The notes under the pieces were generated by a model. It made no database searches. It worked only from the letters and a program-made list of their open reading frames with translations, and was not told where the DNA came from. This document shows, piece after piece, positions 1-64,000 of a DNA stretch of 64,000 nt. Numbering within the stretch: the first letter of the stretch is position 1; every line of letters starts with the position of its first letter. Source of the stretch: an uncultured archaeon (GTDB lineage: Archaea > Asgardarchaeota > Lokiarchaeia > Sigyniarchaeales > SOKP01); the NCBI GenBank assembly GCA_964583985.1, contig CAZOYD010000003.1:1-64000 (forward strand), read 5' to 3'. The translations under genes and the position numbers were made by a program.

Positions 1-1
1 C

Positions 2-1108
2 GGTTTTTGTATAATTAATCTGTACCTTAGTAACATTACAAGAAACATCCCACCAATCAGCTGAGATTGCAAAATTAATCTCATTTGTATAACTGGAATA
101 ACTTTCTGAAGGATTCCAGTATCCTGATCCATTGATATTGGCATAATTTGTAACTAGTGTATCATTTATCTTTAAACCTATATTACTAGGTTTTGGAATA
201 TTATCAAATGGGCTTAAATCAACAGTTAATCTAAAATCAACAGAAGTATCACCATATAAAAAATCATCTCTTAAAATCCATCCCGAACTATAATAGTAGG
301 CAGTGCTTTCATCCAAATTATCCCCATTACTTTGATCTGCTACATAATACCATCTAGTGTCTGCACCTACACCTCCATCAAACAAACCTATAAACCAAGT
401 ATTATTTTCGGTGAAACTATTATTTAAAAAATAATGTATGTTTATGACAGAATATGTTCCCGTAGTAGTTGCTGGTACATTGAAAGTTCCTAATGTGTCT
501 CTATAATTCAAGTTTGTCCCATATGGTTTACTTCTACTATTTCCAGCGTCCCATGTAGAATTATATAATACAACCGTAACCGTTGAGGGATTTCCTCCAA
601 TGTTTCTAACATATACAGAGACATTTTCTAAATAACCACTTCCAACTATATTAAAAGAAGTTACATCCGGATTAGAGTTAGTAAAATCATCGAAATTAGT
701 TGGTGTACTATCTTCGACTATGAGAGATTTATTTGGTGCATAAATATCATTCAAAGTCATGTTGATGAAGGAAGTATTATATCCTGAAAATTGTGGGAAT
801 GGTTCAGAAAACGTGTCTGAAGTGTCTAAATTAGGGAATTCTATGACCGAAGTATTAAGCAACGACTGATGCAAAGTGATATTTATGTTTTCTCCAGATC
901 CAGAATAATTTAAAGCTTGCGAAGAGCGTGGAATATTTTCTTCGAATTGATTTATGTTGTCCTTATTTATTGGGTTAACGTCGTTTAAATCGTTTCCATT
1001 GTTCCAATTTATTGTTAAAATCTGTCCGAAGTTAACAAGTATCAATGAAAATAATAGAGAAAACAAAATCATGAATCTTTTCATTTTCTCTTTGTTTTTT
1101 TTATACAT
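2..1108 (-). CDS. Secreted/cell-surface protein, N-terminal part (runs off the window start)
   Basis: Manual translation: MYKKNKEKMKRFMILFSLLFSLILVNFGQ... (basic N-terminus plus hydrophobic signal), open to the window edge, Asn/Ser/Thr-rich with many N-x-S/T sequons. Absent from the ORF track because its stop is outside the window. Alternative start at 1084. Confidence 0.8.
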   Translation of the reverse strand, partial: MYKKNKEKMKRFMILFSLLFSLILVNFGQILTINWNNGNDLNDVNPINKDNINQFEENIPRSSQALNYSGSGENINITLHQSLLNTSVIEFPNLDTSDTFSEPFPQFSGYNTSFINMTLNDIYAPNKSLIVEDSTPTNFDDFTNSNPDVTSFNIVGSGYLENVSVYVRNIGGNPSTVTVVLYNSTWDAGNSRSKPYGTNLNYRDTLGTFNVPATTTGTYSVINIHYFLNNSFTENNTWFIGLFDGGVGADTRWYYVADQSNGDNLDESTAYYYSSGWILRDDFLYGDTSVDFRLTVDLSPFDNIPKPSNIGLKINDTLVTNYANINGSGYWNPSESYSSYTNEINFAISADWWDVSCNVTKVQINYTKT

Positions 1109-1294
1109 GATTATCAGAATTTATATAATTTCTTCATTGAGTAATTTAAATATTACATATATAATTGTGCAATATGAATTTAAAATTACTTTTTTTAATT
1201 AGCTCTTATCGTAATAATACACGATAATATAAAATTCAAAATAAAAGAGACGACTTTTTTGGTGAATGAAAAGTGGGAGAAAAATTAATTAAAG

Positions 1295-1990
1295 TTATTC
1301 TTTATTCGGTGATTTAAGAATTATCCTTGCATCAACGCATAAGAGTCCTTTGTTGTAAATAAACACGGGATTTAAATCCATTTCGTAGATTTCTTCGTGT
1401 TTTGTGACTAAATCTGAAATCTTCATGAGCGTGTCAATGATTGCATCAATGTCAGCTTTAGGTTTTCCCCGATATCCATCGAGGATAGGAAATCCCTTAA
1501 TCTCCTTTATCATTTCTTTAGCATCATACTTTTCAATAGGAGCGATGCGAAAACTGACATCTTCTAGGATCTCAACTAATATCCCTCCGATCCCGAACAT
1601 TAGAGCAGGTCCAAATTGGGCGTCCGTAGTCATTCCAATTATTAATTCCGTAATGGGTTCAGCTGCCATTTTTTGGACACTAATTAATTTCTTTTTCTCT
1701 GAGTGAATCGTCATTAATTCATCATAGGCTCTTTCTATTTCCTCTTTATTCTTCAAATTTAGTTTTACTGCTCCTGTATCAGATTTGTGAATAATATCTT
1801 CAGCCATTAGTTTTAATACAATGGGAAATCCGATCTTTTCTGAAGCAGCTACAGTTTCTTCTTTAGAAGATGTTAATTCTTGGAGAGGAATTGCAATACC
1901 AATTTCTTCTAACAATTTTTTGGATTCAAATTCCGTCAGAACCGTTTGATTGGATTGGAGTTTATTCTTTAGAAATTCTTGCACATTCAT
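1295..1990 (-). CDS. acdB: ADP-forming acetyl/acyl-CoA synthetase beta subunit (ATP-grasp)
   Basis: LTEFESKKLL, GFPIVLK...HKSDTGAV, ELIIG...DAQFGP..MFGIGGILVE, EMDLNP...VDARI motifs. Confidence 0.9.
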   Translation of the reverse strand: MNVQEFLKNKLQSNQTVLTEFESKKLLEEIGIAIPLQELTSSKEETVAASEKIGFPIVLKLMAEDIIHKSDTGAVKLNLKNKEEIERAYDELMTIHSEKKKLISVQKMAAEPITELIIGMTTDAQFGPALMFGIGGILVEILEDVSFRIAPIEKYDAKEMIKEIKGFPILDGYRGKPKADIDAIIDTLMKISDLVTKHEEIYEMDLNPVFIYNKGLLCVDARIILKSPNKE

Positions 1991-2104
1991 TTAAATTATC
2001 TCATTATTACAGATATATGATGGTTTAGTTAATTTTGATAAAAATTTAAAATTATTGAAAATATTAAATGTATAGAAATTATAAATATTAGAAAACGAAG
2101 AAAC

Positions 2105-3199
2105 ATGTCAAAAGGAGAATACCTTCAGACTTTACTAAAAAATTTCGTTAATTCTCAACAAGAAATAGAAATCGCTTTTCTTTATTCCAATGACGGACTA
2201 CTCATGTCAAAATATATAAAGGGAGAAACCTTACCCTCAAATTCTGACGATTCTGAAAGTGTTTATGGAGCAATCACCACTTTAGTGGATAATTTATTGA
2301 ATAAAATCTCACTAGAATATAAAATTGGACATTATGGGACAGGTTCATTTGAAACCTCAGATCATCGAATAGTCTATGTGGAAACCGGTTCTGATGCAAT
2401 ATTACTTCTCGTTTGTAATTATGATATAAACTTAAATAAACTATTCCCTATCGCATATTTAGTTGCGGAAAAAGTTACTCAACTTTTAGAAGATAGTTTT
2501 GATTTTAGATATAATACATTAAATCTTCCTGATTTAAATATCAATTTTAATTTTAAAATTGGATTAGATAATTTTGAAATAAAACCTACAAAACCAATAA
2601 TCGAGGGTGTTTATGCTGATCATCAAATAAAAAGGATAGATAAAGTAAAAAAAATGTTTAAATTGATAATTCTTGGGGATCCAGCAGTAGGAAAAACTAC
2701 ATTAGTCAATAAGTTTTTGAAAAAAGAACAAGTGACTGATTACCGACCTACACTCGGAATTAATATCGTAACTCAAAATTATTATATTCAAGGATTTAAG
2801 GATGATATTATTGAATTTCTTATTTTCGATTTAGCTGGTCAAGAATTTTTTAAACGAGTACGACACGAATATTATACAGGTGCAAATAGTGTCTTTATTG
2901 TCTATGATATTACACGTAAAGATACTTTCAATGAAGCAATTAATTTTTGGTTCAATGATGCTCGAAAAGAAATGGGAAACATTCCAATTATACTCGTGGC
3001 TAATAAAATTGATTTAATTGAAAAAAGAGAGGTCTCTACAGAAGAAGGAGCTTCTATGGCAAGTAAGTTGAAATGTTTTTATATTGAAACTTCAGCATTA
3101 GAAAATATTAACGTGCAAGATACATTTAAAATCGTGGGTATTGGTCTTTTTTTCAAAAGTTTAGAAGATCTTGAAAGAAATGAGAAGAATAACATCTGA
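2105..3199 (+). CDS. Roadblock/LC7 domain fused to Rab-like small GTPase
   Basis: N-terminal roadblock pattern (IEIAFLYSNDGLLMS); C-terminal G1 GDPAVGKT, G2 YRPTLG, G3 DLAGQE, G4 NKID, G5 ETSAL. Confidence 0.88.
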   Translation: MSKGEYLQTLLKNFVNSQQEIEIAFLYSNDGLLMSKYIKGETLPSNSDDSESVYGAITTLVDNLLNKISLEYKIGHYGTGSFETSDHRIVYVETGSDAILLLVCNYDINLNKLFPIAYLVAEKVTQLLEDSFDFRYNTLNLPDLNINFNFKIGLDNFEIKPTKPIIEGVYADHQIKRIDKVKKMFKLIILGDPAVGKTTLVNKFLKKEQVTDYRPTLGINIVTQNYYIQGFKDDIIEFLIFDLAGQEFFKRVRHEYYTGANSVFIVYDITRKDTFNEAINFWFNDARKEMGNIPIILVANKIDLIEKREVSTEEGASMASKLKCFYIETSALENINVQDTFKIVGIGLFFKSLEDLERNEKNNI

Positions 3200-3305
3200 T
3201 ATTTGGATATCAAAGGAACTCTAATTACTATAATTTTTAAAATAAAAAAAAGAAATAAAAAAAAAGAGATATATCCAATTGAAAAGAAAAAAGATTTTTT
3301 GGATG

Positions 3306-6158
3306 TTATGTAAAACTTAGGTCTTTTCTCATTTTTAAACGAATTCTATATTTTCTTAGCTCATCCACTACAGGAACGCTAAATGCCCCTAAAAACAATG
3401 TAATCCAGTAATAAGCATGAGTTAAAGGCACAACACGGAATGCGATCCCTATTGGCGTGAAAATAATCAAAAGTTGTAATCCAAGTGATAAGCTCGTAGC
3501 CCAGAATAGGTGTTTGTTAGGAAATAGATAAAATGGTTTTATGTTTGAAGTACAAGTAAATACAAACATTAATTCGCAAATAACTAAATTCGTAAAAAGG
3601 ATTGTTTGGGCCAATGAAATAGAATAGAAATATGCATCAGTACCGTGCGTCATATAATCCAAGGTTAGTAAAGGATCTATTCCCGATTGAGCCCAAGCGG
3701 GAATAAGAACTGTCCAAAGTAATAAATAGAGTGCAATATCCGTTAATGAAGTATAAATGCCTAAGAATAAGACAGGACCTTTAATCTCTTTTATTAAAGT
3801 AAATCCTTCCCTTGGTTTTTGTTTCATGACATCTGGATCTGAAGGTGTTAAGCCAAGCACCATGGCAGGAATACCATCTGTGGCTATATTTAACCATAAA
3901 ATTTGAATTGGTTCTATAGGGAGTCCGATAAAAATATTAGTAAATAATTTCATTACAATATAGGCAAACACAATCAAGAAAAGTTCATCAAAATTCGTAC
4001 TTAACATGTAACGAAAAAACCCTTTAGTTGTTTCAAATATTCCTCTGCCTTCTTCTATAGCATTAACAATTGTAGCATAATTATCATCAATCAAAATCAT
4101 ATCAGAAGCTTCTTGTGTTACTTCAGTTCCTTTCAAGCCCATGGCTACCCCTACGTGAGCGCCCTTTACTGCTGGAGCATCATTTACTCCATCTCCAGTC
4201 ATTGAAACAATCATACCTAATTCTTTTAATCTTCGTAATATTCGTAGTTTATGTTCAGAAGTTACTCTCGCAAACACATCTACAGTTTTCACTTTTTCTC
4301 TTAGCACGTCATCACTCATTTCTTCTAATTCAACGCCAGTAATTGCTTCATTTGATTCAGTTAGTCCGATCTGATGCGCAATTGCCATTGCGGTAACTTT
4401 ATAATCTCCCGTAATCATGATGGTTCTGATACCCGCTGATCTAGCTTCACGGATTGCATCTTTTACTTCATCTCGAGCGGGATCAATAATCCCTACCAAT
4501 CCAATATATGTAAAATCATTCTCAATTTCTTCGAGGATGTAATTTGGTTCCAATTCTTTACACGCAACCCCTAATACTCGTAGAGCGCTTTTAGCGAAGT
4601 TGTCATTTTGTTCTAAAATTTTAGATTTAAAACTTTCAATAGGTTTTTGTTCTCCGTTTATTAAGATTGTTCCCGCTTTTCGCATTAAAACATCAGGTGC
4701 TCCTTTAATAAATGCATAAATTTTTCCATCAATTTTACCAATGACCGTCATCATCTTTCTGTCTGAATCAAAAGGAATTTCATCCAATTTTTCAAACGAT
4801 TCATTAATTCCTCCTTTTAAGGCTAGTACCTTCATTGATACTTCGGTTGGATCCCCTACAATGGATATTTCTCCCGTGTTTTCATTGATAATATTAATGT
4901 TAGAGTTGTTGCAATACATACATACTTCAAGGAATCTCTTCAATTCAGTATCTATGGGTACGATTGTTTGATTATCCTTAATCTTTCCTTTAATATTATA
5001 ACCGATACCTTCCACTTCAAAGACTTTATCATAAATATAGATTTTAACGACGGTCATTTCATTTTTAGTTAATGTTCCTGTCTTATCCGAGCATATAACA
5101 TTCACCCTTCCTAAAGTTTCTACCGCCGTTAAATTACGAACAAGAGCATTTCTATCAGCCATTTTTCGCATACCAATACTCATTACCACTGTAATAACCA
5201 CTACAAGTCCTTCAGGAACAGCTGATACGGCAAGACTTATTGAGATTTTAAATGCTTCCACAATTTCTTCCACTTCGCTCACTGAAAAAACGAGTCCTTC
5301 TGTAGAAATAATAAGGATAAATTCAACAACGAAAATAATAACACATAAGACTATTATAATAATCCCCAATAATTTCCCGAAACGATCGACTTCCTTTTGG
5401 AAAGGGCTTGGCTCAATTTGTTCTTCTTGTAAACTTACTGCTATTTTACCTATTTCAGTATTCATTCCTGTTCCAATTACAATGCCCTCACCATTACCCC
5501 GAGTTATGATGGTGTTCATATAGCCTAGATTGGTTCGATCTGCTAGAATTTCTTTCTTATCAACAACCTTCAATTTTTTTTCTACTGGTTTTGATTCTCC
5601 AGTTAAAATTGCTTCATCAACGTAAAGCGAGAATTTTTTAAAAATTCGTACATCAGCGGGAAATTTATCACCTTCTTCAAATAAAATAATGTCACCAGGA
5701 ACTACATCTTCGACTGCAATTTGTAAGACTTTATTACTTCTTCGAACTCGAGCAAAATGAGGAGCTAACTTATTGAGACTCTCCATGGATTTTTCAGCTT
5801 GATATTCTTGATAAAATCCTAAGATTGCATTGATAATTAGAATTGCTGCAATTACGATAGCATCCGTATATTCAGAAGACCATGGTTCTGCTCCTGGTCT
5901 AGAAGCCTCCCAAATCCCAATAATTAATGAAACCGCAATCGCAAAAAACAATAAATATATTAGAAAATCCTTGAATTGAGCAACAAAAATTTGCCAAGCG
6001 GTTTTACTTTTTTCTTTAATTAATTCATTTCTACCATATCTCTCTAATCTCTGTTTAACCTCACTCTCTGAAAGTCCTATAGTTAGATTTGTTGCTAATA
6101 ATTCAGCAACTTCATCAACCGGTTTCGAATGGGCACTAATTTGTTTAAGATCTATCAT
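3306..6158 (-). CDS. P-type IIA (SERCA-like) cation, probably Ca2+, ATPase, copy 2
   Basis: TGES, VPEGL, DKTGT, KGAP, TGD, GDGVND; M6 QILWLNIATDG. Confidence 0.93.
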   Translation of the reverse strand: MIDLKQISAHSKPVDEVAELLATNLTIGLSESEVKQRLERYGRNELIKEKSKTAWQIFVAQFKDFLIYLLFFAIAVSLIIGIWEASRPGAEPWSSEYTDAIVIAAILIINAILGFYQEYQAEKSMESLNKLAPHFARVRRSNKVLQIAVEDVVPGDIILFEEGDKFPADVRIFKKFSLYVDEAILTGESKPVEKKLKVVDKKEILADRTNLGYMNTIITRGNGEGIVIGTGMNTEIGKIAVSLQEEQIEPSPFQKEVDRFGKLLGIIIIVLCVIIFVVEFILIISTEGLVFSVSEVEEIVEAFKISISLAVSAVPEGLVVVITVVMSIGMRKMADRNALVRNLTAVETLGRVNVICSDKTGTLTKNEMTVVKIYIYDKVFEVEGIGYNIKGKIKDNQTIVPIDTELKRFLEVCMYCNNSNINIINENTGEISIVGDPTEVSMKVLALKGGINESFEKLDEIPFDSDRKMMTVIGKIDGKIYAFIKGAPDVLMRKAGTILINGEQKPIESFKSKILEQNDNFAKSALRVLGVACKELEPNYILEEIENDFTYIGLVGIIDPARDEVKDAIREARSAGIRTIMITGDYKVTAMAIAHQIGLTESNEAITGVELEEMSDDVLREKVKTVDVFARVTSEHKLRILRRLKELGMIVSMTGDGVNDAPAVKGAHVGVAMGLKGTEVTQEASDMILIDDNYATIVNAIEEGRGIFETTKGFFRYMLSTNFDELFLIVFAYIVMKLFTNIFIGLPIEPIQILWLNIATDGIPAMVLGLTPSDPDVMKQKPREGFTLIKEIKGPVLFLGIYTSLTDIALYLLLWTVLIPAWAQSGIDPLLTLDYMTHGTDAYFYSISLAQTILFTNLVICELMFVFTCTSNIKPFYLFPNKHLFWATSLSLGLQLLIIFTPIGIAFRVVPLTHAYYWITLFLGAFSVPVVDELRKYRIRLKMRKDLSFT

Positions 6159-6362
6159 TTTTAATCAATTTTTTCAGAATAATAAGAAAATGTTTAATTT
6201 AGTAAAAAGTAAAATATTAAAGTTATTATTTTTATAATTTATAAATTTAAAGTGTAAGACTTCTAAACGTGAAATAAAGAAAAATTGAAAATAAAGTCTA
6301 AAACTTTAATTTTATTATAATTAAAAGATGAAAAAATGTTAAAACTATCATTAAAAAAAAAA

Positions 6363-9248
6363 TTATGAATTCCTATGAAAATCTGTTAATCTTTCTTGCC
6401 AATATGAGTCTTTTGCTCTTTTCCTTCTTACTAAATATTTTCTTGTTTCTTCCGCTGGAACGATAAATACAGAGCCAAGAAATATAGCTGCCCAATATTG
6501 CCAATGAACCAGTGGGACAACGTGAAAAGCAACACCTAAAGGGGTAAAAATGATAACTACATGTAAGATGAATGATATACCCGTGGCCCAAATTAGATGT
6601 TTATTTCTAAACTCCCATAAAGGTCTATATTCTGATGTGCAAGAAAATACAAAGAAGAGTTCAAAAAATACCACATTTGTGAAGACTATTCCTTGAGCAA
6701 CCGCAATTTGATATTGTTCTGCAGTATAAGATATTCCAGACCATAAATTCGTAACTCCCGAATTTAAATAAGGATCAAACCCTTCGCTTGCCCAGACTGG
6801 GATCAAGGGATTCCAGACAAGAACATATAAAAGTACGTCGGTGATTGCAGCAAAAATTGCAGCAAAAAGAATCGCTTTCTTAATATCACTAATCATATTA
6901 AATCCTTTTCGCGGTTTAAATTTCATTACTTCTGGATCTGTAGGAGTTAATCCTAATACCATTGCTGGAATGCCATCGGTGGCAATGTTAAGCCATAAAA
7001 TTTGAATTGCTTCAAGAGGTTGGGCTAGATAAATGCCTATCGTTATTTTCATTAGAATCCATGCCGTTAATATTAAAAAGATCTCATCAAAATTGCAGCT
7101 AAGCATATATCTAAAGAAACTTTTAGTGGTTTCAAAAATTCCGCGACCCTCTTCAATTGCATTTACAATCGTGGCATAATTATCATCGATGAGGATCATG
7201 TCTGCTGCTTCTTGGGTAACTTCCGTGCCTTTCAATCCCATTGCGACCCCAACATTTGCTCCTTTTACTGCGGGAGCGTCATTTACGCCATCTCCTGTCA
7301 TTGCTATTATGTCTTGTTCAGATTTTAGGCTTTTAAGAATACGCAATTTATGTTCTGATGTTACTCGCGCAAATACATCAACAGTTGCAACTTTTTCACT
7401 CAATTCAGTATCACTCATCTCTTCCAGTTCTTCCCCTGTTATCGCATTGTCATTATCAGTTAATCCTATCTGCTTTGCAATGGCGATCGCTGTCACCTTA
7501 TGATCTCCCGTAATCATGATCGTTCTGATGCCGGCCATTCTTGCTTCTTGTACCGCATTTTTTACTTCATCTCTTGCTGGGTCAATTATTCCAACCAATC
7601 CTAAAAATATGTAATCTGTTTCTGCTTCGTCCTGAGAATAATCGTTGTTCAAAGGTTTATATGCGACACCTAGTACTCTCAGTGCTTCTTTTGCATATAG
7701 GATATTCTGATTTTGAATTTGTTTGGCTACTTCCTTAATTGGTACTTCTTCTCCATTCATCAGACCTTTTGCTGCATTTTTTAACAAAACATCGGGTGCT
7801 CCTTTTATATAAGAAAAGTAATTTCCATTAATTTTCATTATGACAGACATCATTTTTCTATCCGAATTGAAAGGTATTTCATCAATTTTTTCAGCCTTGG
7901 TTTGAATGTTCATTTTCATTGCTAAAACTTTCATTGAAATCTCGGTAGGATCACCCACTACATCAGTAGCGCCGCTTTCTGGATCTTTGACATTCACATT
8001 TGAATTATTGCAGAGTAAACATACTTCTAAAAATCTCTGGAGGTTTGGGTTCATTTTTACCATATTTTCTTCATGATCAAGGATTTTTCCATTAACATTA
8101 TAACCAACCCCATCCACAAGATATTCAGTTCCATCCAAAAAAACCCTAATGATTGTCATTTCATTTTTAGTTAAAGTTCCTGTTTTATCGGAACAAATTA
8201 CGTTGACTCGTCCAAGCGTTTCAACAGCTGTAAGTGTTTTTACCAGAGCATTTTTATCAGCCATTTTTCGCATGCCAATGCTCATGACTACGGTAATAAC
8301 TACTACTAAACCTTCAGGAACCGCTGAAACCGCCAAACTTATAGCTACAGTTAATGCATTTATTATTTCATGAATTTCTTCAGGCTGAAATCCAGCACCC
8401 TCGAATAACACAATTATAATTAATTCTATTCCAAAAACTAAACCACAAACGATTAAAATGATTTTTCCAAGAAGTTTACCAAAACGATCTACTTCAATTT
8501 GAAAAGGACTTGGTTCTGGTTCCTCTTCTTGAATTTTCTCAGCAATCTTTCCGATTTCTGTCTTCATCCCTGTAGCTATTGCTATTGCTTCACCATTTCC
8601 TCTGGTGATAACAGTGTTACTATATGCAGTATTAATCCTATCAGCTAAAATCGTTTTTTCATTAACAATAACATTCTTTTTATGAACAGGAGCAGATTCT
8701 CCTGTGAGAATTGCCTCATCAATATATAATGAGTAAGCTTTTGTCAATCGTGCATCAGCTGGTAATTTATCTCCTTCATCAAGTAGTAAAATATCACCCG
8801 GAACAACATATTGTACTTCAATCTCTTTTACTATCCCTCCCCTTCTGACTTTTGCATTATGAGGTGCAAGTTTTTTCAGACTTTCTAATGCTTTTTCTGC
8901 TTTGTACTCTTGATAAAACCCAAGAATTGCATTTACAACTAAAATAATCCCAATTACTAATGCATCCAGAAATTCTGAAGGTTCTCCTCCCGAAGCTAAT
9001 TCATAAAAACCAACTAGGACAGAAACTGCAATAGCAAAAAGTAATAGATATACAAGAAAATCTTTAAATTGGTTTAAAAAGATTTGCCAAGGGGAAATTC
9101 TCTTTGTTTGTTCTAATTCATTCAATCCATAACTTTCAAGTCTCTTTTGAACTTCACTTTCGGTTAACCCATTATCTATTGAAGTATCAAGCGCTTTTAA
9201 AACATCATCAATTTCTAAAGCATGAGCTTTAATTTCTTTTAATGCCAT
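6363..9248 (-). CDS. P-type IIA (SERCA-like) cation, probably Ca2+, ATPase, copy 1
   Basis: Same motif set; close paralogue of the adjacent gene. Confidence 0.93.
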   Translation of the reverse strand: MALKEIKAHALEIDDVLKALDTSIDNGLTESEVQKRLESYGLNELEQTKRISPWQIFLNQFKDFLVYLLLFAIAVSVLVGFYELASGGEPSEFLDALVIGIILVVNAILGFYQEYKAEKALESLKKLAPHNAKVRRGGIVKEIEVQYVVPGDILLLDEGDKLPADARLTKAYSLYIDEAILTGESAPVHKKNVIVNEKTILADRINTAYSNTVITRGNGEAIAIATGMKTEIGKIAEKIQEEEPEPSPFQIEVDRFGKLLGKIILIVCGLVFGIELIIIVLFEGAGFQPEEIHEIINALTVAISLAVSAVPEGLVVVITVVMSIGMRKMADKNALVKTLTAVETLGRVNVICSDKTGTLTKNEMTIIRVFLDGTEYLVDGVGYNVNGKILDHEENMVKMNPNLQRFLEVCLLCNNSNVNVKDPESGATDVVGDPTEISMKVLAMKMNIQTKAEKIDEIPFNSDRKMMSVIMKINGNYFSYIKGAPDVLLKNAAKGLMNGEEVPIKEVAKQIQNQNILYAKEALRVLGVAYKPLNNDYSQDEAETDYIFLGLVGIIDPARDEVKNAVQEARMAGIRTIMITGDHKVTAIAIAKQIGLTDNDNAITGEELEEMSDTELSEKVATVDVFARVTSEHKLRILKSLKSEQDIIAMTGDGVNDAPAVKGANVGVAMGLKGTEVTQEAADMILIDDNYATIVNAIEEGRGIFETTKSFFRYMLSCNFDEIFLILTAWILMKITIGIYLAQPLEAIQILWLNIATDGIPAMVLGLTPTDPEVMKFKPRKGFNMISDIKKAILFAAIFAAITDVLLYVLVWNPLIPVWASEGFDPYLNSGVTNLWSGISYTAEQYQIAVAQGIVFTNVVFFELFFVFSCTSEYRPLWEFRNKHLIWATGISFILHVVIIFTPLGVAFHVVPLVHWQYWAAIFLGSVFIVPAEETRKYLVRRKRAKDSYWQERLTDFHRNS

Positions 9249-9672
9249 AATTAAATCATGTGTTGATCAATTTTTTTTATTAGACTAAATTTTTATATCA
9301 CATAAAATGGAATATCCTAAAAAAACAATTGTAGTGATTATTGTTTTAAAATATACCATTCAGAAAAAGCAATTAATTATATCTTCTGATAACAAATAAA
9401 CAATCAATTGATCAAATTAGTTGTAGTTATTTCCATTACTCCTCTACCTTCTTGATTTGAGACCATTTGTGGAAACGATGTAGAATTAATTGAAAATTTG
9501 TGTGTGGGCTCTAACTTTTTTCATTACTACCACATACTTTTTTTGTTAATATTAAATTTTATGGGAAATAACCTAAATTTTTTAGGTTTTCTTTTCATTA
9601 TTTATAAAATAAAATATTATGCAAAAATATTTCAGGTGATAAAATTTTAAAATAACATTTTCAGATACTGCA

Positions 9673-9993
9673 ATGGACTATATTCGTGAACAGAATAAAA
9701 ATTTTGAAGAAAACAGTTTGGAAAAAAAAGTCATCGTTCTATTTTACCATTCTTCTGAATCATGACTTCTTTCATTCTGTGGTAACGTTGTGGAGTTGAT
9801 AGAATACAAAAAAGTAATGGATGATATGGATTTCATAATTTGGACTGATGAGACAACTGATACTTTAGGGACTCAAATATACATTGAGAATAAAATTATA
9901 GAAGAACTAGAGCAAAATTCTGTTATCCAAATCAACGTTGCATTAGGTGAAGTCAAGGGAGAAAAAATTGGGTTCTTGTTTATGAATACATGA
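9673..9993 (+). CDS. Candidate selenoprotein, HesB-like / CC-Se-motif-like fold, in-frame TGA at 9763-9765
   Basis: Frame is open 9643-9990 except for one TGA: (NFKITFSDTA)MDYIREQNKNFEENSLEKKVIVLFYHSSES-U-LLSFCGNVVELIEY...LGTQIYIENKII...; SECIS-like hairpin in the 3' UTR; true start uncertain. Confidence 0.65.
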
Positions 9994-9999
9994 GATATA

Positions 10000-10109
10000 A
10001 CATGACAAAAAATGAACTTATTCTAGCGAGTTGATCACATTCTGTATGAGATGATAAACAAGCTAAAAAATGAGAGAATAAGTGATTTACGGTTGCTTCC
10101 GTATCATGT
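10000..10109 (+). ncRNA. Putative eukaryote-like SECIS element (cis-acting, 3' UTR)
   Basis: AUGA (10012-10015) followed by ACUUAUUCU, which pairs perfectly with AGAAUAAGU (10075-10083), followed by GAU; outer stem ACAUGA/UCAUGU; lies just after a gene with an in-frame TGA. Confidence 0.6.
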
Positions 10110-10192
10110 AAAAATAGTATTGGTACAAGTAAATTTATAAAGAGTCAATCTTATTTAATTGATAAATTATCTAAAATAACACAAATTCTATT

Positions 10193-10765
10193 ATGAGAAT
10201 CAGTAGAGTTTTTCGTTGGAGTGTTAGAATATTTCTGTTAATATTAACACTATCTCTAACTGGAGTTTCTATTCTCGGGAGTATGTCGGCATTCGCAATT
10301 CTTGAGAATCCAGATAATGTAAACGTACCTTCAGGACCAATTAGTGCAAATTTAAACATTTCAGACGTAAATTCAATGTATCTTCAAGTCCCTTTCAATG
10401 TTTCGAATGTAGGTTTTTTTGATCTCACTAATTTGAAAATAGAATTTAGTATCGCGATGATTTATGATCATGTTAATTTAACTGGAACTGGAGAAAATGT
10501 CACAACAAGTACTAATATATTTAATAAAGCTATAAATTTTCCCCCTATACCTCATGGACAATCTTATAATGGTTTATTTAATGCTGCAAGTGGAGATGGT
10601 TTTCTTCCTGCTAATTTTCCGAATATAACAACAGAGATTGATTGGTATAAAACTCCGCATGCTATTGAATTTTATGCAGATTTTATATTCAGTGCTTCCT
10701 ATTCTCTTGATCTTATTTCTTTTACAGTAAAACTATTCAATATAACAGTGGGGCATCTTCCATAA
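10193..10765 (+). CDS. Membrane-anchored extracellular beta-rich hypothetical protein
   Basis: N-terminal hydrophobic helix, several N-x-S/T sequons; first of three closely spaced genes. Confidence 0.7.
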   Translation: MRISRVFRWSVRIFLLILTLSLTGVSILGSMSAFAILENPDNVNVPSGPISANLNISDVNSMYLQVPFNVSNVGFFDLTNLKIEFSIAMIYDHVNLTGTGENVTTSTNIFNKAINFPPIPHGQSYNGLFNAASGDGFLPANFPNITTEIDWYKTPHAIEFYADFIFSASYSLDLISFTVKLFNITVGHLP

Positions 10766-10778
10766 AGGTGATATCATT

Positions 10779-11276
10779 ATGGGTGCAACGAAAAATATCT
10801 TTAAAGGAATTTTATTCACCAGCATATACTTAACTACTACAATAATCTTACCAAGCATAACTTTCTCTTGGGTAAAAGATTTATCAATTTTGGGAGTTCC
10901 CATTGTAATGAGTCAACTTGAATATGAAAGAATTATTTTTTGGATTTCAGCGTTTGGATTATTGATAAGCGGCTGTGCTTTCTTTAATTATAGTTCACCA
11001 AAGCAGTCAATTAGAAAGGCCATATTCGCCTTAATTCAAATCATTCTCAATTGTCTTTATATTTGGAGTTATAAATTTTCAGGAGCAACAGAAGTTAATT
11101 TTACAATCTTTACTATTGGGTCCCTTTCTATCAATTTTTCACAGATGATTTTGTTATATATGGGGATATATTTTTTAACAATCCTGCTTAAAATATATGA
11201 TTTGATTGATTTTACCTTGAATCGTAAAAAGATAAGAGAAAAACGCTATTTAAAAAAAGGAGAGAATCTAAAATGA
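10779..11276 (+). CDS. Hypothetical membrane protein (about 4 TM)
   Basis: Hydrophobic segments; SD-like AGGTGA upstream. Confidence 0.75.
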   Translation: MGATKNIFKGILFTSIYLTTTIILPSITFSWVKDLSILGVPIVMSQLEYERIIFWISAFGLLISGCAFFNYSSPKQSIRKAIFALIQIILNCLYIWSYKFSGATEVNFTIFTIGSLSINFSQMILLYMGIYFLTILLKIYDLIDFTLNRKKIREKRYLKKGENLK

Positions 11277-11653
11277 TATTACAAGTGTTAGATTTCTTAC
11301 AAGCTTTTGCAGAGATTATTGGAGTAATTTTAACCTTTTTAAAACCTGTCGTTTCTCCGATTGGTGCTTGGATGGTAGAATGGATTGACGTAGTTTTGGG
11401 GGTATTCCCTGAAAATTCGCTTGCAATGTATGTAATAATTTTCATTACATTGATCGTTATTGGAGCGATTGTTAACTCTCTATGGACTGGAGATACCCCT
11501 CCTAAATTTTTAGCTAATAAAGGCAAATATGCAACAATCTCTGATGAGAAATTAAATGAAGTTGAGAAAATTGAAGAACTAGCAAAAATATCGGCAGATG
11601 ATGATAATAGGAACATTAATTCTGATAAAACAAAAATTCTAGATGATGATTAA
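11273..11653 (+). CDS. Hypothetical membrane protein
   Basis: 4-bp ATGA overlap with the upstream gene; hydrophobic segments and charged tail. Confidence 0.7.
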   Translation: MILQVLDFLQAFAEIIGVILTFLKPVVSPIGAWMVEWIDVVLGVFPENSLAMYVIIFITLIVIGAIVNSLWTGDTPPKFLANKGKYATISDEKLNEVEKIEELAKISADDDNRNINSDKTKILDDD

Positions 11654-11676
11654 ATAAGAAAAAAGTTAAATTAATT

Positions 11677-12303
11677 TTATTTTCCAAATCTTTTCAGTAG
11701 TTCTGCTACTCTTCTACCTAAATCTTTGGCGATTTTTCCAGCTAATTCATCTTCTTCACCTTTTCCGATGAATTCCTTTAATTTGTGTTTTTGTAAACTA
11801 GTAATCGGGATGTTTCCCTCTAACACTGGGCTTCCTAATGCGTTTCCAACCACAATCATTCCATGTATCAATGCAAAATTTATAAGATCAGCAATAACAC
11901 CCTCACCTCCGTTTCTTAATCCTGTAGCAGCCAATGGCGCAAATATTACATCTTTTAACAAATAATTCTTCATTTTCCAAGGGCGGGATCGATCTATTAA
12001 TGTTTTAATTTGGGAACTAACCGAACCAAAATAATTTGGAGCCGCAATTATGAGAGCGTCAGTATCAAGTACTAAATCTTCAATTTTGTTAGTATCATCA
12101 TTCTCTGCAAGAGGACAATTATTAGGAGGTCTAAGGCAAGCATCACAACCATTACAAGGGGTAATGTTATAATCAGTTATGAAAATTTTATTCAATTTAA
12201 AATCCGTTGAGACCTCCTTTATTCCTTCAATAACTTTGTCAATCAAAAAATTTGAACTCTTATTTTTTCTTGGGGAACCCACAATAAGACAAATTGTTTT
12301 CAA
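11677..12303 (-). CDS. Iron-sulfur flavoprotein / NADPH-dependent FMN reductase (flavodoxin-like)
   Basis: GSPRK, CNGCDACLRPPNNC (CxxCxxCx5C), APNYFGSVS..KTLIDR. Confidence 0.88.
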   Translation of the reverse strand: MKTICLIVGSPRKNKSSNFLIDKVIEGIKEVSTDFKLNKIFITDYNITPCNGCDACLRPPNNCPLAENDDTNKIEDLVLDTDALIIAAPNYFGSVSSQIKTLIDRSRPWKMKNYLLKDVIFAPLAATGLRNGGEGVIADLINFALIHGMIVVGNALGSPVLEGNIPITSLQKHKLKEFIGKGEEDELAGKIAKDLGRRVAELLKRFGK

Positions 12304-12400
12304 ATCAATTATCCCTTTTATTATGATTTTAATAATTTATTAAATACGCGATATCAAATTTAAATTTGCGAATAATCTACTAATATTAATAAGAATATAT

Positions 12401-13153
12401 TTGAGCAACAATAATTGGGTATTGAGCTCAATGGAAATTAGATATAGAAATAAGAAAGATTTATTAGATGAATTAAAAATACATAAAGAATTAGCTATAA
12501 AGAAGATAAATCAACAAGATTTAGGTACTGCCCTAAAAAAGGTCAAATCTGCTATTATTTTAATTGAAGAAGCTCAAGATTATTTAGATTTGGATGATGA
12601 GTTGGAAGAATTTCATCAATTAAACCAAAAAATAATAGATGAAAGATTAAGTCATCGGGAATGGTATTTGAGAAAATATAATAATCTTTTAAAAGAAAAT
12701 CTAACGGAAGAGAATCTCGAATCTTTTTTAAAACTTCTTGCAATGTTGAAAGATGAAGTAGATGGAGTTGTAAATAAATTCAATTTAGAAGATGTTCAAT
12801 TTCATATTAACTCCTATTTTAAATACCTGAGAAAAGTTTATGGGATTATTAGTTCCTATAAAATCTTAGAATTTAGTAAAGCGTCTCATCAAATACTAGG
12901 ATTTGCTAAAGAAATTCGTCCCGAAAATTTTAATAACCTAAAAGCCCTAACATTATCACTCTATCGTAATTTAATAACAAATAAATTACAAGAAATTTCG
13001 AAACTTCAAAATCGTTGTCATTTGAATGAGCTGTGTGATAAGTTAGCCATTTCCAATGAGGATTTATTTAAAATTTTTGATTTACTTGAAGAAAACCCTC
13101 AAAACCCAATTGAAAGGTATAATCGAAAAACTCAAGAAATTTTGTTCAAATGA
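12401..13153 (+). CDS. Helical hypothetical protein with possible C-terminal PCI-type winged helix
   Basis: All-alpha charged sequence ending LNELCDKLAISNEDL...IERYNRKTQEILFK; start may be ATG 12431. Confidence 0.6.
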   Translation: MSNNNWVLSSMEIRYRNKKDLLDELKIHKELAIKKINQQDLGTALKKVKSAIILIEEAQDYLDLDDELEEFHQLNQKIIDERLSHREWYLRKYNNLLKENLTEENLESFLKLLAMLKDEVDGVVNKFNLEDVQFHINSYFKYLRKVYGIISSYKILEFSKASHQILGFAKEIRPENFNNLKALTLSLYRNLITNKLQEISKLQNRCHLNELCDKLAISNEDLFKIFDLLEENPQNPIERYNRKTQEILFK

Positions 13154-13154
13154 A

Positions 13155-14078
13155 TTATAAACCACGATAGGATTCAGATCGGAGCACATCTTTATGAGAT
13201 ATCCCATAATTAAGGATTTCTAAAATTTCTTTCTTATCCTTTTCAAGGATTCCTTTGATAGGAAGGTAATTACTAGCATGATTGCTCCTGAATACACAAT
13301 TCGCTTCTTTATTTGGGAAATTAATGTTTTCAATAAAAGTTCTTAATTCTTTAAGAATATCAATAGCACTCATTTCAATGAACTTATGATTCCGTTTTTT
13401 TTCATATAGTACAGTGCCCTGTGGGATCATTAATGATAAAAAAGAAATATACCATAATCTATCATCGCTAGGACATATCTTGTTAACTAAATCAGCAGAT
13501 TTTATGGCATGATTATTGGATAGATTCTGGTTATTCGCGCCTCCCAATCCATTAATAAACGTTGCAGATAAAGTGATTTTTGCATCCATTAACTTTCTTG
13601 TAGCATTGATATAATCCTCTTTTGTTGCATTTTTCCCGATTTGTTTCAATAAATTATCATCACCAGATTCAAATCCAACATAAGCTATTTTTAACCCAGC
13701 ATCTGAAAGGTCTTTTAATTGTTTACCTGATTTTTTTAGAATATCCTTTGCATGAGCATAAACCCCAACTCTTTGAGCATTTGGAAATTTATTCATTGCA
13801 TATTTTGTAATTTCTAATAATTTTTCAGTAGGAGTAACCATTGCGTTTCCATCCAGAAAAAATATTTTTCTCACGTGAGAACCATATTTTCTATTTGCGA
13901 CATCTAGATCTTTTTTGACATCTTCTAAATTCCTAACCTTAAAATCCTTTCTCAGATTCGAAACGCAAAAATCGCAATGATAAGTACAACCTTCTGTTAA
14001 TTGAATCAACAGAGAATTCCCTTCTGAAGGAGGTCTAAATACGGGATAGCAGTAATAAATCGATGAATTTTCTACCAT
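13155..14078 (-). CDS. Radical SAM protein
   Basis: RPPSE..SLLIQLTEG followed by CTYHCDFC (CxxxCxxC); YVGFESG; SNHASNYL. Confidence 0.92.
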   Translation of the reverse strand: MVENSSIYYCYPVFRPPSEGNSLLIQLTEGCTYHCDFCVSNLRKDFKVRNLEDVKKDLDVANRKYGSHVRKIFFLDGNAMVTPTEKLLEITKYAMNKFPNAQRVGVYAHAKDILKKSGKQLKDLSDAGLKIAYVGFESGDDNLLKQIGKNATKEDYINATRKLMDAKITLSATFINGLGGANNQNLSNNHAIKSADLVNKICPSDDRLWYISFLSLMIPQGTVLYEKKRNHKFIEMSAIDILKELRTFIENINFPNKEANCVFRSNHASNYLPIKGILEKDKKEILEILNYGISHKDVLRSESYRGL

Positions 14079-14116
14079 AATGAGTTATACATTAAAATTA
14101 AAATAATTGTGATTAA

Positions 14117-14836
14117 TTACTCATCGTAATCTTCATCATCGTCCTCATCATCCTCATCCTCATCCTCATCGTCACCGTCTGGACGTTTGGGACAAGAAGT
14201 TAAATGACGACCTAATCTTTGAAACTTTTTTCCGCAATATGGACAGACTTGTTTATCTTTTTCTGTATCGGATTTAGCTGAAGCACTACTTGGTACGCGA
14301 ATTTTTTTCTTTTTCTTTCTATTTGGTAGAAAATCATCAATTGTAGCATCATCAGGAGCAAATTCGCAAGATTGCATGTGTGAAGCTGCGTCTTCATAAA
14401 TTTCAGCACAAAAAGGACATTCCATTTCACCAAAATCCTCCGTATCTAGATCATCCTTACTAGCTTTTCGTTTTTCAAATTTCAGTGGTACTTCTTCTTC
14501 CTCTTCATCGAATTCATCAATAGTTAAATCCAATTCATTTTCACTTGAGATCTCACTTAATTCAAACTCATCTAATTCTATCTGTTTTTCTTTCACTTTC
14601 AATTCTGCGGCTTTTTTACTTTCATCATAAATATCTGAAAATTTTTTGCTTATCTGCGAATATAAATCACATACTTGACAAACATATGCTTTCCGACCTA
14701 ATACAAGATCTCTTTCTTTGCAAATACAGAGTGCTTGTAGACTATTAGAAATATCGCCTGCTGGTTCTAAAAACTTACACGCAAACTTTCTCGAATACTT
14801 TATTTTTTGTTTTCGACGTGGTATGATGATCACCAA
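14117..14836 (-). CDS. Acidic protein with two C2HC-type zinc fingers
   Basis: CPFC...SHMQSC and CPYC...RHLTSC; Lys cluster RKKKKK; Asp/Glu tail. Confidence 0.75.
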   Translation of the reverse strand: MVIIIPRRKQKIKYSRKFACKFLEPAGDISNSLQALCICKERDLVLGRKAYVCQVCDLYSQISKKFSDIYDESKKAAELKVKEKQIELDEFELSEISSENELDLTIDEFDEEEEEVPLKFEKRKASKDDLDTEDFGEMECPFCAEIYEDAASHMQSCEFAPDDATIDDFLPNRKKKKKIRVPSSASAKSDTEKDKQVCPYCGKKFQRLGRHLTSCPKRPDGDDEDEDEDDEDDDEDYDE

Positions 14837-14912
14837 AAAAAGTAAGTAAAATAATCATCCATAAAATATATTTTTTTTGATTGTTACCATATGAAAGAAA
14901 CAATCTGATTTT

Positions 14913-16451
14913 TTAAAAATTATAAGAGATTGATTCGAGGTCATCGATTATTTTTTGTCTGAGAGAGTTATGTGAGACACTTGGTAATAGCTCTTCCAAT
15001 ATATCTCTCAATTCGATAATTTTTTCTTTTAATAATTCTGGTTTACTCCATAATGACTTTCGAAGGGGATGGATGTGGATCATTGCTTTATTATAATTTT
15101 CTATGGATTCTCTATAAAAAAGACAAGCACTATCATAATTCTCCAATCTGGTATGATATATAGTTCCAATTTTGTTAAAGCACATGCCTGCTCCAGCATA
15201 ATCTCCAATTTTTTCAAATAAAATTGCAGCATCTTGGATTTTACTTAAAGCTAGTTTCAAGACATCATTTTTTCCATGTTTTAATAAGATATATCCAAGA
15301 ATATAACTTGCTACAGCTTTATAAAATGAATTATCCTGTTCTTCCGCTATTTTCATCAGATCGGTAGCAAATTCTTCTGCTAAGACTAAATGATTGCTCG
15401 AAATGCATAATTTAGTTAGATTTCGTAATAAATCTTGAATTCGATCAACGTCTTCCTCTTTCGTATAAATTTTTATTCCTTGACGATATTTTTCTACCCC
15501 TGTAAATGGATCTCTTTGTTGAAATGCTGTATTTCCTTCATATATTAGTTGTTCAGCTTTTTCTATATCATCGACAATTTTAGTTTTACCATAACTTGAT
15601 TCATCCCAAAAAAGGTTATTGAGATCAAATGAGACTTCATTTTTCATTGGAATATCTACTAAAGCTTCAGCGCCAAGTTGTGTATCAATTTCATTGGTCA
15701 TTTCATCTTGTACTAATTTTTTATTATCCTTTTCGCCATATGCTGATTGTAAAGGCTTTCCCACCGATACTAAAGCTGATAATTCAGATAAAACATTGGC
15801 AAAAAAATATTTATTAAGACCCTCTACAATATAATCGACTTTGTGATAATTGGTCTCATATTCGGGAGAATTAGGATCCAAGTTAACGTCAGTTAATCTA
15901 TATATTTCAAACCCTGTACTATATTTCGTTAAAAGATTCTCTCCAATTTTTTCTTCTTTTTTTTTACCTAATAAACTATGATCAAAAACTAGACCAATTG
16001 AATCATTAAATTTATTTTGAAATCCTAATTGATTTATAAGATCAACGTAAGAAAAGAATAATGAAAGGCCTGGATGTGAATGAAACCACCCAACAACGAA
16101 ATTACCCTTATTTTCTTCATACAATTGTTGTTCAATTTCATCTATGAAGATATAATGCCTATGATCCAATTGTACATCCGTATCATGACCGAATGTCAAA
16201 GCGAAAGCATTCTCTACATGAACAAAATCATCATCCACATATCCAACGAGGATCCCATAAATTTCTTTCCAATTAGCTGATGGTATCGCATGATTCGCAT
16301 ATCGACTTGCATACAGAATGATCGTTTTATATGCTTCTGCATTAATTATCACGGGTTTACCAGGATTTGCCTCTTTATTTTGTTTGGGTTGTTCATTTTT
16401 CTCAATATTTTTATGGACGTCTTTTCTGGACTTTTGATTTTCTTCAGACAT
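14913..16451 (-). CDS. JAMM/MPN+ metalloprotease (Rpn11/CSN5-like) fused to TPR/SNAP-like helical repeats
   Basis: EIYGILVG...VVGWFHSHPGLSLFFSYVD is an intact E...HxH-x7-S-x2-D motif; C-terminal helical repeats. Confidence 0.87.
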   Translation of the reverse strand: MSEENQKSRKDVHKNIEKNEQPKQNKEANPGKPVIINAEAYKTIILYASRYANHAIPSANWKEIYGILVGYVDDDFVHVENAFALTFGHDTDVQLDHRHYIFIDEIEQQLYEENKGNFVVGWFHSHPGLSLFFSYVDLINQLGFQNKFNDSIGLVFDHSLLGKKKEEKIGENLLTKYSTGFEIYRLTDVNLDPNSPEYETNYHKVDYIVEGLNKYFFANVLSELSALVSVGKPLQSAYGEKDNKKLVQDEMTNEIDTQLGAEALVDIPMKNEVSFDLNNLFWDESSYGKTKIVDDIEKAEQLIYEGNTAFQQRDPFTGVEKYRQGIKIYTKEEDVDRIQDLLRNLTKLCISSNHLVLAEEFATDLMKIAEEQDNSFYKAVASYILGYILLKHGKNDVLKLALSKIQDAAILFEKIGDYAGAGMCFNKIGTIYHTRLENYDSACLFYRESIENYNKAMIHIHPLRKSLWSKPELLKEKIIELRDILEELLPSVSHNSLRQKIIDDLESISYNF

Positions 16452-16547
16452 TTTATTATTTCAAAAGAGATTTTTACTATTTTTAGTTACTTTAAAATGA
16501 TATACAAACACCATTAAATAAAAGTTTGCGTCAATTAATCCACCTTT

Positions 16548-17069
16548 TTAATGTTCAGCTTTAGCGTCTAATGCGAGTTTTAATATTGTTTCAGCAAATT
16601 CCAAACCAGGTACAATATCCAATGCTTTATTTAATGATTTAATTGCATTATCATATTGTCCTATATTAAAATAAGAGGATCCAAGATTAGTCCAAGCAAC
16701 CTCATCTCTTGAATTTAACTCAAGGGCTTTCTCGCAAGCTTGGATTGATTTTTGGTATTCTCCTTTTTCAAGTAAAGCGGAACTAAGCTCAGTCCATGCG
16801 ATTGAAAGAGTGGGATCTAAGCTTATTGCATTTTTTAATGCATTTATTGCATTATCATAATCCTCTATTTCAATATATAAGAATCCCAGATTATGCCAAT
16901 GAATCGGATTAGTAGATTTTGTTTTTAAACCTTTTTTGTAAGCTTCAATCGCTAATTCATATTGCTCTTCTTGGAAATATTGAATTGCTAACTTGAACCA
17001 TAATTCTGAGTCTTCTGGATCTTTTTTTAATCTTTCTCTAAGCGAATCATTGCTATTTTTAATTTCCAT
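16548..17069 (-). CDS. Tetratricopeptide repeat protein
   Basis: About four canonical TPRs (W..LG..Y......A.....A..L.P). Confidence 0.92.
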   Translation of the reverse strand: MEIKNSNDSLRERLKKDPEDSELWFKLAIQYFQEEQYELAIEAYKKGLKTKSTNPIHWHNLGFLYIEIEDYDNAINALKNAISLDPTLSIAWTELSSALLEKGEYQKSIQACEKALELNSRDEVAWTNLGSSYFNIGQYDNAIKSLNKALDIVPGLEFAETILKLALDAKAEH

Positions 17070-17075
17070 AACTCA

Positions 17076-17648
17076 TCATTTATTAAATTTAAAAATGGAT
17101 TCCATAAATCTTGTTTTTATGTTCCTTGAAGTTAATGAAATATTTGGAACGTCCACATCTTCAGATTCCGTTTTAATAAGAATAAAATGGCATCCAGGTC
17201 CTAATTCTATAAAAACGGGAACTATATCTTCTCGGTTATCAATTGTGAATACAGATTCAAAACCCATTGCTCGAGCTATTGCATCTAATTTTGTTTTGCT
17301 ATTAGTATGAGTTTTGTGAACTTCAGTTGATTCATATACACCATTATCAATGACTATTAATGTCAAATTTAATGGATTTGCAAATGAAATCGTACTTAAG
17401 CTTCCTAGATTGGCAAGAAGTGATGCAGCACCATCTATACCCCACACATTTATTTTTGGATTCGTTAATGCAATTCCAAGCGCAATTGAAGATGAAAGTC
17501 CGTTAGAACCCATCATATAGAAGTTCTGATGGCGATCCTTAAGATAATATAGCTCTTTAGATACTTGACCTAGATTACAGACTATGTATTGGTGATCAAT
17601 AACTTCAATGATTTTCTTTAAGGCATCAATTCGTTTCATTTTACTCAC
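17076..17648 (-). CDS. comE: Sulfopyruvate decarboxylase beta subunit-like
   Basis: MKRIDAL, NFYMMGS.GL.SSIALG, DNGVYEST; overlaps comD; TPP motif altered (GAA for GDG). Confidence 0.8.
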   Translation of the reverse strand: MSKMKRIDALKKIIEVIDHQYIVCNLGQVSKELYYLKDRHQNFYMMGSNGLSSSIALGIALTNPKINVWGIDGAASLLANLGSLSTISFANPLNLTLIVIDNGVYESTEVHKTHTNSKTKLDAIARAMGFESVFTIDNREDIVPVFIELGPGCHFILIKTESEDVDVPNISLTSRNIKTRFMESIFKFNK

Positions 17649-18135
17649 TCCATAGACTTCTTTTCAATAAAATGGCTGTTGATGTGTTATTTTCAAAACT
17701 ATAGGAAATAGCATCTTTAACCTTACTGATATCCTTAATGCTATTTATATTCCATAATTTGATGCTTATTTCGTCTAACAGGGTTTCAGTTATTTTTCCC
17801 ATTGGTATATGAGCTCCAATTGGTTCATCTTCTTCCCCGCGATGAGATATGAAAAAAATAATAGGAATTTCATAATATTGAAGTAGAGATGTCACTGCAT
17901 TTATAGAATTACCTAATCCAGAATTTTGCATTAGTATTGCTGGTTTTCTTCCTCCTAAATATGCACCTGCGGCAATGCCGATTCCTTCTTCCTCACGAGT
18001 TACAGGTAAATAAAAAATTTCGTTCTCATCATAAATAATCTTCAGAATATTTTTAAGGAGTTCACATGGTACTGAAGTTATAAAATCAATCCCCGAATCC
18101 TTAATAATTTTATAAATTTTGAAGTCTATTTTCAT
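17641..18135 (-). CDS. comD: Sulfopyruvate decarboxylase alpha subunit
   Basis: SVPC, TREEEGIGIAAGAYLGG, MQNSGLGNSINA, SHRG. Confidence 0.88.
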   Translation of the reverse strand: MKIDFKIYKIIKDSGIDFITSVPCELLKNILKIIYDENEIFYLPVTREEEGIGIAAGAYLGGRKPAILMQNSGLGNSINAVTSLLQYYEIPIIFFISHRGEEDEPIGAHIPMGKITETLLDEISIKLWNINSIKDISKVKDAISYSFENNTSTAILLKRSLWSE

Positions 18136-18392
18136 GAGAGATTAATAATAGTAATTTTAATGACTACCTTAATTATTTATTTTCATAAATATAGTAAGTC
18201 CTATTATATTTAATGTAATAATATCTTCATAATTATGAGCATAATCTTTGGTGAAAGCACTCATTTTCAAATATATTATCTCAAAAATGGCTATTGCTCG
18301 TATAATGTGATCAATTTTTTTAAGAGCATACCTCAAAAAAAAAACAAAAACAAAAACACTTGGTTTCTTTCATTCCATAACCCTTTTACCAT

Positions 18393-19211
18393 TTAAATCA
18401 ATTCATCTTTTTTCTGCTTTTTAATCTTGGCATTTCCACCCCAGGAAATACCACTGAGATTTCCTCCACTATCTCCACAAATTATAGCTAATACAATGAT
18501 AATCAATACAATAAGTACAACAACTATTGCTATAAGCAGAGAAAGTATCAGTATGCCTTGAATTTTAGCAAATTTGTACAGCCAAGCACTTTCATCTTTC
18601 TTCATCACTTTTGCTCCATAAAACATTATTACAAGAGCAACCACGCAAATATAGGCAATACTCATTGGAACAGTTAGCAGAAAATTTTGGATATTAAAAA
18701 CATAAATGAATATTATCTCAACTATAAGCACTCCTAAAGAAAATAAAAATATATGAGCCCAAACATTCCCTTTAGCAAAATAATTGTTTCTTAATAAGAT
18801 TCCCATTAAAAAAACTATAAACGTTGCTCCTACAGATAAACTGACAAACATGTGGACTTGAGGTAAAAATTCAGTATAAATAACAACGGGTAAGCTTATA
18901 AAACCTGCTCCATAAGAAAATATTCCATATAATAGAAATACAAGCAAAGTCATTTCTCTTTTTGAAGCAATTAAAACCCCGAAATAAAGAAGAACTTCAA
19001 TTACAAGGATAATTATATATATAACCATGTAAAATAGGCTTATTTGAATACCTGAAAAAAACCAGCTAGATAGCAATTCCCCAAGCAGCCATAATAATGA
19101 ACCCATCAAGAGAGTTGGTAATATCTTTTTAACAAAAATAGTTCTCTGAGAATCGTTTAATAAGTAATTTTTCTTTTTCTCTTCATAGTTTTTAACGTGT
19201 TGATCAATCAT
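18393..19211 (-). CDS. Multi-pass membrane protein, probable Bax inhibitor-1/YccA (TMBIM)-like
   Basis: About 7 TM helices with BI-1-like spacing (FSYGAGFISLPVV); family call by pattern only. Confidence 0.5.
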   Translation of the reverse strand: MIDQHVKNYEEKKKNYLLNDSQRTIFVKKILPTLLMGSLLWLLGELLSSWFFSGIQISLFYMVIYIIILVIEVLLYFGVLIASKREMTLLVFLLYGIFSYGAGFISLPVVIYTEFLPQVHMFVSLSVGATFIVFLMGILLRNNYFAKGNVWAHIFLFSLGVLIVEIIFIYVFNIQNFLLTVPMSIAYICVVALVIMFYGAKVMKKDESAWLYKFAKIQGILILSLLIAIVVVLIVLIIIVLAIICGDSGGNLSGISWGGNAKIKKQKKDELI

Positions 19212-19295
19212 ATTGAGATCACTTTTTAGATTAAACCAGATTTCGAAAATATTATAATATTATACTAGGAAAAAATAACTATATATAAAGTTAAT

Positions 19296-20519
19296 TCAAA
19301 TGACACCTTGTTGGGTAAATTCTCTAATATCTTCAGGTGAATAACCTAAAGATTTAAGTATCTCTTTAGTATTAATCCCGACTTTAGGAGCAAGACTACG
19401 AATAGGCAAAGGTGTTCGAGAATATTTGATTGGAGAAACAATGTTAGGTACTTTACCAAATTTAGGGTGATCTAATTCCACAATCATCCTACGTGCTTTA
19501 ATTTGAGGATCATCACATGCTTCAGAAAAAGATTTTACTGGCATTACACATGCATCTAAATCCTTGAAAATTTCTAACCATTCTTTTTGAGTTTTAGAGT
19601 AAAATTCTTTTTGAATTTCATGAAATACATATTCTCGTTCTTCTCCTTGAGCCATCTGCTTTAATTTTAAATCTTGGCGACCAAGACCAGTACATAAATC
19701 TCGCCAAAATTTTACTTCAATAGCTCCTACAGTTAAATACTTATTGTCCTTGGTTTTATAGATAGAATAATATGGGCAATTACCATGTAAAATATTTTCA
19801 TTTTTTATGATTCCATCGTTGATATATTTCGAAAAGTGAAGCGCGGCTGTCATTGGCATAAATGAAAAAACAGTATCCAACATCGAAATATCGATGTACT
19901 GACCTTCATTTCTTGGATTTGTAGATCTTTCAATAATTGCTCCAAGAATTCCAATGGCTGCTACTAATCCTCCTCCAATATCCGCAGATTGAATACAAGG
20001 CACAATAGGATCTCGAGCTGGAGCTTGATCTTTCAAGCTGAAAATTTCCCTAGGTCGATTTAAATCAACCATTCCACAAATTCCTACATAGTTCATATCA
20101 TGTCCTGCGATTTGTTCATAAGGCCCATTTTGACCGTAACCAGTTAAAGAGCAATATATGAGGGATTTATTAATATTAGAGAGAATCTCATAATCTATTT
20201 TCAATTTGGTGGTAATTTTTGGTCTAAATGTTTCCAATACGACATCAGATTGCTGGACTAACTTGTAAAAAATTTCTCTAGCTGTTTTTTTTTTCAAATT
20301 TAAAGACATGGATTTTTTATTACGCATTAAGATGGAATTAAATGCGCTTTCTCTAAATCTTCCTTTTTGAAAAAAGGGAGGCGGATTAGCGTAAGCAAAT
20401 CGCGGGTCATTAATATGAATTATTTCTGCTCCTAAATCAGCTAATATCATGGAGCAGTAAGGACCTGGTAACATCCTCGATAAATCTAAAACTTTAATAT
20501 TCTTAAGGGGTAAAGACAT
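19296..20519 (-). CDS. CoA-transferase family III (CaiB/BaiF)
   Basis: VLDLSRMLPGPYCSMILADLGAE, RNKKS..LNLK, GYGQNGP, GHDMNY. Confidence 0.93.
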   Translation of the reverse strand: MSLPLKNIKVLDLSRMLPGPYCSMILADLGAEIIHINDPRFAYANPPPFFQKGRFRESAFNSILMRNKKSMSLNLKKKTAREIFYKLVQQSDVVLETFRPKITTKLKIDYEILSNINKSLIYCSLTGYGQNGPYEQIAGHDMNYVGICGMVDLNRPREIFSLKDQAPARDPIVPCIQSADIGGGLVAAIGILGAIIERSTNPRNEGQYIDISMLDTVFSFMPMTAALHFSKYINDGIIKNENILHGNCPYYSIYKTKDNKYLTVGAIEVKFWRDLCTGLGRQDLKLKQMAQGEEREYVFHEIQKEFYSKTQKEWLEIFKDLDACVMPVKSFSEACDDPQIKARRMIVELDHPKFGKVPNIVSPIKYSRTPLPIRSLAPKVGINTKEILKSLGYSPEDIREFTQQGVI

Positions 20520-20591
20520 GATTATTTTACACGTGATTTATTTTAATCGATTATATCGAGAAAATAAATCATGTCTATTAAAAGTAATAGA

Positions 20592-21104
20592 TTATATGTA
20601 AACAATCTCAGTTTTATCTGTTTTTGTGTCTACTATTGCAAACGATCCTTTTCCCGTAAGATAACCACATGCTTCCCCCGGATTCAGAACAATAACTCCA
20701 TTTTCATATTTTTCATTGACAATAGCATGAGTATGACCAGAAAATACGTAATCAAATTTACCTGAGTGAGCTAAAGCTTGAATAACACCTGGTTTTGGCA
20801 TGTGTGAAACAAAAATTTTTTTTCCGTCAAGCTCTAATATCCATTCATTGCCATTTTCCACAAGGTTGCATATTTTTCCTAAGTTTTGCTTTAAAAACAC
20901 GTGATCCCCATCATTATTCCCAAAAACGCCATAAAAATTCTGCTTGATGGAGTTATCTAATTTATCAAACCAATTTTTTACAAATGGTGAGCAATAATCA
21001 CCACAATGAATCAATCCTTCAACGTTTCGTTCATTCATCATCGAAACTGCTTTTAGGATATTATTCTGATGATCATGAGTATCAGAAATTACCGCTATTA
21101 ACAT
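20592..21104 (-). CDS. YfcE/MJ0936/Vps29-family metallophosphoesterase
   Basis: SDTH, HCGD, GNND, GHTH, NPG. Confidence 0.92.
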   Translation of the reverse strand: MLIAVISDTHDHQNNILKAVSMMNERNVEGLIHCGDYCSPFVKNWFDKLDNSIKQNFYGVFGNNDGDHVFLKQNLGKICNLVENGNEWILELDGKKIFVSHMPKPGVIQALAHSGKFDYVFSGHTHAIVNEKYENGVIVLNPGEACGYLTGKGSFAIVDTKTDKTEIVYI

Positions 21105-21234
21105 TTTATTCTTTATTATAATGAACTTTTTATAGTAATAATGTCAAATTACACATAAAAAGATTGGCAACATAAAAACATAAATTAAAGGACAATTATA
21201 TTATACGAATAGAATTGGATAATTGTGATTTAAG

Positions 21235-22305
21235 ATGATTGAAGAATTTTTAAAAGATGAAAAATCAGCGATAGATCTTTATTTAGAAGAATACTTTGCA
21301 AACTTGAATAATAAAGAAGAGGAAATATTACTAAAAGATTATACTTCTCAACTAAAAGAATTTGTTTTAAACAAGAATGCGAAACGATTACACCCCATCT
21401 TATTAATCGCAGCATTTAATGGTATTGTAAATCCTATTTACTTGGAAGATCAAATAGAACAAGTTAGAAAAGTTTCATTGGCAGTTGAGTTGATCCATAA
21501 TGCTTACCTCATACATGATGATTTAATAGATGCAGACGAATCTCGGAGAGAAAAACCTACATTTCATGTTCAATTAAAAAATGAAATGAATAACATATAT
21601 AAGAACTCAGATTTCTCGAAAGATAATGAATACGACATGTATGGAAGAGATTTAAGTATTTTAGGAGGTACTCAAGGATATATATTAGGATTGACAATCA
21701 TAAAAGATTCAAAATTTCCAGATAATTTAAAATTGATGGCTCTCAATGAATATACCTCTGCTGTCGATTACTTATTGAAAGGGCAAATACTTGAAGAGTA
21801 CATGCACTACCACAACATTACGATGTCATTAGAACAGTATTTAAATATAGCTGAATTGCAAAAAGCACGACTCTTAGAAAAGTCCACAATAATAGGAGCG
21901 ATATTGGCGAAAGGAAACCTGCATTATCAAATTAAACCTTTAAGTGACGCCCTACTACTTTTAGGTCAAGCTTATGCTATTCGGGATGATCTTTTAGATA
22001 CGAGGGAAGATATTAAAAATAAAAAGAAAAAGAGCCTATACATCCTCGCAATTCAAAATACTAATGAGGAACAATCAAGAATTTTGAATGAAATCTATCA
22101 TCAGGATGGATTATCTTCAAGTGATATTAAAGATGTTGAAAGAATATTTGCTGAAACAAATGCATTAATAATTGCTGATCATTTTGCAAAAAATTTGATT
22201 GTACAAGCAAAAAAAAGCCTTAGAGATATTTATCCAGATTTAAATAAAACTCAGAAGGTCTTCTTTAATGAATTTACCGACTACATCTATATGAGAGATT
22301 TTTGA
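21235..22305 (+). CDS. Polyprenyl diphosphate synthase (GGPP synthase family)
   Basis: DDLID and DDLLD motifs, KRLHP, GQ..E. Confidence 0.88.
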   Translation: MIEEFLKDEKSAIDLYLEEYFANLNNKEEEILLKDYTSQLKEFVLNKNAKRLHPILLIAAFNGIVNPIYLEDQIEQVRKVSLAVELIHNAYLIHDDLIDADESRREKPTFHVQLKNEMNNIYKNSDFSKDNEYDMYGRDLSILGGTQGYILGLTIIKDSKFPDNLKLMALNEYTSAVDYLLKGQILEEYMHYHNITMSLEQYLNIAELQKARLLEKSTIIGAILAKGNLHYQIKPLSDALLLLGQAYAIRDDLLDTREDIKNKKKKSLYILAIQNTNEEQSRILNEIYHQDGLSSSDIKDVERIFAETNALIIADHFAKNLIVQAKKSLRDIYPDLNKTQKVFFNEFTDYIYMRDF

Positions 22306-22313
22306 GTTAAAAT

Positions 22314-22919
22314 TTAAGCTACTAAATATTTTGAGTGATGATTTTTTAACATTAGATTATTTAATTCTTTAAATACATCCACTACATTATAGTTTTCCAA
22401 TGAAGAAGTTTTATAATAACCTGTTAACTCTTTTTTTTTTAGGAATGCTTGAATGAGAGTTTTATCGACTAAACTTTCTTTTGAAACCGTCTCTACTAGA
22501 TCATTTTTACTTCCCACTAGAATTTTAGGAATGCTTGAATCTTTGATTTGTTGAGTTAATTGTTCATACCAAAAATCTAAATATTCAAAAGTTTCTGGAC
22601 TTATCAGATTAAAAACCATTAAAGCTCCATCTGCCCCCTTGAGAAATTTAGGGATAAGAGGTCTGAAACGTTCTTGACCGCCAAAATCAAATATTGAATT
22701 TGAGACAAGCTTCTCTCCTTGTTCATCAAAATTTTCAGTGTTATAAATAGGTAGATTAATCGAATGAAAATTTATACCAATTGTCATGGACGTATCAAAA
22801 TTGAATGAATTAAAACAAAAACGATTAAAAAGGCACGTTTTTCCTACTGCTGGTCCTCCAACTATGACTATCTTGAAAGAATATACTATCGTTTTTTCTT
22901 GAATCGTGCTCTTTTTCAA
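22314..22919 (-). CDS. Rab-like small GTPase
   Basis: GGPAVGKT, TIGINF, DFGGQERF, SKND, KTSS. Confidence 0.9.
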   Translation of the reverse strand: MKKSTIQEKTIVYSFKIVIVGGPAVGKTCLFNRFCFNSFNFDTSMTIGINFHSINLPIYNTENFDEQGEKLVSNSIFDFGGQERFRPLIPKFLKGADGALMVFNLISPETFEYLDFWYEQLTQQIKDSSIPKILVGSKNDLVETVSKESLVDKTLIQAFLKKKELTGYYKTSSLENYNVVDVFKELNNLMLKNHHSKYLVA

Positions 22920-23084
22920 TTAATAATCCTCCAAAATATAAATCCTAATAATTCATATAAGGTAAAATATGAAATTAACCTTCGAAAAAAAGATTTATTA
23001 ATATAAGCCGTAAATCTAAATTTAATCAATTCTTACTTTTTTCCAAGCAGTTCACATTTAAAATAATGAAAATAGAAATTATAT

Positions 23085-23996
23085 TTGATGACTAATAAAA
23101 TCCCACCTGACCAGATCGTAATAAGACCCCCAGTAGAAGCATATAGCGTGCTCATTGCTGTAACAGCTGGGTGTAGTTGGAATCGCTGTCGATTTTGTGG
23201 AACCTATAAGGGTATGTATCAAACCTCTCAGGATTATGCTATTCGCCCCTTAGAAGATGTATTAAAGGATGTTGATTTTTATGCTGAAAAGAATTATCAC
23301 GGATTTCCCGTTTTTTTGGCGGGAGGAAATCCAACATCAGCTCCAACAGATTATCTCGTAAAAATTATTAAACATGTTAAATCACGAATGAAAAATGTAC
23401 CAAGAATTAGTTGTTATGCTAAAGCTCTCGACATTTTAAGAAAATCTGATGAAGAACTTGGACAATTAGCTGAAGCAGGATTAGATATCGTATATATGGG
23501 ATTAGAGAGTGGAAGTAGCAAAATCTTACGATTAATGAAAAAAGGGACTAATGCTGAATCGATGATTAAGGCAGGAAAAAGGATACTGGCTGCAGGTATA
23601 AAGTTGAGTCTCTATATTCTCTTAGGATTAGGTGGAAAAGAATTTTCAAATTTACACGTAAGAGAGACTGCAAAAGTTCTAACAGAAATCAATCCAACCA
23701 TATTTAGATTTAGAACTTTAAATGTTTTGCCTTCTACTCCCCTTTGGAAAGATTGGAAACAAGGAAAGTTTGAATTATTATCTCCTGTTGAATGCATTAT
23801 GGAAGAACGTGAAATTATCGCGCAATTAGGTGAAAATGTAACCTCTCAAGTATTTAATGATCACATATCAAATTATGTTGGATTAGAATCTTCTAATATT
23901 CGAGAAGATAAAGACGTCTTTTTGAACTATTTAGATTTGTTGATAAATGATCCTAAAATCCAATCTTTGCCCAGGAAAAATTTAGAACATATGTAA
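23085..23996 (+). CDS. Radical SAM protein (same family as 13155-14078)
   Basis: RPPVEA..., CSWNRCRFC (CxxxxCxxC spacing variant), YMGLESG, DHISNY. Confidence 0.9.
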   Translation: MMTNKIPPDQIVIRPPVEAYSVLIAVTAGCSWNRCRFCGTYKGMYQTSQDYAIRPLEDVLKDVDFYAEKNYHGFPVFLAGGNPTSAPTDYLVKIIKHVKSRMKNVPRISCYAKALDILRKSDEELGQLAEAGLDIVYMGLESGSSKILRLMKKGTNAESMIKAGKRILAAGIKLSLYILLGLGGKEFSNLHVRETAKVLTEINPTIFRFRTLNVLPSTPLWKDWKQGKFELLSPVECIMEEREIIAQLGENVTSQVFNDHISNYVGLESSNIREDKDVFLNYLDLLINDPKIQSLPRKNLEHM

Positions 23997-24121
23997 CCAT
24001 CTTCTTTATTAGATCGAAAATTAATCAGATATTCTCTCACTCCCCAGTTAAAAATATATATTTTACCTAAGATATTGAGGTAAGATTTTATAATAAGTAA
24101 AATCTTTAATATTAATATTTA

Positions 24122-25618
24122 TTGATGATTAATCAAGCTACTTACAAATACAGAGAGAAAAGGATGACAGATTATTTTCGAAAAAAAGTTCATTACAAAG
24201 ATATTATAGCAACATTTGATGATATTTTAATAAAACCCGGTTATACGGATTTCCAACCAACCGAAGTCGATATTTCCTCTAATCTAGGAAAGTATCATCT
24301 CAATATCCCTATCATATCTGCTGCAATGGATACTGTGACCGAAGAAGAAATGGCTATTAAAATGGCACTACTGGGTGGACTTGGGGTTTTACACCGTAAT
24401 TGTTCCTATGAAAAGCAGCTTGAGATGTGTCGAAAAGTCAAATTTGCTCGTTCCTTTGTAATAGAAGAAGTTGCGACTATAAATGTAAATGCACGCGTAT
24501 CTGAAGCTAAATATTTAATGGAGACATATAAAATTAGTGGTGTCATGGTAATCGGAGACGATAAAAAGGTTTGTGGCATTTTTACTAAAAGAGATATTCC
24601 TTATAACGAAAGAGAGGTAAGAACAGGATTTGTTAAGGATTATATGACAAAAGATGTCATTTCTATTAAATCTGGTGCGTCGAGGGCACAAGCTTTAAAG
24701 ACGCTCTATGAAAATCGGATCGAAAAATTACCAATCCTTGAAGATGGTTACTTGAAGGGGCTAATCACTAAAAAAGATTTAAAGCCTGAATTTCCAAATG
24801 CATCTATTGATGATGAAGGTCGATTATTATGTGCCCTTGGACTTTCTCCCAAATTTCCTGAATCAAGTCATGCGCAAGAGATGCTAAAAGAACTCGATAA
24901 ATACGTCGATATTTTCTTTATTGATGTTGCGGATTATTTTAAAAAAACCGATATTGAAGGAACCATAAAATTAATGAAATTATTAAAGTCTGATTTTGTT
25001 TTAGGTAATATTGGAACTTATCAAGCTGCTGAATTTATCCTTACTAAATGTGATTTTAGCGATAAATTCATTGGTTTAAAAGTAGGAATGGGTTCTGGTT
25101 CTATATGCACCACATCAATTCAGACAGGTGTTGGTGCTCCAACACTTTTTGCAACTGCTCAAGTAGCCGACGCTATTAAAGATTATAATCCGGATATAAA
25201 CATCATTGCAGATGGTGGTCTTAAAAATCCCGGTGACTTGCCAAAAGCAATTTCCGTAGGAGCTGATCTAATGATGTCCGGACACTTCTTTGCCGGGTGT
25301 ACTGAAAGCCCGGGATACATCGATACAATACAAGGTAGAAAGGTAAAAGTATACAGGGGTATGGGTTCAAAGGAAGCAAGAGCAGCTGGTTTTGTTTCAG
25401 ATAGGTATATCGAAGGATCCAAAAATTTAGCAGAAGGAATCTCAGGGTACATCCCTTATTTTGGAGATTTAGATGGAGTGATACAATCTTTAAGAGAAGG
25501 TCTAATAAACGGAATGATCTATTCAGGAGCTAAAAATTTAAATGATCTGAAGAAAGTAGATATAGGAATTATTACTCCATTCGGTCAGCAAGAAACTCGA
25601 ACGCACGATCTCATATAA
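24122..25618 (+). CDS. guaB: IMP dehydrogenase with CBS pair
   Basis: SAAMDTVTE, KVGMGSGSICTT (catalytic Cys), IADGG, YRGMGS; start may be a downstream ATG. Confidence 0.93.
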   Translation: MMINQATYKYREKRMTDYFRKKVHYKDIIATFDDILIKPGYTDFQPTEVDISSNLGKYHLNIPIISAAMDTVTEEEMAIKMALLGGLGVLHRNCSYEKQLEMCRKVKFARSFVIEEVATINVNARVSEAKYLMETYKISGVMVIGDDKKVCGIFTKRDIPYNEREVRTGFVKDYMTKDVISIKSGASRAQALKTLYENRIEKLPILEDGYLKGLITKKDLKPEFPNASIDDEGRLLCALGLSPKFPESSHAQEMLKELDKYVDIFFIDVADYFKKTDIEGTIKLMKLLKSDFVLGNIGTYQAAEFILTKCDFSDKFIGLKVGMGSGSICTTSIQTGVGAPTLFATAQVADAIKDYNPDINIIADGGLKNPGDLPKAISVGADLMMSGHFFAGCTESPGYIDTIQGRKVKVYRGMGSKEARAAGFVSDRYIEGSKNLAEGISGYIPYFGDLDGVIQSLREGLINGMIYSGAKNLNDLKKVDIGIITPFGQQETRTHDLI

Positions 25619-25753
25619 ATCAGGAATACGTTAAAAATTGACCATAAAATCCTCTCAATATAATTATTAAGTTCCTATTAATTATCTTTTAACAGAAATA
25701 AAGTTAAGTTAGGTCGTAATATCAAAAATTATGAATAATTAAGTGAGTTTTAA

Positions 25754-27358
25754 ATGAAAAAAATAAGAAGAGCACTAGTTTCGGTTTATGATAAAACAGA
25801 TATTGTAAATTTCACTAAAACATTAGTTGATGAGTTTGGAGTAGAAATCTTATCTACGGGGGGTACAGGGAGATTATTAGAAGAAAATGGGATTGATTTT
25901 ACAGAAGTCTTTAATTATACGGGATCCCCAGAAATGTTTGATGGAAGAGTAAAAACGTTACATCCAAAGATAGAGGGTGGTATTCTTTATCGCAGATCTA
26001 ACAAAAAAGACGTTGAAGATGCTGAAAAATACAAGATTCCTCCAATTGATATGGTAGTGTGTAATCTTTATCAATTCAAAAAAGCCATTTTAAGACCAAA
26101 TATATCGTTATCCGAAGCTTTAGAGATGATAGATATTGGTGGTCCTACAATGATTCGAGCCGCAGCTAAAAATTTCCCAGATGTTATTGTGATACCTGAT
26201 TCTAAATACTATAAAGATATCATAAAGGAACTTAAGGCAAATAAAGGAATCATAAGTGATAAAACCAGAGCTGATCTAGCGCAACAAGTATTTACTATAA
26301 TGGCTGATTATAATGCAGCCATTGTTAATTATTTAAGGCATTATTATTATCCTGATGAAATATTGGGACATCAACTTATAAAAGTATATGAAAAGGTGCA
26401 CGATTGTAGATATGGAGAAAATTGGGACCAAACTGCTGCTTATTATCGTGATGTAAACACTAATCATGGTCTTCAAGATCTTAAAAAGTTAGGAGGAAAG
26501 GAGATATCATTCAATAATTATTTAGATATTGATAGTTGCATTCAAATTTTACTAGATTTTGGGACTGAAAATTATGTCACGGCAATATTAAAACACACGA
26601 GTCCTAATGGAATGGCAATTGATCGAAATTCCCAATTAAAATCCGTGGAAATGGCCTTTAGTTGTGATCCCTTGTCGGCATTTGGAGGAATTTGGGGTTT
26701 TAATAAAGAATTGACAAAAGAAGTAGCTGATTATATTGTAAACAAGCAAAAAATATTTGTTGAGGTTATAATAGCGCCTTCTTTTCAATTTGAAGCATTA
26801 GAGATTTTAAAGACAAAGCAGAACATGGTAATACTTGAATATGGAAATTTACTAAATTTTAGAGAGGAAATTTATAAATTTCCAGAGATTCGGGGAATTT
26901 TGGGAGGAGTATTGGTACAAGAATATGATTATAAGCCTATAATAAAGGAATGGAAGATTGTGAGTCATAAAACTGTGAATGAAATGGAGAAAAGTGCATT
27001 GATCTTTGCTTACAAGGTTTCAAAATGGGCAAAATCAAATTCTGCGTGTTTTGTTCAAGTATATGATACAGGAATGTATACAATTGGAATAGGGGCAGGT
27101 CAACAAAGTCGAGTTCACGTAGTTAAGCTTGCTATTCAAAAGGCAATAGAATTTGGGCATAAAAATGACTTAATTGGCTCATATATGGGTACGGATTCCT
27201 TTTTCCCTTTTCCTGACGGTTTAGAGGTTGCAGTTCAAGCGGGTGCAAAAGCTATCATTAATCCAGGAGGATCTATGAGAGATGATGCCGTTATTGAACG
27301 AGCAAATGAACTTAATTGTGCATTAGTATTTTGCGGTAAAAGAGTATTTCGACATTAA
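25754..27358 (+). CDS. purH: Bifunctional IMP cyclohydrolase / AICAR formyltransferase
   Basis: ALVSVYDK, STGGT, GRVKTLHP, IDIGGPTMIRAAAKN, RYGEN, terminal RVFRH. Confidence 0.96.
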   Translation: MKKIRRALVSVYDKTDIVNFTKTLVDEFGVEILSTGGTGRLLEENGIDFTEVFNYTGSPEMFDGRVKTLHPKIEGGILYRRSNKKDVEDAEKYKIPPIDMVVCNLYQFKKAILRPNISLSEALEMIDIGGPTMIRAAAKNFPDVIVIPDSKYYKDIIKELKANKGIISDKTRADLAQQVFTIMADYNAAIVNYLRHYYYPDEILGHQLIKVYEKVHDCRYGENWDQTAAYYRDVNTNHGLQDLKKLGGKEISFNNYLDIDSCIQILLDFGTENYVTAILKHTSPNGMAIDRNSQLKSVEMAFSCDPLSAFGGIWGFNKELTKEVADYIVNKQKIFVEVIIAPSFQFEALEILKTKQNMVILEYGNLLNFREEIYKFPEIRGILGGVLVQEYDYKPIIKEWKIVSHKTVNEMEKSALIFAYKVSKWAKSNSACFVQVYDTGMYTIGIGAGQQSRVHVVKLAIQKAIEFGHKNDLIGSYMGTDSFFPFPDGLEVAVQAGAKAIINPGGSMRDDAVIERANELNCALVFCGKRVFRH

Positions 27359-27521
27359 TTATTCATCACTTGTTTTTGTTATAATTTTTATTTCGATTTG
27401 AGAGATTCTTTTCTTAAAGCAATTGATTAAAATAATTACGTATGAGTAAAAGTTTATAAAACCTTAAACATAAATTTCACATACAAAAATAATTTTTTTA
27501 AAAGAAGGAATTGCTCTCATT

Positions 27522-27812
27522 ATGGACTTTTTTTTAGCACATTTACGTGAGACTCTAGAAGCGATTAATAAATTAATAGATAATAACGTTTATCGAGTCG
27601 ATACAAAAAGAATTAGGAGATGCAATAATATAAAATCATCAGATCGTTCAAAAATTAATTTTATCTGGAGATCACTTGAATATCTTAAACTTGAAGGAAT
27701 ATTGGAAATAAATGGATCTTACCATCCTAAAACCTATAATATCAAAACAAAGCAAAAATTAGATATTAATGAGATAATGGCTAATATAGAAAATAATAGA
27801 TTCGTTCCATGA
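27522..27812 (+). CDS. Small hypothetical protein, possible winged helix
   Basis: 96-aa ORF with RSLEYLKLEGILE...PKTY pattern. Confidence 0.6.
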   Translation: MDFFLAHLRETLEAINKLIDNNVYRVDTKRIRRCNNIKSSDRSKINFIWRSLEYLKLEGILEINGSYHPKTYNIKTKQKLDINEIMANIENNRFVP

Positions 27813-27818
27813 TCCCAT

Positions 27819-30524
27819 TTATACCAAATCTAATTCTTCTAACAAATTGTTTAACTTTACTCTGTTATCCTCTTGTTCGGGGTTTAAAATCAATCTCTTC
27901 TGATAAAAAATAACATTTCCATATTTCAATTCTAAATCATTAAAAAGTTTAATCCAAGAATTAAAATTCTGCATCAAAGATTTTACATCTTCATCATCTT
28001 CGAAGAATTTTATATCCTTATGATCCAAGGATGAACTTATGGCTTTATATTTTGAAATTGAATAACCTTGTGCACGCAGGAATTCAGAATTTGTTCGTTT
28101 AATAAATGCATCCACCCCATGCCTCCATCTAATATAATTTTCATTGATTTTTGTAATAATCGTTTGAATGGCTCTAATTTCTTGAGGAATTATGGGTTCA
28201 TCTTGTTTAGTTAAAATTGCTTTTATTTGAGTGAATTCATTTTGAAAATGCTGGCAGTATTTTTTTATCATTTTTTCAAATTGAAGATAAACGGTATTAT
28301 AATTTTGGGCAAATATTATATCAACACTTGAAAAGATTAGTGATTCTTCATCAAATTTACCTTTAATTCTCCCCGCATTTAATAGATCTTTTGCAATTGA
28401 GGTTAATATCTCAATTTCCTTATCTGAAAGTTCTTTATCGGGAAAAAAATCCCCGAAGGAAAACAAGGAACTTTCTTCCATTAGATTTTCCAAACCTAAT
28501 TGTGTGAAATATTGTAGTTGTCCGTCCTCCTCATAAAATATCCCCTTGATCTTATTCGATTCATGCAGAGATTGTAATAAATCTTTCACTATGCTTGATG
28601 TAATATCTAAGTTGCCAAGAGTTATCATTTCTGATGATTTAGATTTCTCTATCAGCATTGATTTTATTTCTTCTTTAGCATCTTCAATTTTTGTTTCATT
28701 AATTATTAGAAAATCTCCTTTTTTAAAATATTTCAAGCCAAGTTTTTCAATAAATTTTAAAAAGTCACCCATTGACATTCCAGTTTTTTCCATGTAGTCA
28801 CTTAACTTAATCCTATCAAGTTTCTTAATTTCTTCTGCGATTAGCCTTAAATTTTCATCAATACTTGTTAATATATGAGTTCTTTCAATGTTCAACTCTT
28901 TAGCTAAATTATTTATGTTTTCTTCTTTTCCTACAGGATCACTGATGAGAACAGAAATTCGATCTTTTATGAATTTTGAATAGTAAAACACTTCTCTGTT
29001 TTTATCAAATATTCCACTTCTTACATCAATGTATTGTTTAAATATTTCATGCAATAAGGGCGTTACAATATTTGTTTTGTCAGAAATTTTAGGAATGGAG
29101 AAATAGCCTAATATTTTTGAATTTTCAATCTCTTTTTTAATTTTTAAGAGCCCTAAATTGGTTAACCAGTATGTACCTCTATGAAAATTAGTTAAATAGT
29201 CCTTAGGGATATTTACTATGAGTCTCTTAAAATCTTCTTCGTCTAATCGATCTTTATAAGCCTTTAAATCAATAGTACTATTCTTCGCTGCTTCAGAATT
29301 AATTCTGGTACTAATTTTTTTCAATGAATAGAATGCGGAATCACTTTTACCCCTTAAAAATTGAGTTTTTGATGATATTGCAATTTCAGTGATTAATTTT
29401 TGAATTAGAGAAGGTGGTAAGTACTCATATTTTTTAGTATTTAACATTCCTTTATTTTGTAAAGTACTAGTAAATTCAGATTTTAGATATGAATAGGGAT
29501 AAAAATAACCTAATTCAGAATAATAACCATCAATATGCTTTAATTTGAGAAGATTTTTCACAAATAATTTCAATTCTCTCTCATCTTTTATGATATAGGT
29601 AAAAATTTGGAGTAAATCTTCATTTGATATTTTTCTTTTATTGAAAATTGAAATTAACTTACTTCTATCAAGTTCATAGAAATTGATTAATTTGTTATCT
29701 TTCTCTTTTATATAAAAAAAGATTTCATTATCACTATTCTTTGACTTTGTTATCGCTCTTATTTCATCTTTAAGTTCATTATCGTTCAATTTAAGAAAAG
29801 TCCTTTTTGACATTAAAAAAATATCATCAAGGATATTGAGAGTTTGCTGCAAAGTACGTTCTTCAAATTCTTTATTTTCTAAACTCGGGAAAACACGTTT
29901 ACAGAGTACTATTAATCCAGAAATAAACGTAGGATTATCAAAATGTTCTATAAATAAATCTTTTGCAAGATCTCTAATGTCATACGAATTGTTGTAGGTA
30001 AAATCTTTACATTTAATCAGGAGATTAACTAAAGAAACGAAATTTTCGAAATTTTTCTCGATACCTAATGCTTTTATGATGATACTTTTTTTATCGCATA
30101 TTTCAACATTGTTTTTCTTTAATATTTCGTTTAAAAAATAATGAGCATTATCTCTTATGTCCTTATCATCATCTAATAAACAGTTAACCAATGGTTCGAG
30201 AAATTCTTTGATAATGCTTGAATTCTCCAGAGACGCAAAGCCCAATATGGTAATCGTGTTTAATTTTAATTTAGTACTCTCATCATTCAGATAACGAAAC
30301 ACTTTCTTAATTAAATTTTCACTAAGAAGTGAGGATTCTTTTTCTATTAAGATACTAAGAATATATGTAATTGGAACAACATAATTCCCCTCTTCTAAAA
30401 GAAGTTCTAGCTGTCCGATTAAAGAAGAAACTTTTTCTAGCTTATTTTTAGCCATATTTTTATTGAGTTTTTCTACAATTGGGTAAAGAGGTTCAAATTT
30501 TTCAAAATCATCAAGATTAAACAT
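27819..30524 (-). CDS. Large protein: N-terminal HEAT/ARM repeats, tandem winged-helix (PCI/UFL1-like) units, C-terminal helical region
   Basis: LVNCLLDDDKDIRDNA HEAT pattern; repeated I.G.(F/Y)....(F/Y) motifs. Confidence 0.6.
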   Translation of the reverse strand: MFNLDDFEKFEPLYPIVEKLNKNMAKNKLEKVSSLIGQLELLLEEGNYVVPITYILSILIEKESSLLSENLIKKVFRYLNDESTKLKLNTITILGFASLENSSIIKEFLEPLVNCLLDDDKDIRDNAHYFLNEILKKNNVEICDKKSIIIKALGIEKNFENFVSLVNLLIKCKDFTYNNSYDIRDLAKDLFIEHFDNPTFISGLIVLCKRVFPSLENKEFEERTLQQTLNILDDIFLMSKRTFLKLNDNELKDEIRAITKSKNSDNEIFFYIKEKDNKLINFYELDRSKLISIFNKRKISNEDLLQIFTYIIKDERELKLFVKNLLKLKHIDGYYSELGYFYPYSYLKSEFTSTLQNKGMLNTKKYEYLPPSLIQKLITEIAISSKTQFLRGKSDSAFYSLKKISTRINSEAAKNSTIDLKAYKDRLDEEDFKRLIVNIPKDYLTNFHRGTYWLTNLGLLKIKKEIENSKILGYFSIPKISDKTNIVTPLLHEIFKQYIDVRSGIFDKNREVFYYSKFIKDRISVLISDPVGKEENINNLAKELNIERTHILTSIDENLRLIAEEIKKLDRIKLSDYMEKTGMSMGDFLKFIEKLGLKYFKKGDFLIINETKIEDAKEEIKSMLIEKSKSSEMITLGNLDITSSIVKDLLQSLHESNKIKGIFYEEDGQLQYFTQLGLENLMEESSLFSFGDFFPDKELSDKEIEILTSIAKDLLNAGRIKGKFDEESLIFSSVDIIFAQNYNTVYLQFEKMIKKYCQHFQNEFTQIKAILTKQDEPIIPQEIRAIQTIITKINENYIRWRHGVDAFIKRTNSEFLRAQGYSISKYKAISSSLDHKDIKFFEDDEDVKSLMQNFNSWIKLFNDLELKYGNVIFYQKRLILNPEQEDNRVKLNNLLEELDLV

Positions 30525-30543
30525 AATTGAAAGAAGAAAATGG

Positions 30544-31269
30544 TTAATCTAATAAGAATTTTTTGATGGGTTCAAGTTCTAATAGGTTGGTTATGTCTTT
30601 TAATAGAAATGTTGGTTTAGATTTTTCCAAATCCTCTCTTGTTCCATGACCAGATAAAAGCGCGATGCTTTTGATATTAGCATTATTCGCTGATTGAATA
30701 TCACTCGGAAGATCACCAATTAGGTATACTTGGTTTTTATTTATTGATAAGTTATGTTTATTCTTAATAAGTTTCAAAGCTAAATGAATTGGATAAGGAT
30801 CTGGTTTTCGATATGGTGTGTCGTCTCTGGAAATAAAAACCGAAAAAAATTCGTCTAATTTTAGCTTTTCAATAAAATATAATAACCGTTTTTTACTCGT
30901 ATTAGATATAACTCCTAAAGGGATATCATTTTCTTTTAGCTTTAATAGAATCTCCTTTAAATTCGGCTTAATAGTTTCATAAATTTCATACTTGGGGTAC
31001 AATCTTCTGAATTTAATGAAAAAGATAATTCTTCTCCATCTGCTAGGAATATATTTCTTATAATTTTTATAAGCTCTAAATATTGCTTTAATACGATTAC
31101 TCGAATCAGATTGTTCGAATATACGAGCTAAATCAATAAGTCTAAGACCATCGATATTTTGCCATCTATAAAATTTCATTTTAAGCTTAATTAATGCACT
31201 GTATTCAAGAGCTTTTTGAGTAATTATGACTCCATCAAAATCGAATAATAAAATTAGAGGATCTGACAT
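30544..31269 (-). CDS. HAD-family hydrolase (phosphoglycolate phosphatase-like)
   Basis: FDFDGV, SN, KPDP, IGD..SD. Confidence 0.92.
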   Translation of the reverse strand: MSDPLILLFDFDGVIITQKALEYSALIKLKMKFYRWQNIDGLRLIDLARIFEQSDSSNRIKAIFRAYKNYKKYIPSRWRRIIFFIKFRRLYPKYEIYETIKPNLKEILLKLKENDIPLGVISNTSKKRLLYFIEKLKLDEFFSVFISRDDTPYRKPDPYPIHLALKLIKNKHNLSINKNQVYLIGDLPSDIQSANNANIKSIALLSGHGTREDLEKSKPTFLLKDITNLLELEPIKKFLLD

Positions 31270-31401
31270 AACTGTTAATTAAAGTATAGGATGGAAATTA
31301 AAATTAATCATTTTAAGCAAGATTCGCATAAACTTTATGTAAAAATAAAATATGAAAAAAAAGAAAAAATTATTTTTCTATGTAATTTAATTAGATTAAA
31401 T

Positions 31402-32076
31402 TTATCCATCTAGTTCATCAGGTTCTACACTCACGTAGCTCAAAAGACTATCAATTTGTTCTTGTTTCTTATTTATGTTAAGTACGGTATTTAAATGCAC
31501 CACATCTCCGTGTCCTGGAAGAAGAGTAATACTTCCTGCTCGAAGAGCAAAGAATTCAAATACATCTGGAATCTCCTTTTTAATTCTTAAGCTTTTTGTT
31601 GGCATCCTTTCAGCATTAGCGAATAATCCAGTCTTATGATAAATCTCATTCCTCTCAATCTTCCAGTAATCAAATCTTGCACTAATCAAGACTAACCCTA
31701 AGATGAAAACAAGAACTAGCGTTATTACAAGATAAAAATTCGGGGTTAATTCTAAATTAAAGTTTCCCCCAATTACGGGAATTGACACATTCGGCAAGAC
31801 TAAAAATACAACTAACAGAATGACTACAACAACAACCATAACTAAAACAAAAAATTTTGCTGAAGAGAAGTCAAAAGCCATGATAAATAAATTTGAGAAA
31901 AGTACGATTAGCCAAATGTTTCCATACCATGCTTGTAATTCTGTTGGTTGAAGAAGCTGCAGGATCCATAAAATGAAAGAGGTGAGCAACAATGGCCATA
32001 GAAAAATAACTTTAGGATATGACCTCAGAAAAACTTCATTAACTGCCTTGGCTTTTTTTGACGACATATAAATCAC
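31402..32076 (-). CDS. Membrane protein with C-terminal bacterial PH-like domain
   Basis: 4 TM helices followed by YWKIERNEIYHKTGLF...GSITL. Confidence 0.65.
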   Translation of the reverse strand: MIYMSSKKAKAVNEVFLRSYPKVIFLWPLLLTSFILWILQLLQPTELQAWYGNIWLIVLFSNLFIMAFDFSSAKFFVLVMVVVVVILLVVFLVLPNVSIPVIGGNFNLELTPNFYLVITLVLVFILGLVLISARFDYWKIERNEIYHKTGLFANAERMPTKSLRIKKEIPDVFEFFALRAGSITLLPGHGDVVHLNTVLNINKKQEQIDSLLSYVSVEPDELDG

Positions 32077-32219
32077 TTTAGGTTTTTATTTTAAAGTAAG
32101 GACAATAGTTTTTAAGATAATATATAGATTTTCTCTTTAAAAATATTCTTAAACATCTTCAATTTTAATAGGGAGAATTTTGAATCAAACATGGATAACC
32201 CAAATCGGAGACTATGTTC

Positions 32220-32978
32220 TTAAAAGTAGGTGCTTATAGATTGTACCATTCTCAGAGATGCTGAAATAGCTTGATTTCCTTGTTTACTTATTCCCATATG
32301 TCCAGGAAGCAAATATTTCACATCTAATTCACTTATTCTCTTAATAGATTCTTTTAGTTTTTGCAAAGATCCTCCTGGAAAATCATATCTTCCAAAGCTT
32401 CCCCCAGTAAAGATTAAATCTCCTGGAATAAGAATTTTTACTCTTTCCTCGTAATAGCAGATAGAACCCGGAGAATGCCCCGGAGTATATAGAATTTTAA
32501 AAGCAAAATTCGTTCCAATATTGATGGATTCAAACAATGTTAATTCCGTGATATTAATTGGAATGATTTTTACTCCAAAATACTTAGCATTAATACCAAA
32601 ACTCTGAATACTACCTGGAAATATTTTTTCTTCGATTCCATTTCTTAAGATATTTGCAGTTTCTCCAAAAGCAAATATCTGGGGTTGATTATCTATCATC
32701 TTGTTTAAAATATGATAAAGTCCCAGCACGTGATCAACGTGTTCGTGTGTTATATATACTCGAGTAATATCATCTAATTGAAGATCTAATCTTTTTAATC
32801 CCTCAACAAGACCATTCAATGTTAATCCATTACCCGCGTCAAATAAACTCAGTTCCCCCGTATCACTGTCCCTTAAAATGTATTGATTACAATCAAGCAT
32901 TCCAACCTCCGGGAAGAAAAAGAGATTGTCAATAACTTCTTCCCCATTTTTGACGTTTTCCCTTCTATTGTCAAACAT
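32220..32978 (-). CDS. Metallo-beta-lactamase-fold hydrolase
   Basis: THEHVDH, TPGHSPGS, GD, PGH. Confidence 0.92.
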   Translation of the reverse strand: MFDNRRENVKNGEEVIDNLFFFPEVGMLDCNQYILRDSDTGELSLFDAGNGLTLNGLVEGLKRLDLQLDDITRVYITHEHVDHVLGLYHILNKMIDNQPQIFAFGETANILRNGIEEKIFPGSIQSFGINAKYFGVKIIPINITELTLFESINIGTNFAFKILYTPGHSPGSICYYEERVKILIPGDLIFTGGSFGRYDFPGGSLQKLKESIKRISELDVKYLLPGHMGISKQGNQAISASLRMVQSISTYF

Positions 32979-33065
32979 TATTTTTATTCCAACCTATTTG
33001 AAGGATTACATTTAATATTCCTTTAATGTTTTTCTCTTCGAAATTATAACAAAAATTTAATTCTT

Positions 33066-33482
33066 GTGTGTAAATTAAATATTATGGTTTTAGAAAATGA
33101 TCTTGAGAAAATGAAATCTAAGGTCAAGTTTGGCATTAAATTTTGGTTAGAATTTGAAGATGGAGAAAATAAAAACATATTAGGTTCAGGATGGGCAAAA
33201 TTATTAAAAAGAATAGAAGAACTTGAATATATGGGGGTCAATTCTTTAACTAAAGCTGCAGAAGATTGCGGTTATTCTTATAAATATGCGTGGAACATTT
33301 TAAAAAGGATCCAAAAAAGAACCGGTGTTTCTCCCGTTACAACAGGCAAAGGTGGAGCAGGTGGTGGTGGTTGGGTAAAGTTGAATGAATGGGGTCATTT
33401 TTTACTAGGTAGATATAATACCCTTCTACTCGAATTAAAAAATATAGAAAAAAAACTTGAACATACATTGAGATTAGATTGA
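33066..33482 (+). CDS. ModE N-terminal-type winged-helix regulator
   Basis: SLTKAAEDCGYSYKYAW...GKGGAGGGG..LNEWG; no TOBE domain. Confidence 0.85.
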   Translation: MCKLNIMVLENDLEKMKSKVKFGIKFWLEFEDGENKNILGSGWAKLLKRIEELEYMGVNSLTKAAEDCGYSYKYAWNILKRIQKRTGVSPVTTGKGGAGGGGWVKLNEWGHFLLGRYNTLLLELKNIEKKLEHTLRLD

Positions 33483-33583
33483 TCAATAGATTTTAATTAA
33501 AGAACTTATTATTTTCTCTTAATATCTTACAATTTCAATTAAAATTCTAAACTGAAATATCTAATAATGAAAAGGGGAAGATT

Positions 33584-34006
33584 TTGGGGGAGAAGAATTC
33601 GTATATTGAAAAACTTACCGTTCAAGATTACATGATTTATGATCCTTTAACAGTTACTCCTGATGCTAAAATTAGTTCAACAGAATTATTAATGTTAAAA
33701 AAAAACATTGGTGGATTACCAGTCATCAAAGATAGTAAGTCTAAACAATTAGTTGGAATAGTTACTCAACGAGATATTAGACTTGCTCGATTTGCATTGA
33801 ATTTAGAATCCCCAACGACAAATGTACGTGATTTAATGACTAAGGATCCAATATTTGTTAGTAAAACCGATTCCCTAAAAAAAACTCTTCAATTAATGTT
33901 TGAAAACAATGTTGAACGCTTGCCAGTAATTAATCAAGATAATGTATTAATTGGGCTTGTTATTCAACAAGATATTTTAAAAGCTATATATAATCAATTG
34001 AAATAA
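33584..34006 (+). CDS. CBS-pair protein
   Basis: Two CBS repeats (GGLPV...LVGIVTQRD; ERLPV...LIGLV..QD). Confidence 0.9.
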   Translation: MGEKNSYIEKLTVQDYMIYDPLTVTPDAKISSTELLMLKKNIGGLPVIKDSKSKQLVGIVTQRDIRLARFALNLESPTTNVRDLMTKDPIFVSKTDSLKKTLQLMFENNVERLPVINQDNVLIGLVIQQDILKAIYNQLK

Positions 34007-34140
34007 ATGATAAATTACATAAAAACGGATTTGAAACACTTAATTTTTAATAGATAGGATTTCTTTTTTACTTTATTCAGAAGAAAAATTTTTTTATTAA
34101 AACAATATTCTCTATTAAAACACCAATTTATTGAGTTATC

Positions 34141-35670
34141 ATGGTTATTCCTTTACCCGGCACGCCTGTAATAGTAGATATAGGATCTGCTTATTGTAAA
34201 GTAGGTTTTGCAGGTGAACCTAGCCCACGATTTGTTTTTCCAACAATTACTGGTACAGAAAAATATAAAGCAGTGATGGTTGATGTCAACGCAAGAAATA
34301 TTTATGTTGGAAATGATGCGTCTCGAATGAGAGGTGTTTTAAAAGTAAAACATCCTATAGATAGGGGTGCTATTTTGGATTGGAATGATTATTATGAAAT
34401 TTTAAATTACATTTTTTATACTCTTCTAAGAATTGATAATCTCTCCAACTATCCCATTCTTTATACTGAAGCACCTTTTGTTCAAAGGGATACTAAAGAA
34501 TATATTGCACGTGTTTTATATGAAACACATCGTGTTAAAAGCTTAATAATGGTTCCAACACCTATTCTGTCAATATTTAGCGTGGGCTTAACAACAGGGC
34601 TCGTGATCGAGTCTGGGGACGGATTAACATGGATATGTCCTGTTATCAACGGGCAAATCGTAGATCAGAGTGTTCAGAAATTAGCTTTAGCAGGGATGGA
34701 TGTAAATCAATATTTAAAAAATCTACTAATGAGGGAAGGAATCAATATAGAATCTTCTGCCGTTGAAGAAATTATTAGAGAAATTAAAGAAAAAAATTGT
34801 TATTTCATTTTAGATCCTAATAATAAACCTGATATGAAAGATAATTTCAGTTTTTCCATGCCTGATGGCTCTACTATAAACATACCTAATTTTATCTTTT
34901 ATGAAGCTCCAGAAGTCATGTTCCAGCCCCAATTGTTGGGATATCAAATAATGAGCATCTCTCAAGCTATTATTGAGAGTTTACAAGGAATTGATAAACA
35001 TTATTGGTCAGATTTACTGTCTCACATTGTTATATCGGGAGGAAATTTCAGCTATTCAGGATTTGAAGAGCGATTAAAATTAGAATTGAGATCATTATTA
35101 CCTCAATTAGGAAAGATTCCTAAACCAAAGATTGAAGAAGATTCTAAATCTGAAACAAAACTAAAATTAAAGAGTCTTAAAAGTGAAAAAAAATTACAAG
35201 ATACCTGTCCTCACTGTGGTATCTTGGTAGACTTATCTGATGATAAAGAATACTGTCCTTCGTGTGGCGGACGAATAACTCTTCCTGAATTATCTATAGA
35301 ATCAGGGGGAACCCCATCAAAAGCTAATATAATTGATGGAAAAGTATTTTGTCCTAATTGTAATAAATTAATTGATGATTCAACTTCAATATTTTGCCCA
35401 TATTGCGGTGCGAGTGTTCAATCATTTGATCCACCTGAATTTATGGCAAAAAAGATCAATCAGACAGTTCTTGCTAAGGAATTTTCTGGATTTTACGATT
35501 CTGTTGAAGATGTATTAAGGTATTTTGTTCCTGATAATCTTCAATATGCAATATTCAATGGTGCTGCTATTTTAGGAAGCTTACCTTCTTTTCTCCGATT
35601 ATTTGTATCCCATCAGCAGTTTACTGAAAATAATGATCTTTTATATAAAGATATAAGCGAAATTTTCTAA
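34141..35670 (+). CDS. Asgard actin-family protein with double zinc-ribbon insertion
   Basis: DIGSAYCKVGFAGEPSPRFVFPT, HPIDRG, TEAP, ESGDG, EIKEK, MPDG, PEVMFQP, ISGG, GAAILGSL; four CxxC in the insert. Confidence 0.93.
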   Translation: MVIPLPGTPVIVDIGSAYCKVGFAGEPSPRFVFPTITGTEKYKAVMVDVNARNIYVGNDASRMRGVLKVKHPIDRGAILDWNDYYEILNYIFYTLLRIDNLSNYPILYTEAPFVQRDTKEYIARVLYETHRVKSLIMVPTPILSIFSVGLTTGLVIESGDGLTWICPVINGQIVDQSVQKLALAGMDVNQYLKNLLMREGINIESSAVEEIIREIKEKNCYFILDPNNKPDMKDNFSFSMPDGSTINIPNFIFYEAPEVMFQPQLLGYQIMSISQAIIESLQGIDKHYWSDLLSHIVISGGNFSYSGFEERLKLELRSLLPQLGKIPKPKIEEDSKSETKLKLKSLKSEKKLQDTCPHCGILVDLSDDKEYCPSCGGRITLPELSIESGGTPSKANIIDGKVFCPNCNKLIDDSTSIFCPYCGASVQSFDPPEFMAKKINQTVLAKEFSGFYDSVEDVLRYFVPDNLQYAIFNGAAILGSLPSFLRLFVSHQQFTENNDLLYKDISEIF

Positions 35671-35843
35671 ATTCATTTTTTAAGAATGATAAATAGTCTA
35701 CTTATATTATTTTTTTTAATTAAGAGTATTCGTTATAAATTAAAGATTAAAAACAACTCTCTCGAAATACCGATAATTTTTAATTTCAAGTTGAATTTAA
35801 AAAATTAAATTCTATTTAAAACCAGATCGAGGTTTTTAGTTAA

Positions 35844-36947
35844 TTGAGATATAAAAATAGGTATTTAACGTTTAGCTTAATGTTCTTAGCAATATTTATC
35901 CTTATTATTCCTCTTGCTTCAGCGAAACAAAGAGATTCTTATTTAGTCGATTTTATTTATTCAGAACAAGTAGGAAATCAAGGTTTTGGCGATTCTTATC
36001 AAGAAACTGCTCAAGCTTTAGAGATTTTGAAAAATTTTGAAGCTTTCACGATAGAAGGAATATTTGGTGTTGAGAACAAAGTCGATGTCCCTACTTTAAC
36101 AAATTATCTCGTTGATAAACTAACAGATATGTTTGAAGATGAAACAGTGAATTTGTATGATCTCTATGGCATTTTAAAATCACTACATTATCTCGATCCC
36201 GTGATAGATTCCGATTTAAGCAAGGAGATTTATAATTATGTCAACACTTCTGGACTTCCTAGCGGTGGTTTTACTCCAACGAACATTTCAAAGGCAGTAA
36301 ATGTGGTCTCTACATTCTATGCCTTTCAGATCTATGATTTACTTGGAATTGATATGCCAAATAAAACGATCCATGCAAACTGGCTTCTCTCGTGCAATAA
36401 TGCTGATGGTGGATATGGAGGTAATTCTTCTTTATCCTCTACTTTACTAACAACTTACCAAGTTGTATACTTAATTAATGAATTAACAGGAAGTGTTGAT
36501 AACTTAGTTAATAAATCTGCCACGCTGGAATATTTGACATCTTTTTATCAGGGTGATGCTAATGATTTTAATAACTATGGTGGTTATCTCCCTGATCTCA
36601 CTGCTCTAGTGGTGTTATTAAGTAGCTCTTTTATATGTCTAAGCTCAATTGGATTAATCGATTCAACAGAATTACATCAAGATCCGACCATAAATTTTGT
36701 ATTATCTCGTCAAAATTTTCGGGATGGAGGATTTAGTGATAAAGTTATAGACTATTATCAAGAACTCTCATCAATAACGGCCTCCTATTATGCCTTCAAG
36801 ATTTTAGATGTGTTTAAATCAACTGATTTATTAAATGAAGAGATATTTATGGTGGAATTCAATTATATCTTTTTGATTATCATGTTATCTGCGATTGGTA
36901 TAATTGTATTTGTTGCATATTTGATGTGGCGAAAAAGAAGAATTTAG
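35844..36947 (+). CDS. Membrane-anchored prenyltransferase/squalene-oxidase-repeat (alpha/alpha toroid) protein
   Basis: Signal peptide, repeats SGGF/DGGYG/YGGY/QNFRDGGFS, C-terminal TM followed by RKRR. Confidence 0.78.
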   Translation: MRYKNRYLTFSLMFLAIFILIIPLASAKQRDSYLVDFIYSEQVGNQGFGDSYQETAQALEILKNFEAFTIEGIFGVENKVDVPTLTNYLVDKLTDMFEDETVNLYDLYGILKSLHYLDPVIDSDLSKEIYNYVNTSGLPSGGFTPTNISKAVNVVSTFYAFQIYDLLGIDMPNKTIHANWLLSCNNADGGYGGNSSLSSTLLTTYQVVYLINELTGSVDNLVNKSATLEYLTSFYQGDANDFNNYGGYLPDLTALVVLLSSSFICLSSIGLIDSTELHQDPTINFVLSRQNFRDGGFSDKVIDYYQELSSITASYYAFKILDVFKSTDLLNEEIFMVEFNYIFLIIMLSAIGIIVFVAYLMWRKRRI

Positions 36948-37064
36948 TCTTAATAAGGCTCGAACATATTCTGAGAAGATTTTTAATAAACATCTAATAA
37001 TATTTATTTAATTCGATCCTATATTACTATTTCATAATATATTGTAGAATATACCAAGATTATT

Positions 37065-37934
37065 ATGGAAAAAATCTTAGATGGAAAGGCACTCGCCCAA
37101 AAATTAAACATGGAAATAAAATCCGAACTTAATCAATTGTATAACATATCCAAAATTAAACCTAAACTCGCTACAATATTAGTAGGAGAAGATCCCGCTT
37201 CACAAGTATACATTAACATTAAAAGAAAAACATGTGTTGAAGTTGGGATTGAATCTATCTTCATTAAACATCCTGCTTCCATCAGTAAAGATGACTTAGT
37301 CGCGAGTATTAAAGAACTCAATCAGGATGATTCAATTCATGGAATTCTCCTTCAAATTCCCCTTCCTGATCACTTAAAACCTTACATTCCAATCTTTGTA
37401 AATCAAATATCGCCTTTAAAGGACGTTGATGGATTACATCCAATTAATAAAGGAAGATTGTTTGATTATGATGAAGAATATGCTCCTTGTACTCCAAAAG
37501 GGATCATTGCACTTCTGGAACATTATAAAATAAATTTAAATGGAATGTTTACGGTGATTATAAATCGTTCAAATTTAGTTGGGAAACCTTTAATCTTCTT
37601 ATTTTTAAAAAGAAATGCCACAGTGGCAATATGCCATACTTCTACGAAAGAGCTTGATAAATTTATAAAAATGGCAGATATTTTAGTAGTTGCCGTTGGT
37701 AAACCGCATTTTATATCTAAAGAAAACATAAAGGAAGGAGTTATTATTATAGACGTTGGTGTTAGCAGAATAAATGGTAAATTATGTGGAGACGTTGATT
37801 TTGATGATGTATTTGAAAAATGTGGAATGATAACTCCAAATCCAGGCGGTATTGGCCCTCTAACAGTCTCTTTTTTAATGAGGAACACATTAATAGCTTA
37901 TCGAAATCAGATAAACTCAAATTTGACTCAATAA
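37065..37934 (+). CDS. folD: Methylenetetrahydrofolate dehydrogenase/cyclohydrolase
   Basis: ILDGK, PAS.VY...K, KDVDG, PCTP, RSNLVGKP, PGGIGP. Confidence 0.96.
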   Translation: MEKILDGKALAQKLNMEIKSELNQLYNISKIKPKLATILVGEDPASQVYINIKRKTCVEVGIESIFIKHPASISKDDLVASIKELNQDDSIHGILLQIPLPDHLKPYIPIFVNQISPLKDVDGLHPINKGRLFDYDEEYAPCTPKGIIALLEHYKINLNGMFTVIINRSNLVGKPLIFLFLKRNATVAICHTSTKELDKFIKMADILVVAVGKPHFISKENIKEGVIIIDVGVSRINGKLCGDVDFDDVFEKCGMITPNPGGIGPLTVSFLMRNTLIAYRNQINSNLTQ

Positions 37935-38027
37935 CAACAAAAAATATAAAGCAAATGTATTAATATACCCTACAACGAAATTGAAATTAGTTACAATCGA
38001 ATTAATAAATCATCTTAAAGCCGAATT

Positions 38028-38483
38028 ATGGCAATTCTTGAAATAGGAATAAATTGTGGCACACGGAATCTAATAAACATAAAATATTATAATTCAGATA
38101 CCGGGTTAGGCTTAGATCCAGAGTTAAGAGCTGGATTTCTCTCTGCCCTTGAAAGTTTTACTTCTGAAGTATTTGGAGATGATATTAACGTAGTCTCGTT
38201 AGCATCTTTTAAATTAGTTTGCTATTGCGATTTAATTGCCTTACCTAATGATCCTCAGAACAAACAACCTCTAATAGCATTTGCCATTATTGAAAAAGGA
38301 ACCGATCCAGAGATTGTTAAAAAACATTTACACGAAATTAATTCACATTTTCTCAATAGATTTTCTCTAAATGACATATTCTCCAAAAAAGAAAAAGCGT
38401 TTGCAAAGTTTGAGAGTAGAATAGATGAAGTGATTGGAGATCTTAAACTAAAAACCGAGGATCGCTTTCGGTCAATCTTTTAA
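38028..38483 (+). CDS. Longin-like domain protein
   Basis: DPELRAGFLSALESFTSEVFG-type longin helix; beta-beta-alpha-beta-beta-beta-alpha-alpha pattern. Confidence 0.7.
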   Translation: MAILEIGINCGTRNLINIKYYNSDTGLGLDPELRAGFLSALESFTSEVFGDDINVVSLASFKLVCYCDLIALPNDPQNKQPLIAFAIIEKGTDPEIVKKHLHEINSHFLNRFSLNDIFSKKEKAFAKFESRIDEVIGDLKLKTEDRFRSIF

Positions 38484-38600
38484 CAACCTTCATGAATATA
38501 AAAAGAAATTAGTTGGAATTAATCTATTTCAACGAAAAAACCTTATTAAAATCAGTTCAATATTATAATTACGGTTTGAGTTCATTCGAGGAATATAATC

Positions 38601-39791
38601 ATGAGTTCGAATATAGGTCCTGAAGCATCTGCAGCTTATGATAGATATTTAGATGCTAAAACAATCGAAGAAAAAATCAGGTGCCTTGAAGAATTTCTTT
38701 CTATCGTTCCAAAACACAAAGCAACAGAAAGAATTGTAGCTTTAAACAAATCCCGACTTTCTAAATTGAAAAGAGAACAAGAAGAAAAAAAAGAAAAGGA
38801 AAAAGCCGGGAAAAAAATAAGTCCATTTTCTATAAAAAGGGAAGGAATCCAAATAATCTTGATTAGTGATTATCACGTACCTGGAGTTGGTAAAACTTCA
38901 ATATTAAACTTATTAACTGGAGCTGCAAAAAAAAAAATTGGTAAATTCACGTCTTTACCCGAAATTGGGATATATAAAGAGCAAAAAATCAAATTTCAGA
39001 TAGTAGATATGCCTTCAATTATGGTTGGGGCTTCTGATGGAGTGGCAAATGGCAAGGAAATTCTATCTCAGATTAGATCTTGCGATCTAATAGTAATTTG
39101 CATTGATTTATCCAGAAATATAGATGATCAAATTTGCATGATAGAAAAGGAGTTACACAAATCAAATATTAGATTAAACCTTCAATCTCCTCCAATTTCA
39201 ATTGAAAAAACGGGATCTAATAAAATTCAAGTCTTCTATCTCACTGAAGAAGCAAAAAGCGTTGAAGAATTATCAGATTTTTCAGAAAAAATAAAAGAGA
39301 TTGTACATGCTAGTGGCATTAGGAATGGGATTGTAAAATTATATGGGAAAGTAACAATAGATCAAATTGTTGATGCTGTTAACCCCTCAGTTGTATATAA
39401 AAAGGCACTCATCTTGGGAACAAAGGGAGATCTCCCTTATACTCAAGAAGCTTTCGATGATTTAAAAGAACGATATTCAAGTAAATATCCCTTAATACTC
39501 GCTAGTAGCTCAAAAAAAAAAGAATTTACTCCCGAATTTGGGAAAATTATCTTAGATTTTTTAAAAAAAATTAAGGTTTTTACAAGTCATAAGGGAGTAA
39601 TAGCAGAAAAACCTTTGATTTTGGATTCGAATGTGACCATAAGAAATGTAGCAATAAAAATCCATCGCAGTTTTTATGAGAAATTTGATTATGCCGTTGT
39701 AATTAGAGAAGGAGCAAGACAATATCGAAAGAAGGTAGGATTAGATTTTAAAGTTGAGGATAATGATATCATAGAATTATTTACAAAATGA
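38601..39791 (+). CDS. DRG/OBG-family GTPase-like protein with TGS domain (degenerate G motifs)
   Basis: PKHKATE N-terminus, VGKT, QIVDMP, C-terminal TGS (VAIKIH...KVGLD...DNDIIE). Confidence 0.87.
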   Translation: MSSNIGPEASAAYDRYLDAKTIEEKIRCLEEFLSIVPKHKATERIVALNKSRLSKLKREQEEKKEKEKAGKKISPFSIKREGIQIILISDYHVPGVGKTSILNLLTGAAKKKIGKFTSLPEIGIYKEQKIKFQIVDMPSIMVGASDGVANGKEILSQIRSCDLIVICIDLSRNIDDQICMIEKELHKSNIRLNLQSPPISIEKTGSNKIQVFYLTEEAKSVEELSDFSEKIKEIVHASGIRNGIVKLYGKVTIDQIVDAVNPSVVYKKALILGTKGDLPYTQEAFDDLKERYSSKYPLILASSSKKKEFTPEFGKIILDFLKKIKVFTSHKGVIAEKPLILDSNVTIRNVAIKIHRSFYEKFDYAVVIREGARQYRKKVGLDFKVEDNDIIELFTK

Positions 39792-39795
39792 ATAA

Positions 39796-40743
39796 TCAAT
39801 CAAGATATTCTTCAATGTCATCACTCATGACTAAAATATTTTGAATTGTTTGAGAGATTTCTTCTTCAGGCACATTTTCCTTATCAATCAGTTTATTTGC
39901 CATATCTCTATAGAGTTCCCATCCCTCTTCTTTTAATAATCGTAATTTTGTGCTAAATGAATATAGACTTAAATAAGTATCTTTATAATCTCCTGCTGAA
40001 ATGAGTTTAGATCCTAATTTTTCAATTGCATCATTTAATGTTGCCTTCATGTTTTTCAAGTAGTATTTTAATTTAAATTTGGCATCTTTGATTTCATTTT
40101 TTATACGATTTACCTCATTTTGATATTTTAGAAACGTGTTCTCATCATGTAATTGTTCTGATAGTTCTACCACTTTTTCTGATAATGCCAAGTTCCTGGG
40201 TAATAATGGAGACTTTTCAATTTTATAAATTAATAGATCTCTTTCTTGAATTAAATTTTCACGAGCTTCTTCAGATAATTGTTTTCTGTGCGCCCACATT
40301 GATTTTAAAACTTGATCAGGCTTTTCTAAAAGTGTTTTTCTTACATTTTTAATATTTTCTAATACTAATTCAGTTAGAGGAAGTTCTAAAATATCAAACT
40401 CCTTACGATCTCCATCCCATGAAAGAAATTGAGCTTCAAATTTATTTAATAATTTCAGTAATTTAGGGAGGAGCTTATTAACTGTCTTGATATCTTCCTT
40501 ATCAGTAATTATTACTACATCAACATCAATTCTCTTAATCGAAGATAAAACTATGCTATATTCTCCTAAATCAATATTTTTTAACTTATTAGCTTCATCA
40601 ATTATTATCTCGGAAACAAATGATTTTATAGCAGCAAAGAAAGAACCAAATAACTCTATTTTTCCCGTGTTTAATTCTTGAAAATTTTGATCGTAGATTA
40701 ATAATCCACTGCTAGCTTGGTAGAGAAAGATCGAGTAAATCAT
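39796..40743 (-). CDS. Longin-like domain plus helical region
   Basis: IYSIFLYQASSGLLIY...LFGSFFAAIKSFVSEI longin pattern. Confidence 0.72.
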   Translation of the reverse strand: MIYSIFLYQASSGLLIYDQNFQELNTGKIELFGSFFAAIKSFVSEIIIDEANKLKNIDLGEYSIVLSSIKRIDVDVVIITDKEDIKTVNKLLPKLLKLLNKFEAQFLSWDGDRKEFDILELPLTELVLENIKNVRKTLLEKPDQVLKSMWAHRKQLSEEARENLIQERDLLIYKIEKSPLLPRNLALSEKVVELSEQLHDENTFLKYQNEVNRIKNEIKDAKFKLKYYLKNMKATLNDAIEKLGSKLISAGDYKDTYLSLYSFSTKLRLLKEEGWELYRDMANKLIDKENVPEEEISQTIQNILVMSDDIEEYLD

Positions 40744-40981
40744 GAGATAATGCCATGAAAAAACTTTTTAAGATTAGGAATGAATAATATTCATGTCTAT
40801 TTTTATAAATCAATTAATTACTAAATATGTTATTTTATTTTTTTTTAATTTTTATGGATCTATTATGATTAATTTATCATACATTTTTTATTGGAGGATA
40901 TCAACAATAAATTTTCATAGTTAATTATTTTAAAATAATTTTCTATAAAACAGTTAGAGAATAAAAATAAAATTAAATAAG

Positions 40982-41503
40982 GTGTATATTACGCGCGTAC
41001 CTTCATTCCTTTTAAAAAGTTTTATGAAAATAGAATTAGATGGAGAGTATATAGAATTTTCCATAAAATTTGCATCCGTAAATCGTAATTTAGAAGAAGA
41101 ATTAATGGGGTTAAATATAACAATAGATGGAACTGTCATTTTTGATATAGACCTCATCCCTAATAATTTTCATATAAGATTGAACGATATCTTTTATAAT
41201 AATCAAGATCTTTTTAAAATTTATAATAAAAAAATATCTACATTAGATAAATTCGTTTTAATTATCCCTAATAGTTCAAATATTATAGCAGGTAAACATA
41301 AAATATCTTTTTATAGTAAAATATCGAATTTGACAGTGACAACCAGACTAATAATAAATGAAAAACCCGAATATTCTCCAATTCAAGAAAAATTTCAAAA
41401 TGAATTACATCATCATAGATATTGTCCATTATGTAAAAATATGGTTACTGAAGAAAATCAGAAGTTTTGTGAATTTTGCGGGTATGAACTCATTAAAAGT
41501 TGA
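40982..41503 (+). CDS. Hypothetical protein with C-terminal zinc ribbon
   Basis: CPLC...FCEFCG; start uncertain. Confidence 0.65.
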   Translation: MYITRVPSFLLKSFMKIELDGEYIEFSIKFASVNRNLEEELMGLNITIDGTVIFDIDLIPNNFHIRLNDIFYNNQDLFKIYNKKISTLDKFVLIIPNSSNIIAGKHKISFYSKISNLTVTTRLIINEKPEYSPIQEKFQNELHHHRYCPLCKNMVTEENQKFCEFCGYELIKS

Positions 41504-41553
41504 GTATAAATTTCAAACTTTGAAGATATAAGCGAATTCCACGTTAAATTTCT

Positions 41554-44217
41554 TCAATTCTTAATTCTTTCAATAATTTCTGGAATCTCAATAAGTTCCC
41601 TCTTATAATCAGGATCCAAATTAGGAAGACCTTTAGAAATGTTAAACAAGCTCTCAAATGAATATATTAGACTCTCGAGGTAATCGATGATATCACCTTT
41701 AAACACTTGGATGCTATATTCCTCCATCAAGTAATCACTTATATCATCAATAGATAAGTGATTTTTAGTGCGCAAGTTTAAAATTATCTTTTCTAGATTG
41801 AGTCTTCCACATGCGCAATAAGGATTGTCCTTGCAACTACAATTAAAAAAATCTGAAGTCCATTTAATTATTAAATTTATGAAACTCTCCGAAAATTTCT
41901 TTCTTTTACGCACGTATTCAGCATTCATTAGACTTAGCACGCTATTACTGAAAAAATTATTGGAAAAGTATTTCATATTCACATTTCGGGATAAATCAGC
42001 AACTATTTTCTTAGATAGATATACATTTTTCAATGGTTTAAGATCTAATACGATCTCGATGATTGACTCTTTCTTATTTCTTAACTTATTAACTAAATCT
42101 AATCCTTGCTCTATTGTTAGAAAAGATTTTGCTACTGCTATTCCTAAATTTGTAATTTTAAAAGAGGCTTGTTTTCTTTCAATCAATTTCATTTTATCTA
42201 ATTCTTTGATAAAAGAATCTAAATCATAATTTCCATTGAGTAAATAATTATTAAATCTTAATACATCTGTTTTTTCAATACAATCTTGGAAGATAGAGAA
42301 AAATGCAAGTAATTCAGTAAGAGAGCGATCTGCATTAGGATCTAATTGGTAATCTTTTATTTTACCATTTAACAACGAAATTGCAATGTTTTCTTCTGTC
42401 AATTTCAATTTAGGAGAGTAAATTTTACTAGGTTCAATGAGAAGATAAGCCAATCCTTTTTCATGTTTCTTCAATCTTCCAGCTCGACCCAACATCTGTT
42501 CGAATTCAGCAACAGTCAGAATTTTGATCCCCATCCCTAATGATTCAAAAATGACTTGCTCTGCGGGAAAATCCACTCCTGCCGCTAATGCTGCGGTTGC
42601 TACTACAGCAGAGACTTTCTGCGTTTGAAATTCAAACTCTACACTTTTACGTTCTTCGTATGTTAAGCCAGAATGATAAGGACGTGCATTAATTTGTTTA
42701 GTAAGCAAATAATTCGCTAAAGCTTCACATTTTTTCCTAGTGTTGGTAAATACAATAGTCTGACCTTTAAATCCATATATTGATGTTCTGGAATAAGCAG
42801 ACCTAATAAGCTTAACAATATACTTATATTTCACGCTTTCATTTAGACATAATAACAAGTGTCGTTCAATCGGGACGGGTCTATTGTTATATCTAATTAA
42901 AATGCATCCCAAATTATCAGCAAGATCTTGAGGCGCTCCAATTGTGGCACTCAGATACAAAAATTGACTTTTAGGGTATAAAAATTTTAAACGAGCAATT
43001 AATCCATCCAAAAGAAAACCTCTCTCATCATCGATTAAAGTCTGAATCTCATCGATAATAATTGTACCAATTTGTCCTAAAAATTGCTTATTTCCGCTTC
43101 TTAAAATGTAATCTATAGCCTCATATGTAGCAATTATGATATTAGCGTCCATTAAATCATTTAGATTATCGTTATCACGGTTTTCAAGGATAGATTCTCC
43201 AACTTTTTTAATTATTTTTAAATTTAAACCATTGTATTTCTTATTAAATTCTTCAGTTCTAACATTTGCAAGTGCGACGATTGGGACTAAATATAACATA
43301 CTGTTTTTATTAGTGAGAACACGTGAGATACCGGCTAATTCAGCGACTAAAGTCTTTCCTGCTGATGTAGGTGCCATGATCAACTGATTTATCCCCTCAT
43401 ATATCAATCCTTTATCAATAGCAATTGCTTGAATCGGTAAAAGGGTATTTATATTCTGTTTAATTAACAGTTTCTTAAAATCATCAGGTATCGACACATC
43501 TGCAATTTTTAAATTCAGATACTTCTTACTCACGGTAGGTGTTTTCTCTATATCATATAATGTTAATTCTTTATTCTTGATTGGATCAAATCCCATTTTA
43601 AATGATTTGATTACTTTATCCACATTCCTGAATTTTAGAATCATGTGATTAAAAAAATTCTTTAGTTTAGGATCCAATTTATCTTGACCAACTAATCCTG
43701 AAAAAACTGCTTCTTTTATAATTAATTCAAGAGCACAATTCGAACAAATGATTTCATTATGATATGATTGTATCTTCTGTTTCTTACTCAGAATTTTAAA
43801 TTTTCTTTTGTTCAAACAAGATTTACAAAACGTCAATTCAATAATCATTCTTTGATCAAACTGTAAGTTCTCAAGCATGCTAGCAACTGGACTAAAATCA
43901 TTTCTATCAGTTTGACTTGAAAATGCCACAAATCGATTTTTATCTGCTAATAAAAATTTCTTAAATAGGCGTGGATCAAGAGGCTCAGTAGAACCATCCT
44001 TTTGAATCTTCGTAAAATTAACAGGTCTCATTTTATTTTTAAAATCTAACCCAAATACAACAGATCCTTGAAAAAATGGCTTATTTATGTACGAAAAAGT
44101 AAAATTCTTCTCTTTAAATGATTTCAAGTAGAAAAAATTGATATCAAATAGAGGATCCTGCAAATTTGCTTGATTTCGATTTAATACAATAAAAAAATCC
44201 CTTGAAACCAAGCTCAT
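41554..44217 (-). CDS. Archaea-specific Ski2-like SF2 helicase
   Basis: PTSAGKT, DEIQ, SAT, QMLGRAGR; N-terminal CxxC pairs; C-terminal CSC..NPYCACG. Confidence 0.9.
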   Translation of the reverse strand: MSLVSRDFFIVLNRNQANLQDPLFDINFFYLKSFKEKNFTFSYINKPFFQGSVVFGLDFKNKMRPVNFTKIQKDGSTEPLDPRLFKKFLLADKNRFVAFSSQTDRNDFSPVASMLENLQFDQRMIIELTFCKSCLNKRKFKILSKKQKIQSYHNEIICSNCALELIIKEAVFSGLVGQDKLDPKLKNFFNHMILKFRNVDKVIKSFKMGFDPIKNKELTLYDIEKTPTVSKKYLNLKIADVSIPDDFKKLLIKQNINTLLPIQAIAIDKGLIYEGINQLIMAPTSAGKTLVAELAGISRVLTNKNSMLYLVPIVALANVRTEEFNKKYNGLNLKIIKKVGESILENRDNDNLNDLMDANIIIATYEAIDYILRSGNKQFLGQIGTIIIDEIQTLIDDERGFLLDGLIARLKFLYPKSQFLYLSATIGAPQDLADNLGCILIRYNNRPVPIERHLLLCLNESVKYKYIVKLIRSAYSRTSIYGFKGQTIVFTNTRKKCEALANYLLTKQINARPYHSGLTYEERKSVEFEFQTQKVSAVVATAALAAGVDFPAEQVIFESLGMGIKILTVAEFEQMLGRAGRLKKHEKGLAYLLIEPSKIYSPKLKLTEENIAISLLNGKIKDYQLDPNADRSLTELLAFFSIFQDCIEKTDVLRFNNYLLNGNYDLDSFIKELDKMKLIERKQASFKITNLGIAVAKSFLTIEQGLDLVNKLRNKKESIIEIVLDLKPLKNVYLSKKIVADLSRNVNMKYFSNNFFSNSVLSLMNAEYVRKRKKFSESFINLIIKWTSDFFNCSCKDNPYCACGRLNLEKIILNLRTKNHLSIDDISDYLMEEYSIQVFKGDIIDYLESLIYSFESLFNISKGLPNLDPDYKRELIEIPEIIERIKN

Positions 44218-44328
44218 TTAAAAAACCATTTTACTCATTACTATTATGAGATACAATGAACCAATCTAAATCAACTTTATGATATAATAACAATGAAAAG
44301 AAGAAAAAGAAATTCTATTTGTAAAGAA

Positions 44329-44496
44329 TTAAAATCCAAATACTTTTTTAATTTTATCATAAATTTCTTTAATCTGACGGAGCTTTGCCTCATCTCCTTG
44401 AGTAAGATAATAATTAATCCAGTCTGCAAGCCCCCCGCCGTTAGGTTGCATCCATTGGATAAAATACTCCACTGCTTGACGTTCTTCTGCTGACAT
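44329..44496 (-). CDS. Small 55-aa hypothetical protein (not in ORF track)
   Basis: MSAEERQAVEYFIQWMQPNGGGLADWINYYLTQGDEAKLRQIKEIYDKIKKVFGF; GC-richer island in AT-rich DNA, TATA-like sequence upstream, T-rich tract downstream. Confidence 0.7.
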   Translation of the reverse strand: MSAEERQAVEYFIQWMQPNGGGLADWINYYLTQGDEAKLRQIKEIYDKIKKVFGF

Positions 44497-44710
44497 GGCT
44501 TATACTCAGAAATTTACTCTATAATTATTTAATAATTATTTTTTCAATCTATATAAATTTATAAATTATTCCAATTTAACTATTTACAATTCGAAATTTA
44601 AGTCGATTCTACACATATTAGTATAAATAATTTTAAAATCAAGATCGTATTCTATATCTTTACTATTTGAATTCAAGTATAAAACATAGATTAATAGAGG
44701 TCCAATAATA

Positions 44711-45667
44711 ATGTCAGTAAAAATAAAAACTCCCAATCTAGACGCTATCTTCGAAAAGTGGAAACAAACTACTGTTCGCAAAGACCGAAAAAAGATGGAG
44801 AAGCAGTTCGGTACTAAAGGGGCCGTTTTCACTTTGGACGCAATAAGTGCTGCTGAATATGTTAAAGACACGATGAAAGAAGCAGCAATTTATTTTGCTG
44901 TTAAGAAGTCTCTAGGTCCTGTTGCTGAAGGAAAGGATGAAAAGACTGTAGTTGCTTCAAAAGTAGCTCGAGGTGAATATTACTCTCTCAAGGGATCTGG
45001 ACAAGTCACCAAGGATAATTGGAAGGGCGATGAGTTAGTTCCGATGTATGAAACGATTCAATCAGTTACATGTAAGAAGTGCAATGGAAAGGGTTATATA
45101 GAAGACAAATGCAAAGCGTGTAATGGAACGGGCAAAATTCAAGAAGATGTACTCGTATATGTCGGTGAGGAACAAAAAAAAGAGAAAAAAACATTTACAT
45201 ATCCTTGTGGTGCATGTTACGGAACTGGAAATCGAACTGAGCATTGTAAGGAATGTGATGGGCATAAAAATTTGTATAAATACCAAATTCTTCCGGTTCC
45301 GTTTAAAACAGTTATTACCGGTGTCCCAGTGCTACATAGTAGTGCTCAAACGAAATATGAAAAGGAGATGGGTGATGATTTACATAAGATGCTTGAAGAA
45401 GTCGAAGGAATTAAATTTTCAGATTTCAAGACTTTAGATTCTAAAGCTGAAGCATCCTTGGGTTACTGGAATAAAAACATAAAGAAAACAATCTCCTCTG
45501 CGGGAAGCGATTATAAAACTCATGAGAAGGACAAGGATTCCCAAATTACTACACAAATTTATCTGTTTCCGATGATTCAAATGTTCTGCGAAACCAAAAA
45601 AGGCAGTAAGTTCGAGATCTACTCGATTGGGTCTGATACCAAATTTATGATATACTCTAACTTCTAA
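44711..45667 (+). CDS. DnaJ-type zinc-finger protein lacking a J domain (SSUH2-like)
   Basis: CKKCNGKG, CKACNGTG, CGACYGTG, CKECDGHK; no HPD motif. Confidence 0.78.
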   Translation: MSVKIKTPNLDAIFEKWKQTTVRKDRKKMEKQFGTKGAVFTLDAISAAEYVKDTMKEAAIYFAVKKSLGPVAEGKDEKTVVASKVARGEYYSLKGSGQVTKDNWKGDELVPMYETIQSVTCKKCNGKGYIEDKCKACNGTGKIQEDVLVYVGEEQKKEKKTFTYPCGACYGTGNRTEHCKECDGHKNLYKYQILPVPFKTVITGVPVLHSSAQTKYEKEMGDDLHKMLEEVEGIKFSDFKTLDSKAEASLGYWNKNIKKTISSAGSDYKTHEKDKDSQITTQIYLFPMIQMFCETKKGSKFEIYSIGSDTKFMIYSNF

Positions 45668-45765
45668 TTTTTTTATTATTTTTAAATATTAATTTAATTT
45701 TTAATAGATATTTTTTAAGTAAATTGAAATTTATAGAATTAACTGCAAAATCTAGTTGATCTAAT

Positions 45766-46935
45766 GTGAATGATTTTAATTATTATCATCCCACTCGAAT
45801 TCAATTTGGATGGGGTCGAATAAATGAGATTGGAAAAAATGTTGTTCGAAATGGGAAAAAATGCCTTTTAGTTACTGTAAAACCATTTCCGGCTATGGAA
45901 GGTTTATTCACTAAGGTGAAGCGATTATGTGAAGAAGCAGGAGTTGATGTTATTCATTATGATGGAGCTATTCCAGAACCTAATGATGAATGCGTGAACA
46001 TTGGATCAGAAATTGCCATAGAAGAGAAGGTAGATATGATTGTTGGGGTTGGAGGCGGGTCAACGATTGATACTGCAAAAGCGATTGCTGTCGGTGCTAC
46101 TCATGATGGAAGTGTATGGGATTATAGGCTTGGTCAAAAAAGAATTGATGGCAAGAAAATACTGCCCATAATTGCAGTGCCTACAACGGGTGGTACAGGT
46201 TCAGAAGTGACTAATATGGCAGTAATAAAAAATAAAGAAGATAAAATTAAATCTGCTCTTGCAAGCTGGGATCTTACTCCAAGTATAGCTTTAATTGATC
46301 CTGAACTTACATTAACAGTACCCCCGAATATAACTGCTTCGACAGGTTTTGATGCATTTACTCACTGTCTTGAAACATTTATCAATATAAATTCCTCAGA
46401 TTTCATAGATCTCTTCGCTCTGGAAGGATTAAAAAAAACAATTAAGTATCTCCCAATTGCAGTTAAAAATGGGTCCAATCGAGAAGCAAGAGAAGCACTC
46501 TCGTTTGCAGCAAATTTAGGTGGACTTTGCATCTCGAATATAGGAACCACGCTCCCTCATGGAATCGCAATGGCGCTTGGAGGGCATAGCTCAGGAATTT
46601 CTCATGGTCAATCTCTGGCAATTTTATACCCTGAAATAAATCGGTGGACTTGGAAACATGCTATTAAAAAATATGCCATTATTGGACGCTTATTTAATCA
46701 AGATTTGGAGAATGTAAATGAGAAAACAGCGGCTGAAAAATGTTGTGAAGAGATTGACTCATTCTTGAAAATAATCGGCTTATGGAGTAACTTAGAAGAT
46801 AAAAATGTCTCTATCCATGAATTCGGAAGTATAGTAGAAGATACTCTAAAATTACGTAATTATAGTCTTCATCCAAAAATCGCGACATCTGAGAATGTTA
46901 TGGATTTACTCAATCGAAGTTATAAAAGAAATTGA
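45766..46935 (+). CDS. Iron-containing alcohol dehydrogenase
   Basis: GGGSTIDTAK, PTTGGTGSE, DAFTH, PHG, SHG. Confidence 0.93.
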   Translation: MNDFNYYHPTRIQFGWGRINEIGKNVVRNGKKCLLVTVKPFPAMEGLFTKVKRLCEEAGVDVIHYDGAIPEPNDECVNIGSEIAIEEKVDMIVGVGGGSTIDTAKAIAVGATHDGSVWDYRLGQKRIDGKKILPIIAVPTTGGTGSEVTNMAVIKNKEDKIKSALASWDLTPSIALIDPELTLTVPPNITASTGFDAFTHCLETFININSSDFIDLFALEGLKKTIKYLPIAVKNGSNREAREALSFAANLGGLCISNIGTTLPHGIAMALGGHSSGISHGQSLAILYPEINRWTWKHAIKKYAIIGRLFNQDLENVNEKTAAEKCCEEIDSFLKIIGLWSNLEDKNVSIHEFGSIVEDTLKLRNYSLHPKIATSENVMDLLNRSYKRN

Positions 46936-47006
46936 TATATTTCAAATCCTTAACGTTCCAATGAGCCTTATTTCAAATTCGATGGATATTAACTCAAATG
47001 AGTTCT

Positions 47007-49604
47007 TTATTCTAAAATGCCATATCTATTAAAAATCTTGACCGTGAGTTTTACTAACCATCTTAATTTTGCAGGGGTTTTGCTAAAGATGGTATTAAAT
47101 GACGCTAGATATTCATTTTCCTTGGAATGTAATCCTTTTTCAAAATTTGGATAAGTGAGACCGCCTGTCAACTTTGGAGGTTTTCCAAAACTTTTAACTT
47201 TTTTCCACCCTTGAGAAGGATCTTTCGAACCTGACCACGTTTTATCTGTTTTAACTCGAAGGGTCTCTCCAGAAATGAATTTAATCTCTCCATATAAATT
47301 GACCAATCCCAAACCTCCGATATAATCGGTGTTTTTTAAGAGAACTTCATTCTCTCCTTTTTTTAAAAATGGTTTTATATCAAAGATTTGAATATTATTT
47401 TCAAGCACGACATAGTTGAGTGTATGGCGTGTAATTACTTTACCTATTAAGGAGTTGTTGATGTAGATTTCACAAAAAGTTCCACCTATGACTTGAATGA
47501 TCGCATCTTGAATTTCTTCCTCCTCAATTAATATGTTTTTTTTAAAATAACTAATTTTAAAAGAATTATTTCTGCGATCTCTTGTATATATTGATTCACT
47601 AGGTATGTTTGGGTCTTTCCACTCTATATTTTCTTTTAAATCTTGTATTTTATCTTCATAAAATTGGATTAGCCAAAGATACTGTTGTTTAATTGAAGAA
47701 AAACCATCTGATTTTGACATCTTCAACCATAATTGTTCATATTCTTCTAATAAATTTCTCAATTCGTCCCGAATGGTTACAATCTCTTTTATAATAGTAC
47801 TTTTATACTTTTGACTGGCATGTTTAACGGAAAAATCAACAAGTTTTTTGGAATTAATTCTTTTTAAGCAATAAAATCGCATATGCTTTAGAACAAATGC
47901 AAGAGACTGAATAAGTAATTGGTTATCCTGAAAATTTCCAACATTTTCATCAAATATTTGGATCATGTTATCTAATTCTTTAATCAACTTGTCAAATTGA
48001 TTGGTTTTTATGTTCCGTTTATATTTTTTAGTATTACTTGCATAGGGATGGCTAAAGAAATGATTGTAATAAAAGGTAGGTCTCACTCGTAATTTTTTTT
48101 TATCTTGAATTGTTCTAATTTTATTGAATACGGTTAAAAGTTGGGCATGATTTGCACCAAAGAGATACAGAAACGCTCCTTTCCAAAAGTTTAATAAATT
48201 GATCGTTTTTTTTGGATTCCATCCTACTTCTGCTGAATATACAAACCCAAAAAGGCGGTTTTCTCTTAATTCTTTATTCTTGTAGTCTCCCCAACTCGAG
48301 GTAACTTCTCCTTCTATTCCCCTCATATAACCATATGAAACTAAATTGCTAATATTTTTTTCGAAATTAGTGATTGCTGGAAAAATCCTATTATAATCCC
48401 AAATTGAGGGGCATACCAAAACTGGAAATTTGAATTCACGTAATGAATCAATGATTGGATGTTCCTCTTTAAGGTTATATTTCCAATACATAATTATCAT
48501 GTCTTCAGGTAAATTCTTCAAGATTTCTTTATATTTATATAAAATATCATGGTAAATGATGATTTTCTCATATCCATGCTTCTTAGCAATATCATAAACT
48601 TTGTTATAATGTTGAAAGTAAGCTTCTCCTTTACCAATTTTTGAAATATAATCGTGAGACGCTCCTTTTCCGACATCCCAACTTTCATCCGCTGCCATGT
48701 GGAAATATTTTGAGATAAAAACAGTGCTTAATTCTCCTATCATCTCGTCTAATAAGTCATAAATTCCATTGTTGGCAATATTCAAGCTATTGGAAGCAGG
48801 AAATTCTCCATATTTCCAATACTTTTCTTGATATAATATATTTTCCCAATGTCCTATTGTTTGAAATATGGGTATGATATCAACAAATCGTTTGCTTGCA
48901 AATTCTACTAAGTCTTTAATTTCCTCTTTAGTATATGCTCCTCTACCTTTCCCAATCTCTTCATAATTTTTAAAATGGAACATATCTTGCATGTAAACGA
49001 GATAATATTGATTGATTTTGAAGCTACTTAAAATTTGAACAAATTTTTTTAAATTTTCTATGGTTGCTGCTTGTCCACGAGAAATGTCATCAGAGATTCC
49101 ACGTATTTGTAATAAAGGGTAATCAATGATGATGAATTGATCAATTATTGGGTTATTATGATGAGCTATTAGAATTTGTGTAAGAGTTTGTATGGCGTAA
49201 AATAATCCTTGCAAGGATTTCGCTATAATCAAGATAATAGAACCCTTGGAAATGATGATATAACCTTGTTCTTTCATATTTTTAATATTCATTAAACTTT
49301 CCAGATTTAGATTTGGGAACTCTCGTGAACAGGTTACAAGAGGATCCTCTAAATAATTAATATCTTTCAAATTACTGAGGAAATTTTCATCTAATTTCTT
49401 TTTTAAACCACAAGAAAATAGTTGGTCTTGGAACTGTTCTAATAAAAATGAGTGATTTTGAGGAATATCTGAGTATATTATTGTTTCTTCCACAATTTTA
49501 TACATAATATTGTCAAATCGTTTAAAATGTCTAGGTCGTGGAATTAAAAATGGTTCTTCCCCATCATTTTTAATTTTGATGAGATTTTCGAGGTAGATAA
49601 ACAT
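47007..49604 (-). CDS. GH20 beta-N-acetylhexosaminidase-like glycoside hydrolase
   Basis: [12 protein letters not shown]...RG..DDISRG, YTKEEI, FHMAADE catalytic pair; C-terminal beta-sandwich. Confidence 0.88.
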
Positions 49605-49649
49605 AATTTGATATATTGAAGGAGCTAAAATAAGGATTTGGAGTTATAT

Positions 49650-51188
49650 CTAATCAATTGCTTCCTCAATTAATATCACAAAATTACTTCCTTTATTATG
49701 GATGCCTTTAACCTTATCCTCTACCCAAATTTGACCATTATATGATTCAATTAATTTTTTTACTAAAGATAATCCTAACCCCAATCGATCAAAACTCTTC
49801 GATTCAATAGTACCTATTTGAAAAATAGTTGTTTTTTGAGTATCTGATATACCTATTCCGTTATCAACAAACTGAATTTGAATATTCGGCTTGTCATCTA
49901 TTCTTTTCTTATCAATTATAATATCAAGTTCTACGAATTTATTTCTATTATGCTTGAAAGCATTATATACGACATTTTGGAACACGTCCAGTAATAATTC
50001 ATTAGCTCTCACGAAAATATTCTCAGAAGGTGAAATTAATTGGAAATTTAATTTCTTCTTTGGAAAAATTTTCCGGACTTCTTCAACGGCTTTTTTTATA
50101 TACTCGCATGCGTTTATGGAAAGTAAAATCTTTTCCTTATAATCAATGGAGGAGATTTTTCTTATATTAGAAATTAAATTTGCTCCACGATTTACCTGGT
50201 TCTCAATGATGTCATATAGCTTTTCCAATTCGGATAGATCTTTTTCTTCCGTACGACATAATTCTACTGAAGATAATATCCCCTGCAAAATATTACTAAC
50301 ATCATGAGCAAACACATCTTTATAAAATTCAGCTCTATCATATGCCTCTCTATAATTTTTCTCTGAGTTCTTCAAATCCGTCTCTGCTTCTATCCGTTTA
50401 GTTATATCTTCGTAAGTGCATAAAATTCCGACGACTTCGCCCGCAGAATCGTGTAGTGGAATTTTGTTAGTATCCAACCATGCCTGTTTCCCATCTGCTT
50501 GTAACTGTGGTTCTATGATATGATATTCTGGTTTGTCCGTATCCATCACTAATTGATCAATTTCATAGAATGATTCTGATTCACTTATTTTCCAAGGAAG
50601 TTCATAATCAGACTTCCCGATTATGTCCTCCGGATTATCTAGTCCAGCAACTCTTGCAAAATTTTGATTACATCCTAAATATATTGAATTAATATCCTTC
50701 CAAGAGATTAATTGAGGAATATTGTCCATTATGAGCTGAAACATGTTTTTGCTTTTTATGAGTTCAATTTCAATCGTTTTCTGATTAGTAATGTCTCTCA
50801 TAATCCCAAATAAAAAATCATTACTTCCCTTTTCATCTTGAATTATACTCAAACTTAATTCTCCTACAAAAGTTTCGCCATCATTTTTCAAGAACTTGAA
50901 TTCTTCCATTTTAAAGAATTTATTTTCTCCTATTTTGGAAAGCTGCTTTAAAAAAGAATTCTTATCTTCTTCAAGGATAAAATCGACTAAAAGCTTTCCA
51001 ATAAAACTTTTAGCTTCGTCTTCACTAAATAATTGAATGAAATTATCAGAAACTTTTATTATTCTTCCATCTAAATCCAAAATTAATATAAAGTCTGGAT
51101 AAGTCCTCAATAAAGTGTCATAGAGGATTTCTTTGAACCCATTGTTAAAGACATCGTTCATATTAATCTCAGAATTATTATATCTCAA
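49650..51188 (-). CDS. Soluble PAS-PAS sensor histidine kinase
   Basis: Two PAS/PAC domains (RDIT, EDIT), H-box FAHDVSN, N-box NAFKHN, DNGIG, GLGL. Confidence 0.92.
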   Translation of the reverse strand: MRYNNSEINMNDVFNNGFKEILYDTLLRTYPDFILILDLDGRIIKVSDNFIQLFSEDEAKSFIGKLLVDFILEEDKNSFLKQLSKIGENKFFKMEEFKFLKNDGETFVGELSLSIIQDEKGSNDFLFGIMRDITNQKTIEIELIKSKNMFQLIMDNIPQLISWKDINSIYLGCNQNFARVAGLDNPEDIIGKSDYELPWKISESESFYEIDQLVMDTDKPEYHIIEPQLQADGKQAWLDTNKIPLHDSAGEVVGILCTYEDITKRIEAETDLKNSEKNYREAYDRAEFYKDVFAHDVSNILQGILSSVELCRTEEKDLSELEKLYDIIENQVNRGANLISNIRKISSIDYKEKILLSINACEYIKKAVEEVRKIFPKKKLNFQLISPSENIFVRANELLLDVFQNVVYNAFKHNRNKFVELDIIIDKKRIDDKPNIQIQFVDNGIGISDTQKTTIFQIGTIESKSFDRLGLGLSLVKKLIESYNGQIWVEDKVKGIHNKGSNFVILIEEAID

Positions 51189-51269
51189 ATTTTAAAACTT
51201 GTCAATTTTGATAATTATGTCGATTGAATTTATAAAGTCTTTGGCTTGATATTATTTATATTGACTCAT

Positions 51270-52049
51270 TTATTTTTTTTTCTTATTAAGTTGTGTCTTA
51301 ATAAGATTAATTAATTCTTGCTCAGTGAATTCCTTTTCAATTACAATTTTGTATCCTTTATTGAAGCGATTTTTTAGCCAACTAGGCATTAACCAAGCTA
51401 ATCCAAAACCAATAGCAAAAATCACTGCAAGAATAGCCGTTACTCCAAATACCGCTAAACTAAGAGGATTGCTAGGATCTCCCCACGTAATACCTTTTGG
51501 TTGGAAGAATTCAGGAATGTTATTAAAACCAATGATAAACGAAAAAATAGCAATCAAAATATAACGAATTTCAATCCAAGGTTGAACATCTTCATTTTTT
51601 AGCTTTTTATATGAAGAATAGGAAGCCCAAGCCATCCAATCGAAAACAATCATTGTATAGGGAACATCTAAAGAAACATGTATATAATAAAGATCAGGAA
51701 CGCCTCCAAGACTTAGAAATATTAAAACTAATTGAATAATTCCTAAACAAATTACACTAGACAACATAATTATTCCAATTTTCTTCTGATTTCTATAGAA
51801 TGTCAAGTATGTAAATGATGTGGTTGAAATAAAAGAAATAAATACAAAAACCTCTAGATAGCCTTCATGGAAATTAAATAGAAAATCGCCAATAAATCCA
51901 AGACACAATGAAATAAAACCTACACCAGCTACTAATAGGTTAATCAATTTATGTTGTATTCCCTTTATCAGAAAAAAAATTCCCACAATAATTAAAACTC
52001 CAATAAATATCATTAAAAAGCTTAAAAACACTAAATATAATGAGTTCAT
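51270..52049 (-). CDS. Seven-transmembrane hypothetical protein
   Basis: Seven hydrophobic segments followed by AWLMPSWLK and a charged cytoplasmic tail. Confidence 0.78.
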   Translation of the reverse strand: MNSLYLVFLSFLMIFIGVLIIVGIFFLIKGIQHKLINLLVAGVGFISLCLGFIGDFLFNFHEGYLEVFVFISFISTTSFTYLTFYRNQKKIGIIMLSSVICLGIIQLVLIFLSLGGVPDLYYIHVSLDVPYTMIVFDWMAWASYSSYKKLKNEDVQPWIEIRYILIAIFSFIIGFNNIPEFFQPKGITWGDPSNPLSLAVFGVTAILAVIFAIGFGLAWLMPSWLKNRFNKGYKIVIEKEFTEQELINLIKTQLNKKKK

Positions 52050-52053
52050 TTTC

Positions 52054-52329
52054 TCATATCTCTGCTATTGTTATTAAAGATTGATTTGAATTTAATTCAT
52101 CCAATAATTTTTTTACTACTTCTTCAGTATTTGGCACTTTTAAATCCAGGAGTCGCTTTTTAAGAGAATTTTGAATGACTTCTACTAATCTTTCATAATT
52201 TAATTGATTAAATGGATAAAAAGGACCCAATTGATCCTTTATTGCTAGCTTGATTAATCCTCGACCCGCTGGAAGACCTAATTCAATATACTCAGACAAT
52301 TTACTGCCAAGATATTTAATGATTTCCAT
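52054..52329 (-). CDS. Small helical hypothetical protein
   Basis: 91-aa ORF ending 4 bp upstream of the 7TM gene. Confidence 0.75.
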   Translation of the reverse strand: MEIIKYLGSKLSEYIELGLPAGRGLIKLAIKDQLGPFYPFNQLNYERLVEVIQNSLKKRLLDLKVPNTEEVVKKLLDELNSNQSLITIAEI

Positions 52330-52528
52330 GATTAAACGTTAATTTTGATGTATTTGATCGAAGCACTATTTTCTTAAAAATCAAATCCTTATTTAAAAAT
52401 TCCTTATTTAAAAATTAATCTTTGAATTTTCTAATAAATATGATCAGAAGAAAAGGATTACTCGATATTTACTGAATAAGTTTTTAAAATTTATTTTTTT
52501 ATTCTAATTAGTAAGGCGTAAATACATC

Positions 52529-53137
52529 ATGAATGAAACTAAATTGATCAGAAAAAATTTCAAAGGATACTTTTTCCCTACCGATGCTATTGCACTCTCG
52601 ATTACTAGTATATTTGCAGCAATAGCTTGTGTTTTAACGATGACAGTATCAATTCCCGTTCCTGCAACAGGAGGATACATAAATATTGGAGAATTAGCTG
52701 TGATGCTTTCAGGTTTAATTTTTGGGCCCATTATTGGATTTTTATCTGGAGGTGTTGGTTCAGCATTGGCGGATATTTTTCTAGGATATCCTAACTGGGC
52801 ATTCTGGACTTTTTTAGTTAAAGGATTAGAAGGTTTTTTGGTAGGATTAATAGCAAACCCACGCATCTTTCATGGAAAGCGTACATACAAAGATATAATA
52901 GGTGTGATTGCTGGGGGTTCATTAATGGTATTTGGTTATTTTATTGTTGAGTTATTTGTGTTTAATTTTGGAATTGTGGCATCTTTAAGTGAAGTTCCTG
53001 GTAACTTTTTTCAATTCATCTTTGGAGCAATTGGTTCCATCTTATTAATCGTAATCTTAAGAATTAGCATTTTGAATTCAAATCCTCAAACATTCGAGAG
53101 GATATTTGTTATTGAGGATAAAAGAGATCAACCATAA
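52529..53137 (+). CDS. ECF transporter S component
   Basis: IPVPATGGYINIGE, GGVGSALAD..LGY..WA..T..VKGLEG. Confidence 0.9.
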   Translation: MNETKLIRKNFKGYFFPTDAIALSITSIFAAIACVLTMTVSIPVPATGGYINIGELAVMLSGLIFGPIIGFLSGGVGSALADIFLGYPNWAFWTFLVKGLEGFLVGLIANPRIFHGKRTYKDIIGVIAGGSLMVFGYFIVELFVFNFGIVASLSEVPGNFFQFIFGAIGSILLIVILRISILNSNPQTFERIFVIEDKRDQP

Positions 53138-53181
53138 CTACATTAAGACTCATAAAATTGAGATTTTATTAAATTAAATGC

Positions 53182-54129
53182 TTAATCTTTATGATCGTGA
53201 TTTTTAATTTCATCTTCAATAGCACATAACGCACATTCCCCTTCAATCTCGGCTTTTTTACACGTTTCACAAATCTCAAAATGTTGTGAGCCAACAGCTT
53301 TACCAGCGCGACGTTTTGGTGAAAAAACCATAGAAATTACAAAAACAATGCTTACAGTTATAGTAATCGTAGCACCTGAAGGTAAATCTAATTCATATGA
53401 GAAAAACAACCCTAAGAATGAGGATAGTGCTCCAAATAATACTGAGAGTAATATAATTCTATTTAATTTATAACTCCATTGATAAGCAGCAGCAGCAGGA
53501 GTAACAATCATGGCAAAAACTAAAATCGCCCCTATTGCTTTTAAAGAAACAACAATAGCTAGTGAAATTAATATTAAAAACAAATAGGATAAAAATCTTA
53601 CAGGTAACCCAGTAGCGCTTGCCATTTCTTCGTCAAAAGTCATAAAAAATAATTCTTTTTTCATAAAATATATAATTCCAAGAATGAAAATACTGAATAA
53701 AATTAATAAGATGAGATCTTCGGTCGTAACTACAAGAACATTTCCAAATAAAATTGCATTTACACCGGCATTATAGGTTTTTATTAAACTAATAAACAAG
53801 ACGGCTAACGCCATGGTAAATGAAAATATAATTCCTACTGCAACGTTATTATCTTCTACATAACCTTTTTCATTAATAAATCCAATTGTAAATGCAGAGC
53901 CTGTCCCAAACAAGAAGATAGTTAAGAAAGGGTTAACTCCAAGAAGTATCCCTAGAGCACCACCTGCAAAAGAAGCATGTGCAATTCCCGCTCCCATAAA
54001 TACAAGTTGTCTTAGAATTATATACACTCCAACTAATCCACAGATAACCCCTACCAATATTGATGTGATTAATGCCCTTTGTAAAAAGGTGAATTCCATT
54101 AAAGCTTCAAAAAAATTTTGATAAATCAT
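53182..54129 (-). CDS. Zn/Mn ABC transporter permease (ZnuB-like)
   Basis: FLQRAL, GIAHASFAG, LFGNVL, TFDEEMA..G, PAAAA, DLPSG. Confidence 0.92.
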   Translation of the reverse strand: MIYQNFFEALMEFTFLQRALITSILVGVICGLVGVYIILRQLVFMGAGIAHASFAGGALGILLGVNPFLTIFLFGTGSAFTIGFINEKGYVEDNNVAVGIIFSFTMALAVLFISLIKTYNAGVNAILFGNVLVVTTEDLILLILFSIFILGIIYFMKKELFFMTFDEEMASATGLPVRFLSYLFLILISLAIVVSLKAIGAILVFAMIVTPAAAAYQWSYKLNRIILLSVLFGALSSFLGLFFSYELDLPSGATITITVSIVFVISMVFSPKRRAGKAVGSQHFEICETCKKAEIEGECALCAIEDEIKNHDHKD

Positions 54130-54249
54130 TATTTACCTATTTTAATATATTCACTTTGATTTTATTAGTTTTTATTATTATTAATTTTATTTCAATCCAA
54201 TTTCATTTAATTTCATATCATAAGAATATTTAAATAAATTCAAACTTAT

Positions 54250-54281
54250 TTACGATCTATCGTAATTACGATCAATCGTAA
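54250..54281. promoter_or_regulatory. Tandem palindromic operator TTACGAT-NN-ATCGTAA x2
   Basis: TTACGATCTATCGTAA (54250-54265) abuts TTACGATCAATCGTAA (54266-54281), between a TATA-like TTTAAATA (54229-54236) and the start codon at 54301. Confidence 0.7.
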
Positions 54282-54300
54282 AAATAATCTTATAAAATAG

Positions 54301-55359
54301 ATGATCAAGATACAAACCCATTCAAAAAATCGATTATTAGCTCTTTTATGGATCGTTTCTCTAGTCATGGGAATGAGTTTTGTTAAAATAATTCCAAAGG
54401 AACTCATTTCAGGAGAAAAACCATTAAATTCTACGATTAATCCATCCACTACTACTTTAAAAATAGTTACATCTATTACAATAATAGAAGATATTGTGGA
54501 AAACGTGGTTGGACAAGATGTTGAAGTAGTAGTAAGTGGGACAGAAGATCCCCATTCATATGAACCAACTAGTAGCGAGATATTAGCATTGGAAAATGCG
54601 GACATTATCTTCCGAATGGGAATAGAGGATTTAGAACCATGGTGGAGATCAGAATGGGACGATTCCATTGTAATAAAATTAGTAGATCCATCAATGATCA
54701 AAATAGATCCATTATTAGGATTTGGAAATCCTCATGTATGGATGGATCCTAATAATGTTAAGAATTTTACAATGAGAATTAATGGGACTCTTTGGGATAA
54801 TGAACCTCTTCAATCTAACAAGTGGTTATTTTCTAATAATACAGTAACTTATCTAAATACTTTAGACTCATTAATACTTGAAATAGAAAGCGTTAAGAGT
54901 AGTTTTCAAGGGTTAAAATTAATACTGAATCATCCTGCCTTTTTCTATTTATTTCAAGAGTCTTTGCTTAATATTTCAAGGTTAGCTACAATTGAAAAAG
55001 GAGAGGAACAAGAACCTTCTGCTGTAGAAATAGCAAATATAATTGCTTTAATGAAACAAGAAAATTGCCATCTAATTGTTACCGATCCACAACACAAGAC
55101 TGAAAATGTATACGAAATTGCGAGAGAAACTAACTCTAAAATTGCTTTATTAACTGCCCTATTAAATGTAGATGTTGAGTGGGATGGTAATGCTGTCAAC
55201 ATTAATAATTATACTCAGATGATCGAATATGATATATGGGCATTAGCACACCCGCTAGACCCTCCTCCATTAATAGACTTATGGTTAACAATTTTAATAA
55301 TAGGAATGGCTATAGCAATCATTTTTATTATAGGGATAATTTTAAGAAGGAGAAAATAA
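54301..55359 (+). CDS. Zn/Mn ABC transporter substrate-binding protein (ZnuA-like) with C-terminal TM anchor
   Basis: DPHSYEP, NPHVWMDP, NHPAF.Y, EPS. Confidence 0.92.
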   Translation: MIKIQTHSKNRLLALLWIVSLVMGMSFVKIIPKELISGEKPLNSTINPSTTTLKIVTSITIIEDIVENVVGQDVEVVVSGTEDPHSYEPTSSEILALENADIIFRMGIEDLEPWWRSEWDDSIVIKLVDPSMIKIDPLLGFGNPHVWMDPNNVKNFTMRINGTLWDNEPLQSNKWLFSNNTVTYLNTLDSLILEIESVKSSFQGLKLILNHPAFFYLFQESLLNISRLATIEKGEEQEPSAVEIANIIALMKQENCHLIVTDPQHKTENVYEIARETNSKIALLTALLNVDVEWDGNAVNINNYTQMIEYDIWALAHPLDPPPLIDLWLTILIIGMAIAIIFIIGIILRRRK

Positions 55360-56075
55360 TGGATCCAATTATAAGTCTGAAAAATATTCAAGTAGGGTAT
55401 CAAAATACCATCGCACTTAATAATATTAATTTGGATATTTTTCAAGGAGAATATATTGGCATTTTTGGACCAAATGGTTCGGGCAAAACCTCTTTATTAA
55501 ATACAATACTAGGATTGAAAAAACCAATTAAAGGTACAGTGAAATTATTTAATTCAGATAATTTAAAAAAAATGAGGGTCAATATTGGCTATGTACCTCA
55601 AAATCCAAAGGCTAAAAAAACTTTTCCAGCCTCAGTTGGTGAGGTTGTTGAAATGGGATTATATGGGAAAATTGGATTTTTAAAACCTCTAAGAATTGAA
55701 GATGAAAGACAAGCTGAAAAAGCTTTGCACGATGTTCACATGGGAAAGTTCAAGAATCGACCAATTGGGCATTTATCTGGAGGAGAATTGCAAAAAGTTA
55801 TGGTGGCACGAGCTTTAGTTTCTGAACCGAAAGTAATTCTTTTAGATGAACCAACAAGTGCTTTGGATTTTTTGATGGTGAAAGAGTTAATGGAACTACT
55901 TACTGAATTAAATGAAAAATTCAATATTACAATCATAGTTATTAATCATCATTTAGATTTATTGACTCCATATTGTTCAAGATTATTGTTAATGGACGGT
56001 ACTATTGTATTTGATGGAAATCCGAATGATAAGAAAGTAAAAGAAATAATAGATGAAATATTTATTAAACATTAA
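55359..56075 (+). CDS. Zn/Mn ABC transporter ATPase (ZnuC-like)
   Basis: GPNGSGKT, GYVPQ, LSGGE, LLDEP; start set at the TAATG overlap (55359) rather than 55236. Confidence 0.93.
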   Translation: MDPIISLKNIQVGYQNTIALNNINLDIFQGEYIGIFGPNGSGKTSLLNTILGLKKPIKGTVKLFNSDNLKKMRVNIGYVPQNPKAKKTFPASVGEVVEMGLYGKIGFLKPLRIEDERQAEKALHDVHMGKFKNRPIGHLSGGELQKVMVARALVSEPKVILLDEPTSALDFLMVKELMELLTELNEKFNITIIVINHHLDLLTPYCSRLLLMDGTIVFDGNPNDKKVKEIIDEIFIKH

Positions 56076-56104
56076 TAAAAATATGAATTTTTAACTATAA
56101 AATC

Positions 56105-56533
56105 ATGATGGATTTGGATTACAAGGTCATAAAATTAATTTTTCGTTTAGAAGAACCAGTTAAAATTAGTCATCTCTCAAAAAAAATGGTAATCGCACAC
56201 TCAACGCTAGGTAGTTGTATTAAAAGACTAAAAAATGAAGGTTATGTGAATTACGAAGCTTATCATGAAGTCAAGTTGACATCTAAGGGGAATAATTTAG
56301 CAAAAGAACTAATTAGGCATGCTAGACTTATTGAAATCCTATTATATTCTGAATTAGGAGTAAAACCAGAACTTGCACATAAAGAAAGCGAAAAATTAAA
56401 TCTACTGTTGTCGTGTGAGACTATAAATAAAATTTGTAAGAAATATGGACATCCCAAAAGATGCCCTTGTGGTGAAGAGATATTAAGTTCAAGTCATTGC
56501 CTATGTGAAGATGAGGTAGGAAACAAAGCTTAA
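56105..56533 (+). CDS. DtxR/MntR-family metal-dependent transcriptional regulator
   Basis: HTH, LTSKG...A..LIRHARLIE.LL, GHP..CPCG. Confidence 0.87.
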   Translation: MMDLDYKVIKLIFRLEEPVKISHLSKKMVIAHSTLGSCIKRLKNEGYVNYEAYHEVKLTSKGNNLAKELIRHARLIEILLYSELGVKPELAHKESEKLNLLLSCETINKICKKYGHPKRCPCGEEILSSSHCLCEDEVGNKA

Positions 56534-56567
56534 AAAGTTAAATTATTTTAAATTTCCCTTTGAACGT

Positions 56568-56816
56568 TTAAGGCTCGAAGGATCTATTATGAATCACTTT
56601 ATCAATTGCTTCTAGGCAAGCTTCATCCCAATCATCATTTGGTGATATATCCTTGCAACAATCTGGACACCAATCATCTGGATATGCATCATCCCGATCC
56701 TCAAATTCAATATCTCCATTTAAAGTTCCCCCACAATATAAACATGATCCTTCTTCATACCGTTCTAAAATTTCAAGAATTAACTCAATTTTCTTCTTAT
56801 TATTCATGTTAATCAT
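56568..56816 (-). CDS. Small acidic zinc-binding hypothetical protein
   Basis: CLYC...WCPDC. Confidence 0.65.
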   Translation of the reverse strand: MINMNNKKKIELILEILERYEEGSCLYCGGTLNGDIEFEDRDDAYPDDWCPDCCKDISPNDDWDEACLEAIDKVIHNRSFEP

Positions 56817-56856
56817 AATTGATATATGTTTTAAATTAAAAAATTAAAAAAAAAAA

Positions 56857-57891
56857 TTATTTTAGGAATTTTGCTGCATTCGCTAGATTAATTTCTGCAC
56901 CTTTAATGATATCTTCAAAAATATCTTTAACGCTTTCTATTGAATTAATAATACCAATGCTTTGACCTAATAAAACAGCTCCATCTACAATGTCTCCCCC
57001 ATATACCATTTCATAATGCTTCTGATCCGCTAAGGCTTTTTCTGGAGTTAACATTTCTTCTTCAGCTAATTTTTCTTCCTTGCTTGAGACCACACCATGA
57101 TGAAGTGAATAATTATTTTTCCAAAGACGTATTGGACCTAAAACACCAGTCACATATCTGGTATCTTGAGCTTTAGCTGGTGGAATAATGTTTTTATAAT
57201 TTTCATGGAATTCACTTTCTTTTGCAGCAATAAATCTTGAACCCATCGCTATCCCTCCCGCACCCATTGCTAAAGCTGCAGCCAATCCTTCTCCCGTCGC
57301 AAAACCTCCACAAGCAATAACTGGAGCTTTGGGGAAGTTCTTTCTCACTTGTTGTAATAAGACTAAGGTGCTTATCTTCTCATAGGATTGATGACCACCA
57401 CCTTCCCATCCTGTAGCGACCATTCCATCTACTCCTGCTGCTTGGCATTTTCCAGCTAACCATAATGAAGGAGCGACATGAAAATGCTTGATTTGAGAAC
57501 CGCTCTCCTTTAGCTTCTGGAATGAAGCATTTTGAATCATTTTAGGAGTTCCAGCACTCGTGACTACATAGACGCATTGATCTCTCAATTTGGGATTATC
57601 TCGAATGAATCTTGGAATTGCTCGACATAATGAAGGGGCATCTACCTGTAATCTAGACGTCCTGATATTGAATCCAAATGGTTTATCCGTATGTTCAATT
57701 ACATATTCCATGTTTTTCTTCATTTCCGCCAAACTACTCTTTCCAAACAAGTTAGTATGACTTAATACGCCTAGACCTCCTGCTTCTGAAACTGCAACAG
57801 TGAGTTCTGTAGTGTAGAATGGACCCATAGGAGCAGCAATAATTGGATGTTTAATTCCAAACATTTTTGTTATGTTAGTTTCTAAAACCAC
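56857..57891 (-). CDS. Nitronate monooxygenase / FabK-family flavoprotein
   Basis: PIIAAPMG, VSEAGGLG, EGGGH, GGFATG, MGSRF, GQSIG. Confidence 0.9.
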   Translation of the reverse strand: MVLETNITKMFGIKHPIIAAPMGPFYTTELTVAVSEAGGLGVLSHTNLFGKSSLAEMKKNMEYVIEHTDKPFGFNIRTSRLQVDAPSLCRAIPRFIRDNPKLRDQCVYVVTSAGTPKMIQNASFQKLKESGSQIKHFHVAPSLWLAGKCQAAGVDGMVATGWEGGGHQSYEKISTLVLLQQVRKNFPKAPVIACGGFATGEGLAAALAMGAGGIAMGSRFIAAKESEFHENYKNIIPPAKAQDTRYVTGVLGPIRLWKNNYSLHHGVVSSKEEKLAEEEMLTPEKALADQKHYEMVYGGDIVDGAVLLGQSIGIINSIESVKDIFEDIIKGAEINLANAAKFLK

Positions 57892-58078
57892 GATTTTTTA
57901 CCCTTTTACCCTTATATTTAAAAATTTCTTAATATACTAATATTCGTAGTATTGAATTTAAAGGTTAATTTAGTTTAAATACTAAAATTTGTATAATAGC
58001 AAATTATCTAAAAGAAACCAAAAATGTTATAAAATTATATAGATATAAAAAACTCTTCAAATTATTCAAAAGATTATC

Positions 58079-59044
58079 ATGAAATATCCCAACATTATCA
58101 GCATAGGAGAATTATTAGTAGAGATTATGCGGACAGAAGTTGATATTCCTCATGGTGCCTCAGCAGAACTATATCGTGGACCATTTCCAAGTGGTGCTCC
58201 TGCTATTTTCATAGATTCTGCAGCTCGTATGTCCAAGCAATTCAATTTAACAACGGGATTTATAGGAGTCAAAGGTTCAGACGAATTTGGTGATTGTATT
58301 ATTTCAAAATTAGAATTCGATGGCGTGGATGTTTCTCAGATAAGAACCTCAAATGATAAAACAACGGGAATTGCTTTCAATCAATATAACAGTGATGGAT
58401 CCCGCAAGTTCATCTTCGTTGCTGGAGCAGCTGGCGAAACATGTCAAGACGATGTAGACGAAGAATATTTTTCAAATATAAGAGCTCTCCATATTATGGG
58501 TAGTTCTCTTTCAATAAGCGAAACTTCAAGAGAAGCTTGTTATAAGGCTATTAGAATAACTCGGAAAGTAAATCCGAAAGCAATTATTTCATTTGATCCT
58601 AACCTTAGACCTGAAATGCTTGATATTAACACCATTTTAAAAATTTCTGAACCTGTTTTAGATGAAACTAATATTTTATTACCCAGTGGAGAAGAAGCTG
58701 AAATGTTAGCAGGAGTTGAAGGTGAAAAAGCTGCTTGTTTAAAATTATTGGAGAAAAACCCCGCTATTGTAGTATTAAAACAAGGAAAAAGAGGTGCTTC
58801 AGCCTTTATCGAAGATCAAGAGACGGAAATTCACGTTCCTGCATTTAATGTTGATGAGATAGATCCTACTGGAGCAGGAGATTCATTTGGAGGTGCTTTT
58901 ATTGTGGGATATTTACAAGGATGGAATTTAGAACACGTTTTAAAGTTTGCTAATGCAAGTGGTGCTTTAAAAGTGAATCATTTCGGTCCAATGAGTGATA
59001 ACTCGTATTCTGATACTATTAACTTTTTAGAACAATCTCGATAA
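58079..59044 (+). CDS. PfkB-family sugar kinase
   Basis: GELLVE, SGAPAI, FDPNLR, DPTGAGDSF. Confidence 0.93.
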   Translation: MKYPNIISIGELLVEIMRTEVDIPHGASAELYRGPFPSGAPAIFIDSAARMSKQFNLTTGFIGVKGSDEFGDCIISKLEFDGVDVSQIRTSNDKTTGIAFNQYNSDGSRKFIFVAGAAGETCQDDVDEEYFSNIRALHIMGSSLSISETSREACYKAIRITRKVNPKAIISFDPNLRPEMLDINTILKISEPVLDETNILLPSGEEAEMLAGVEGEKAACLKLLEKNPAIVVLKQGKRGASAFIEDQETEIHVPAFNVDEIDPTGAGDSFGGAFIVGYLQGWNLEHVLKFANASGALKVNHFGPMSDNSYSDTINFLEQSR

Positions 59045-59054
59045 TTTAATTTAT

Positions 59055-61061
59055 TCATTTCAAATGTAAGGAATAGACATCTACTTTGCTGATTTGATTT
59101 TTTAAAATAGATATATAACGAAAACCGGGGGGTTTAAATTCATAACTGGCTGAAAGTGGACCAAGAGCTTGTGTTTGAAAGATAAAAGGTTTATTAACAT
59201 CAAACCAAATCTGTAGATTTTTTGCATCCTCACTTGTTTTGAGAATCTTTCTATAGCATGAAGTATAAATTTCACTAGGAACAGTGATATAGAATGGGAG
59301 TAACCAAAATCCGTGATTTATCATTTCAGTATCTTGAGCTTCCTTTAACCTATATTCTTTTAATGTATGTGTATGACCACATAAAACCATGCTTATCTTT
59401 CTCCGTATCACCTCATCTGAACCTGTAATTATTTTCAAAAAAGTAGCCCAATGATACATGACTGTCTGGTACTTGAAATTAAGAAGTTTATCAACTCTTC
59501 CTGTATCGTTATACTTCTGTAATTTTTCTTCAAAAAAGTCAGACCATTCAATTTCTCTATTCTTGATGTTTAGTTTCTTCTTGTAAATCCGCTTTTTATG
59601 AGAACTAATATTGGGTGAAATTGGTGGAGCATGCATTATAATGATGATTTTTTCATCATGTGATAATTGGATATATGATCGCAAGAGATCAAGTTGAAAT
59701 TCTTTGAATCCTTTTGTACTAGGACCTCCCTTCAATAGATCGTGGATATCAGCAATAGAATCATGACCTGTATCTAAAAAGATAAAATTGAAATATTCCC
59801 CAATTTTAAGGTTATAATTCAGATTTGGATTTATAAATCTTAAATAATCTTTAAGAGTTTTGTCCTTGGAATAAAATGCAATGAAATAATCTGACAATTT
59901 GATGTCATCATACCCATTTATATCTGAACGAGTTAATCCAAATTTATTATAAAATTTCAAAAAACGTAATCCATAATGTCCCCAATGATAATCATGATTT
60001 CCAACTATGGTGAAAATTGGAACTAAAATTTCTCTTTTGTTGATAAACTCATCATCTTTTCCCAAGTAGGGCGGTTTATCTAATCCCTTATTAAGTCCAA
60101 GAATAATGTCAACAAAAACTTCGAAATTATTCTTATAGGAGTTATTATCTTTTGCAATTTTTACATAATCAACAATATCTCCAGAAAAAATTACAAAATC
60201 ACATTCATCAATTGAGGATTTATGATTAACAAAACTTATTAATTTCCTTAGTGAATAATTAAAATTATATTTCGCCTTTCTCAGATTTTCATATCGATCC
60301 TCTTGAAATTCTTCCTTAAAGTCAAAATCACGATCTAAGACGAATTTATCGACCTTCTTAAGTTTTTTTTCATTATTCTTGCATCGAGCTATTTCTTTTC
60401 TTTTCTTTTCTTTAATAAAACTAATAATAAAGTCATTTCTACGCGCAATATGAAGGTCGGTGGCATGTATAAACTTAAAATTTGTCCAATCTTTATTAAA
60501 AATGGCTATACTATGATAATTAATCTTCGATTCGTTCGTATTTGGAATATTATGAACGATATCGAATAGTATGATTTTTTTTTTTATTTTTTCGAAAATC
60601 TGAATGATATTATTTATGATTGGATATGGAATTTCAAATTTAATTTCATAAAGTGCCTCTCTTTTTCCATAAATGCCCTTTATGTTTAATGCTGTTTTGT
60701 ATATATCCAATTCGTTGCATTTTGCTTCAGTTAATAATGGTTGCTTTTCTAAATCATCTTTATCAATTTTTTTTATTTCAATGGCTCTTAATGGATATTT
60801 CTCACCCCTTCTTTCTGAGAAATTGCCAGTATCTTTCAAAACAGGTTGAATAAATAAATTCGAATGAAATTGTTCTAATATGCGTTCGATAGAATGAGTC
60901 TTCATTGTAACAACTAATGTACTAAAAGTGATTTTTTCTTCATAAGAAATGGCATTACCAATAAAATCTCTAAGATTCAGTAATGTAGGTTGCCCAATAT
61001 TTGGCTTAATGATGATTGGGAATGTTCCTTGAGATATATCAAAAAATGTATTAATTTCCAT
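59055..61061 (-). CDS. Large calcineurin-like metallophosphoesterase
   Basis: TDLH, GDIVD, GNHD, MHAP, GHTH. Confidence 0.87.
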   Translation of the reverse strand: MEINTFFDISQGTFPIIIKPNIGQPTLLNLRDFIGNAISYEEKITFSTLVVTMKTHSIERILEQFHSNLFIQPVLKDTGNFSERRGEKYPLRAIEIKKIDKDDLEKQPLLTEAKCNELDIYKTALNIKGIYGKREALYEIKFEIPYPIINNIIQIFEKIKKKIILFDIVHNIPNTNESKINYHSIAIFNKDWTNFKFIHATDLHIARRNDFIISFIKEKKRKEIARCKNNEKKLKKVDKFVLDRDFDFKEEFQEDRYENLRKAKYNFNYSLRKLISFVNHKSSIDECDFVIFSGDIVDYVKIAKDNNSYKNNFEVFVDIILGLNKGLDKPPYLGKDDEFINKREILVPIFTIVGNHDYHWGHYGLRFLKFYNKFGLTRSDINGYDDIKLSDYFIAFYSKDKTLKDYLRFINPNLNYNLKIGEYFNFIFLDTGHDSIADIHDLLKGGPSTKGFKEFQLDLLRSYIQLSHDEKIIIIMHAPPISPNISSHKKRIYKKKLNIKNREIEWSDFFEEKLQKYNDTGRVDKLLNFKYQTVMYHWATFLKIITGSDEVIRRKISMVLCGHTHTLKEYRLKEAQDTEMINHGFWLLPFYITVPSEIYTSCYRKILKTSEDAKNLQIWFDVNKPFIFQTQALGPLSASYEFKPPGFRYISILKNQISKVDVYSLHLK

Positions 61062-61170
61062 AAAGTGAAATATTCTCTTTTTCGTTAATATAATTTGAAT
61101 TTTTTAGTTAAAGTAATTTATTGTTTAAACCTATCAATCATATCCATTATAGATTATTAAATGAATTGAC

Positions 61171-62658
61171 ATGGAAAAATTATATCTACCAGACTTCACG
61201 TGTATTTTTGGTCCTAAATTTGCCAATCCATTTCTTTTTAAACAAGTAGATACGATGGTTTGGCCAATTATAAACGATATTAAAGCCTCGAAATCTTTAA
61301 TAACTTTTTTAGAACTTAAAAATTTGCAAGATAGACAATATTTCTATCATCGTAAAATCAGTTTAGACGATCTCAGAGTTGAATTAAACTGTAGCGGTAT
61401 AGAAAAAGCACTCATACAAGGAATGAATTTAGGACGAGAATATGGAATTGATAATTCGGACGTTTTAAACATGGTTAAACAAGATTCCAATTTATTTTCA
61501 GGAATTTTATCTTTTGATTTATCAAAATCATCCTCAAATTCAGAAGTGATACCCGAAATAAGGAAAATTTCATCTCAAATTCCAATTTGTGGAATCGCTC
61601 TTTATCCCTCCTTCACCAAGCAAGATCTAAATGAAAGTAATAACCATGTTTTTAACTCCATAATAACATATTGCCTTGAAAATGGTTTTTTCATCAAAAT
61701 TGATATTGGGAACTCATTTCTACCAGAGAATTTTCCAGAGTATACTTCCTTTGAATCGTTAAAAGAATTCCTTTCCAATAATCAAGCCATTCCCGTTGTT
61801 TTGAGTGGATTAGATGTGTCCAGTGATTTTTCATCATATTATCAACTATTAAAGTATTATAACAATGTATGGATTGAACTGGACCCTCGTTCATTTGGTG
61901 GAATGACACCTAAGGATGCATTTCTTCAGATTTTTAATATAAAGGGATTTATTCAAAATTCTTGGCATAGAATAATGATTGGAAGCGCTACTCCTACTCT
62001 TGAATCTTCCCAGATGGTGCGAGGATTTTTAGAAGCTACTGAGGAACTTCCTTTTGCTCAGAAATGCGTATTAAGAACTTGGGCATTCCGAAATGTAAAT
62101 CGATTGAACGAATCTGTGTTTAAACCAACAAGAGACATTAAATTGAACTTATTTAATCCTGTTATTAACCATAAAATTATTCAAACGGATGAAAATAGCT
62201 GTGAAGTAAATATTACTCATGAAATCACGCTTCGAAGTTATAGCATTACTCAATTAATATTTTTAACGAATTTAATTAAGAAAATTTATACAGAAACCAA
62301 ACAAAATTACCCAGACTTGAAAAATGGAGAACTATTTTTGAGATCATATCATACTACGATTAGTTTTATTATCAATGAACATGAATATGGAAATTATCTT
62401 GATTTACACTATCATTTTGTAGAGATCTCTAAAAAAGAAAGTTCTCGATTTTTGCATACTGTACGTGCTTTGGAAAATCGTGCAGATTTCAATCATTATG
62501 ATCACGAATTAGCATCAACATTTGGTTCAAGAGATTTAACAATTCCAATTTTAAATGATAAATTGGCAATAGGAAGTCGTGAGAATTTCTATGTAATAGC
62601 TACTTTTGGTCCAAGATCATTTAAAATCCTGATCAATATAAAACTTAGAAAAAAGTAA
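61171..62658 (+). CDS. Amidohydrolase-2-like domain fused to YjbQ/UPF0047 domain
   Basis: N-terminal TIM-barrel-like pattern (GIEKALI, GIALYP, NNVWIE, RIMIGS); C-terminal HTT....INEHE, TIPI....L.IG...F..GPR. Confidence 0.68.
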   Translation: MEKLYLPDFTCIFGPKFANPFLFKQVDTMVWPIINDIKASKSLITFLELKNLQDRQYFYHRKISLDDLRVELNCSGIEKALIQGMNLGREYGIDNSDVLNMVKQDSNLFSGILSFDLSKSSSNSEVIPEIRKISSQIPICGIALYPSFTKQDLNESNNHVFNSIITYCLENGFFIKIDIGNSFLPENFPEYTSFESLKEFLSNNQAIPVVLSGLDVSSDFSSYYQLLKYYNNVWIELDPRSFGGMTPKDAFLQIFNIKGFIQNSWHRIMIGSATPTLESSQMVRGFLEATEELPFAQKCVLRTWAFRNVNRLNESVFKPTRDIKLNLFNPVINHKIIQTDENSCEVNITHEITLRSYSITQLIFLTNLIKKIYTETKQNYPDLKNGELFLRSYHTTISFIINEHEYGNYLDLHYHFVEISKKESSRFLHTVRALENRADFNHYDHELASTFGSRDLTIPILNDKLAIGSRENFYVIATFGPRSFKILINIKLRKK

Positions 62659-62662
62659 AAAT

Positions 62663-63604
62663 ATGTCTTCTATAAGTTCTGGAAGTAACATAAAGGTAAG
62701 GACTTTGGAGTTTTGTTCTAAAATAAAAATAAATTCACCAGAAATTTTTAAAGAAAAACGTCGTTTTTCAGAACTAATTGCACAATTTATTCAACAAGAA
62801 TATGATCTAATTCCTTCTAAAGAAAGAATCGGAAAAGGAGTTGTTTATATTTCAAAACATATAGTGAAAGCACTTTTTCAATATTTGGGGGAAAATTCTC
62901 TCTATAAAATAGAGGATTATTATGAGCTTGGGAAGATAGCTTTTGATTCGGGGGAAATGAATGGAAATTCACGATTACAACATTTTGCTCTAATATTTCT
63001 TGCAGAATATGTATTTAATTATCCCGAACAATTTGATTCTATTCTAAAAGATGTCTTATATTATGCCACTAATGAAAATTGGGAGATTAGAGAAACTACA
63101 GTTTTCATTATTAATTTAGGTATGAGAAAAATGCCTGATCACTTGTTAAATGTTTTATCTCGTTTAATTTAGGATAAAAATGAAAACATCAGAAGGTTAG
63201 TTGCTGAAAGCCTTAGACCAAGTTCATCTTTAAAATGGTTAAGAAATCCCAATAAAAATGATCGAATTCTTGAGATACTAACTTCTCTAAATAACGATCC
63301 ATCCATTTATGTTAGAAAATCTGTAGGAAACAATCTTAAAGATTTATCAAAATATATGCCTGATAAAGTATTAAAATTAATGATGGATTGGATAGAACGT
63401 TCCAATATAAAAGTTCATGATGAGTTGGCATCAGAAAATGATTTGGATAAAAACCAAAAACGATTATTATGGACAATAAAATATGCTCTAAGATGGTTAC
63501 AAGAAAAAAATCCAGAATTTCATCCTAAAATTAAATAAATCCTAGGAGAAAATTATATTTTATATTTTGATGAAAAAAAGAATAGATTTGCGAAGCCTTT
63601 TTAA
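62663..63604 (+). pseudogene. HEAT-repeat DNA alkylation repair protein (AlkC/AlkD-like) interrupted by in-frame stops
   Basis: The same frame continues past TAG 63170-63172 (DKNENIRRLVAESLRP...DPSIYVRKSVGNNLKDLSK) into the 63356 ORF; TAA at 63536-63538 is followed by 21 more sense codons. Confidence 0.75.
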
Positions 63605-64000
63605 AATTGATATAATCTGGATGAAATTTATAAATTCTAAGACCTTGTTCTTAAATCAGAATTAACATGGACTAAATTTTTTAAATTCAAGCTCAGACTA
63701 ATAAATTATATTTTTATGAAAAAAAACTTTCAAAATGTAACTCCTTTATAAATTTATGTGTCAATAACCCTTCCATTTTCAGCAATACTGAAGAAAACTT
63801 AAAAGTTTAAATATTTAAAAAGGGTATAAATCATAAGGAATTTTCTAGATGGTTGAAATGGTATTTTATTTATGTCAATATTTATTTGAGCAAATTCATC
63901 TCATTAATTCCTATATAGACAAAAATTAACTTTTAATAGTTAAACTTGATTTTTAACTAGCTAAAAATAAAATAAATTCAAGATCCAAAATCCTAGACTA

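Follow-up and report, generated by a model that had tools for sequence, protein, structure and literature searches.

The 64,000-nucleotide stretch of DNA from an uncultured Lokiarchaeial archaeon that we analyzed (the window) very probably gives rise to an expressed, selenocysteine (Sec)-containing protein of predicted IscA fold, which has stayed hidden because gene callers split it at its in-frame UGA. Its family would be an eighth Asgard selenoprotein family, of IscA fold and beyond the lists published in open-access main texts. New in the window copy itself are an inserted SECIS element and an unusual start-codon pattern.

On the forward strand, the frame from 9643 to 9990 is open save for one TGA at 9763–9765, in the context FYHSSES-U-LLSFC, and ends in a TGA stop at 9991–9993 (Table 1). 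The 67-aa ORF at 9790, a form also found in a public sequence collection, is only the tail of this frame, as the first-pass annotation of this DNA had recognized.

Table 1. Features of the selenoprotein locus and its surroundings; positions are those of the window.
Feature	Position	Strand	Remarks
Two tandem P-type cation ATPase genes	3306–9248	-	Divergent from the selenoprotein gene; conserved neighbors
Shine-Dalgarno-like GGTGA	9635–9639	+	Position as in most orthologues, 3 nt before a TTG/ATG/GTG/CTG start
Selenoprotein coding frame	9643–9993	+	At most 116 aa plus TGA stop; non-canonical start; residues 2–10 under purifying selection
In-frame UGA (Sec41)	9763–9765	+	IscA Cys35 position; loop between strands 29–36 and 47–54
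Cys46 of the U-x4-C motif	9778–9780	+	Kept in at least 90% of alignment A1
Predicted lower helix, 5' arm	10000–10005	+	Pairs with 10104–10109; kept in nearest relatives
lokiSECIS	10012–10085	+	AUGA 10012–10015; 9-bp helix 10016–10024/10075–10083; GA 10084–10085
Lineage-specific apical-loop insertion	10026–10065	+	+39 nt net, between direct repeats of CTA; A-run moved 3' of an added hairpin
Short side hairpin	10088–10103	+	Directly after the GA core; recurs after nearly all lokiSECIS examined
Downstream conserved neighbors	11677–14078	-	Flavoprotein 11677–12303; radical SAM protein 13155–14078

The read-through protein had matches in 52 of the 134 genomes of the archaeal family, each with one internal TGA, the Cys paralogue excepted, and those database relatives that carry names belong to Promethearchaeota/Lokiarchaeota. 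At the aligned codon, alignment A1 (55 genes) held TGA in 53 genes, TGT (Cys) in 2 and TGG in none, and the sequence on both sides was conserved to the same degree, with pooled dN/dS over eight disjoint pairs of 0.13 for residues 2–40 and 0.14 for residues 42–116. These results support the earlier proposal of a Sec-containing protein with an atypical U-x4-C motif, whose homologues were expected to carry TGA or Cys in this column.

The decoding machinery, whose presence the first-pass annotation had named as a check, was found in the genome. The genes for tRNA-Sec, SepSecS and an EFSec-like GTPase share one contig; the GTPase, 4 kb from tRNA-Sec, scored 232.6 bits, slightly short of the cut-off for bacterial SelB. 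A PSTK-family kinase (KTI12/PSTK family) and a SelD of the UxxK type, on contig C24, are also present. SepSecS occurred in 128 of the 134 family genomes, yet 79 of 133 gave no match to the selenoprotein gene, which therefore looks dispensable.

Database records might be taken to mean that the UGA is a true stop or a Trp codon of another code, as they treat each half as a hypothetical protein of its own and show Trp in some full-length entries; a sequencing error is a third option of this kind. We consider all three extremely improbable. The codon alternates with Cys codons and never with TGG, both halves are equally selected and form one fold, the gene itself terminates in TGA, for which a close relative has TAA, and independent contigs agree. 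Recoding to Trp was rejected because the "Trp" records proved to be TGA read under table 4 (3/3 with DNA). Sample X2, an independent salt-marsh run, holds positions 9450–10250 in a single contig with two SNPs, both lying away from the TGA, from the start region and from the insertion; since this contig agrees, neither the TGA, nor the missing start codon, nor the SECIS insertion is an assembly error. Contigs of other samples carry the same TGA, although sample X3 may be the source sample and all runs come from the same habitat and year.

Orthologues mostly start three bases after GGTGA or GGTGG. The homologous position in the window gene is AAT (9643), and its frame contains no ATG, GTG or TTG before the first ATG at 9673 (Met11). 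Among 42 orthologues, ATG, GTG or TTG occurs by residue 4 in 25, only later in 13, and nowhere before the UGA in 4; non-canonical starts (17/42) are common there alongside normal SECIS elements. Residues 2–10 form the first strand of the predicted model and had a dN/dS of 0.16, from few sites. We infer that translation starts by near-cognate initiation, for which ATA at 9652 is the best candidate. A +1 frameshift start, which would use a GTG at 9636 in another frame and shift at a TTT-TAA site, was considered and judged not to be needed, because the TAA simply results from Phe-Lys codons and an in-frame start exists in most orthologues. A scan for sigma-70-type promoters returned fewer sites than in shuffled sequence, this consensus being uninformative for archaea.

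The SECIS described in the first-pass annotation, an AUGA 18 nt past the stop followed by a 9-bp helix and GA, has a fully paired helix. A perfect helix on AUGA and GA appeared in 5 of 5000 shuffles of the gene's 3' region. Over 31 family elements the helix was 94.6% paired, with compensatory changes at all nine pairs; pairing as high occurred in 0/500 shuffles, and slid registers did not come close. A covariance model of the family elements gave matches behind Sec genes, and the Cys genes tested had none behind them. Several distant Sec genes escape the model; when searched directly, most of these reveal the pattern and a few do not. Within the 64 kb, the window element was the only significant match to this model, and an Rfam search returned chance matches only. 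Scanning the genome for canonical lokiSECIS gave 9 matches, against 0–2 in shuffled genomes, and six of the 9 follow HdrA-VhuD, VhuU and PrxL. In four further loci (L005, L007, L009 and L026) the SECIS core reads AUGU or AUAA instead of AUGA, with UGA and helix kept.

The short hairpin right after the GA core was present in 30 of the 31 family elements and in 9/9 other SECIS-like elements of the genome. Such hairpins are singly only weakly above chance, and it is their recurrence that constitutes the evidence; the passages of literature covered contain no description of them.

The lokiSECIS consensus has an 11-nt loop with 5' adenines (PMC4989117). This adenine-opening loop is present in the relatives (11 nt in close relatives, 11–12 nt in other family members scored) and absent in the window allele, whose apical loop measures 50 nt. 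The insertion responsible was seen in several samples, and its origin as a mobile repeat was rejected, as it is single-copy in the genome. One alternative is that the family is real but the displaced adenines and the poor start have silenced or weakened the window allele, leaving a mostly truncated product. The window element indeed scored 42 bits with the covariance model, against 59–88 bits for intact family elements, and its two GA dinucleotides lie 68 nt apart, beyond the limit of the published Asgard search pattern (PMC11227280); the lack of a usual start codon before residue 11 points the same way. We nevertheless hold such decay to be rather improbable. The inner pairs of the core helix have pair probabilities of 0.98–0.99, and the AUGA, the GA, the closing AG, the A-run and the side hairpin are all intact. 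The frame has neither frameshift nor extra stop, and the gene's own branch, with about 19 synonymous vs about 15 non-synonymous changes, indicates purifying selection, which cannot date the insertion. The occurrence of the insertion in several samples and the non-canonical starts of orthologues with normal SECIS argue against decay as well. The predicted formation of its core helix makes it probable that the inserted SECIS is still functional. Asgard archaea have eukaryote-like SECIS elements without SBP2 (PMC11227280), and the window allele offers a natural case of loop insertion for the study of SECIS recognition, with nearly identical versions of 11-nt loop as controls.

Comparison supports the decoding of the UGA at 9763 as Sec by the genome's tRNA-Sec and EFSec, directed by the lokiSECIS in the 3' UTR, with the UGA at 9991, 18 nt from the SECIS, serving as the stop. 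The resulting protein of about 113–116 residues is predicted to adopt the IscA/HesB (A-type carrier) fold. Its model had a pLDDT of 88, with about 69 in the Sec-bearing loop (41–50), and its best structural matches were IscA/SufA and relatives (Z 7.9–8.1, rmsd 3.1–3.5 over about 90 residues), unrelated folds reaching Z 3.9 at most. A profile alignment placed the Sec column on IscA Cys35 (probability 62%); the A1 profile alone barely aligns with the E. coli carriers, and the wider A4 profile was used here. Fold matches and profile alignment together uphold the HesB/IscA-like layout that had been noticed from the letters. The match to PF01521 was weak (17 bits, below the Pfam cut-off of 26.3 bits), and a sequence search of the PDB gave no match. 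An annotation search for a natural Cys homologue yielded only leads below 0.9 (Fe-S_biosyn, DUF779 and CC_Se). In the model and profile alignment, Sec41 occupies the site of IscA's first cluster ligand, and Cys46 stands at the beginning of the next strand.

Comparison with IscA/SufA/ErpA (PF01521, TIGR00049) shows differences beside the shared fold: identity is 10–16%, the C-Xn-C-G-C pattern is lacking, and the gene is not in an isc or suf operon. The C-terminal CGC of IscA is absent from the window protein, which means that two of the three IscA ligands are missing and that the first position alone persists, occupied by Sec. The Sec41/Cys46 pair would therefore be the only reactive site. DsrR of Allochromatium vinosum likewise has an IscA fold (Z 6.8) and an incomplete ligand set, and differs in being bacterial, free of Sec and tied to dsr genes; by a title cited in PMC11406059, it is reported to bind neither iron nor Fe-S.

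Profile searches placed the protein below the cut-offs of both TIGR01911 and NF041239, so that its resemblance to HesB-like and CC/Se proteins did not extend to membership in these catalogued families. TIGR01911 proteins, from Methanococcales and anaerobic bacteria, have an IscA-related fold and Sec at the first IscA cysteine, and neither family has an assigned function; the Methanococcus maripaludis HesB-like selenoprotein is without one, for example (PMC11097638). Their motif is UxGP, against U-x4-C (U-L-L-S-F-C) in the window, and their SECIS is of the methanogen type rather than a lokiSECIS. The window gene gave no match to TIGR01911, and the best of its family (E of about 1e-3 to 1e-4) remained far below the cut-off of 66.35 bits. 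CC/Se proteins (NF041239/PF28096) are also small and of HesB type, and weak matches to them were obtained with 6/55 genes of A1 and 12/34 of A4. Whereas the window protein itself had no match and none of 399 Asgard genomes exceeded the cut-off, one distant Asgard member reached 38.5 bits (cut-off 40), and a near relative of that member carries PF28096. The CC/Se motif is CxxU (or CC) and bacterial only (PMC13188914), as opposed to U-x4-C with a 3'-UTR SECIS in the window family; a U-C-G motif occurred in distant relatives only. Intermediate Asgard sequences link the window family to CC/Se, and these distant members would make CC/Se its nearest connection.

The known lokiSECIS families are SelD, FrhA/VhuU, HdrA, FrhD/VhuD, PrxL, an AhpF-N homologue and a DsbA-like protein (PMC4989117, PMC11227280). 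The window family shares with them the AUGA, the 9-bp helix and the GA close behind the stop, and known families with canonical elements also occur in this genome. Its fold differs from those of all seven. The survey of more than 400 Asgard genomes that gave seven selenoprotein families used only known families as queries (PMC11227280). The word "HesB" does not occur in the main texts of PMC4989117 and PMC11227280, and the open-access main texts of the 2016 and 2024 surveys and of a 2026 review contain no HesB-fold Asgard family.

As to function, we tentatively favor, at somewhat short of an even chance, a reduced A-type carrier, probably dimeric, that would bind iron or an Fe-S cluster and would supply clusters to clients such as aconitase or repair theirs. 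An aconitase gene adjoins the selenoprotein gene in about 11 genomes, on the opposite strand, and is absent at the window's own locus. Further points for an Fe-S role are the radical SAM neighbor, the 11677–12303 product (an FMN-reductase-fold flavoprotein with a Cys cluster), the lack of any canonical A-type carrier above the Pfam cut-off in the genome, and the Cys-rich loops of paralogues. Against it stand the two missing ligands, the example of DsrR as an IscA-fold protein reported not to bind Fe-S, and the placement of aconitase and neighbors on the other strand.

The missing CGC ligands also fit a role independent of Fe-S binding, as a small oxidoreductase or redox switch, in which Sec41 would attack a disulfide, persulfide or peroxide and Cys46 would resolve the product as a selenenylsulfide bridging the tip of the hairpin. 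We regard this as possible and nearly as likely as the carrier, with metal or selenium handling third. Subfamilies A and B both retain Cys46 five residues past Sec; in distant members a Cys instead follows Sec immediately or stands at the C-terminus, as would suit a resolving Cys. Redox functions are presumed for the majority of prokaryotic selenoproteins (PMC13188914). However, the second Cys is absent in the Cys-only paralogue C and in some distant Sec members, and the conserved neighbors of the window's subfamily include no thioredoxin-like partner.

The most constant neighbors, at 46 loci, are the divergent P-type ATPases. A metal or selenium accessory tied to them, whose selenolate would bind a soft metal or carry Se or S, would agree with this constancy and with the Cys-rich loop variants. 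These ATPases have Cation_ATPase_N/C domains and are not of the heavy-metal type, and we find such a role quite improbable. Members outside the genomes of this family have other neighbors, so the synteny with the ATPases may be only inherited gene order. Between the selenoprotein gene and the flavoprotein lie three small membrane-protein genes without Pfam family (10193–11653, +), which stay together downstream in most relatives, and a JAMM-motif protein fused to helical repeats is encoded at 14913–16451 (-).

Returning to the carrier, the fullest version of our proposal combines an Asgard-wide, uncatalogued family of A-type carriers, in which selenium acts as a ligand and U-x4-C replaces the three Cys, with a lokiSECIS that works despite the 39-nt insertion and the displaced adenines, so that the kink-turn core together with the 3' side hairpin would carry recognition. 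As a whole we think it unlikely to hold in every part.

The family comprises three types: A (the window gene, U-x4-C-G), B (S-U-S-x-x-x-C) and Cys-only or Cys-rich forms, the last often in tandem and, in the Cys-rich paralogues, with several Cys in the Sec loop. Cys-only forms cluster together inside the Sec-containing clade of a tree that is short and partly unresolved, and this nesting suggests a change from Sec to Cys with loss of the SECIS. With wider profiles, members were found in 95 of 399 Asgard genomes, mostly with TGA and including other orders and classes. Relatives with both UGA and SECIS occur in a 6,035,313-bp genome, apparently that of the cultured Loki-B35, which would make Sec incorporation directly testable. 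Tandem Sec-Cys-Sec paralogue arrays were seen at L031:4583–5920 and L032:5328–6695 (both -) and at L068:4400–5970 (+); in the last array the loop of the middle gene is Cys-rich, and the element of the third gene is without AUGA.

The Asgard selenoproteome appears to be undercounted, as two further unlisted candidates lie in the same genome. Two other loci drew attention. On contig C123 an AIRS-domain gene (L124, 4325–4675, -) has an in-frame TGA in an insert-like stretch, with no SECIS seen, and is possibly an intron-bearing or broken gene; it was rejected as SelD, which sits on C24. On contig C9 a SECIS-like element at 23491 (L123, +) lies 30 nt beyond a gene for a small membrane protein whose only in-frame TGA is its stop, and this may be an orphan element, a case of C-terminal Sec, or chance. 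The first of the two candidates (L122:963–1160, +, contig C52) is a 66-aa protein with a single membrane span, the motif G-G-G-U-G-C and a lokiSECIS at its stop; 14 genomes of the genus yielded matches to it, each with one TGA. Its G-G-U-G motif may resemble the tails of eukaryotic SELENOK/SELENOS. The second (L121:649–1092, +, contig C126), a putative selenoprotein judging from its sequence, is a 148-aa frame in which two TGA stand side by side (H-A-D-U-U), followed by a lokiSECIS 28 nt past the stop; it has no Pfam match, and matches to it were found in 116 of the 134 family genomes, nearly all with two TGA. In five of its loci (L140, L141, L142, L146 and L147) an Ile codon stands at the start Met of other members, which fits frequent near-cognate initiation in these archaea.

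Follow-up and report, generated by a model that had tools for sequence, protein, structure and literature searches.

In eukaryotes, Arp2, Arp3 and Arp1 are actin-fold proteins that have been diversified by loop insertions, as has the archaeal protein described here, which we will call the zinc-ribbon ARP (actin-related protein). Arp2 and Arp3 probably carry short inserts, of 10-15 amino acids, in the same loop, before the 'IIAPPERKY' strand. Their barbed face is preserved as the template for a daughter filament, and they depend on five further subunits. The nuclear Arp4 to Arp8 are nucleotide-locked structural subunits of complexes. We know of no eukaryotic ARP with a zinc-ribbon insert, and of none that acts as a terminator of barbed ends.

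In Asgard archaea, the actin regulators studied so far are profilins and gelsolins, and 'ARPs' appear as names in trees. Co-immunoprecipitation of Lokiactin from Ca. Lokiarchaeum ossiferum is reported to have enriched a profilin, five gelsolins and an ARF GTPase (PMC13716822). Three unnamed 'ARPs' of this organism were reported by Rodrigues-Oliveira et al. (Nature 2023, PMC9834061). One of them, UYP44711.1, is placed in that paper among Asgard and eukaryotic ARPs, with transcripts well below those of Lokiactin. It is the orthologue of the zinc-ribbon ARP. Both primers published for it match exactly inside an open reading frame of the L. ossiferum locus (L092:5804..7303), whose product shares with ours the site and anatomy of the insert, the flanking genes and a monophyletic group with 100% support. 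In the searched passages of the paper, 'insertion' is used for insertion-sequence elements alone and not for UYP44711.1. A full-text literature search found no description of a zinc-ribbon insert in any Asgard actin relative, and an ESCRT survey in which Asgard archaea, actin and zinc ribbons all come up does not deal with it.

The window, a stretch of 64,000 nucleotides from an uncultured member of the Lokiarchaeia, contains the gene at 34141..35670 on the forward strand, as are all features below. It starts with ATG and stays open throughout, encoding 509 amino acids followed by a stop; the list of open reading frames, the translation, Pfam matches to Actin and DZR, and orthologues agree on it. 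The clear actin fold seen in the preliminary description is borne out. Pfam Actin (PF00022) matches residues 9-323 with an E-value of 3.8e-71 and 240 bits (cut-off 27), and the match to the family falls in two stretches on either side of the insert. When PDB chains are searched with HMMER, residues 6-326 and 459-499 align with actin residues of about 8-327 and 329-366. The best match in sequence is 9wc4 ('HC1 actin', a solved relative of Lokiactin; E 1.7e-69), and actin and Arp1 score 236 and 229 bits, respectively. The AlphaFold model is of moderate quality (pLDDT 69.9), and in Foldseek it matches actins with TM scores of 0.74-0.82, normalised by target length. The N-terminal part of the core (residues 1-322, 34141..35106) comprises subdomains 1, 2, 4 and most of 3 and is aligned with actin 8-322. 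The C-terminal part (residues 458-509, 35512..35667) corresponds to actin residues of about 329-375, its residues 459-499 aligning with 354-394 of 9wc4. The protein is a complete actin fold.

Between the two parts lies an insert of about 132 amino acids (residues 327-458), which replaces actin residues of about 323-328 in the HMMER alignment, in a loop on the underside, that is the barbed-end side, of subdomain 3. The preliminary description had placed a Lys-rich linker and four CxxC pairs in this loop, and both are there. The insert begins with a stem (LGKIPKP) and the Lys-rich first linker (together residues 323-352, 35107..35196). The stem motif LGxIPxP is kept order-wide; the linker varies between relatives in length and charge, being acidic and Pro-rich in some, and has a pLDDT below 50 at residues 333-351. 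Zinc ribbon 1 follows (residues 353-378, 35197..35274), with the pairs C356/C359 (CPHC) and C372/C375 (CPSC) and matches to Pfam DZR and Zn_ribbon_15; it was found in all members of the order that were examined. After a poorly conserved inter-ribbon linker (residues 379-400, 35275..35340; pLDDT below 50 at 380-394) comes zinc ribbon 2 (residues 401-425, 35341..35415), with C404/C407 (CPNC) and C419/C422 (CPYC), for which Pfam Zn_ribbon_3 and Zn_Ribbon_1 score above their cut-offs. This second ribbon is missing from the L. ossiferum type and from family f4, and so is dispensable in some lineages. The insert ends in a second linker (residues 426-457, 35416..35511) with the stem motif xEF, where E447 is nearly invariant and F448 invariant; an equivalent E-F/Y occurs order-wide, and a strand is predicted at residues 448-451. 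Alignments and AlphaFold confidence agree that the linkers are disordered and variable and the ribbons conserved. The insert is a flexible arm built on a conserved stem of two strands, with a linker of variable make-up, a C4 ribbon shared by all members, in most lineages a second ribbon, and another variable linker.

That we are dealing with a double zinc ribbon is indicated by two C4 ribbons with four CxxC pairs and by the match of Pfam DZR (PF12773) to residues 356-423 above its cut-off (E 3.2e-8, 34.1 bits, cut-off 27.3); the binding of zinc is predicted. All eight cysteines are invariant among 65 relatives of 60-87% identity. That the gene is an assembly chimera, a pseudogene or an actin with a chance stretch resembling zinc ribbons is scarcely credible, as its frame is intact, its cysteines do not vary, and the same architecture recurs in more than 120 independent assemblies. 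An insert unique to this assembly would have spoken for a chimera, as the preliminary description pointed out; since more than 120 genomes have kept it, that possibility is ruled out.

With the DZR profile (PF12773) and the single ribbons PF13240 and PF13248 as a yardstick, the zinc-ribbon ARP shares the four CxxC pairs and the two ribbons. DZR-type ribbons, however, are normally terminal in small or membrane proteins, whereas in the ARP the pair is set within an actin fold and held by long, flexible tethers. Similar generic zinc ribbons stand at the end of many other proteins encoded in this genome; none of these is especially close, and the idea of a special origin for the ribbons of the ARP was dropped. 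What might such an arm be for? One suggestion is that the protein has nothing to do with filaments and is, on the model of the nuclear Arp4 to Arp8, a nucleotide-locked structural subunit of another complex. The ribbons and the basic linker of the ARP would then make contact with nucleic acid, with a membrane or with a protein that has no relation to Lokiactin. The generic character of the ribbons, of the type that ends many proteins of the genome, and the weak similarity they show to those of RPA, RpoP and YacG are in line with this suggestion. The charge of the linker does not favour it, since it is not conserved, and some relatives have acidic, Pro-rich linkers instead.

The nucleotide pocket bears on the same question. 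In actin, Q137, H161 and D154 position and activate the attacking water. Two alignments, one by HMMER and one by MAFFT with eukaryotic actin and the genome's own Lokiactins, agree in placing T140, W164 and E157 of the zinc-ribbon ARP at these positions and R75 at that of H73, just as the preliminary description had read them by manual alignment. In 78 sequences of the family, the position of R75 (codon 34363..34365) is always R, that of T140 (34558..34560) is T in 51, S in 25 and A in two but never Q, and that of E157 (34609..34611) is E in 77. At the position of W164 (34630..34632) there is W in 68, the rest having T, F, Y, N or S, with H in L. ossiferum. W164, E157 and R75 never vary among the 65 relatives of 60-87% identity, in which position 140 holds T (50) or S (15). 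Tryptophan at the place of H161 is confined to the family of the window's genome; elsewhere in the order it gives way to T, F, Y, N or S, and the L. ossiferum orthologue retains H161. In its residues, then, the protein departs from hydrolysis-competent filament actin: Q137 is replaced by T, S or A, H161 mostly by W, and D154 by E. The genome's two other ARPs likewise lack Q137 and H161, so that this trait is not peculiar to the zinc-ribbon ARP.

The rest of the pocket is intact. D13, K20, G159, G161, K216, E217, G300 and G301, which correspond to actin D11, K18, G156, G158, K213, E214, G301 and G302 in the phosphate-1, phosphate-2 and adenosine motifs, are invariant in the 78 sequences. Because every residue of the phosphate and adenine pockets is invariant, we infer that the zinc-ribbon ARP would bind ATP or ADP. 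With Q137 lost throughout, and D154 and H161 each replaced in 77 of the 78, it is plausible that ATP hydrolysis would be poor or absent. The loss of catalytic residues with retention of those that bind the nucleotide is also what several eukaryotic ARPs display, and it fits a subunit of some other complex.

More than 120 species-level genomes, some of them closed, encode a full-length relative, and 123 genome loci carry the gene. All belong to families f1-f4 of one order of Lokiarchaeia; elsewhere in the phylum, matches are at the level of Lokiactin (about 1e-70). The clade is thus restricted to this order, that of Ca. L. ossiferum, where it is kept order-wide and is present in a cultured strain. 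UYP44711.1 from that strain is 39% identical to the window protein over the whole length and has its insert in the same loop. It shares the replacements of D154 by E and H73 by R and the gene order (winged-helix gene, ARP, toroid protein, FolD), and at Q137 it has S. Unlike the window protein, it keeps H161 and has one zinc ribbon instead of two, and within its insert lie an acidic tail and a conserved RKEKKLIKKT motif, both missing from the window protein.

In a phylogenetic tree whose comparison set came from the 150 best library representatives (actins, Arp1 and unnamed actin-like proteins, few of them bearing names), the family is a clade of 100% support. Its stem measures 0.7 changes per site, and it lies apart from Lokiactin, from eukaryotic actin and from Arp1. 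The Arp1-type representatives (P0194, P0215 and P0264, the last of which is named centractin) form a clade of their own inside the actin group, away from the family. Some sources label relatives of the zinc-ribbon ARP 'centractin'.

Nor is it a Lokiactin, from which the preliminary description had rightly set it apart. The genome holds two separate Lokiactin genes (C1:25549-26661 and C116:713-1822), which score 440 and 432 bits with the Actin model, versus 226 bits for the zinc-ribbon ARP. The latter stands in a separate clade, is about 35% identical, has replaced catalytic residues and carries the 132-amino-acid insert. Lokiactin resembles it in fold, core length, nucleotide-binding motifs and the lengths of D-loop and plug, but keeps Q137, H161, D154 and H73 and lacks the insert.

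Divergence from Lokiactin is unevenly spread. Against a mean identity of 0.35 with the genome's own Lokiactin, the actin segments 265-291, 319-337 and 356-375 fall to 0.10-0.26, whereas segments 17-34, 62-70, 206-214 and 238-246 reach 0.54-0.69. Resemblance to Lokiactin is weakest in the C-terminus, in the hydrophobic plug and on the underside of subdomain 3, and the parts which remain Lokiactin-like are upper (pointed-end) elements, namely residues 62-70 and 238-246 and, less so, the D-loop, which varies between families of the order; what we take to be the two faces comes from residue lists in the literature rather than from a computed structure, and the asymmetry between them is modest. In the Holmes 1990 and Oda 2009 models of F-actin, residues 322-325 and 283-294 reportedly contact subdomain 4 of the next subunit on the barbed-end side. 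The barbed-side surface of subdomain 3 has diverged in the zinc-ribbon ARP, whereas Arp2 and Arp3 keep their barbed face. The part of the barbed-face cleft that belongs to subdomain 1 is well conserved within the family (F146, G149, T151, L478, L481, S483 and F484); to call the barbed face 'lost' would be too simple.

We suggest, with a probability of roughly 40%, that the zinc-ribbon ARP is an ATP-binding, poorly hydrolysing, non-canonical ARP that docks on Lokiactin and acts as a nucleotide-locked terminal subunit with a zinc-ribbon arm. Since plug, subdomain-3 underside and C-terminus are its least Lokiactin-like parts, it would build no canonical two-stranded actin filament alone. It would attach by its upper face to the barbed face of Lokiactin, whether that of a monomer or that at the end of a filament, and there it would remain as a terminal subunit locked in its nucleotide state. 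The arm would then block or redirect growth and tether the Lokiactin end to some partner, with the ribbons as a putative adaptor or end-cap. Such a design, apparently nucleotide-locked, diverged on the barbed side and bearing a tethered zinc-ribbon arm, is unusual. If the ARP caps, nucleates or anchors Lokiactin filaments, actin paralogues would have become filament regulators before eukaryotes arose, and by a recruitment route other than that of Arp2/3.

Alternatively, the zinc-ribbon ARP may be a polymerising actin paralogue, forming filaments of its own or co-polymers with Lokiactin, from which the arms would project outward as docking sites or a scaffold. Its D-loop, hydrophobic plug and C-terminus are of actin-like length, and the residues of the cleft between subdomains 1 and 3 are conserved within the family. 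Actin K326 and K328, at the point of insertion, are exposed on the outer surface of F-actin, where a filament might accommodate an insert. Crenactin, ParM and MamK lack the Q137/H161 pair of actin and polymerise all the same. But conservation within the family, like similarity to Lokiactin, is lowest in the plug and on the underside of subdomain 3, transcripts of the L. ossiferum ARPs are several-fold below those of Lokiactin (PMC9834061), and the filaments reported from cells so far are all of the Lokiactin type. We regard polymerisation as unlikely.

The suggestion of a subunit in a complex without filaments fares a little better, although we would still bet against it. It agrees with the text of the Lokiactin co-immunoprecipitation report, which names no ARP (PMC13716822), and it is at odds with the Lokiactin-like character of the pointed-face elements. 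If the protein does serve a non-cytoskeletal complex, it would be a parallel to the nuclear ARPs.

Downstream of the ARP gene, at 35844..36947, lies a gene whose product is anchored in the membrane and has, outside the cell, an alpha/alpha toroid resembling the beta subunits of protein prenyltransferases; its model has a pLDDT of 89, and the best fold matches are the beta subunits of RabGGTase and GGTase-III. It is found downstream on the same strand in 78 of 80 close loci, being adjacent in 75, and it also adjoins the ARP gene in L. ossiferum and in further families of this order. This order-wide neighbour has, as far as we can tell, been noticed here for the first time. The two proteins may or may not be functionally linked. 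An active protein prenyltransferase was considered and dropped, as the invariant residues of the toroid do not include the conserved Asp/Cys/His zinc triad. For the same reason, and because the charge pattern puts the toroid outside the cell, prenylation of the ARP by its neighbour was not adopted. An operon was also rejected: there are T-runs after the ARP stop and AT-rich, TATA-like stretches before each gene, and on these signals the two genes are likely transcribed separately. Both genes are absent from a few genomes; such co-loss is not evidence of a link, since one deletion can remove adjacent genes.

A more specific version of our preferred reading, docking on Lokiactin as a terminal subunit, would make the zinc-ribbon ARP an archaeal barbed-end terminator whose arm tethers Lokiactin ends to the membrane together with the surface-exposed toroid protein. 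We consider this improbable; if true, the cytoskeleton would here be joined to the cell surface in a primitive way, for use in the protrusions and crawling of Asgard cells. For a role in a complex unrelated to filaments, the conserved winged-helix and membrane-protein neighbours can be cited in favour. On the other hand, no candidate complex adjoins the gene, and the extracellular toroid could reach the ARP only via a tail of about six amino acids.

Upstream, the gene at 33066..33482 encodes a small ModE-N-like winged-helix protein (NCBIfam ModE_repress domain, E 7e-11, below cut-off). It precedes the ARP gene in 70 of the 80 close loci and also in loci L091, L092, L093, L094, L097 and L098. 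Between the two, at 33584..34006, the window has a gene for a CBS-pair protein (Pfam CBS, E 5e-29), which is a neighbour in the window's family only, being present at 56 of the 80 close loci and in L089.

The zinc-ribbon actin-related protein (ARP) is encoded by an intact ORF of 509 codons with an ATG start at window positions 34141..35670 (+), on a contig of 30% G+C in a genome of 3.8 Mb and 138 contigs. The Pfam Actin model (PF00022, E 3.8e-71) matches in two stretches separated by a double zinc ribbon (PF12773, E 3.2e-8), where single-ribbon families also score above their Pfam cut-offs. When PDB chains were compared using HMMER, the top chain was 'HC1 actin' 9wc4 (E 1.7e-69), followed by eukaryotic actins at ~236 bits and Arp1 at 229 bits. 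Since each match is split into ARP residues 6-326 and 459-499, residues 327-458 are an insert into subdomain 3 at actin 323-328. It consists of a stem (LGKIPKP), a Lys-rich linker, ribbon 1 (CPHC...CPSC), a linker, ribbon 2 (CPNC...CPYC) and a last linker, after which comes the strand LRYFVP. The actin fold and the four CxxC pairs of a subdomain-3 insert, as proposed in the preliminary description, are therefore real. So are its four substitutions: HMMER and a MAFFT alignment that took in a eukaryotic actin and the genome's own Lokiactins agree that actin Q137, H161, D154 and H73 correspond to ARP T140, W164, E157 and R75. An AlphaFold2 model built on the family alignment has a moderate pLDDT of 69.9, with a confident core, ribbons at 66-73 and linkers below 50, and describes predicted ribbons on flexible tethers. 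Foldseek matches it to actins only.

The insert is not unique to this assembly, as it would be in a chimera. A word-indexed search found >120 clusters of ~508 aa with 59-87% identity to ARP; each has Actin and zinc-ribbon Pfam domains, and every one comes from an Asgard metagenome bin. The alignment of 65 close relatives shows no change in any of the eight cysteines or in W164, E157 and R75; position 140 holds T or S, and the linker columns vary. HMMER, run exhaustively against 1.8 billion representatives, returned distant members of the same architecture (40-60% identity, 486-576 aa), one of them with a single ribbon. Zinc-ribbon ARPs are thus a real, conserved family. Scanning species-representative genomes yielded 123 loci. 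In 399 genomes of the phylum, matches that span the insert are confined to the four families of the order to which the window belongs; the remaining orders of its class, and the other classes, give only matches of ~1e-70, the level of Lokiactin. Some ARP-bearing records bear the names of several candidate phyla, and in one case of an actinobacterial family, in their titles; because of 60-87% ARP identity and identical gene order, we read these as loose or wrong labels. One such record, DATKTW010000100.1 ('Candidatus Nanopelagicaceae bacterium'), has an ARP copy of 72% identity and is probably an Asgard contig that was mis-binned or mislabelled. Copies of 61-74% identity occur in several records from a single submission batch whose titles name Odin-, Thor-, Hermod- or Hodarchaeota.

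In a maximum-likelihood tree of 59 sequences, in which a gap filter dropped the insert columns, the family forms one clade (SH-aLRT 100, stem 0.7) outside a group (support 81) of Lokiactins, eukaryotic actins and Arp1-type proteins. The suggestion that ARP is distinct from Lokiactin is upheld. The placement relative to eukaryotic Arps, also called for, covers the Arp1 type.

Actin D11, G13, K18, G156, G158, E214, G301 and G302 are invariant in 78 family sequences and K213 is kept in 77 of them; the nucleotide pocket is under selection. The Q137 site is T in 51, S in 25, A in two and Q in none of the 78; H73 is replaced by R in all and D154 by E in 77. The H161 site is W in the family of the window's genome, T, F, Y, N or S elsewhere, and H in Ca. 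Lokiarchaeum ossiferum; the S14 and D157 sites are likewise variable in distant families. From these residues one would naturally infer that efficient hydrolysis has been lost and nucleotide binding kept. The same genome encodes two Lokiactins (contigs C1 and C116), an actin-like fragment at the end of contig C110, and two non-Lokiactin homologues of 373 and about 390 aa (C18:53780-54856(-) and C12:25500-26594(-)) that have no insert. The latter two carry D at the Q137 site and R or L at the H161 site, hence the ARPs of this genome share the loss of the hydrolysis pair.

Twenty-two non-redundant family members were compared with the genome's own Lokiactin (mean identity 0.35). The least Lokiactin-like segments (0.06-0.26) are actin 224-237, 247-255, 265-291 (the hydrophobic plug, with the helix and loop beneath subdomain 3), 319-337 (flanking the insert) and 356-375 (C-terminal). 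The most similar (0.54-0.69) are 17-34, 62-70, 206-214, 238-246 and 292-300, and the D-loop is intermediate (0.37-0.43). In F-actin models, residues 283-294 and 322-325 rest on subdomain 4 of the next barbed-ward subunit, and the plug makes a cross-strand contact. Together these suggest that the barbed-side surface of subdomain 3 and the cross-strand contact have drifted, while upper-face elements remain Lokiactin-like. The subdomain-1 half of the cleft on the barbed face shows good conservation within the family, however, and the effect sizes are modest. A polymerising paralogue with ribbons displayed on the filament surface is unlikely. The best-supported reading, to which we give a probability of about 0.4, is that ARP would bind ATP, hydrolyse it poorly and form no canonical filaments. 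Its upper face would dock on the barbed face of Lokiactin, and the zinc-ribbon arm so presented would block or redirect growth and recruit a partner.

Both published primers for UYP44711.1, designed by Rodrigues-Oliveira et al. for an actin homologue (PMC9834061), match exactly inside the orthologous ORF L092:5804..7303, on a closed 6.04-Mb chromosome of the window's order; this genome is therefore that of Ca. L. ossiferum. In the tree of that paper UYP44711.1 is one of three unnamed 'ARPs', and its transcripts lie well below Lokiactin's; the passages searched use 'insertion' only for insertion-sequence elements and not for this protein. A full-text literature search found no published description of a zinc-ribbon insert in an Asgard actin relative. 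The gene is undescribed in its key feature and known in type as an actin-related protein. The report of a Lokiactin co-immunoprecipitation in L. ossiferum names a profilin, gelsolins and an ARF GTPase, and mentions no ARP in its text (PMC13716822). This argues slightly against a stable, abundant ARP-Lokiactin complex, but is still compatible with a rare end-binder. The rival reading of a nucleotide-locked subunit outside the cytoskeleton, with ribbons that bind some other target, is rather unlikely, if slightly less so than a polymerising paralogue. The proposed docking mechanism can be tested directly in an Asgard archaeon that is in culture.

Across the order, the stem motifs (LGxIPxP outward, xE-F/Y on return) and ribbon 1 are universal. 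Ribbon 2 occurs in most lineages and is missing from the L. ossiferum type and family f4. Insert length ranges from ~95 to 190 aa, the differences lying in linkers, which are basic in the window's ARP and acidic and Pro-rich in other relatives. The L. ossiferum family has a conserved RKEKKL(L/I)KKT followed by an acidic stretch after the ribbons (L092, L093, L094, L099, L100, L103 and proteins P0127 and P0128); the insert of the window's ARP has neither. The LKKT core resembles the WH2/thymosin actin-monomer-binding motif, a likeness that may be chance in a Lys-rich stretch. About 20 proteins of the window's genome, roughly 110-500 aa and many of 150-250 aa, carry a ribbon like ribbon 2, mostly C-terminal (e.g. 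C8:31513-32151, C26:7793-8296, C26:8435-8935 and window 40982..41503). In this organism it looks like a widely reused terminal module.

Directly downstream of ARP, at 35844..36947 (+), lies a gene for a 367-aa membrane-anchored toroid protein. Of 80 close loci, 78 have it downstream on the ARP strand, and in 75 of these it adjoins ARP (median gap 153 bp). The two genes are also neighbours in L. ossiferum, in further families of the order and in metagenomic relatives whose ARP identity goes down to 33% (toroid orthologues at L092:4556..5704(-), L093:4187..5338(-) and L094:7339..8562(+)). Strong orthologues of the toroid protein occur only in the window's order, and one subclade keeps ARP without the toroid gene. 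The confident model (pLDDT 89) predicts an alpha/alpha toroid, placed outside the cell by the positive-inside rule as applied to an N-terminal signal/anchor helix, a C-terminal membrane helix and a six-residue basic tail. Its nearest folds are beta subunits of Rab geranylgeranyl- and farnesyl-transferases (TM 0.6-0.7, 17-18% identity). The predicted fold resembles those of eukaryotic RabGGTase and GGTase-III beta, but the toroid protein has no evident conserved Asp/Cys/His zinc triad. Upstream of ARP, a small gene for a ModE-N-like winged-helix protein is conserved, as is FolD downstream. T-runs follow the ARP stop, which suggests separate transcripts for ARP and the downstream gene; the conserved linkage of ARP and the toroid gene is a lead to a possible functional tie.

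A DRG/Obg-type GTPase with TGS (MMR_HSR1, MMR_HSR1_Xtn, TGS; 38601..39791(+)) shares synteny with the ARP cluster in 69 of the 80 close loci. A 901-aa protein (27819..30524(-)), which weakly matches condensin Cnd1-like HEAT/ARM repeats, is conserved in 53 of 80 related loci. Elsewhere in the window, two tandem P-type cation ATPases (3306..6158(-) and 6363..9248(-)) carry Cation_ATPase_N and Cation_ATPase_C domains in a SERCA/PMCA-like architecture. A JAB/MPN deubiquitinase-like domain lies at the N-terminus of a 512-aa protein (14913..16451(-)) that is possibly part of the Asgard ubiquitin system.
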